Shown: positions 1 through 32,000 of the stretch, in pieces | How positions within the stretch are numbered: position 1 is the stretch's first letter | How the letters are laid out: each line of letters opens with the position of its first letter | Origin: Planctopirus limnophila DSM 3776 | Lineage (GTDB): Bacteria; Planctomycetota; Planctomycetia; Planctomycetales; Planctomycetaceae | Assembly: GCF_000092105.1 (NCBI RefSeq) | Contig: NC_014148.1 | Span: forward strand, 5,010,001 to 5,042,000 | Direction of reading: 5' to 3' | Length of the DNA stretch: 32,000 nucleotides | Translations under genes and position numbers: made by a program | The notes under the pieces: generated by a model | Seen by the model: only the letters and a program-made list of their open reading frames with translations | Databases searched by the model: none | What the model was told of the DNA's origin: nothing

Positions 1-455
1 TGACTGGCCAGCCTCTTTTCAGTCGAAAAACGGTTTCCGAGAAAGTCCGCGCTCATCGTCAGGAGGCGCCTCCTCCGCTTCGCGAACTCCTTCCCGAACT
101 ACCCGCTTCTGTGCAGGAAACACTGGTCGCCATGCTGGCAAAAAATGTGGATGATCGACCAGCCACCGCCGAGGAAGTGGCCAACCGACTGGCTCCGTGG
201 TCGGTTCGGCAACCTGTGGAATTCGACTTCCCCAAGCTCCTCCGCAGCCGCTGGGTACAAGCGCATCGTCGGCTCAAGGAATGGGTCGGCCGCCAGCAAA
301 ACGCCCTTCTGGACGATTCGTCCGATGATCTGACGAATAACGATTCCGAGTCCAACGGCCAAAAACGTTCGTCTTCGAACCGACCCGTTGAACTGGCGAT
401 CTTCGACGCGATCCTGCATTCACAATCGCCAGGCGTCCCACGGCTCAAGAAATAG
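1..455 (+). CDS. Serine/threonine protein kinase, C-terminal part only (5' end lies left of the window)
   Basis: Frame 3 is open from base 3. The translation TGQPLFSRKTVSEKVRAHRQEAPPPLRELLPELPASVQETLVAMLAKNVDDRPATAEEVANRLAPW fits Hanks-type kinase subdomains X-XI and is followed by a low-complexity tail. Stop TAG at 453-455. Confidence 0.7.
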   Translation, partial: TGQPLFSRKTVSEKVRAHRQEAPPPLRELLPELPASVQETLVAMLAKNVDDRPATAEEVANRLAPWSVRQPVEFDFPKLLRSRWVQAHRRLKEWVGRQQNALLDDSSDDLTNNDSESNGQKRSSSNRPVELAIFDAILHSQSPGVPRLKK

Positions 456-461
456 TGCTTT

Positions 462-1223
462 TCAGACCGCCAGCAGCTCGTAGACCTGCCGGTCGGTCAA
501 CGTTTCGACCCGTAACTCGGCCCCCGTAAAGTCATGGCTGGCAGTGAACTCATGAGGAACCGCAATGGTTCTTGCCCGGGCCAGCACAGCCGCCCGCGTC
601 CCTGCGGCGCTGTCTTCAAACACCGCCATCTGCTCAGGACGAACTCCAAAGGTGCTGGCCGCCTTCAGATAGATCTCCGGGTGAGGCTTCCCTTGAGAGA
701 CATCTGCCGAGGTGAGAAAAAACTGAAAGTGGCTCATCAGCCCTGCCTGTTCCACAAGACTCTGCGCATAATCCCGTGGTGAAGATGTCGTGACTGCACA
801 CGGAATTCCTCGCTTCGATAAAGCACCCAGAAGCTCGACCACTCCGGGCATGGGTGCGAGCTTCTCACGGATCAGCTCATGATGAGCCTCGCGAGAAATC
901 TCTAAAAGATGAGCAGGATCGACATCAATCGCCAGATACTCGACCAGCCGGGTGAACGACTCCATCGGGCGGCGACCAATGATCACATCCATCACTTCGC
1001 GGGTCATCCGCCGCTCAAATTTTTGAAGCACTGTATCGCCGGCTTCAAAAAATAGATGCTCGGTATTGAACATCGTCCCATCCAGGTCAAAGCAGACAGC
1101 TTCGACTGCAGGTACTTTTCTCGGAGCGCTCTGTTGCCCGGAAGCCATCGTCACCACCGACATTGATCTGCCTTTAAGTTCGCGAAGAATCCGAATCAGC
1201 CCATTAAGGGTTGAACGTCCCAA
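462..1223 (-). CDS. HAD-IA family hydrolase (CbbY / beta-phosphoglucomutase-like phosphatase)
   Basis: Motif I CFDLDGTMFNTE, motif II VTTSS, motif III KPHPEIY and motif IV FEDSAAG are present. Codon 1223 is TTG; ATG at 1163 or 1148 are more likely starts. The stop lies 6 nt from the convergent kinase stop. Confidence 0.85.
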   Translation of the reverse strand: MGRSTLNGLIRILRELKGRSMSVVTMASGQQSAPRKVPAVEAVCFDLDGTMFNTEHLFFEAGDTVLQKFERRMTREVMDVIIGRRPMESFTRLVEYLAIDVDPAHLLEISREAHHELIREKLAPMPGVVELLGALSKRGIPCAVTTSSPRDYAQSLVEQAGLMSHFQFFLTSADVSQGKPHPEIYLKAASTFGVRPEQMAVFEDSAAGTRAAVLARARTIAVPHEFTASHDFTGAELRVETLTDRQVYELLAV

Positions 1224-1355
1224 TATCTTCGCAGATCGAGAGAAACAGAGCGATGGAACTTTGGTGACAAACTATCCATCATCAAAAGATCAAAACCTTC
1301 TGATGGCTACCTTGTTTTCATGGTTATTTTGATCACCGAACAGCTTTTCGACCCA

Positions 1356-3386
1356 TTACCGGGGTGGTGCCAGTTCCAGGGGAAGCTTGAGGGTCTCGGT
1401 CTTGCGTTTCACGGTGAAATCGACCTTGTCGCCGGCCTTGAACTTCCGCAGTGCTAAGTCGAAGTCATCCAGGTTGGTCACTTTATTGCCACCCACTTCA
1501 ATCACGAGATCGCCAGGCTTCAGCCCGGCCTTGTCGGCTGGTGAACCTGGTGCTGTCCCACTGATCGCATAGCCCGGTTCCTGAACGCCAAAATCCGGGA
1601 TCGTCCCGACATAAGGCCTGTTCCCTGAACGTCCCACATTGGCCGAGCCTTTCACTTCGACATACTCAGGCCGGGCAGGAGTGTTAATAACGACTTGAGC
1701 GATCTCATTGACGAGAGTCGCCACGCGCGTCATGCCATCGACATCAAGCTTATCCGTATCGTCCGAGGGGCGGTGATAATCGGGATGTAACCCGGTGAAG
1801 AAGTGCAGCACCGGGATCTTCTTCGTGTAGAACGATGAATGATCACTCGGGCCAAAACCTTCGGGCTTCTCGATGAGTTCAAAACCTGTTGTCTTATTGC
1901 CCTCGCGCAGCCACTCTTCGAACTGCTTCGCGGTCTTCACACCAAACACAGTCAGCTTGTTCTCCTGCAGCCGCCCGACCATATCCATATTGAGCATGGC
2001 CACGGTCTCATCCAGCGGGAAGATCGGCTCTTTGCAATATCGTGCCGAACCCAACAGCCCCAGCTCTTCACCGGTAAATGCCATAAACACCACACGACGG
2101 GCAGGTTTTTTCGGCTGAGCAGCCAGTAACCGGGCCACTTCGATCAGAACGGCTGTTCCGGAAGCATTGTCATCAGCCCCGTTGTGAATATCTGTCGAGC
2201 CCGGTGCCAGCGAACCGGAACCACCACGCCCCACATGATCGTAGTGCGCACCGATCACCACCGTTTCATTCGCCAAAGGCCCTTCGCCTTCCAGCACTCC
2301 AATCACGTTATGCACATCGGCACTCTGGCGGATGACTGTGGCTTCTCCCTGGGCCTTCCAGCCCGTGAGAACCCTGCTGCGTGGTGTCATCGTCGCATCA
2401 ATCTCTTCGGCGAGTTCCACAGCATTGGCCGAACCCACACTGCGCAGCATCTGGTTGAGAAAATCGATTCGCAAATGAAACGCGGGGAGACTCTCGCCAT
2501 CATTCGCAGCCGCATAACCAAAAGGCATGAGTTCATCCACAGGACTCGTTGCTGCATCCCGCGAGCGGCGGAATTGCGTGACAGCATCCTTCAAAGCCGT
2601 CAGCTTGGCCGATTGATCCTCATGACTGGCGTCGGCCAGTTGCTCGGCACTGGTCACGACTTTGCCTTCGGCTTTCTTGATCGCTGCTTCGCGAATCCGT
2701 TCTTTGTCGGCCAGCGTATAAGGATCATTCACAAACAGAATGGCGACCGCTTTGTGAGCCATGGCAGCGACAATCTTGCTCCGCAGATCACCTTGCCGAC
2801 CGCCACCTTTAGACGGCGAAAATGGCCCATCCTTCTGGCCTTGCCCGGGAGTTCTGCGAAAACAAACGACAACCTTTCCCGCTACATCGATCCCGGCATA
2901 GTCGTCGTACTTGGCCTCTTTGTCTTCGAGTCCATAGCCAATAAACGCAACTTCCCCTTCGAATTTTCCACTCGTCCCAAAGGCACCTACCTCGAAGTCG
3001 CGTCCCTTTTCGAGCACCAGTTCTTCACCTTTGGGTGAAAACAGCTTGAGTGAATTCGGCTCACCCAGCTTTGTCCCTGTCGGCAGCGAGAATGTCTGAA
3101 AGGCACCCCCATTCACGCGCGTGACATCAAGACCCGCCTTCTGGAACTCCTGGCGAATGAACTCTGCCGCTTTATTCAAACCTTCAGTACCAACGCCCCG
3201 GCCTTCCATCTCATCACTGGCCAGTACGCCCACATCCTGCTGAATGCGAACTTTCGACTCCGCCAGCTTTGTCGCTTCGGCTGCCACTCCCTCAGCAGGT
3301 GAGCACACCACCGCCAGCAATGCCCACAACCCCGAAAGCACCATCGACATATTCAGCCCAGAGACGCACAAACTCTTCATATCCAT
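1356..3386 (-). CDS. Secreted M28-family zinc aminopeptidase with PA-like insert and C-terminal PDZ domain
   Basis: Signal-peptide-like N-terminus (LSGLWALLAVVCSPAEG). M28 ligand blocks AHYDHVG, GADDNASGTAVL, FTGEELGLLGS, NMDMVG and SDHSSF. PDZ-like GSPADKAGLKPGDLVIEVGG at the C-terminus. Confidence 0.85.
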   Translation of the reverse strand: MDMKSLCVSGLNMSMVLSGLWALLAVVCSPAEGVAAEATKLAESKVRIQQDVGVLASDEMEGRGVGTEGLNKAAEFIRQEFQKAGLDVTRVNGGAFQTFSLPTGTKLGEPNSLKLFSPKGEELVLEKGRDFEVGAFGTSGKFEGEVAFIGYGLEDKEAKYDDYAGIDVAGKVVVCFRRTPGQGQKDGPFSPSKGGGRQGDLRSKIVAAMAHKAVAILFVNDPYTLADKERIREAAIKKAEGKVVTSAEQLADASHEDQSAKLTALKDAVTQFRRSRDAATSPVDELMPFGYAAANDGESLPAFHLRIDFLNQMLRSVGSANAVELAEEIDATMTPRSRVLTGWKAQGEATVIRQSADVHNVIGVLEGEGPLANETVVIGAHYDHVGRGGSGSLAPGSTDIHNGADDNASGTAVLIEVARLLAAQPKKPARRVVFMAFTGEELGLLGSARYCKEPIFPLDETVAMLNMDMVGRLQENKLTVFGVKTAKQFEEWLREGNKTTGFELIEKPEGFGPSDHSSFYTKKIPVLHFFTGLHPDYHRPSDDTDKLDVDGMTRVATLVNEIAQVVINTPARPEYVEVKGSANVGRSGNRPYVGTIPDFGVQEPGYAISGTAPGSPADKAGLKPGDLVIEVGGNKVTNLDDFDLALRKFKAGDKVDFTVKRKTETLKLPLELAPPR

Positions 3387-3522
3387 TCCGTCCTGACAGA
3401 TGTTCCTGCGGTACAGACTCTCTTCAACAATTCACGCAAGGTTTCGATGGCGACCTCTGCAAAGAGATCGATTGGCAGCCAGAATCATAACTCAAAGAGC
3501 TCTCACGACTCCGCCATTTTTC

Positions 3523-4644
3523 TCAAACGGCCAGAAATGCTTCCAGCACCAGTTCGCCCATGCGTACGGTCGAAACAGCCGGGCCACCCCCCGCAATGTC
3601 AGCTGTCCTGTGTCCACGAGACAAAACGTGATCGACCGCCTTCTCAATGGCCACCGCTTCCGTTTCCAGATGCAGCGAATGACGCAGCAGCATGGCCGCT
3701 GCGAGAATAGTAGCCAGCGGGTTTGCAATTCCCTTACCGGCAATATCCGGTGCGGATCCATGAATCGGCTCGTACAACCCTGGGCCATCTGCACCCAGAG
3801 AAGCCGAAGGCAACAGCCCCATCGAGCCGGGGAGCATTGAGCCTTCATCGGTGAGGATGTCACCGAAGAGATTCTCAGTCACCACGACGTCGAAGTTCTT
3901 GGGCTTCGAAATCAGGTGCATGGCCATGGCATCGATCAACACATGCTCCGTCTGCACATCCGGGAACTCAGCCTGCATGACACGATCAAACGTCTGGCGC
4001 CACAATCGCGAAACTTCGAGTACGTTGGCCTTATCCACGCTGGTCACTTTCTTGCGACGCCCACGCGCTGCCTGTCCCGCGAGACGGACAATCCGCTCGA
4101 TCTCGTAAGTGCTGTAGATCATCGTGTTGAAAGCGGTCTCGCTGCCATCCGGATTGGTCTTGCGGCCCGATTCCCCAAAGTACAACCCGCCGGTCAACTC
4201 GCGGAAGAACAGGATATCCACTCCCGCAACAATCTCGGTCTTCAAAGGCGAGGCCTGCACCAGATACGGCGAAGCCTTGATGGGGCGCACATTTGCGAAC
4301 AATCCCAGCTCTTTACGAATCTTGAGCAGACCCGCTTCGGGCCTGGTCTTGGCACTCGGGTTATCCCACTTCGGCCCACCCACAGCCCCCAGCAGAATCG
4401 CCTGGCTCGCCCGGCAGATCGATAACGTCTCATCGGGAAGAGCTTCACCCGTCGCGTCGATGGCACAGCCGCCAATCAGACCCCGCACGAACGAAAATTC
4501 GTGGCCAAACTTCTTCGCCACAGCCTGAAGCAGCTTTTCTGCTTCCGCCACGACTTCCACACCAATTCCATCGCCAGGCAACAAAGCAATCTGAGCACGC
4601 ACAGCTAACGCTTTCTCGAAGAGGTAGGCTTTTGACAGTTTCAA
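3523..4644 (-). CDS. leuB: 3-isopropylmalate dehydrogenase
   Basis: [31 protein letters not shown] and [19 protein letters not shown] blocks with a length of about 360 aa. Codon 4644 is TTG (GGAGGAG lies 10 nt upstream). An alternative GTG at 4602 would give the canonical short N-terminus. Confidence 0.9.
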
Positions 4645-5303
4645 GCTTTCCCAGCTCCTCCCGATGACACCTCATCCTGTGCAATAACTGCAACCGGCAG
4701 GATCAACGTTCAGATTCGGGCAGGCCTTTTAGATTTGACGCTTCTACAAAGCATACGCGGTCGATTCCTCCTCCAACAGCCTCCGACGATGCGACTTTTC
4801 CATCGCACGCATTTCTCGAACAGCAGATTCAAGGCCCTGCACGCAGACATTTCCGATTGGATCGCGGCCTGCCCACCTGTCTCTCACCACCCGAGATGGC
4901 TCGAACATCTGGTCTTCAACCTCCCGGTACAACCGCAATGATCACAACCGCAACTTGCCCCACAGCAAAAGAGGCCCTGTCGCATCGATCACCCCGCGAA
5001 ATGCACACACAATCGCCACATCCCTTAAACCCGGAATCTCTCCCGAAGTGCCCCACAAACTCACGCCGAATTCCCAGTTTCTCACAGTCCCTCCGGTACA
5101 ACTCTCACCAGAGTGGGGTTTACATTCCTGCCAGGGAATGCTGTTGTTCATTTTCTAAACTCCCGCAAAACACCAGCGAAAACGATCCCCAACAGACATA
5201 ACCCCTTGCTACGTATACACTCACGCTGAACAATCCATAGAGTTTCTCTTACGAGATCTTGTCCTGCGACAAACCTTCGATTCCAGAAAAGGTTGCCTGA
5301 GCC

Positions 5304-7022
5304 GTGCTGATTCTTGAATGGGACAAGTCACAACTGACGGCCCTCACCAGTGACACTCGCATTTCCAAGGTTCTCGCCTGGCCCAACGGCGAGCGGATCG
5401 TGGAAACCGATGCTGGACATTCGTCCTGGCTGAAAGGTGAACTTGCCGAATTCCTGGGCAAAGAAAGCAAAGTCACACTCGTCATCCCTCGTGAAGACGC
5501 CATTCTCAGGCATCTCGAACTTCCTCCCACTCCCGAAGACGAAGTGCTCGATGTTGTCACGTTGCAGACCACCATGCGGTCATCGGTCGCACTCGATCAG
5601 GTGCTGCTCGATTACCTCCCTCTCAATGTCAAACTCCCACTGGCCGACGAACTGACTCCCAGTGGTCACATGCGCACCATCTCTCCGGAAGAAGCGGCTG
5701 CACAATCTCTTCCCAGCAGCACACTCCATGTGCTCGTTGCCACCATTTCTTCCAGTTTTGTGCGGAACATCCAGCAGCTTCTCGATTCGGTCGGATTAAG
5801 CGTCGTCCATGTGGCACTCTCGAGTTGTGGCTATGCCACGCTTTTGCGACAAGCCCTCGATCCTGCCGATCAGGCGGCCTTTGTCGTCGAGCGGGATGGC
5901 CGAGTCGAAACCACGGCCTTTGCCGATGGCCAGCTCCTTTTCGCCCATTCAGCGCGTGTCCCTCACGGAGCCCGCAATGAGCAGGGACGACCGACACCAC
6001 TCGCTGTGGGTGCCGAAATTTCCCGCGGATTGTTTGCCGCTCGGCGCATCGCTCCCGAGTTTCATCCCCGCCGGTTGATCATTGCCTCAGCCTCCGGAAT
6101 CGATGCCGATTTGAAAGAGGCTCTGGCTTCACAGTTTGAATGCCGGGTCGAAGAAGCTCAAGAACTGGTTTCCCGCACACCATTGGCGGGTGCCGCCAGC
6201 AAGCTGGTTGCAGACTCTGCAGGTCATTCCTCTCCAGAGATCTCGGCACAGGCGCTCGCCAACTGGATTGGCTGCCTGGGGTTCGTCACACCTCTTCCCG
6301 ATCAGTGTCGCCTCGATTTTCTCCACCCCCGAAAACCGGCTCCCAAGCCCGATTACCGCCGGGTGAAACTTGTTACTGCAGCCACAGCCGCACTCATGCT
6401 CACAGCCCTGGGAGTCGCCTGGCAAGCTTCGGTCATTGCCTCTCTCGATGAGCAGCTGCTGGCCATGAATGTTCGCAATGTCGATACCAAGACCACGTTG
6501 AAAAATGGCGAAGGCGATCAGAAAGTCTTCGTGGCTGTCGATGACTGGCAACGCCACGCCCCAAAAATCACAGTCGAACTCGGTCGGCAAGCCAAAGTTC
6601 TCCCTAACACTGAACGCCTTTTGTGGACCAACTGGTCAATCACGGCTGGCGCGGGCGAAGTTTATGGCCGGATGCAGGCTTCAGGTCTGGCCCGCACGAA
6701 CAGCGATGTGACCGATCTGGGCAATCGCATGGCGGAAACCAAAGAATACCGCATCGTCCCCCGCGAACTGGCAGGAATCAGCAAAGATCCCGATTACAAA
6801 CAACGTTTTGAAATCGACGCCACGTTGTTACCACCAGCCCCGCCACCCAAATCAGCAGCACCGGCAAAAGATGCGAACCTGCCCCTGCAGCCGCAAACGG
6901 CACCCAAGGCTGATAACAAGCTCCCAGCCTCCAAAGAACAACAGGCCAAAGAAACAGCGACCACCTCTGTGAAGTCCACTCTCGACTCGTTTGGCTCGGC
7001 AACCGATGGGGGTGAAGTATGA
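5304..7022 (+). CDS. PilM-PilN fusion-like (GspL-like) bitopic membrane protein
   Basis: GTG start. Residues 1-330 follow the PilM/GspL cytoplasmic pattern (KVTLVIPREDAILRHLELPPTPEDEVLDVV, LDQVLLDYLPL, HVLVATISSSFVRNIQQLLDSVGLSVVHVALSS), but read LILEWDKS where PilM has (G)LDIGS. Residues 336-345 (RLDFLHPRKP) resemble the PilN INLLPxR peptide. One TM helix follows at aa ~354-379 (nt ~6363-6440), then a ~125-aa PilN-like periplasmic part and a Pro/Ala/Lys/Gln-rich tail. The coding call is solid; the functional call is by eye only. Confidence 0.55.
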   Translation: MLILEWDKSQLTALTSDTRISKVLAWPNGERIVETDAGHSSWLKGELAEFLGKESKVTLVIPREDAILRHLELPPTPEDEVLDVVTLQTTMRSSVALDQVLLDYLPLNVKLPLADELTPSGHMRTISPEEAAAQSLPSSTLHVLVATISSSFVRNIQQLLDSVGLSVVHVALSSCGYATLLRQALDPADQAAFVVERDGRVETTAFADGQLLFAHSARVPHGARNEQGRPTPLAVGAEISRGLFAARRIAPEFHPRRLIIASASGIDADLKEALASQFECRVEEAQELVSRTPLAGAASKLVADSAGHSSPEISAQALANWIGCLGFVTPLPDQCRLDFLHPRKPAPKPDYRRVKLVTAATAALMLTALGVAWQASVIASLDEQLLAMNVRNVDTKTTLKNGEGDQKVFVAVDDWQRHAPKITVELGRQAKVLPNTERLLWTNWSITAGAGEVYGRMQASGLARTNSDVTDLGNRMAETKEYRIVPRELAGISKDPDYKQRFEIDATLLPPAPPPKSAAPAKDANLPLQPQTAPKADNKLPASKEQQAKETATTSVKSTLDSFGSATDGGEV

Positions 7023-8815
7023 ACACCCGCGAACGCAATCTCCTCATCGGACTGGGTGGAGCAGCCATCCTCTACGTGGCTTACAGCTATCTTTATCCGG
7101 CTGTCATGGCACCCATTACCGATCGGCAGAACAAGCTCGCTGAAGTGACCGAGAAGGTCGACAAAAGCGATGCCGAAATCCTTCAGCTTCTACAAAAACG
7201 TAAACAACTCGGCCAATGGAAAGCTGTCTCGTTACCAGCCGATCCTCCCACCACCAAACGACCTGATGCACTCAACGCCCAAAGGCTCTATCTCAACTGG
7301 CTGGGGTCCATCGCAGAAAAAAGTCGTCTTCAACGGGTAAAAACAGCACCCGAACGTCGTCAAACCAAACCCAACCTGTATATCAGCGTGGCCATCTCTT
7401 TGACGGGTGAAGGGACTGCCGCACAAATCTCCGATTTCCTCGCCCGGCTCGAACTGGCACCACTGCTACACCGCGTGAATCGCGTCCGCATCGAATCGAC
7501 AGATGTCACCGGAAATCCCCCCTTCAAGATCGATCTCGAACTCGAAGGGATCGTCTTCCCCGAATCACGCCCTCGCAACACCCTCTTCCCTGAAACATCT
7601 CTCAAAGAGGCCATGGCTGCTGGCAGTACCGAGTTAACGGTTGCCGATCCACTCGCCATACGCCTCCCCACTCCCTTCGAGATTCTCGTCGGCGATGAAC
7701 GCCGCCAGGTGCAGGCGATCAACACGACGACGGGCGTCTGGAAACTGCAAAAATCTCCTTCCAACAAAGCTTTTCCTGCGGGGACGATCGTGCAGGTCCC
7801 TTCTGCACCTCCCGAAGCGATGATTACCGCTCTTGCCAGTCAGATTCAGAGTGGCTGGAGATTCCTCAAGCCCGTCCCGCCCGCCAAATACGATCCACGC
7901 CTCGAAGCTCAAGGCGAAGCCGTGCTTCTGACGGGAACCCCGCTGCGCCAGACCATCGAATTGAAAGGGACTGCCGGTTCCACTCCCACTCTCAAACCCA
8001 CCGGCACCTGGCCTGCCGGTCTCTCGTTCGATGCTCAATCTCGTCGCATTACCGGCGAACTCCCGAAAGGATCAGCATCGGCAGAAACCTCAAAAAATGA
8101 ACTCACCTTGACGTTCGATGTCCTTCCCGAGAAAGACGCCTTCCCGACTGTCGAACGTTCCATTCGCTTTACGATCAAAGACCCGAACACACCCCCCGAA
8201 ATCGCTGCCGTCACCAAACTGTTACCAGCCGTTGCCGGCCGTGTGTGGAAGCTCGAACCTCAGGCGACGGATCGAGAAACGTCTCGCGACAAACTCAAAT
8301 GGTCGGCAGTTTCATTGATCGAAGGGATGTCGTTCGACTCCAAAACCGGCAGGATCGAATGGATCCCTTCGATCTCTGCCGAACCAGGTGCCAAATCGGT
8401 GGAATTGCGTGTCACAGACGATTCGAACCCGCCTCTGGCAGCCACGCACGTGTTCAACTTCGAGCTCTCCGAAGATCTCCCGCAGTACACTTATCTGATC
8501 GCTGTCATCGAAGGGCCGGTCTCCTCAGAAACCACCCCTGCCAACACCACCCCAGCCAACAGTTCCAACTCTTCTGCCGGGATGGAAGTCTGGTTCTTTG
8601 ATCGCCTCCAGAGCCGTAAACTCGTGATGCTTCCGGGCACCCCGCAAGTGATAGGCGACCTGGAGTTCGTGATTGAAGAAGCCACACCTCAGCAGATCAT
8701 TCTGCTGGTGAACGGCCAAAGGCAGCGCCTCGAACTCGGCAAAAGTCTACGCGAACTGGTGCCTCTGGAGACAGCGGCCACAGGAACCAACGCACCCTCG
8801 ACTGACACCCGCTGA
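7019..8815 (+). CDS. PilO/GspM-like membrane protein extended by two putative-Ig (cadherin-like) repeats and a PilP/GspC-HR-like C-terminal domain
   Basis: The ATG overlaps the upstream stop (ATGA, 7019-7022). TM helix at aa ~7-28, then a coiled coil and a PilO-like core (YISVAISLTGEGTAAQISDFLARLELAPLLHRVNRVRIES). Two Ig-like motifs: WPAGLSFDAQSRRITGELP (aa 331-349) and LIEGMSFDSKTGRIEWIPS (aa 433-451). The C-terminal YTYLIAVIEG...VWFFDRLQSRKLVMLPGTPQVIGDLEFVIEEATPQQIILLVNGQRQRLELGKSL (aa ~488-582) resembles a PilP/GspC-HR domain. Confidence 0.5.
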   Translation: MNTRERNLLIGLGGAAILYVAYSYLYPAVMAPITDRQNKLAEVTEKVDKSDAEILQLLQKRKQLGQWKAVSLPADPPTTKRPDALNAQRLYLNWLGSIAEKSRLQRVKTAPERRQTKPNLYISVAISLTGEGTAAQISDFLARLELAPLLHRVNRVRIESTDVTGNPPFKIDLELEGIVFPESRPRNTLFPETSLKEAMAAGSTELTVADPLAIRLPTPFEILVGDERRQVQAINTTTGVWKLQKSPSNKAFPAGTIVQVPSAPPEAMITALASQIQSGWRFLKPVPPAKYDPRLEAQGEAVLLTGTPLRQTIELKGTAGSTPTLKPTGTWPAGLSFDAQSRRITGELPKGSASAETSKNELTLTFDVLPEKDAFPTVERSIRFTIKDPNTPPEIAAVTKLLPAVAGRVWKLEPQATDRETSRDKLKWSAVSLIEGMSFDSKTGRIEWIPSISAEPGAKSVELRVTDDSNPPLAATHVFNFELSEDLPQYTYLIAVIEGPVSSETTPANTTPANSSNSSAGMEVWFFDRLQSRKLVMLPGTPQVIGDLEFVIEEATPQQIILLVNGQRQRLELGKSLRELVPLETAATGTNAPSTDTR

Positions 8816-8947
8816 GCCATTGAATTCATCCTCACAAGCGAAATCAGGGCACCGATTGTTTGCCAATGGCGATTGATCATGAGTATCCCGCAATGAGGCT
8901 GGTTGTTGATAGAACGCCACATACGCTTCGAGTTCCGCTCATCCCAA

Positions 8948-9015
8948 CCTTCTCCCGTCAGAACGGGAGAAGGAGCAAAAACCCCTCGCCCACGTCTGCG
9001 TGGGAGAAGGTTTTT
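8948..9015 (+). terminator. Nested hairpin / terminator-like element built on the GGGAGAAGG motif
   Basis: CCTTCTCCCGT-CAGA-ACGGGAGAAGG forms a perfect 11-bp stem (8948-8973). A second GGGAGAAGG lies at 9002-9010. It is preceded by the CCCACG-TCTG-CGTGGG hairpin (8989-9004) and followed by TTTTT (9011-9015). The element sits between convergent genes. Confidence 0.5.
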
Positions 9016-9219
9016 CAGGTATGCGCACGGCTTCTTGTTGTCGTGCCTTCGCTCAACAACCCAGCTACAAGTTGGCCGGGCGACCCTTAGTGGAGGATGA
9101 CAGCCCTCTGGCGGGTTGTGAAGACAGGCTTGCCCGGTATCAACTCAAAACAGGCTGTAAGCATGGCACACACAACGTTACGGCTTCGTAGTAACGAATG
9201 ACAACGCAAACAGTGGCGA

Positions 9220-9795
9220 TTATGCGGGGCGATTCTTGCCGGGAATCCAGAGCACATCGGCTTTCCCGCCATCGTTGCAGAGTCTGGCCAGGCAGAAGAG
9301 GAGATCGGAGAGCCGATTGAGGTAGATCACACAATGAGGGCTGATTGGTTCCTGCTCACTGAGAGCGATGACACCAATTTCCACGCGGCGGCAAACGGTT
9401 CGCGCGACATGTAAAGCAGCGGCAGCTTCTGTACCGCCGGGCAATACGAAGCTGGTCAGAGGAGACAACTGATCGACGGCCTCATCAATCGCCTTTTCCA
9501 GTCGTTCAATTTGAGCCGCCGTCATCCGCAGGGCTTCTCCGGGCGCTTCGTTCTCTTTCTGAGGGATGCACAGATCGGCCCCCAGATCAAACAGATCGTG
9601 CTGGATCGAAGTGAGCAGTTGTCGAATTTCCTCAGTGAGTTGGGCATGTAAAGCCACGCCCAGGGTGGCATTGAGTTCATCGACCCCACCATACGCAACA
9701 ATTCGGGGACTGGTTTTCGAAACGCGGTCTCCGTTGCCAAGGCTGGTTAATCCCGAGTCGCCCGACTTGGTGTAAATTCGATTCAGGTAAACCAT
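9220..9795 (-). CDS. PduO/MMAB-type ATP:cob(I)alamin adenosyltransferase
   Basis: N-terminus MVYLNRIYTKSGDSGLTSLGNGDRVSK, a helical-bundle remainder and a length of 191 aa are typical of this family. Confidence 0.9.
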   Translation of the reverse strand: MVYLNRIYTKSGDSGLTSLGNGDRVSKTSPRIVAYGGVDELNATLGVALHAQLTEEIRQLLTSIQHDLFDLGADLCIPQKENEAPGEALRMTAAQIERLEKAIDEAVDQLSPLTSFVLPGGTEAAAALHVARTVCRRVEIGVIALSEQEPISPHCVIYLNRLSDLLFCLARLCNDGGKADVLWIPGKNRPA

Positions 9796-10018
9796 CAGTC
9801 ATTTCGCTTTGAAGGCAGGAGCAGTCGAGCACGCGGCGAGAGAGTAGACAGAAACACTGTTCGCGAAAGTGAATCTGCGTCTTTCGATTCTAGTACAATT
9901 TCGCCACGCGATCACCCCAGCCAGACATTCGGTCGCAAATTCATATCATCCCTCGTGAACTGGCGAGGAATTGGCTCTGCTGAACTTGATTCTGACCTGT
10001 CGAGATGTCGAGAGTCGA

Positions 10019-11248
10019 TTAGTGGCGACGCCGGTATTCGCCGGGAGTGACCCCCAGCTCACGGCGGAAGGTACGCACCAGAACTTCCACGTGATTAAAG
10101 CCAGTGAGCTGGGCAATGCGGGCCAGTGGAAGAGTGGTTTCTCCCAGGAGGCGTTTGACGTTCTGCAATCTCATCCTGCGAAGGACATTGGCTGGGGTAT
10201 CGTCGAGCACTTTATGGAAGCGGTGTTCCAGCACCCGGCGGGAGACATTGAGAGCTTTCTCCACATCCGCAATCTGAATCGGTTCGCTCAAATGGTCGCG
10301 CATAAAACGAACGGCCATATCGACCAGAGGATCATCGACAGCCGATGTTTCCGTGGATCGGCGCTGCACCACACCGACAGGGGGGACAAGAATCGGCTCT
10401 TCCGGTGCTGGTTCGCCATTCATGAGTTTGTCGAGCAAAGTCGCTGCTTCGTAACCGACACGGACAGGAGCCTGGTCGATATTGGAAAGCGGGACTGGTG
10501 CCAGAGCTGACAACAGTGGATCGTTTTCACCAACGAGCAGGGCGATATCGTCGGGAATCCGAAAGCGGCTGAGGCGGGCACAGGTCATTAACTCGCGGCC
10601 CACTTCACCACTCCAGGTGAAGATTGCCGTTGGCTTGGGGAGCATTTTCAGCCACTGCAGAAAACCTTTTCGTTGAGTTAAAAGGTCAGGGACAGGAATG
10701 GGAACTGTGGGCTGATAAATGCTGGTCTGATGACCGGCTTGCAATAGCGTATTGATGTAGTTTTTCCCCAGCAGATCGTCATATCCCGCACGATGAATCG
10801 GCCCGATGTAGGCGAAGCTGCGGAAGGATTGTTCGAGGAAATGTTCGGCAGCGAGCCTTCCGCAAGCCGCTTCATCGGAGACGACTTTGGGGATCCGGAG
10901 GGAGTGCTGTCCCATCCAGGAGACGTTGACGCAGGGCAGGTTGCTTTTGAGGATCTGCTTTTCGAGTGCGGGGTGAGTGAGGCGGGCAATAATGCCATCA
11001 CCACTCCAGCCCTTGGGAATCAGCAGTTTTTCGTCGTGACCGCGTGGCTCGATGAAGAAATCCCAGAAGCCGTGCTCGCTGGCATACTGGGCAATCCCGC
11101 GCAAGACCTGCCTCGTCCAGTCAGATGAGGTATGGACGATGAGTGCCACACTGCGATGCATGGTGGGTGGCATGGCCGATACCGGCAATGTCGCTGGACG
11201 CGGAGAAATTTCGGACGAATCCTGGGAAGCGGGGGCTTCTTGCGACAT
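10019..11248 (-). CDS. XylR-like transcriptional regulator (sugar-binding PBP-like domain + AraC-type HTH)
   Basis: The C-terminal AraC double HTH reads LARIAQLTGFNHVEVLVRTFRRELGVTPGEYRRR. The N-terminal ~270 aa have the LacI/XylR-type periplasmic-binding-fold pattern. The gene is divergent from the DUF1559 gene. Confidence 0.8.
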   Translation of the reverse strand: MSQEAPASQDSSEISPRPATLPVSAMPPTMHRSVALIVHTSSDWTRQVLRGIAQYASEHGFWDFFIEPRGHDEKLLIPKGWSGDGIIARLTHPALEKQILKSNLPCVNVSWMGQHSLRIPKVVSDEAACGRLAAEHFLEQSFRSFAYIGPIHRAGYDDLLGKNYINTLLQAGHQTSIYQPTVPIPVPDLLTQRKGFLQWLKMLPKPTAIFTWSGEVGRELMTCARLSRFRIPDDIALLVGENDPLLSALAPVPLSNIDQAPVRVGYEAATLLDKLMNGEPAPEEPILVPPVGVVQRRSTETSAVDDPLVDMAVRFMRDHLSEPIQIADVEKALNVSRRVLEHRFHKVLDDTPANVLRRMRLQNVKRLLGETTLPLARIAQLTGFNHVEVLVRTFRRELGVTPGEYRRRH

Positions 11249-11522
11249 ACGACCTCGATCTGGAGTGGAAAGATGTGACTTTAAGTACCGGCGCTCATCA
11301 TTTCCTGACGAACTCCGGGAGATTGTGAGTCAAACTTCATAAACACGGGGAAACTATCAAAAGAATTGCGTAAATACTCATTGGAGCGAATCGAGGTGAA
11401 GTACACACTACCTGTCGTTGAATTCACTTCCTAAGAGATGGGAGGAGGTGAGCAACGCATCTTTTCTTGGGGAATCCTTCTCATTCCCCCTCAAGATCTC
11501 TTCATTTTTCAGGTAGTGTACA

Positions 11523-12545
11523 ATGAAAATGCGCATTCGCAAAGGGTTTACCCTGATTGAGCTTTTAGTCGTGATCGCAATTATTGCGATTTTGATTGCT
11601 TTGCTGCTTCCGGCTGTCCAGCAGGCACGGGAAGCGGCTCGCCGGACACAGTGCCGGAACAATTTGAAGCAATTGGGACTGGCAGTGCATAACTTCCACG
11701 ATCAGTTTGGAAATCTGCCGCCGGCTGCCAATACCGGACTGGGTGAAGTCTGGTCAGCAGCACTATTGCCCATGTTGGATCAGGCCCCACTTTACAACAC
11801 CCTTGATACGGCCACCCTGTTTACGAACTACACTGAAGGGAATAATTGGGGAAATGGCTCAGCGACTTACGCGGCCAGTGGTACGAGTGTGACCGATCGA
11901 AACATCCGTGCCTGTCGAGCCGTCATTCCTGCCTTCCGTTGTCCTTCATTGCCGGGCCCGACGAATGTGCTCGATATCAGCACGGATGGCTGGTATGTGA
12001 GTGACCGGTTCATTGCGACTTATATTGCCTGTGCCTCAGGAACTGCTGTCACCGATGCCAATCGATTCCTGGACGATAATGGCATGCTCCCTGTGCGTGA
12101 TAAGGTCACACCGGCCGGTGGAACCATTTCGCGAACTCCAACGCATAACTTTCGAGATATTACCGATGGCCTCTCGAATACTGTTCTGATTGGCGAAACC
12201 AGGCCACAGACCGAAAATCTTTCATCACCAACGGAACCTGTTGATGGCACAGCCACTGGCCAGCGCTATGATCACTGGATTATGGGTGGTGATGGCATGG
12301 ATACGGGTGGTACGAGGACAGATGCCTCTGAGTTTTTCGGTTCACTGGGCGTGGGAATCAACCTGTGGGACTCCGTGACAGCCACTGATGTACAGAAAGA
12401 AGTCTCGTTTGGCAGCACTCATGAAGGGGGTTGCCATATGCTGATGGGTGATGGTTCCGTCCGCTTCATCAGCGAAAACATCGACTCGACGATCCGCACA
12501 GCAATTGGGACTCGAGCCAGTAGCGAAGCTGTTGGTGAGTTTTAA
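11523..12545 (+). CDS. DUF1559 protein with prepilin-type N-terminal cleavage/methylation domain (planctomycetal H-X9-DG family)
   Basis: RKG|FTLIELLVVIAIIAILIALLLPAVQQAREAARR has the G-1/F+1/E+5 prepilin signature. The C-terminal STHEGGCHMLMGDGSVRFIS is the H-X9-DG motif. Confidence 0.9.
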   Translation: MKMRIRKGFTLIELLVVIAIIAILIALLLPAVQQAREAARRTQCRNNLKQLGLAVHNFHDQFGNLPPAANTGLGEVWSAALLPMLDQAPLYNTLDTATLFTNYTEGNNWGNGSATYAASGTSVTDRNIRACRAVIPAFRCPSLPGPTNVLDISTDGWYVSDRFIATYIACASGTAVTDANRFLDDNGMLPVRDKVTPAGGTISRTPTHNFRDITDGLSNTVLIGETRPQTENLSSPTEPVDGTATGQRYDHWIMGGDGMDTGGTRTDASEFFGSLGVGINLWDSVTATDVQKEVSFGSTHEGGCHMLMGDGSVRFISENIDSTIRTAIGTRASSEAVGEF

Positions 12546-12557
12546 GGTGCTTTCAAC

Positions 12558-12601
12558 GAGGTGGCTGTAGTCAAACGAGGACGTTTGACCACAGCCACCT
12601 C
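12558..12601. terminator. Long GC-rich hairpin between convergent genes (candidate bidirectional terminator)
   Basis: GAGGTGGCTGT-A-GTCAAACG / AGGA loop / CGTTTGAC-C-ACAGCCACCTC gives 11 + 8 bp with one A.C mismatch. It starts 13 nt after the DUF1559 stop. There is no clear U-tract on either strand. Confidence 0.6.
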
Positions 12602-12602
12602 T

Positions 12603-12685
12603 TCGGCCTCATTCCTTCGGCAACTTGGTCAATCGGCCTCATTCCTTCGGCTCGATATCAGATGGCCTCATTCTTTCGGCTCGAT
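12603..12685. repeat. Three phased direct repeats, core GGCCTCATTC(C/T)TTCGGC
   Basis: The cores lie at 12605-12621, 12635-12651 and 12664-12680, giving periods of 30 and 29 nt. Copies 2 and 3 also share the following TCGAT. Copy 3 contains the last codons and the stop of ORF 12668-13228. Confidence 0.85.
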
Positions 12686-13228
12686 GCTCCCATCCGGCCG
12701 ACGTGTGAGGACAGGTGACGATTCGCGTGGGGGCAGCGAATAGACCTTCAACCGCAAGGGCTCGTTATGGCTGGTGCCGGTAATCGTCAGGAACGAACGG
12801 CTCGATTCGGGTTTCGAAGCACTCACGCTCCAGGCAATGGCGGGAGGTTCATCGAAGACCGCCACCAGCCTTGCCACATCGAGCTCAAAGCTCGCACCCT
12901 GCCAGTCACCATCGTACTTGCCACCGACCACTTCGGTCATGCCCAGGTACATCCGCAGTTCCCAGCCCCAGTCGGTCCACTCACATTCGTAGCCCACCCG
13001 GCCCACTTCGCCCAGGGGATCAAAGGCATCGGCAAAGCGATCAGCAGCAGCAATCAGCCATTTTGGCCGCTTGTCTTTGCGAACCTGCGATTGCCCCTCG
13101 ATTTGTTTAAGCAAATGCTGAATCACCAGGTGAGAATGCGCCACAGAACCTCTCCTCTTGCGCCAACTTCGATTTGTGACGCTGTTTTCTGAGGTTATCG
13201 GGATCTCAGGACTCAAATCCAAAGTCAA
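12668..13228 (-). CDS. Hypothetical protein (no recognisable family)
   Basis: The ORF lies 42 nt downstream of, and co-directional with, the FtsQ-like gene. Codon 13228 is TTG. A GTG at 13144 preceded by AAGAGGAGAGG (4-nt spacer) is a better start and gives a 158-aa product. The protein is Trp/Gly/Glu-rich with no TM helix. Confidence 0.55.
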   Translation of the reverse strand: MTLDLSPEIPITSENSVTNRSWRKRRGSVAHSHLVIQHLLKQIEGQSQVRKDKRPKWLIAAADRFADAFDPLGEVGRVGYECEWTDWGWELRMYLGMTEVVGGKYDGDWQGASFELDVARLVAVFDEPPAIAWSVSASKPESSRSFLTITGTSHNEPLRLKVYSLPPRESSPVLTRRPDGSIEPKE

Positions 13229-13270
13229 AACAACGCTTCACTTCCCCAGAACCCATCAAACTCGCAAACT

Positions 13271-14278
13271 CTAGCGGCGCTGGGGAACTCCTCGGCCCGC
13301 TGTCATCGGCCGGCGACTGATCTCGTGCCAATGCCTTAAATCAATCGCATAACCCGAGCCCAGTTCGCCAATCTCGCTCACATAACGATTCAGTCGCCCC
13401 AACTTCTGTGCCGCAGTCGGCTCACCAGGTTGATCGTCTCCCGGTGCGCGTCCCCACTCAATCTGAGAACCGGAATGTGTGAAAATGACAAACTCCGCAG
13501 GATGATCTTTTTCTGCAGGATAATCGCCTGGTGCAACTGGATCGTTCAGCACAGCCGGGCCACGAAATCCATCGACTTCACGTCGTCGTTCCGAACGCGA
13601 AACCTCGCCCCACGAACGCACATGGGCGGCATCTTCGGCAGTTGTTGCCGGTACAATGGCCTTCAGCCCCAATCGCTCCCAGTCAGCCGCCAGAAGTTCC
13701 GCCAGTCGTGCCGCACTTTCGACCACAGGGTCTCCCCAGACGGTTCCCGCGGCACCCTGCGGAGATGAATGGATGCCTCGAATCTGCGGATAAGTCTTCA
13801 CGCTGGATGTGCGAAAGTCTTCTGCCGGAAGCAGCACTCCATCATGAGCGATGGGGTACATCCCTTGTGGCCTCTCGACAATCGCCACCGGTTCTCGATA
13901 GGTCAATCGAACAGTGGCCTTTGCAGGGAATGCCAGTCTGACTTCATCAACCCGCTGCACCCACGGATGTTTGGAAAGTGCCCAGGCGATCTTCTCAGCA
14001 GCCCGTTCATCGAACAGCGAAAGACTTTCCACACCCGTCATCTGCTCGAGTTGTTGAGGAAGATTGACAGGCAGTTCTTTCGGGCCGGGAGGCAGCTCAA
14101 TCTGCGACCATGTCACTCGATAATCAGTCCGAGTCTCCAGGCGAGGCAACCGCTTCAGCCAGGTAGGGAGCATGGCCACAGCCGCCAGCGATAGAGCCAG
14201 CACAAACAGCACACGAGGGCGGAACAATCGCATCCAGATCGAATTTCCCTCGCTGGCTGGAGTCATCATCAGAGCCAC
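13271..14278 (-). CDS. FtsQ/DivIB-like bitopic membrane protein (POTRA-type domain)
   Basis: N-terminal TM helix (VLFVLALSLAAVAMLPTWL). The following YRVTWSQIELP...LSLFDERAAEKIAWALSKHPWVQRVDEVRLAFPAKATVRLTYREPVAIVERPQGMYPIAHDGVLLP matches the FtsQ POTRA pattern (PWV..a.V.r..P..l.v.v.ER.PvA). Codon 14278 is GTG; ATG at 14269 or 14266 are alternative starts. Confidence 0.5.
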   Translation of the reverse strand: MALMMTPASEGNSIWMRLFRPRVLFVLALSLAAVAMLPTWLKRLPRLETRTDYRVTWSQIELPPGPKELPVNLPQQLEQMTGVESLSLFDERAAEKIAWALSKHPWVQRVDEVRLAFPAKATVRLTYREPVAIVERPQGMYPIAHDGVLLPAEDFRTSSVKTYPQIRGIHSSPQGAAGTVWGDPVVESAARLAELLAADWERLGLKAIVPATTAEDAAHVRSWGEVSRSERRREVDGFRGPAVLNDPVAPGDYPAEKDHPAEFVIFTHSGSQIEWGRAPGDDQPGEPTAAQKLGRLNRYVSEIGELGSGYAIDLRHWHEISRRPMTAGRGVPQRR

Positions 14279-14416
14279 TCCATCATCAGATCGAGTCTAT
14301 GGGCAAAAGCTTCTCCTCATTGAGAAACCTTGACGACCGGAGTGATGAGAGCCAGCCACCTTGCTGGAAGACAGAACGATTAAATACCAGGCTCGATACA
14401 AAACTGCTTATCAATC

Positions 14417-14443
14417 GTTGATCGGCAGAAAATGCCGATGAAC
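14417..14443. promoter_or_regulatory. Operator-like inverted repeat in a divergent promoter region
   Basis: GTTGATCGGCA-GAAAA-TGCCGATGAAC gives 7 bp + mismatch + 3 bp. It overlaps the palindrome ATCAA-TCG-TTGAT (14410-14422). Confidence 0.3.
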
Positions 14444-14623
14444 TTGAATCGAATGCAGGAATATCGGTCCAACAGTTCCGATCACGGGGTGATCAAGCCA
14501 CGCAAGGACACTCCGAAAATCAATTTCAAGCAGATACCTCCCATTTTGAGAAACTTTCTCAAGCTTGCTCAAGAGCCCTGTTCCTCTCTGGAAATCTGCT
14601 TGGCCACTTCGTTAGTGTGAAAG

Positions 14624-15265
14624 ATGTCCGGGAGTAATGGTCTCATCTGTCAGATGGTCATGAACTCCACACCCTTCAGCAGAAAGTTCAACATGCGCGT
14701 CGATTCCATCCGGCCCGACGTGACATCGCTGATCCTTCAGGTCAGTCAGAAAGCTCCTCACCCGGAACTTCTCAAGTCTGTGGAAAAGGATGTCTTTCGC
14801 ACCCACGATGTAACGGCTGAAGTGGCTTTGACACCCATGGGCCATGCCGTCATCTGGAAGCGTCAATCCAGTGTCCTCTGCGAACTGATTGCCGAACAAT
14901 CCCTGGCCTCAACAGCCACTCGCTCCTGCCTGCTGCAGAAAATTCGCGGCTGCAAGACACACATTGTCCGACCAGCGACTGGGAACTGGGAATACTCTGT
15001 CAGCAGTCAACTCGAACTTCTCGAGCCCGATCAGTTCCTCGGTGCTCACGAAGATCTGCTCAGCGATCTGCACCGGGCGACCATCAGCCACGTCTTTCCC
15101 ACCCGCAACCGCTTAAGTCCGGCACCACTCAGTCTCCTGATGCTCGAAGTGACTGGCCACGCGATCTCGGTCCACTCCTTCCATTCCTTCCCCGCCCATT
15201 GCGGCATCGTCAGAACTCAATCACTGCTGGAACTCAATCCCATGCCCGGCTTCACCAGCTTATAA
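14624..15265 (+). CDS. Hypothetical protein
   Basis: This is the longest ORF in the interval, with ordinary composition. The probable start is ATG 14693 (MRVDSIRPDV...). The antisense ORF 14612-14899 is judged spurious. Confidence 0.55.
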   Translation: MSGSNGLICQMVMNSTPFSRKFNMRVDSIRPDVTSLILQVSQKAPHPELLKSVEKDVFRTHDVTAEVALTPMGHAVIWKRQSSVLCELIAEQSLASTATRSCLLQKIRGCKTHIVRPATGNWEYSVSSQLELLEPDQFLGAHEDLLSDLHRATISHVFPTRNRLSPAPLSLLMLEVTGHAISVHSFHSFPAHCGIVRTQSLLELNPMPGFTSL

Positions 15266-15286
15266 GCGCTGTGTGTAGCAGCCAGA

Positions 15287-15386
15287 ACCGCAGGGCAGGC
15301 TCCCGCCTGCCGATTGTGTGTGACCTGAAAAGACCATGTTGCATGAGTGCAACGCTCAACAGGCAGGTGTGAGCCTGCCCTGGGGT
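15287..15386. repeat. About 100-nt structured element with 12-bp terminal inverted repeats
   Basis: CAGGGCAGGCTC (15291-15302) pairs with GAGCCTGCCCTG (15371-15382), and 3 more bp pair after one mismatch. Internal hairpins are GGCAGGC-TCCC-GCCTGCC (15294-15311), GTTGCA-TGAG-TGCAAC (15338-15353) and GGCAGG-TGTGAG-CCTGCC (15362-15379). Confidence 0.6.
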
Positions 15387-15398
15387 CAACAATTCTGA

Positions 15399-15938
15399 AT
15401 GATGTTTGATCCGGCAAGAGAAGGCATGAGAGCCAATCGACATGCGATCCTTACGATTGTTGTTTTGATCATCGTGACACTGATCACGGTGCCAACGACC
15501 TTTTGTGTTTCCAAAGGGATCTCGTCTCGCAGCGATCTTGATCGCTATCTGGCCATGAGATCTTCTGCTTCGCCGGTGATGATCGCACTCGATTCAGGCC
15601 GCCTTCGACCGGGAAGTTCAGTGGAAGAACTGTTGGAAATCGAACCTTATGTCTGGCAGGAGGAGTATGGCAAATATGTGATTTACCACTATACCCCTAA
15701 AGGAAGCTATGATGGGATGGCTGTTGTTACATTCAATCAGAAATTGACTGCCGCCAGTGCTGGTAGCTGTACCTGGCATTGGGACTTTTTTGATACCACA
15801 CCTGCCTGGATTAGTGAGAAGATTTCATTGATCAAGGAATCGCGTAAATTACAACAAAGAATGCCAGACTACAAAAAGTATTTCCAAGAGCACGAGGGCG
15901 AGTTACTCAACGAACTGTCTGAGACATCCGTCGAGTGA
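15399..15938 (+). CDS. Hypothetical membrane-anchored protein
   Basis: ATG start. One N-terminal TM helix (AILTIVVLIIVTLITVPTTF) is followed by a ~140-aa soluble part. No family recognised. Confidence 0.6.
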   Translation: MMFDPAREGMRANRHAILTIVVLIIVTLITVPTTFCVSKGISSRSDLDRYLAMRSSASPVMIALDSGRLRPGSSVEELLEIEPYVWQEEYGKYVIYHYTPKGSYDGMAVVTFNQKLTAASAGSCTWHWDFFDTTPAWISEKISLIKESRKLQQRMPDYKKYFQEHEGELLNELSETSVE

Positions 15939-16141
15939 TTATCAAACTATTCAGGTGATGCGATTCGGCCTGTTCTCAGTTGGAAAACATCATGTTGCTT
16001 TGGGCCATTAGCAAAACCAGGTGAATTGAAAATTCATACCATTTCTAACACAGCCGCCGTGGAGCAGGTCAAGTAGTTCACGCGAAAAGAACTTGCCACT
16101 TGATAAGTCCATTTCAGGTTTGAACCCGGGACCAGCGATTC

Positions 16142-18247
16142 ATGAGCCATAGCGACGTTTTCATACGACTCTCCGTACGAACTTTATTGTGCGGGGCGAT
16201 ATCGGTTTATCTCCTCGTCTTTACGCATGAATTGGCTGCTCAAATCACCGATGCACCAGACTGGCAAAGCCACGCGGAAACTCGCTTGAAGGCGATCTAC
16301 GACCGTGGCGAATTTCGCGCGAAGAATTACCGACCCACGTGGCTCCCCGACAGTTCAGGCTTCATCATCGAGGAGATCGATCCAAAGACAAAACAGGCCA
16401 CTCGATTCTTACATGAAGCATCCTCAGGTCAAAAGCGAGCATGGCCATCTGATGAAAAAATGCCCGCCCCCGAAAGTGAAAGACTTTCACCCGCAGGAAC
16501 TCATCGACTCGTCGTTCGCGATAAAAAACTGCTTTCGATCAATCAGGCCAACCAGCAGGAGATTCTGCTGGCAGCACCTGCTCCAGATCGATTCGTTGCC
16601 TATCGCGATCCCGTCTGGAGTCCTGATGGTTCACGCGTCCTCTTCATCGAAGCCGACTTCACTGACGTGCGGCAACGATCAGTCCTCGTGCCGGGTGATT
16701 CCAGTTACCCGGGGGTTGAGAAACATCGCTTTGCCAGAGTGGGCGGCCCCATCGAACAACTAAGAGTTGGCGTCGTGAATGCTGATGGCCAGCAACTTGT
16801 CTGGCTCCCCATTGAGAGCCCCAGTGAAGGCATCTACCTCGGTCAGGTCGAATGGGCGGGCAACTCTCAAGAAATCCTCGTCGAAAAGTTCAGTCGCTTC
16901 CGTGATCAGCGTGAATTCCTGCTCGCCACCACCACTGAGCAGATCAAAACGATTTTCTCGGAATCAAACGAAGCCTGGGTCGAGTCGAGCCAAGGGAAAA
17001 ATTCCGGACTGGTATGGATTCAAGAAGGCCAGGCATTTGTCGTAATCACCGAAAAAGATGGCTGGCGGCACGCCTATCGCTGCTCACGCGATGGTAATGA
17101 AGTAACACTGTTGACCTCAGGAAACTACGACCTCATCGATCGTGCTGTCATCGACGAAAAACGGAATTGGTACTATTTCTACGCCTCGCCCGATGACGCG
17201 ACACAAAAGTATCTCTATCGCGTCCCGCTGGATGGCTCGGGCCAGCTTCAGCGAATGACACCGCCAGATCAGATCGGCACACATAGCTATCAATTCTCAC
17301 CCGATGCAACCTGGGCCATTCATACGTATTCCACGCTGGATTCACCTCCAACGCATGAACTCATCGAAGTCGAGGGACACCGCGTGGTCAGCTCTCTCGA
17401 AAGCCATGACGATCTCCGTGAACGGATGAAGTTGATCGGTTCACGACCGGCTGAGTTTCTTAAACTCGACATCGGCGAGGGGCTTGTCTTCGATGCCTGG
17501 ATGCTCAAACCCAGGGACTTTGATCCCTCAAAAAAGTATCCCTTGTTCATCTACGTTTATGGTGAGCCGCATTTACAGACAGTCTTAAACGAATGGGGTG
17601 CCGCACAGATCGACTTCCACCGCGTGGTCGCTGATCTCGGCTACATCGTAGTATCAATCGATAATCGTGGGACGCCTGCTCCGAAAGGAGCCGCCTGGCG
17701 ACGCACTGTGTTCGGCTGCCTGGGATTACTTTCCACAGAAGAGCAGGAAGCTGGCTTAAAGGCCCTGGCCAAGGGACATCCCTTTATTGATACATCCCGC
17801 GTCGGCATCTGGGGTTGGAGCGGTGGTGGCTCCAATACACTCAATGCTCTCTTTCGTAAGCCCGATTCATACCACGTCGGGATTGCTGTCGTCCCCAAGC
17901 CACAACCGCATCTGTACAACGCCTGGTTCCAGGAAATCTTCATGCGCACCCGTGAAGTAAATCCCGATGGCTATCAGAAAGCCGCTGCCATCAATTACGC
18001 CGATGGTCTCAAGGGAAAGCTCCTGATCATCACAGGCTCTGGTGAAACGAATACTCACATTCAGATCATCGAAGGATTGGTCGATCGGCTCATTGCGCTG
18101 GGGAAGCCCTTCGACTACATGGTCTATCCTAACCGTGATCATGGACTGCGTGAGGGAGATGGTACGCAAGTGCACGTCCGGATGCTGATTCTGAGATATC
18201 TGATGCAGAATCTTCCGGCAGGCCCGCGACCAGCCACACATCCATAA
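16142..18247 (+). CDS. S9-family serine peptidase, dipeptidyl-peptidase IV-like (beta-propeller + alpha/beta-hydrolase domain)
   Basis: Hydrophobic N-terminus. The nucleophile elbow is GIWGWSGGGS (Ser codon 17819-17821). The His block is YPNRDHGL. Overall length and order match DPP-IV. Confidence 0.9.
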   Translation: MSHSDVFIRLSVRTLLCGAISVYLLVFTHELAAQITDAPDWQSHAETRLKAIYDRGEFRAKNYRPTWLPDSSGFIIEEIDPKTKQATRFLHEASSGQKRAWPSDEKMPAPESERLSPAGTHRLVVRDKKLLSINQANQQEILLAAPAPDRFVAYRDPVWSPDGSRVLFIEADFTDVRQRSVLVPGDSSYPGVEKHRFARVGGPIEQLRVGVVNADGQQLVWLPIESPSEGIYLGQVEWAGNSQEILVEKFSRFRDQREFLLATTTEQIKTIFSESNEAWVESSQGKNSGLVWIQEGQAFVVITEKDGWRHAYRCSRDGNEVTLLTSGNYDLIDRAVIDEKRNWYYFYASPDDATQKYLYRVPLDGSGQLQRMTPPDQIGTHSYQFSPDATWAIHTYSTLDSPPTHELIEVEGHRVVSSLESHDDLRERMKLIGSRPAEFLKLDIGEGLVFDAWMLKPRDFDPSKKYPLFIYVYGEPHLQTVLNEWGAAQIDFHRVVADLGYIVVSIDNRGTPAPKGAAWRRTVFGCLGLLSTEEQEAGLKALAKGHPFIDTSRVGIWGWSGGGSNTLNALFRKPDSYHVGIAVVPKPQPHLYNAWFQEIFMRTREVNPDGYQKAAAINYADGLKGKLLIITGSGETNTHIQIIEGLVDRLIALGKPFDYMVYPNRDHGLREGDGTQVHVRMLILRYLMQNLPAGPRPATHP

Positions 18248-18259
18248 GGACGACAACCC

Positions 18260-19828
18260 ATGAGCCATCGCACAACAAGAGGCTGGTTCTGTTCTTGTCT
18301 GGCAAGTCTCTGCACGCTGGTGCTGTTAAATACTGATCAATCGATCGTTGCCGCTGAGCAACCGAACATCCTGCTGATTCTGGCCGACGATCTCGGCTAT
18401 GGCGATCTTCGCTGCTACAACAGCCAGTCGAAAGTATCGACATCACATATAGACCGGCTTGCCCGCGAAGGGATGAGGTTCACTGATGCGCATAGCCCCA
18501 GCACAGTCTGCACTCCGACTCGCTATGGATTGATGACGGGACAGATGCCATTTCGAGCACCCAGCGGCGGCACAGTCTTCACCGGAGTTGGCGGGCCGTC
18601 GCTGATTGCTCCGGGCCGACTGACGTTGCCGATGATGCTCCGCGAGCGGGGCTACTCAACAGCGTGTGTCGGCAAGTGGCATATCGGGCTGACATTCTTC
18701 GACCGTGAAGGTCGGCCCATTCACAGTAATGCCCTTGAAGCCGTCAGGCAGGTCGATTTCAGTCGCCGGATCGACGGCGGCCCGGTCGATCATGGCTTTG
18801 ATTCATTCTTTGGCACAGCCTGTTGTCCCACGACCGACTGGTTATATGCCTTCATCGAGAATGATCGCGTCCCTGTGCCCCCCACCGCATCACTCGAAAA
18901 GTCAGCACTTCCCAAACACCCTTATGCCCATGACTGCCGGCCCGGACTCATCGCATCAGACTTCGCCATGGAAGAGATCGATCTGATCTTTCTGGAGAAG
19001 AGTCGTCAGTTTCTCAATCAGCATGTTCGCCAAAATCCCGGCAAACCATTCTTCCTCTTCCATTCAACACAGGCGGTTCATCTTCCCTCATTTGCTGCCA
19101 AACAGTTTCAGGGGAAGTCAGAGGCCGGGCCACATGGCGACTTTCTCCTCGAACTCGACTACATCGTTGGCGAACTCATGAAGTCCTTGGAAGAGCTTCA
19201 CATCGCTGAGAATACACTGGTCATCTTCACGAGTGACAACGGCCCCGAAGTGACGAGCGTTATTCACATGCGAAGCGACCATGGTCATGATGGTGCGCGC
19301 CCCTGGCGGGGAATGAAGCGAGACGCCTGGGAAGGAGGACATCGCGTCCCATTCATCGTGCGGTGGCCAGGTAAAGTCAGACCTGGCACTACTAATTCGC
19401 AACTGACGAGTCTGACCGATGTGATGGCGACAGTGGCCGCGATTGTGGATACTCAACTCCCCGACCATGCCGCTGAAGACAGCTTCAACATGCTCCCGGC
19501 ATGGCTTGATGAAAGTGCGCCGCCGATTCGGCCCTACCTGCTGACACAATCCTTCGGCGGATCGCGCACTCTCGCGATCCGGCAGGGCGAGTGGAAATAT
19601 CTCGACCACACTGGTTCAGGAGGCAACCGCTACGAAAATGATCCCAGCCTCAAGCCTTTCATCCTCCCTGATGCCGCCCCCGACGCTCCTGGTCAGCTCT
19701 ATAACCTTTCGACGGATCCGGGAGAATCAACAAATCTCTACCACGCCCGACCAGAAGTCACATCCAGGTTAAAGACACTTCTCGAACAGTCCAAAACAAA
19801 TGGCCGCAGCCGACCAACGCGACCATAA
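18260..19828 (+). CDS. Arylsulfatase (formylglycine-dependent sulfatase family)
   Basis: Signal peptide, LILADDLGYGDL, C-x-P-x-R motif CTPTRYGLMTGQ and TSDNGP. The gene starts 12 nt after the S9 stop with an AAGGA RBS, so it is probably co-transcribed. Confidence 0.9.
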   Translation: MSHRTTRGWFCSCLASLCTLVLLNTDQSIVAAEQPNILLILADDLGYGDLRCYNSQSKVSTSHIDRLAREGMRFTDAHSPSTVCTPTRYGLMTGQMPFRAPSGGTVFTGVGGPSLIAPGRLTLPMMLRERGYSTACVGKWHIGLTFFDREGRPIHSNALEAVRQVDFSRRIDGGPVDHGFDSFFGTACCPTTDWLYAFIENDRVPVPPTASLEKSALPKHPYAHDCRPGLIASDFAMEEIDLIFLEKSRQFLNQHVRQNPGKPFFLFHSTQAVHLPSFAAKQFQGKSEAGPHGDFLLELDYIVGELMKSLEELHIAENTLVIFTSDNGPEVTSVIHMRSDHGHDGARPWRGMKRDAWEGGHRVPFIVRWPGKVRPGTTNSQLTSLTDVMATVAAIVDTQLPDHAAEDSFNMLPAWLDESAPPIRPYLLTQSFGGSRTLAIRQGEWKYLDHTGSGGNRYENDPSLKPFILPDAAPDAPGQLYNLSTDPGESTNLYHARPEVTSRLKTLLEQSKTNGRSRPTRP

Positions 19829-19919
19829 AGTCAATAATATGTTTTTATACACCACTCATATACTGATGGAGGCCCAGTTCTGTCTATGAAAAGATTTTCT
19901 TCAATGTAGAGGTATTGCC

Positions 19920-20366
19920 GTGCAGATCAATTTAGAAGTTGTTGATGCAGTTTCCCGTCCGGCAATCTTCCGTGTTGCCTATTCTGGAGCAGAGGATCGT
20001 TGTTTGCTCCAGTATCCACAAGTCTATGATCTACAGTTTCTTGATCCCTCGGAAAATATTGCAGCAGAATGGGGGACTCGTTTTTTGACTTCAGGTCCGC
20101 TTGATGACTTCGTACTCGCACCGGGATCAAGAATAGCATTCGATCTCTTTGCTTCAATAAACTCTGAACCTTCAACGAAAGCGCTATGGAGTATTGAATT
20201 GCCCAGCGGTAATTATTCTGTTCGATTTGTATATCATTTTGAAGGTGAAAGAGACTGGTATGATTTTTTAGCCAAACGGTCCCGTTTCGCTGCCGTCACA
20301 CCCATCTGGAGAGGAACAATGATTTCCAATACGGTCTCTCTGATGATTACCGATGGTTCTCAATAA
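19920..20366 (+). CDS. Hypothetical 148-aa protein (no signal peptide); intact copy of a duplicated gene
   Basis: GTG start. A decayed second copy lies at 23372-23560, with about 92% identity over the first 100 nt and about 86% over the last 90 nt. This supports a real gene family. Confidence 0.6.
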   Translation: MQINLEVVDAVSRPAIFRVAYSGAEDRCLLQYPQVYDLQFLDPSENIAAEWGTRFLTSGPLDDFVLAPGSRIAFDLFASINSEPSTKALWSIELPSGNYSVRFVYHFEGERDWYDFLAKRSRFAAVTPIWRGTMISNTVSLMITDGSQ

Positions 20367-20428
20367 CGAAAAGATGAATCTGATTAATTAAGTGTTTAGG
20401 GACTAGATCGCAGGGTGGCCCCGGTTGA

Positions 20429-20635
20429 AATTCCGATTTCTACCGTGGTGGGAATGCCACAGGAGGTTTGATGCAAGCCATCCGTCGATCGAAAAACTCA
20501 TTCGAGAGCTACGAAGTCGAACATGGTACGCGACCCCATGAAAGCCTCCACCACACGTTGCTCGTCCGATGGCTGGCATCGGTGCCGCCCAACGAAATGT
20601 TGACAAGTCCCTGCCACACCGCCAAAGTGCGGTAG
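20429..20635 (+). pseudogene. Possible remnant of a DDE (rve-type) transposase C-terminus; alternatively a 54-aa ORF from ATG 20471
   Basis: The open frame reads NSDFYRGGNATGGLMQAIRRSKNSFESYEVEHGTRPHESLHHTLLVRWLASVPPNEM. The YxVxHxxRPHESL string resembles the YN..RPH.sL block that closes IS3/IS481 integrase cores. AGGAGG lies 5 nt before ATG 20471. Confidence 0.3.
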
Positions 20636-20657
20636 TATTCCACTGCACTTTGGCGGT
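20618..20657. repeat. Strong hairpin spanning the stop codon of the small ORF
   Basis: CCGCCAAAGTGC (20619-20630) pairs perfectly with GCACTTTGGCGG (20645-20656), and A20618-T20657 adds one more pair. The loop is 14 nt. Confidence 0.6.
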
Positions 20658-20696
20658 CGAATACCTGTTCAGCGATGGAAGAGTGAGGCTGTCGAA

Positions 20697-21152
20697 GTGG
20701 AATGGGAATTCGTGCCATTTGAAGGCATCACGAGTAAGCAGCTTGCCATCACACTCGGGCAGCCTCGCCAACTCTTGAGGAAGCTCGCAGCGTCCGTATT
20801 CAGTCCGCTCGTACCGAACGCCGAATATCCCGACGAGGATGACTTCATCACCGTGGACGGCGCCACATTCATTCGCGTGCGTTATCAGGACGACACCGTT
20901 CGCGACATTGAATTCCTTTCGGGCCAACTGCGTTACAAAGGCGTTGAACTGTATGATCAGGCCACGTTAAAAGGAGTCCGACGGTTCCTCAAGTCAGAGA
21001 ACCACCCGCTTCGGAAGACAAGGTGGCTGGGAGATGGCCTCGACTGTGTGTCTTTGGGCATCAACATCGCGTGTCATGAGGACATCGGTGGCGACGGCGA
21101 CGGGATCGAATGGGTCATCTTGAGTCGGAATTTCAAAGACGCTGAACAATAA
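20697..21152 (+). CDS. Hypothetical 151-aa cytosolic protein
   Basis: GTG start with GAGG 9 nt upstream and plausible composition. It is preferred over the antisense ORF 20403-20927, which is Trp/Cys/Arg/His-rich. The pattern (short helix LGQPRQLL, then FITVDGATFIRVRYQDDTVRDIEF, then YKGVEL) recalls small immunity-type proteins. That is recollection only. Confidence 0.5.
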   Translation: MEWEFVPFEGITSKQLAITLGQPRQLLRKLAASVFSPLVPNAEYPDEDDFITVDGATFIRVRYQDDTVRDIEFLSGQLRYKGVELYDQATLKGVRRFLKSENHPLRKTRWLGDGLDCVSLGINIACHEDIGGDGDGIEWVILSRNFKDAEQ

Positions 21153-21240
21153 CATGCACCGGAGTTGCCGACCGGGCGCTATCTGAAATCGAAGCCACTT
21201 GGCGACAAACCGGTAAATCTGATCGTTAGGCCAGGAATCC

Positions 21241-21633
21241 ATGAAACACGCCCTGACATTGTTCGCTCTCCTGTGGCTGACAGGCTGCGAGGAAACACAT
21301 CAGGCACAAGTCCATCCTCTCGAACAGTGGGTAGGTACTGAAGTCACGGTCAACTTCAACAGAGATCTGCTCGGGGCGGCGGGCAGTCCCATCGCACCAA
21401 CCTCCACCTGGCTGAATAACACAAGGCTGTCGCTCGACGGAAAACTTGTGGCTGTCCACCATGACGGACTTTTCCTCGACAGTCGCTACAAGCTGAATTC
21501 AGGCGACACCGAGTTTCGCCATTCAGTATTCTGGATTCCCATGAATTCGATCCTCACGATCGAGAAAGCAGCAGTGACTCTTCCCTTGCCCCGCTCTGTT
21601 GAGCAACCACAAGGCCAAACAAGGACTGACTAG
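21241..21633 (+). CDS. Hypothetical lipoprotein
   Basis: MKHALTLFALLWLTGC has a lipobox (L-T-G-C). An AGGAA RBS is present. Confidence 0.7.
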   Translation: MKHALTLFALLWLTGCEETHQAQVHPLEQWVGTEVTVNFNRDLLGAAGSPIAPTSTWLNNTRLSLDGKLVAVHHDGLFLDSRYKLNSGDTEFRHSVFWIPMNSILTIEKAAVTLPLPRSVEQPQGQTRTD

Positions 21634-21675
21634 CGTCATCTTCCTTTACCAACTTGAAACGAAAGACTTCTGCCA

Positions 21676-23214
21676 ATGAAAGCTGACAACCAACGGACCA
21701 TTCTAGCCGCCGTGCTTGGCACAGCTCTCGCGATCCCCATCAGCCTGTTCGCACAGGAACGCTATTCCATCCCCGCCGATCCAAAGCTCAAGTATTCGAC
21801 GCCCATCGCGCCGGGGGTGGCGCTGCCCGACAAGATCGAGAGTTCCATCGGAACACTCAATCTCAGCTACGGCTATCCGTCGGCCGATACGGTCGAGAAG
21901 ATCTACGACAACCTCGATCGCTCCCGCGCCCTGCAGGCCTACCTCATGGCGATTCCCATCGTGAATCAGGCGGGTATGCGCGACTCGTTGAGCAAGTTCG
22001 GCCCGGCCAACCAAACCGACGTCATCTGGGAAAACCTCGTCGATCCGCGTACTGTCGAACTCACCGCCAACGACAATACGATCTACAACTTCATGTGGAT
22101 TGATACGAAGAAAGGCCCGCTGGTTCTCGAAGTCCCTCCCGAGGTGCTCGGGCTGGTGAATGACTTCTGGTATCGCTGGGTCGGCGATGTCGGCATTACG
22201 GGCGAGGATCGCGGCAAGGGTGGCAAGTATCTCGTTCTTCCACCGGACTATAAAGGCGAAGTGCCACCGGGGTATTTCGTACTGCGGCCGAGCACCTACG
22301 GCAACTGGTTCGTTTTTCGTGCATTCGTTGTCGATGGCTCCACCAAGCCCGGCGTGGAGTCGGTCAAGAAACACCTCAAGATTTATCATCTCTCCGAAGC
22401 CGCAAACCCGCCGGCGATGAAATTCGTCGACGGGTCGGGTGTTCCCGCGAACTTTGTCGCCCCCGGCGACTACACCTTCTGGGAGATGCTCAATCAGGTC
22501 ATTCAGGAAGAACCCGCCGGCGGCAGCGACCCGACGACGCTCGGCCTCTTCGCTTCGATCGGCATCGTGAAGGGCCAACCATTCGCACCCGATGAACGGA
22601 TGAAGAAGATCCTGACAGATGCCGCAAACATCGGGGCAGTGACCGCACGGACCATCGCTTTCAAGATCCGCGACAAGGACGCCTACTACTTCCCCGACAG
22701 CACGTGGCGACTGCCATTCTTCGGCGGTTACAAGTTCGAGAGTGCGCCCGGTGTCACGAACATGGACGGCTACATCTTCTATTACTACTTCGCAACCGGC
22801 GTCACCCCGGCCATGGAAATGAAGATGGTCGGCAAAGGCTCGCAGTATCCGTGGTCTGTGCAGGATTCGAATGGCAACCCCTTTGATGGTGGCAAGAATT
22901 ACAGGATGCGCCTTCCGCCCAACGTGCCTGTGAAGGACTTCTGGTCCGTGATTGTTTATGACAACCAGACGCGCTCCATGATCCAGACAGATCAAAAAGC
23001 ACCGAGCGTCAGCAGCCAGGACAAGGAATTGAAGAAGAACCCCGACGGTTCAGTCGATGTCTTCTTCGGCCCCAAGGCCCCGGCTGGCTTCGAGAACAAT
23101 TGGGTGCAGACGATCCCCGGCAAAGGCTGGTTCATGATCCTGCGACTCTACGGCCCGCTCGAGCCGTGGTTCGACAAAACCTGGCGCCCCGGCGAGATCG
23201 AACTCGTGAAGTAA
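21676..23214 (+). CDS. DUF1254/DUF1214 two-domain secreted protein
   Basis: Signal peptide. The YGYPSADTVEKIYDNLDRSRALQAYLMAIPIV region is DUF1254-like. The C-terminal WFMILRLYGPLEPWFDKTWRPGEIELV is DUF1214-like. The family assignment is from memory of these conserved blocks. Confidence 0.7.
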   Translation: MKADNQRTILAAVLGTALAIPISLFAQERYSIPADPKLKYSTPIAPGVALPDKIESSIGTLNLSYGYPSADTVEKIYDNLDRSRALQAYLMAIPIVNQAGMRDSLSKFGPANQTDVIWENLVDPRTVELTANDNTIYNFMWIDTKKGPLVLEVPPEVLGLVNDFWYRWVGDVGITGEDRGKGGKYLVLPPDYKGEVPPGYFVLRPSTYGNWFVFRAFVVDGSTKPGVESVKKHLKIYHLSEAANPPAMKFVDGSGVPANFVAPGDYTFWEMLNQVIQEEPAGGSDPTTLGLFASIGIVKGQPFAPDERMKKILTDAANIGAVTARTIAFKIRDKDAYYFPDSTWRLPFFGGYKFESAPGVTNMDGYIFYYYFATGVTPAMEMKMVGKGSQYPWSVQDSNGNPFDGGKNYRMRLPPNVPVKDFWSVIVYDNQTRSMIQTDQKAPSVSSQDKELKKNPDGSVDVFFGPKAPAGFENNWVQTIPGKGWFMILRLYGPLEPWFDKTWRPGEIELVK

Positions 23215-23371
23215 TCTCCCTTCTGTAATCGGAAGATCAATCATAGAAACGCCGGGTTGCCCGGCAAAAATCCCTGTTTTACCGAATGAACTCCATGTCA
23301 CGGGGAGGTTCAAAACAAGTCAGTCTTCAGTCACACGTACTCTATATCCTGTTCAGAAAATCTACATTTTA

Positions 23372-23560
23372 AATGTAGAAATATATTAATGCGAATCCAT
23401 TGAGAAATCATTGATTCAGTTTCCCGCCCGGCAATTTTCCGTGTTGCCTATTCTGGAGCAGGGGAGCGTTGATTTCTAATACAGTCTCTCTGATGATTGC
23501 CGATGGTTCTCAGTAATGAAAAGATAAATCTGGTTCAGTAGTGTTCAGGGATGAGATCGC
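23372..23560 (+). pseudogene. Decayed, internally deleted copy of the 148-aa gene at 19920-20366
   Basis: 23372-23471 aligns with 19903-20002, and 23472-23560 aligns with 20322-20411. The 319 nt at 20003-20321 are missing, with a TG microhomology at the junction, which shifts the frame. ATG 23389 replaces the GTG start. An in-frame TGA lies at 23401-23403 (TTA in the intact copy) and a second TGA lies at the deletion junction. Confidence 0.8.
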
Positions 23561-23624
23561 TTTCCCATCGAATCTGCTTAAACTCAACGCATTGTAGTGC
23601 CCGGTTTCAGACTGTTTCCTTCCA

Positions 23625-24512
23625 ATGATGTCATTCGCGGGAATTGTGGTTATGGCCAGTATTGAGACCTCTGATCTGCATCGAACTCCCGGTGGCAGTA
23701 ATGGCTTCAGGAAGCAATTACAGGTGGCGACTCAGTGTGCACGAGAGCTTATCGATGAACTCAACGGCAGTCGCAAAGCCGATATGCTTGCATCGGGTGC
23801 TATTCATGGCCTGGCTCTACTGGCGAAGGAAGCTTCACGTCGTAGTCTGCCCGTATCAGAGAAGGAGGTGGACTACTGGAAGGAGGTGTTTTTCAAGTGG
23901 TGTGAGTCCGTCAAACGACACTTTGCCGAGCCCGTGCGGGACGAGTTCAGAAGTAAGGCGGAAGCGGACTTTGCCTTAATTCGTGAGAAGGCAGATATCC
24001 TGTCAGAGACTCCCTGGGAACAACTCCGCACGCGCTATGTGCATCCCGTTCGATTTCCAACTCGAGAGGCTTTCGATCTCGCATGTGATCGAGCGAAGGC
24101 GAAGTACCCCGCTAATCTTGGCATAGCCCTCGACAAGTATCTGGCGGCCTGTGTGCAACGTCTTCTGGAGGCTGACGATGTTGACCAGCCACTCGTCGTC
24201 AAGGTCAAAGAAGAGCCACCGGAAGATCGTCCGGGAACTGTGGCCCCGCGCTTTATCACATTCGACGACGGAGTCCATTCAATCGTCGTCACCTCATTTG
24301 GTGGCTTGCAGCGTCCCGCGAACTCGGGATTAGGTCTGCAAAAAGCCATTCAACAGCAGCTTCGCAAAACGGCACCAGGCACACTGGAGCAATTAGAGTT
24401 CGACTCGGAAAGTTCAATGTTTACAGTCCGATCACGTTCGCTGGATTCCCTCGCTGCCGTTGCACAGGCGATCTTCTCGATAGCGGCAGCCAAGAAAAAC
24501 AGCTCTTCCTGA
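23625..24512 (+). CDS. Hypothetical 295-aa protein
   Basis: The long ORF has ordinary composition and no TM helix or signal peptide. An alternative start is ATG 23652 (MASIETSD). No family recognised. Confidence 0.6.
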   Translation: MMSFAGIVVMASIETSDLHRTPGGSNGFRKQLQVATQCARELIDELNGSRKADMLASGAIHGLALLAKEASRRSLPVSEKEVDYWKEVFFKWCESVKRHFAEPVRDEFRSKAEADFALIREKADILSETPWEQLRTRYVHPVRFPTREAFDLACDRAKAKYPANLGIALDKYLAACVQRLLEADDVDQPLVVKVKEEPPEDRPGTVAPRFITFDDGVHSIVVTSFGGLQRPANSGLGLQKAIQQQLRKTAPGTLEQLEFDSESSMFTVRSRSLDSLAAVAQAIFSIAAAKKNSSS

Positions 24513-24622
24513 TGACAGGAGATATGTGAACGACAGGCAGATCAGACAGGCATCACGGATCGTGTGAACTCTGATTTAATCTTTTCTGTTGAGTGCATAA
24601 GCCATAACAATGACAGGTATCT

Positions 24623-25162
24623 ATGAAGAGCCGCTGGTTTGATCAACCATTCTGCAGAGTATTTCCTATCGCACATCTGATGCGAGCGGAATTTCCGGAA
24701 TATTGGCTGCGAATTCATTCATTGCCGGAGTCCAAGCGATATCCAGAGAATGATATCGAGAGGCAGATAGTATTTGAGCGATATTCAAGTTTCGGTACAG
24801 AGTTGCTCGGTGAAGATGCCCGGTGCATGATCATCCGATCAAGGTTGAATGGGTTCCAAAGCAGAGAGGCGTTCATACCAGAAATAGAGTGGACGCCGAT
24901 TCATCGAGTCATAGAAGACGAGGCATATCACTGGGATTGCTTCAGGGGTTACATAACTTGGAATTCGCAGGCTCTCCGAAAACTACTTTTAGCGATTGCA
25001 GAAGACGAGGAAGAACACATAGCGTTTCTTTCAGAAACGAATGACAACGTGTTTATTCCGTATGATGGAGGTGCAGATGGATTCTCATTCGATTCAGCAC
25101 TTCTGCAGAAACTCTCGGAACAATTTGCTCCGTGGCGATCGTTACATCCTCTTGGCCTATGA
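24623..25162 (+). CDS. Hypothetical protein, possibly DUF3885-like
   Basis: The EYWLRIHSLPESKRYPEND block matches my recollection of the DUF3885 signature (W.R.HSLP.SKRY). The coding region is low in GC. Confidence 0.5.
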   Translation: MKSRWFDQPFCRVFPIAHLMRAEFPEYWLRIHSLPESKRYPENDIERQIVFERYSSFGTELLGEDARCMIIRSRLNGFQSREAFIPEIEWTPIHRVIEDEAYHWDCFRGYITWNSQALRKLLLAIAEDEEEHIAFLSETNDNVFIPYDGGADGFSFDSALLQKLSEQFAPWRSLHPLGL

Positions 25163-25285
25163 AATTACAGGAGAACATCCTGAAGCAAGTGATGTTTCGA
25201 AGCGTTACCCATTGTCATATGGAAGATTAAATCATTTAAAACAAAAAAGAATTGTCTTCCTGCTTAAAATCTAGGTCCGCAATCG

Positions 25286-28200
25286 CTACGGCACAAACGA
25301 AAACTCTTTACTGTTGAGCAGCACATGGGCGAGGTCGCGCCAGGCGGGGGATGGGTCGTTGCCGCCGTACTCTTTCGTCTGTTCATCGACGAATTCGATT
25401 GCCTCGCGGGATTCGGCTGAGGTTGGCGGGCGACCATAGGCGGCGAGCCACAAGGCTTCGACCCTTGAGGCGGGCTCAAGTGTTTTCGTCTGCTGGGCCG
25501 CTCGATCGGCTTCAGCAAGAATCAAAGGATTATTGAGCAGCACGAGTGCCTGAGCAGGAACATTACTGGTGGAGCGTCTTCCCATGGTGGTGAATGGCGT
25601 CGGGAAATCGAAAGCCAGAAAGACCGGGTTCAAAAAGTTTCGCCGCACACTCAAATACAAACTTCGCCGACCATCGCCATCGAGTGGGCCAGATTGCCCT
25701 GGACGCCCCCGACCTTCCATAAATGGGGTCAAATGAAGCGGGATGGGTGGGCCATACATCGTCCTGTTGAGGCGGCCTGAAAAAGCCAGAATCGAATCCC
25801 GCACAGCTTCCGCTTCGAGTCGCCGGGGATTCATCCGATGCAGCAGAATGTTCTGTGGATCTTTCGCCTCGACTTCACCGATGGCCAGATCGCTCGATTG
25901 CTGCCATGTCGCCGAATTCAGAATCAGGCGGTGAATATGCTTCAGTGACCAGCCCGACTGAATCAGTTCACTGGCGAGCCAATCGAGCAGTTCAGGATGC
26001 GAAGGGGGTTGCCCCATCTTGCCGAAGTCATCCGGCGTCGGAACCAATCCTCGCCCGAAGTGGTAATGCCACAGTCGATTCACGATGACTCGCGCCACCA
26101 GCGGGTTGTCAGGGCTCACCAGATTCTCAACGAGTTCGAGCCGCCCACTCCCGTGATCAGGTGCCTTGATCTTCAGTCCACCCAGAACTTCCAGTGGTCG
26201 ACGAGGCTCGACAGGGCCGGGCTTCTTGTGATTTCCCCGCAGCAGGACATGATCATCTTCTGCGGTACCATCGGCCATAGCGAGAACAAACTCGGGCTCG
26301 GGAAGTTGGCTCATCGCCGCCTGCCAGCGGGCCTGCTGCTGCTCGACTTGCTGCCGCTTCAATTTCCAGGCAGATCCTTCTGGAAAGAGTTGCTCATTCT
26401 GGACGCCCGCTTGCCAGAGATCACGCAAAGCCTGCGCGAATGGGATCGAAGGAAATTCGTCTTTCTCTTGACCACCACCACTTTGCCACCATGCGGCATA
26501 TTTAGCCGCCAGTTGCTCGGGTTCGACAATCGCTGGATCATTGAGCCAATCCAACATCATGGCCGGTACATCGTCAACAGCTCGCGGGCCATCAGTCACT
26601 CGGACTTCATCAACAGCGATCCAGCCATCGGCAGCTTCATCGACAATTTCGAGATAGATCTTGCTCCCCATCGCCCGGGAGAGATCCAGCCGAAACCACC
26701 GCCATTGACCGTCGTTGGGAACATTCAAGGTGAACGATCCATAGAGCGGGTCTTTAATGAGTTGAAAGCCATCCATAATGACATGGACTTGCCCATTTTT
26801 GATCTGCCTGCCGGGTTGTGGCGGCCCGCCCAGCCGGGCGACTCGAAGATCCAGATAACGATGCTTAAGTTCAAAAGTGGGTGAACTGAGTGACCCAATC
26901 AGCTTTCGAGAAACTGCACCGGAGTGAGCCGTCCCTGCCTCCTGAAGCGAAACTTCCCCTTCACCGGGCCGCCCGTCATCAATCAGGAGTGAGTTTTCAT
27001 TCAACGAAAACGCTGCTCCGGTTGTGATCCAGTCGTTGTAAGTTCCCGGCTCAAAATCAGCCAGAATTGTGGCAGCTTTACGAGCCGCCTCCGCCTGCTC
27101 TTGTTGAATTTTGAGGGTACGGGCCATGCTCTGTTTTTTTGCGGCAAATTCGTCTTTGTTCGTAAGAAATCCCAGCTGCAGCCAGGCCGAGAGCCAGTCC
27201 GTCGGATGGGCCATTATCCGCTTCTGATGGCGAGTCGTCATCGCGCTCAACCACCTGGCCGGCTGATTGAACAATTCCGGCTGAATCTCCAGGATCGCTT
27301 TCCATCGTCCATCGTGATGCCGGGCGGCATCAGTGATCATCGCCTCATAAGTGCTGACCGGAACTCGATTCGCGACATCCCGCCGGCTGCTTTGCAGATA
27401 CCCCGCGAGTGCGTAGTAATCGCGAATCCGGATAGGGTCAAACTTGTGATCATGGCAGCGTGCACAGGCCACCGTCATTCCCAGAAATGTCTTGCTGAAG
27501 ACATCGAGTTGATTGTCGACCGTATCGCACTCTTCCGAACGGATATCGACCGGCGAATGCTTGCCTTGAGACAACCACCAGAAGGCCGTTCCGCAGATGG
27601 ATTCATTCAAACCTGTGGCGGGATCAAGTCGTGGTTGCGGCAGAAGGTCGCCCGCAACATGTTCGGCGACAAACTGGTTGTAAGGGACATCGGTATTGAA
27701 GGCTCGAATCAGATAATCACGATAAGGCCAGGCATAGGGGATTTCGTAGTCGAACTCGTGGCCGTGCGTCTCGGCATAACGTGTCAGATCCATCCAGTGC
27801 CGGGCAAAGCGTTCGCCGTAGTGAGGTGAATTCAGATAATGATTCACCCAATGCTGCCAGGCATCCGGGCGAACGTCGGCCTGGAACTCGGCGATTTCCT
27901 GGGCAGTGGGTGGCAGCCCCGTGAGATCGATGGCCAAACGCCTCAAACGAGCCAGCGGTGCGGCCTGAGGAGCATGTGACAACTGGGCCGATTCCAGCTT
28001 GGAGAGCACAAACTGATCGATGGGATTGTGAGCCCAGCCAGCCTCTTGAACCTGAGGGACTTGCGGTCTGGTGATTGGTTGGAACGACCAGTGCTTCGCT
28101 CGCTCTTCAAAATTGAACTCGGCTGCCGTGCCTTTTTCGGCAGGAACATCGCCAGCGGGCCACGGCATTCCCAGCTCCACCCAGCGAGTCAGATCGGCAA

Positions 28201-28618
28201 TGGCTTCTGCGGGAAGCTTCCCTTTGGGAGGCATCTGATAACCATCGGCTTCGTATTGAATGGCCTCGATGAGCAGGCTTTCCGTGGGCTTTTGAGCGAC
28301 TGCGGAAGCCCCCGATTCACCGCCTCGCAAGATCGCGTCGCGAGAATCGAGCCTCAAGCCAGCTTTCTGCTGACTGGCTCCATGGCAACTGTGGCAGTTC
28401 TCGACCAGGATGGGGCGGATCTTCTTTTCGAAAAACTCGATCTGCTCTTGCGGAAAAGTGGGTGCCTCACCAGCGCTTGTCGCCGGGCTGCCATAGAGCC
28501 ATGCGAGCGACACGCCGAAGATCACAATTGACTTGAAACACCAGGCGAATTGGCAGGTGGTGGGAAGAGGCTGGGGCATGTCACATCTCGGCAGCAGTGG
28601 AGGCTCGGCAGGGATCAT
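25286..28618 (-). CDS. PSD1-type protein: planctomycete cytochrome c domain + DUF1549 + LamG-like insert + DUF1553
   Basis: Haem-binding ILVENCHSCHG near the N-terminus. NPIDQFVLSKLE is DUF1549-like. CARCHDHKFDPIRIRDYYALAGY is the DUF1553 block. ATG at 28618; an alternative ATG lies at 28579. Confidence 0.9.
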   Translation of the reverse strand: MIPAEPPLLPRCDMPQPLPTTCQFAWCFKSIVIFGVSLAWLYGSPATSAGEAPTFPQEQIEFFEKKIRPILVENCHSCHGASQQKAGLRLDSRDAILRGGESGASAVAQKPTESLLIEAIQYEADGYQMPPKGKLPAEAIADLTRWVELGMPWPAGDVPAEKGTAAEFNFEERAKHWSFQPITRPQVPQVQEAGWAHNPIDQFVLSKLESAQLSHAPQAAPLARLRRLAIDLTGLPPTAQEIAEFQADVRPDAWQHWVNHYLNSPHYGERFARHWMDLTRYAETHGHEFDYEIPYAWPYRDYLIRAFNTDVPYNQFVAEHVAGDLLPQPRLDPATGLNESICGTAFWWLSQGKHSPVDIRSEECDTVDNQLDVFSKTFLGMTVACARCHDHKFDPIRIRDYYALAGYLQSSRRDVANRVPVSTYEAMITDAARHHDGRWKAILEIQPELFNQPARWLSAMTTRHQKRIMAHPTDWLSAWLQLGFLTNKDEFAAKKQSMARTLKIQQEQAEAARKAATILADFEPGTYNDWITTGAAFSLNENSLLIDDGRPGEGEVSLQEAGTAHSGAVSRKLIGSLSSPTFELKHRYLDLRVARLGGPPQPGRQIKNGQVHVIMDGFQLIKDPLYGSFTLNVPNDGQWRWFRLDLSRAMGSKIYLEIVDEAADGWIAVDEVRVTDGPRAVDDVPAMMLDWLNDPAIVEPEQLAAKYAAWWQSGGGQEKDEFPSIPFAQALRDLWQAGVQNEQLFPEGSAWKLKRQQVEQQQARWQAAMSQLPEPEFVLAMADGTAEDDHVLLRGNHKKPGPVEPRRPLEVLGGLKIKAPDHGSGRLELVENLVSPDNPLVARVIVNRLWHYHFGRGLVPTPDDFGKMGQPPSHPELLDWLASELIQSGWSLKHIHRLILNSATWQQSSDLAIGEVEAKDPQNILLHRMNPRRLEAEAVRDSILAFSGRLNRTMYGPPIPLHLTPFMEGRGRPGQSGPLDGDGRRSLYLSVRRNFLNPVFLAFDFPTPFTTMGRRSTSNVPAQALVLLNNPLILAEADRAAQQTKTLEPASRVEALWLAAYGRPPTSAESREAIEFVDEQTKEYGGNDPSPAWRDLAHVLLNSKEFSFVP

Positions 28619-28700
28619 TTGTCATACGCGACAAAGCCCTTCGATGCAACGAAAATCCAATCCGCTCGGCGACCTGATCAGGACAATAGTCAGCGATTCA

Positions 28701-30491
28701 TCAATCCTCATCTCGTACGCTGAATTCGAGTTTCCACTTCCCTTCGCTGCGTGTGCTGACACACCAGAGTTCTAACACTCCAAGTTCGGTGATCTTGGAG
28801 TGGAACTTGACGGGGACATAGTGCTCCTCGGCCGAATCCCCTGCTGAAAGCATCGTTTCCAGTGAGTCGGTTTCTGAAAGATCATCGGGCGACCACGCTG
28901 TCAGTCGACTTCCCGCACGATCATCCTTGCGGACCGATGAACTGAAGAAGCGGAACTGTGCGGGCTGGCCCACAATCAAGCCAATGGGGTCGGAAGGGAC
29001 ATCCACCTCAGTCCCTTCTTCCATCCCAAATGGCACAACGCATAACGCGCGCAAAGGCCTGGGAGCCCCGGGAACAGCCAGCCCTGCTGTTTCAATTCCC
29101 ACATAGTACGAGCGGGCTGTCCCACCACGAATGCGAACCCCCCCATGCTGCTTGGCCCAGCCGTAATAGGCCGCACCGCGAGCGACTGCATGATCAAGAT
29201 CTGGTTCCCCTGCCAAAGGTTTTACCGGGGTGGCCGGATACCAGCTTCCGAGAACCTGAGCCAATCGCTGAGCCAGCGCAGGAGCTTTGAAGACACCACC
29301 ATTCAGCAGCAGATGAGTGGGCCCCGTCGAAACACCGGCAGCATGTGTCGCCAGAAAAGCCGTCACATGCCGGGTAATGCCGGTATCGGTTTCATAGGGC
29401 AATCCCAGTTCCTGAAAACCCGATTGCCGACGTTTTTGCGGCAGGCTATCCAGCGAACATTCCGGGAAGAACCCATCCGTCAATAGCTGTGCCACAGCGG
29501 CTCGATCCACCTCGACACTCACGGCACCGCCAATCAGCTTGCTGCCCCGTCCTTTGATCGAGATGGTGTGCGTTTTGGGGCCATCAGGGGCCAGCAGCAC
29601 TTCTTTAGCCTGCCGGCAGGTATGCCAGAGAGAAATCGATTGCCACGGATCGAGTTGTACCCCCTTGGACTGAAACAATTCCGCCACATGAAAGGCCAGT
29701 GCCAGATCCATGTTATCGCCGCCGACCAGCAGATGGTTTCCCACGGCCATCCGCTGAAGAGAAAGCTCTCCACCTTCTTCAAGCACCTGCACAATGGTTA
29801 AATCTGTGGTACCGCCACCCACGTCACAGACGAGAAGTGTTTCCCCCACCTTGAGTTGCTTGCGCCATTTCTCTCCCTGGCTCGTCAGCCAGGCATAGAC
29901 AGCAGCCTGTGGTTCTTCAAGAAGAATCAGCGAATCAGGTAAACCCGCGGCAAAAGCCGCTTCACGAGTCAATTCTCGAGCACTGGCATCAAACGAAGCG
30001 GGGACAGTCAGCACGACCAGTTGTTCGCTGATCGGCGCATCGGGAAACGCCTGCTTCCAGGCACTCACCAGATGCTCAAGGTATCTCCGGGAAGCGGTGA
30101 CCGGCGAAATCTTCGTGACATTCCCCGTCGTGCTCTCTTCGCTTCCGACCGGCAGCAGGGCTTGATGACGATCCACCTTGCTATGTCCCAGCCAGCTTTT
30201 GGCGGCCATGACCGTTCGCTCGGGGTAATCGGCCGACTGCCGGCGAGCCAGTTCGCCCACACTGAAATCGCGATCTTTACTCCAGGGAACATCGAGCGAA
30301 CCAGGAGCATCATGTGGCCCCGCACAGTACAGAAACGACGGCAGTGAAGTGCGTGCTTCCGTTGTCTGAGGCGCGACGAGTTGTGGAATCGGCAGCAGCC
30401 CGACATCTGGCTTTTCATCACTCAGACGAACGTAGGAAACCACACTGTTGGTTGTTCCCAGATCAATGCCGACGGCAAATTGATGTGCCAT
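28701..30491 (-). CDS. Atypical Hsp70-family ATPase (HscC/YegD-like, no helical lid)
   Basis: Actin-fold motifs VGIDLGTTNSVVSYV and LLVCDVGGGTTDLTIV. A shortened beta substrate-binding region is present (YYVGIET...). There is no DnaK-type alpha lid or acidic tail. GAGGAAAC RBS. Confidence 0.85.
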   Translation of the reverse strand: MAHQFAVGIDLGTTNSVVSYVRLSDEKPDVGLLPIPQLVAPQTTEARTSLPSFLYCAGPHDAPGSLDVPWSKDRDFSVGELARRQSADYPERTVMAAKSWLGHSKVDRHQALLPVGSEESTTGNVTKISPVTASRRYLEHLVSAWKQAFPDAPISEQLVVLTVPASFDASARELTREAAFAAGLPDSLILLEEPQAAVYAWLTSQGEKWRKQLKVGETLLVCDVGGGTTDLTIVQVLEEGGELSLQRMAVGNHLLVGGDNMDLALAFHVAELFQSKGVQLDPWQSISLWHTCRQAKEVLLAPDGPKTHTISIKGRGSKLIGGAVSVEVDRAAVAQLLTDGFFPECSLDSLPQKRRQSGFQELGLPYETDTGITRHVTAFLATHAAGVSTGPTHLLLNGGVFKAPALAQRLAQVLGSWYPATPVKPLAGEPDLDHAVARGAAYYGWAKQHGGVRIRGGTARSYYVGIETAGLAVPGAPRPLRALCVVPFGMEEGTEVDVPSDPIGLIVGQPAQFRFFSSSVRKDDRAGSRLTAWSPDDLSETDSLETMLSAGDSAEEHYVPVKFHSKITELGVLELWCVSTRSEGKWKLEFSVRDED

Positions 30492-30579
30492 TGAAATCCG
30501 TTTCCTCGAATAAAAATCTCATGGATCGTCGAGCCGAAGTCCCGTCTCGCGATCTGTTAGTCGCTCATGCCGGTTAGCG

Positions 30580-31071
30580 TCAGATGCGGATGGGTTTGCC
30601 CAGTTCACGACGCAGCGGCACAAATTGACCCGCATGCATCAGAGGATGATTGGCGATGAGCACCACAATCGATCCGACAGTGGAAAACATGGGAGGAAAT
30701 CCGGATGGCCCCGGTTGATCGAGATCTGCTTCTGTCATCGACAGAAAGAGTTTTCTGGCAGCCTCATTCACACGATCAAACAACACGAAGTAATCTGCCT
30801 TGGCGAGATAAGCCGGTGTGACGCCGCTTTCAAGAGCTGCTTTGGAATAGGCCTTCGAGAAGCCCTCAGGGAGTTCCATACCACTCCCGGGTTTAAGGCC
30901 TTCCAGCATGTGATTGGCTGAACTGATCAGATGCCCGAGTTGCCACGCAGCGCAATGGCAACCCGGCCCTGCGGGTAATAGAAACTCTTCTTCGCTCAAA
31001 TCATCCAGGTACGTTTTCAGTACCATGGAACTCATATTCAGGCTCTCGACCGCGATCTGCATCGCCTGCAT
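30580..31071 (-). CDS. DinB-family (four-helix bundle, metal-binding) protein
   Basis: His triad context AAWQLGHLISSANH ... ANHPLMHAGQ. The length is 163 aa. Confidence 0.8.
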   Translation of the reverse strand: MQAMQIAVESLNMSSMVLKTYLDDLSEEEFLLPAGPGCHCAAWQLGHLISSANHMLEGLKPGSGMELPEGFSKAYSKAALESGVTPAYLAKADYFVLFDRVNEAARKLFLSMTEADLDQPGPSGFPPMFSTVGSIVVLIANHPLMHAGQFVPLRRELGKPIRI

Positions 31072-31215
31072 GATTTCTCTCCCCGAATTCTGATCTCAGG
31101 GAGATGGCTCGCTAAAGCCGATAGTTTCTCCCTCACGGAGAGTTTAGCGTTCCAACCTGCGGGAGGCACCCAACCAGCCATGGTCGATATTCGACACACT
31201 CCGGAAGTTCAATCA

Positions 31216-32000
31216 TCAAGCCCAGTGTCGCTCTGGCCGTGAGCAGAGCAGATTGGCTTCGGGATCATTCACGAAGCTCTCGCTCACGGGGTCAAAAGTC
31301 AGCTTACGCCCCAGAATCCAGGCAATCGCTGCCGCATGGCTGGCAATGTGAGACCGCCGCATGACATCCGGATTCGAGGCTGTCTTGCCGCGAGTGCGAA
31401 TGCAGTCGAAGAAGTCTCGGGCATGCACCGAAACATCCAGCCCCTTCACCCGCTTTTCCGCAGGTGGTTGATCTTTGGCCAGCGCTTCTGGCTGAACAAC
31501 CAACTCTCCACTATCGCCCGTTTCGACCCAGCCTTCATCGCCGATAAAGCGCACCGGGCAGGTCCCTAAACGGGTAATATATTGTGGCGAGCGTTCTCCA
31601 AAAGGAGTTTCGAGGAAATCAACAATCAGCTTCACACCATTGGCATAAGTACAGACGATGGTTTTCTCCTGCGGCTCATAACTGATCGGCATGGTGTTAT
31701 CCGCCTGATTGGCCCACTGACACAGATCAATCGTGTGAGCACCCCAGTCGAGCAGTCGGGCTCCGGAATCAAAGTCCCATTGGCCACGCCAGCCACCATC
31801 GACATACTTCTGATTGAATGGTCGCCACGCCGCTGGCCCCAGCCATAAGTTCCAATCCACTTCCTGCTTGGAAGGTGTCTTCTGAGCTGGCAACCACGTG
31901 TTATCCAGCACAGGAATATAGACCGAGGCATGCATGGTGTGCAGCTTGCCGAGCTTCCCCGTATGAGCCAGTTCGACCGCTTTCTGGAAGTTGGGAACAC
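31216..32000 (-). CDS. Gfo/Idh/MocA-family oxidoreductase, C-terminal part (5' end lies right of the window)
   Basis: The ORF track starts this gene at Met 31935. I checked the same frame codon by codon and it has no stop from 31936 to 31998. That stretch reads ...VPNFQKAVELAHTGKLGKLHTMHASVY, the typical junction of the Rossmann and C-terminal domains. Confidence 0.8.
   Translation of the reverse strand, partial: VPNFQKAVELAHTGKLGKLHTMHASVYIPVLDNTWLPAQKTPSKQEVDWNLWLGPAAWRPFNQKYVDGGWRGQWDFDSGARLLDWGAHTIDLCQWANQADNTMPISYEPQEKTIVCTYANGVKLIVDFLETPFGERSPQYITRLGTCPVRFIGDEGWVETGDSGELVVQPEALAKDQPPAEKRVKGLDVSVHARDFFDCIRTRGKTASNPDVMRRSHIASHAAAIAWILGRKLTFDPVSESFVNDPEANLLCSRPERHWA

Follow-up and report, generated by a model that had tools for sequence, protein, structure and literature searches.

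The window, a stretch of 32,000 nt of Planctopirus limnophila DNA, carries two overlapping genes, Plim_3902 (ORF1) and Plim_3903 (ORF2), which by and large appear to encode GspL-like and GspM-like inner-membrane platform proteins (Table 1). The initial annotation had described two reading frames overlapping by ATGA, with 660 bp of non-coding DNA in front and a convergent gene behind, and this arrangement was recovered as claimed: leuB (3523..4644, minus strand) lies upstream, some 660 nt without a credible gene separate it from the pair, and a gene for a PduO-type cobalamin adenosyltransferase (9220..9795, minus strand) follows in convergent orientation. The ATGA overlap implies translational coupling of ORF1 and ORF2, and the same gap of -4 is found in many operon-borne pairs. 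The promoter presumably lies in the region shared with leuB; searches of this region for Rfam families, tRNAs and the sigma-70 consensus gave no matches, and the blocks 'CGGTACA..GGGGTTT' and the AAGG-N-GTG start context recur even in a distant MAG (L001). Downstream of ORF2, a perfect 11-bp stem (8948-8958/8963-8973) and an alternative stem (8946-8956/9002-9012) followed by TTTTT form a possible terminator. Each protein exhibits one TM helix in a hydropathy scan. As had also been claimed, a secretin and an ATPase (GspE/PilB) are absent from the about 20 other genes inspected in the window; GspF/PilC is likewise absent, with a DUF1559 prepilin-type protein (11523-12545) as the sole pilin-like gene product.

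Table 1. Features of the Plim_3902/Plim_3903 locus (positions within the window).
Feature	Position	Strand	Remarks
Intergenic region 5' of ORF1, divergent from leuB	4645..5303	.	presumed promoter site
ORF1 = Plim_3902	5304..7022	+	GTG start, 572 aa; GspL-type: PilM-like domain fused to PilN-like part
Actin-like, PilM-like cytoplasmic domain (aa 1-330), degenerate nucleotide-binding motifs	5304..6293	+	Foldseek and family profile
RLDFLHPRKP (aa 336-345), tethered equivalent of PilN N-terminal INLLP motif	6309..6338	+	conservation and HMM alignment
Single TM helix (aa ~354-376), running on as long periplasmic helix to aa 418	6363..6431	+	hydropathy scan
Periplasmic alpha-beta-beta-alpha-beta-beta (ferredoxin-like) domain, PilN/GspL_C type (aa 420-510)	6561..6833	+	model secondary structure, GspL_C/PilN matches
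Disordered Pro/Ala/Lys/Gln-rich periplasmic tail (aa 511-572)	6834..7019	+	pLDDT below 50
ATGA start/stop overlap	7019..7022	+	kept in L001 and L002
ORF2 = Plim_3903	7019..8815	+	ATG start, 598 aa; order: GspM/PilO-like, small beta domain, two Ig domains, C-terminal beta domain
GspM/PilO-like module: TM helix (aa ~8-30), coiled coil, ferredoxin-like core (aa 1-190)	7019..7588	+	profile matches
'Mid' domain (aa 191-295): small beta-rich domain, then helix and FxKPxPP stretch	7589..7903	+	
Two He_PIG/cadherin-like Ig domains (aa 296-485)	7904..8473	+	Pfam He_PIG, 2 stretches
C-terminal beta domain (aa 486-585), candidate HR (GspC/GspB/PilP-like) secretin-contacting domain	8474..8773	+	marginal library matches
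Hairpins 3' of ORF2, possible terminator	8946..9015	+	

P. hydrillae (L002; 94-97% amino acid identity to the window proteins) and the MAG L001 (64-69%) share the pair, the overlap of 4 nt and the 5' synteny with leuB and an M28-peptidase gene, the GTG start and AAGG context of ORF1 are kept in all three genomes, and dN/dS amounts to 0.09-0.16 for both genes. The Planctopirus/Schlesneria pair is still under purifying selection. That it could instead be a decaying, non-functional remnant left after operon break-up would fit with the lack of any partner gene beside it in the window and with the degenerate nucleotide-binding motifs of ORF1, but we consider this highly improbable: beyond the low dN/dS, both frames are intact, the overlap is kept across Planctopirus species and relatives, the full domain architecture persists down to 26-30% identity within the orphan-pair clade including Schlesneria, and the degenerate ATP motifs are a property of the whole family, operon-borne members included.

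By themselves, the two window proteins gave no PilM, GspL or GspM model matches above threshold, so that the assignment of both is transitive, via family profiles and a structure model. In case of ORF1, 53 of the 64 family members match Pfam PilM_2 (best 4e-14), with others matching T2SSL, PilN or GspL_C; the family consensus matches PilM_2 (2.3e-15), GspL_C (2.1e-5) and PilN (2.5e-4) in Pfam and TIGR01175 pilM in NCBIfam (9e-24), and the family profile finds PilM (2ych) in the PDB at 9e-19. The AF2 model of ORF1 (pLDDT 86) retrieved PilM (5eox/5eou/2ych) with Foldseek at E about 1e-14, followed by FtsA (1e-10) and the cytoplasmic domain of EpsL/GspL (5e-9), whilst hhalign against E. coli GspL gave no significant match and no T2SSL model matched ORF1 either. 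The proposal of a PilM-like domain tethered to a PilN-like TM helix and periplasmic part is thereby borne out; the fusion is, however, not the uncharacterised architecture it was taken for, as it equals that of GspL/PulL, held to be a PilM-PilN fusion (PMC10191384).

Opposite the PilM motifs GIDISS, DIGAT and GGGS, the family carries LDWEKE, R(H/D)G.R and (G)SEE, and the window protein IASAS; LILEWDKS, previously noted in place of the phosphate-1 loop, indeed falls on GIDISS. Relative to PilM, the actin-fold domain of ORF1 has lost the ATP-binding motifs. RLDFLHPRKP is the motif that the family conserves best, with D338, P342 and R343 invariant or nearly so across the 64 sequences, and its earlier reading as an INLLP-type peptide agrees with an HMM alignment to 5eou (an engineered PilM:PilN(1-12) chimera), in which the family's '..aiDFL' falls on 'MARINLL'. 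This segment is non-helical yet reaches a pLDDT of 95 in the AF2 model, which suggests that it may be docked intramolecularly. The model continues with a helix spanning residues 351-418, and the tail of the protein is poorly conserved even between close relatives.

The N-terminus of ORF2 proved to be PilO/GspM-like, as had been suggested: a profile of 51 sequences matches M. xanthus PilO (3jc8_Oa) at 9.7e-6 over 154 positions, the consensus matches NCBIfam T2SS_GspM_XpsM (1e-10) and Pfam PilO (2e-5), and hhalign to the canonical GspM of the outgroup locus L008 gave an E-value of 1e-4. Among individual family members, 10 match Pfam PilO (best 3.9e-6), 8 T2SSM and 5 T2SSM_b. The AF2 model of ORF2 is of low confidence (pLDDT 40) and matches Amuc_1100 structures alongside PilO. 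The subsequent mid domain, formerly described as about 100 unassigned residues, matched no Pfam or NCBIfam family but does resemble repeats of a minor tail protein from a phage (24-sequence profile against PDB 8vjh_A, 8.6e-6); it is restricted to a subset of the ORF2 family. The two putative Ig repeats were confirmed as He_PIG (E 1.5e-10, 41.8 bits vs a cut-off of 24), and the same region in relatives matches RibLong, Big_9 and Cadherin.

The C-terminal beta domain, split in Planctopirus by a Thr/Pro/Asn/Ser-rich insert (aa ~499-520), is the constant partner of the GspM-like module: of 57 complete family members, 53 keep the fusion of the two, and the inserts between them are optional. The initial annotation had likened this domain to PilP/GspC-HR. 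GspC, GspB and PilP have HR domains of one common fold, which bind the secretin N0 domain (PMC9239104). HR families do rank top for the ORF2 domain, albeit marginally (Pfam T2SSB 0.0017 and NCBIfam GspC_delta 0.014, then T2SSC 0.073, PilP 0.13 and PDB GspC-HR 0.35), and single-sequence hhalign, phmmer with decoys and a subfamily profile returned no significant match; with E-values of 0.002-0.014 as the best, the HR identity is not confirmed and can be put forward only tentatively.

An alternative would be that ORF2 is a platform protein of the GspM type in which cargo, peptidoglycan or a further envelope layer, rather than the secretin, is the ligand of the Ig and C-terminal domains. Along with the marginal HR similarity, one could cite the scores of MS_channel_2nd and RuvA_N, other small beta-barrel families, which are comparable to those of the HR families, as well as the giant secretins adjoining ORF2 homologues, in which no Pfam N0 domain was found. 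In that case GspC function would be missing or fall to an unrecognised protein; in the operons, conserved ORFs of unknown function (one of 84 aa, others of 373-585 aa) do flank the secretin. We nevertheless regard this explanation as quite unlikely: HR-type families rank first in two independent libraries and align to one segment, the C-terminal domain is invariant with the GspM-like module whilst the intervening inserts come and go, and the ORF2-type gene abuts the secretin gene in some operons. Moreover, outgroup L008, with its canonical 222-aa GspM, exhibits a separate GspC-like gene (GspC_delta 1.2e-5) at exactly that position, between gspM and the secretin gene, and no separate gspC was seen in the operons of pair-bearing relatives. 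Since the giant secretins show no Pfam N0 domain, a canonical HR-N0 contact is no more than a candidate role for the C-terminal domain of ORF2.

The family comprises 690 clusters at 50% identity. The pair itself is conserved: 65 of 75 loci have an ORF2 homologue 3' to the homologue of ORF1. Where at least 1 kb of upstream flank was available (65 related loci), the ORF1 homologue lies directly 3' of gspJ/K in 51, in the order gspE-F-G-H-I-J-K followed by the pair. A secretin gene (1247-1386 aa) comes directly after the ORF2 homologue in L005, L032 and L064, as does a secretin ORF truncated where the contig stops in L049 and L065. Orphan pairs form one clade (Planctopirus, Schlesneria) in a neighbour-joining tree: isolation of the pair is lineage-specific and not general. 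The description of a stand-alone two-gene module could therefore not be upheld, and the gene order in relatives suggests an operon fragment displaced from its operon. To this extent the pair is an ordinary set that has moved away, as the initial annotation had allowed for; the fusion of an M-type module via a spacer to a C-like domain is neither annotated as such nor studied.

In the operons of relatives, the ATPase scores higher as GspE (600 bits) than as PilB (552), the platform protein higher as GspF (349) than as PilC (277) and the secretin higher as GspD (322) than as PilQ (207), with GspG, H, I, J and K equivalogs also among the best matches; all these scores sit just below the NCBI equivalog cut-offs, indicating a divergent T2SS-like system. 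The usual position of the pair 3' of gspE-K thus points to a T2SS-type machine rather than to a type IV pilus alignment complex: of the earlier alignment-complex reading, the PilM, PilN, PilO/GspM and Ig parts were retained, whereas the system was not. A type IVa pilus alignment subcomplex (PilM~N plus PilO~P) serving a pilB/C/T/Q machine would accord with the top PDB matches of ORF1 and the ORF2 N-terminus, which are the pilus proteins PilM and PilO and not GspL/GspM, with the match of ORF1 to the 'PilM-like pilus complex' family of Akkermansia Amuc_1101 (3e-21), and with the order [M~N][O~..~P-like][secretin] in L005, L032 and L064 that mirrors pilMNOPQ; furthermore, in P. limnophila no linkage ties the pair to a particular partner machine. 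Such a pilus assignment is unlikely, given that the relatives' operons hold GspG, GspH, GspI and GspJ together with the T2SS-specific GspK, that their ATPase scores as GspE and not as PilT, and that no pilT homologue occurs among the called genes of L005, L007 and L008, the loci read gene by gene. In addition, the GspM_XpsM match of the ORF2 N-terminal consensus is stronger than its PilO matches, and the PilM ATP motifs are lost, as in GspL. Plim_3902/3903 are therefore, in our judgement, probably inner-membrane assembly-platform subunits of a Planctomycetota type IV filament machine of the T2SS type, the partner machine in P. limnophila being inferred from relatives; from sequence, the pair would provide a planctomycetal type II secretion-like system with its L/M(+C-like) platform.

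As GspL equivalent, ORF1 would dock a GspE-type ATPase with its actin-fold domain, in analogy to PilM and GspL, and the INLLP-type peptide (DFLHPR) links this domain to the TM helix, the long periplasmic helix and the ferredoxin-like PilN/GspL_C domain. ORF2, as GspM/PilO equivalent, may pair with this periplasmic part in the manner of PilN-PilO and GspL-GspM, and its C-terminus could then span the periplasm via the small beta domain and the two Ig domains to the conserved last domain, which would most likely take on the HR role of GspC/PilP in contacting the base of the secretin. In most relatives, the pair ends a gspE-F-G-H-I-J-K-L-M operon, in some cases adjoining the secretin gene; from this operon it has probably moved away in Planctopirus and Schlesneria.

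Comparison with GspL/PulL/EpsL (T2SSL PF05134 and GspL_C PF12693) reveals that ORF1 likewise combines a cytoplasmic actin-like domain, a TM helix and a periplasmic ferredoxin-like domain in one polypeptide, lacks nucleotide-binding motifs and, in relatives, is encoded between gspK and gspM. It differs in its full-size cytoplasmic domain (about 330 aa vs about 235 aa in EpsL), in being structurally nearer to PilM than to EpsL, in retaining, ahead of the TM helix, an INLLP-like motif of the PilN type and, in P. limnophila, in being unlinked from the operon. With PilM and PilN of type IVa pili (T. thermophilus 2YCH; P. aeruginosa 5EOU) ORF1 shares the fold, and it resembles a natural counterpart of the 5EOU chimera, of the same topology and with DFLxPR aligned to INLL; unlike PilM and PilN, it is one polypeptide rather than two, its phosphate-1, phosphate-2 and adenosine motifs are degenerate, and the genes that accompany it in relatives encode T2SS pseudopilins (GspG-K) rather than pilins and PilT.

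ORF2 has the TM helix, coiled coil and ferredoxin-like core of GspM/XpsM/PilO (T2SSM, T2SSM_b, PilO; NF040576), and in relatives its gene comes directly after that of the L-type protein, in many cases overlapping it by 4 nt. Whereas GspM/XpsM/PilO (~160-220 aa) end with this core, the ORF2 family runs 130-450 residues beyond it, always to the conserved beta domain. As in GspC, GspB (OutB) and PilP, a protein anchored in the inner membrane bears a candidate small beta domain at the end that faces the secretin, and in some operons the gene lies directly 5' of the secretin gene, as in gspC-gspD and pilP-pilQ; unlike in these HR proteins, the domain is fused to a GspM-like module, a PDZ or GspC coiled-coil domain and a PilP lipobox are absent, and the nearby secretins have no recognisable N0 domain. 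The Akkermansia muciniphila MUL2 Amuc_1098-1102 locus, also from the PVC superphylum, encodes a PilM-like protein (Amuc_1101) and a secretin-like protein (Amuc_1098). The ORF1 family consensus matches the Amuc_1101 family at 76 bits, compared to a family cut-off of 650; the composition of the locus differs, and it has no described counterpart of the Ig and C-terminal extensions of ORF2.

The overlapping two-gene arrangement of ORF1 and ORF2 described in the initial annotation was confirmed: an ATGA overlap joins the two frames, ORF1 is preceded by approximately 660 nt without a credible gene and then by a divergent leuB gene, and a convergent cobalamin adenosyltransferase gene follows ORF2. 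Each of the two proteins exhibits a single hydrophobic helix. Elsewhere in the 32-kb window, which stems from Planctopirus limnophila DSM 3776, there is no gene for a secretin, GspE/PilB, GspF/PilC or an operon pseudopilin, and none of the genes for GspD to GspK, which would accompany an L/M pair in a T2SS, is present; the sole pilin-like gene encodes a DUF1559/H-X9-DG prepilin-type protein. P. hydrillae and, at 64–69% identity, a MAG carry the pair as well, with both the 4-nt overlap and the upstream synteny preserved, and the GTG start context of ORF1 is conserved. Both genes display dN/dS values of 0.09–0.16: together with this conservation, these values led us to reject the possibility that the pair is a pseudogene remnant.

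Coordinates of the gene pair and of further features in the window and in related loci (L-numbers)
Feature	Location	Strand	Description
ORF1	5304-7022	+	GTG start, 572 aa; Plim_3902, ADG69713.1; annotated 'hypothetical protein' or 'Fimbrial assembly family protein'
ORF2	7019-8815	+	598 aa; Plim_3903; annotated 'Ig family protein'
ORF2 mid domain	7589-7903		aa 191-295
Upstream block	~5095-5125		in the 660-nt upstream region
Start context	5285-5310		ORF1 start
Hairpin 1	8948-8958/8963-8973		perfect 11-bp stem
Hairpin 2	8946-8956/9002-9012		perfect 11-bp stem, then TTTTT
XylR/AraC-type regulator gene	10019-11248
DUF1559 gene	11523-12545		H-X9-DG prepilin-type protein
Immunity-protein-like genes	23625-25162		Imm51, DUF3885
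Giant secretin, L005	13709-17452		adjoins ORF2 homologue
Giant secretin, L032	13495-17571		adjoins ORF2 homologue
Giant secretin, L064	5272-9432		adjoins ORF2 homologue
983-aa protein, L005	6941-9892		prepilin N-terminus
Asp/Arg/Gly-rich protein, L030	11463-12494		example
Asp/Arg/Gly-rich protein, L027	11464-12465		example

Several further features of the window were noted. Upstream of ORF1, a 'CGGTACA...GGGGTTT' block and the start context 'AAGGTTGCC..GCCGTGCTGAT' are both kept as far as the MAG, and may represent a promoter/regulatory element and a ribosome-binding site, respectively; when the window and its intergenic regions, these blocks included, were scanned for Rfam families, tRNAs and sigma-70 promoters, no match was obtained. 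Two alternative hairpins lie some 130–200 nt past the ORF2 stop codon (8946-9015), neither of which was called by a simple terminator scan. The DUF1559 protein combines a GspG-like N-terminus (7.6e-10) with the H-X9-DG motif at its C-terminus, and its gene has the XylR/AraC-type regulator gene as divergent partner. Two small neighbouring genes encode immunity-protein-like domains, Imm51 (a weak match below the cut-off) and DUF3885, with no recognised toxin gene adjoining them.

In order to place the pair in context, ORF1-family loci were surveyed from genomes and metagenomes and their genes mapped by local HMMER. While ORF1 does not lie between gspK and gspM of a T2SS operon in the window, its homologues do so in 51 of the 65 related loci with at least 1 kb of upstream sequence: there gspJ/K is directly upstream, usually preceded by gspE-F-G-H-I. 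In 65/75 loci, the gene after the ORF1 homologue is an ORF2 homologue, which is in turn followed directly by a giant secretin (1247–1386 aa, 6–7 Secretin_N repeats) in L005, L032 and L064 and by a secretin ORF cut by the contig end in L049 and L065. The operon genes match T2SS equivalogs best (GspE over PilB, GspF over PilC, GspD over PilQ, plus GspG, H, I, J and K), with scores falling just under the NCBI equivalog cut-offs. No separate gspC was found in operons of the ORF1/ORF2 families; the outgroup locus L008, which encodes a canonical 222-aa GspM, contains a separate GspC-like gene (1.2e-5) in the slot before the secretin. The secretin of L008 also differs, exhibiting three repeats together with N0 and SPOR domains, whereas the giant secretins next to ORF2 homologues gave no match to the Pfam N0 domain. 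Pairs detached from the operon form a single clade that takes in the window, Planctopirus spp. and Schlesneria. This operon context in relatives rules against a stand-alone two-gene module: although the initial observation was real and the parts were correctly read, their apparent isolation has an ordinary explanation, with the pair having become detached from its operon in this lineage whilst remaining under selection. We thus consider it likely that the two gene products serve as L and M(+C-like) subunits in the platform of a T2SS-type planctomycetal machine.

The related operons display some additional peculiarities. A conserved ORF of 373–585 aa without a Pfam family follows the secretin in L005, L032 and L064. 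The 983-aa protein of L005 contains a GspJ-like region (aa 26–95) and a GspK match (aa 432–638) behind its prepilin N-terminus, and resembles a fusion of the minor pseudopilins GspJ and GspK within the same operon type. In one marine clade (L026–L030), a complete gspE-K operon ends with the ORF1 homologue and has no ORF2 homologue next to it; here a secreted Asp/Arg/Gly-rich protein of 333–343 aa with EF-hand-like 'DKDG/DKNKDG' motifs follows.

Searches of Pfam, NCBIfam and PDB using the ORF1 protein alone or a 3-sequence alignment returned nothing, and word-indexed homologue searches gave 2–3 matches each even with a 64-sequence alignment, in the case of ORF1 only two orthologues. An exhaustive HMMER search was required to reach the family, which comprises 690 clusters at 50% identity (E<=1e-3; 253 at E<=1e-10) of mostly 480–530 aa with full-length matches. 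PilM_2 (PF11104) was matched by 53 of the 64 aligned members (best 4e-14), T2SSL by 9, PilN by 5 and GspL_C by 4. The family consensus matched PilM_2 over its gathering score (2.3e-15), GspL_C (2.1e-5) and PilN (2.5e-4) in Pfam, and TIGR01175 pilM (9e-24) and Amuc_1101_fam (3e-21) in NCBIfam, and the family profile matched the solved PilM structures 2ych (9e-19), 3jc8 (4e-14) and 5eou (1.7e-10). Foldseek with an AlphaFold2 model (64-sequence alignment, pLDDT 86) ranked PilM (2e-14) over FtsA (1e-10) and the EpsL/GspL cytoplasmic domain (5e-9): model, Foldseek and family profile all place in ORF1 an actin-like (ASKHA) fold with the PilM/FtsA-type subdomain layout. GspL is characterised by binding to the N1E domain of GspE; the T2SSL model did not match ORF1 itself and was matched weakly by the nine relatives (best 5e-4). 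Comparison of the ORF1 family with E. coli GspL and with HofM using hhalign was not significant, such single divergent templates providing a weak test. The Amuc_1101_fam (PilM-like) match represents a tie to the Akkermansia MUL2 locus (Amuc_1098-1102), which is implicated in mucin use, and a low-confidence ORF2 model matches Amuc_1100 structures.

In the ORF1 model the globular domain is followed by a non-helical segment (aa 331–350, pLDDT 95), one long helix that spans the membrane and continues as a periplasmic stalk (aa 351–418) and an alpha-beta-beta-alpha-beta-beta domain (aa 420–510). The most conserved motif of the family, DFLxPRKP (RLDFLHPRKP, aa 336–345, in the window), lies within the non-helical segment and aligns with INLL of the PilN peptide in 5eou, an engineered PilM:PilN(1-12) chimera. 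At the level of sequence, the proposal of a tethered 'INLLP' peptide is thereby borne out, and the pLDDT of 95 suggests that the motif docks in cis. The PilM-type phosphate-1 DxGS/T, phosphate-2 DxGxxxT and adenosine GGG motifs are not retained: the positions of GIDISS, DIGAT and GGGS in PilM read LDWEKE, R(H/D)G.R and SEE in the ORF1 family (IASAS in the window protein), and because of this degeneration nucleotide binding has probably been lost, as in GspL.

In the case of ORF2, searches of Pfam, NCBIfam and PDB with the protein alone or a 3-sequence alignment returned nothing aside from He_PIG, and the AlphaFold2 model from three sequences was unusable (pLDDT 40), its Foldseek matches (PilO, cadherin, Rib and Amuc_1100) serving as weak corroboration only. 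The architecture is kept down to 26–28% identity. A 51-sequence profile of aa 1–190 matched M. xanthus PilO (3jc8_Oa) at 9.7e-6 over 154 positions, and the N-terminal family consensus matched NCBIfam T2SS_GspM_XpsM (NF040576; 1e-10) and Pfam PilO (2e-5; 25.2 bits, cut-off 22). Single family members match Pfam PilO, T2SSM and T2SSM_b, the window sequence by itself reaching only 0.0019–0.026 for T2SSM, and hhalign of this module with canonical GspM gave an E of 1e-4. The two putative-Ig repeats were corroborated by He_PIG (PF05345), which matched two stretches with 41.8 bits (gathering cut-off 24; E 1.5e-10). The mid domain, some 100 residues left unassigned previously, matches nothing in Pfam or NCBIfam; a profile of it built from 24 sequences finds repeats of a 'Minor tail protein' from a phage (PDB 8vjh_A, 8.6e-6), with the approximate common motif L.V....FP...F.v.Ig.E.l.Vt...g..WtV.RG...T....H..G..VeL. 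A mobile-element or phage origin, as this similarity could imply, was rejected: no context in its favour was seen, and the family in which the domain occurs, as an optional insert, is cellular. The 57 complete family members display the architectures N+C (26), N+mid+C (3), N+Ig+C (1), N+mid+Ig+C (23) and N only (4); the N-terminal module and the C-terminal beta domain are therefore the constant core, with the mid and Ig domains being optional inserts.

The C-terminal domain (aa 486–585) had been proposed to resemble PilP/GspC-HR. HR-type families are indeed its best library matches and align to one and the same segment, but all are marginal: Pfam T2SSB (0.0017), NCBIfam GspC_delta (0.014), T2SSC (0.073), PilP (0.13) and the PDB GspC-HR entry 3oss_C (0.35). 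Further comparisons were negative. A 40-sequence profile gave <1% probability in hhalign against each of E. coli GspC, E. coli HofP and the GspC-like protein of L008 (x159); phmmer of GspC, GspB, HofP and x159 against the ORF2 family and reversed decoys gave scores no better than the decoys; a subfamily profile found no HR match in PDB; and a local HMM search detected no similar region outside the ORF2 family. On balance, the top-ranking families moderately favour an HR domain at this position.

Read jointly, these results allow a more speculative picture, which we put forward tentatively and with some doubt: a T2SS-like machine of Planctomycetota in which just two polypeptides make up the entire L/M/C (or M/N/O/P) platform. 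ORF1 would then be a 'proto-GspL' in which the PilM fold is still complete and the PilN INLLP latch is carried in cis, and as such an evolutionary intermediate from PilM+PilN to GspL. The length of the GspM-HR fusion would be set by its inserts (the phage-tail-like beta domain and 0–2 Ig domains), and these would match secretins with 6–7 N-domain rings, which would suit the machine to the enlarged periplasm of Planctomycetota; a longer periplasmic reach through Ig spacers would fit the 6–7-ring secretins beside Ig-type homologues. The unlinked Planctopirus pair might represent a platform in shared use, with the pseudopilins of the large DUF1559/H-X9-DG family as possible clients.

If our assignment is true, GspL and GspM, and probably the GspC function too, have been found for T2SS-like systems of Planctomycetota in which they were missing. 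Such proteins bear the public labels 'hypothetical', 'Fimbrial assembly family protein' or 'Ig family protein', and model-based system finders would overlook them, above all when unlinked. A natural PilM-PilN fusion with an INLLP motif would also bear on the origin of GspL from PilM and PilN and on the regulation of PilM by PilN binding, whilst the suggested rule would be that M-C fusion spacers scale with secretin N-domain number and hence with periplasm width. P. limnophila is a genetically tractable planctomycete with many DUF1559 prepilin-like proteins, for which we know of no assembly machine; the pair would offer two candidate genes for secretion and fibre-assembly genetics. We regard the result as an incremental advance and not as a surprise, since each part stems from a family already known and the type of machine is likewise familiar.

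Comparison with known systems puts the claim of an uncharacterised PilM~PilN fusion in perspective: it did not hold, as GspL is already accepted to be a PilM-PilN fusion (PMC10191384), and ORF1 is thus a variant and not a new architecture, set apart by a full PilM-size domain and the kept INLLP-like motif. PilM is soluble, cytoplasmic and takes the INLLP peptide of a separate PilN, whereas ORF1 is fused and carries the INLLP-like DFLxPR in cis; with GspL (PF05134 + PF12693) it shares a bitopic layout of cytoplasmic actin-like domain, one TM helix and periplasmic ferredoxin-like domain. The GspM-spacer-beta-domain fusion of ORF2 appears neither annotated nor studied so far, and neither Plim_3902/3903 nor planctomycetal GspL/M is the subject of any paper retrieved in literature searches. 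GspC exhibits a C-terminal PDZ or coiled-coil domain, which the ORF2 family does not, with no PDZ match in any of eight full-length members. With GspM/PilO, ORF2 shares the N-terminal TM helix, the coiled coil and the ferredoxin-like periplasmic core, and its fusion to a beta domain is compatible both with the known trimeric XpsC-L-M complex (PMC11981180) and with the finding that GspC, GspB and PilP have an HR fold in common and bind N0 (PMC9239104).
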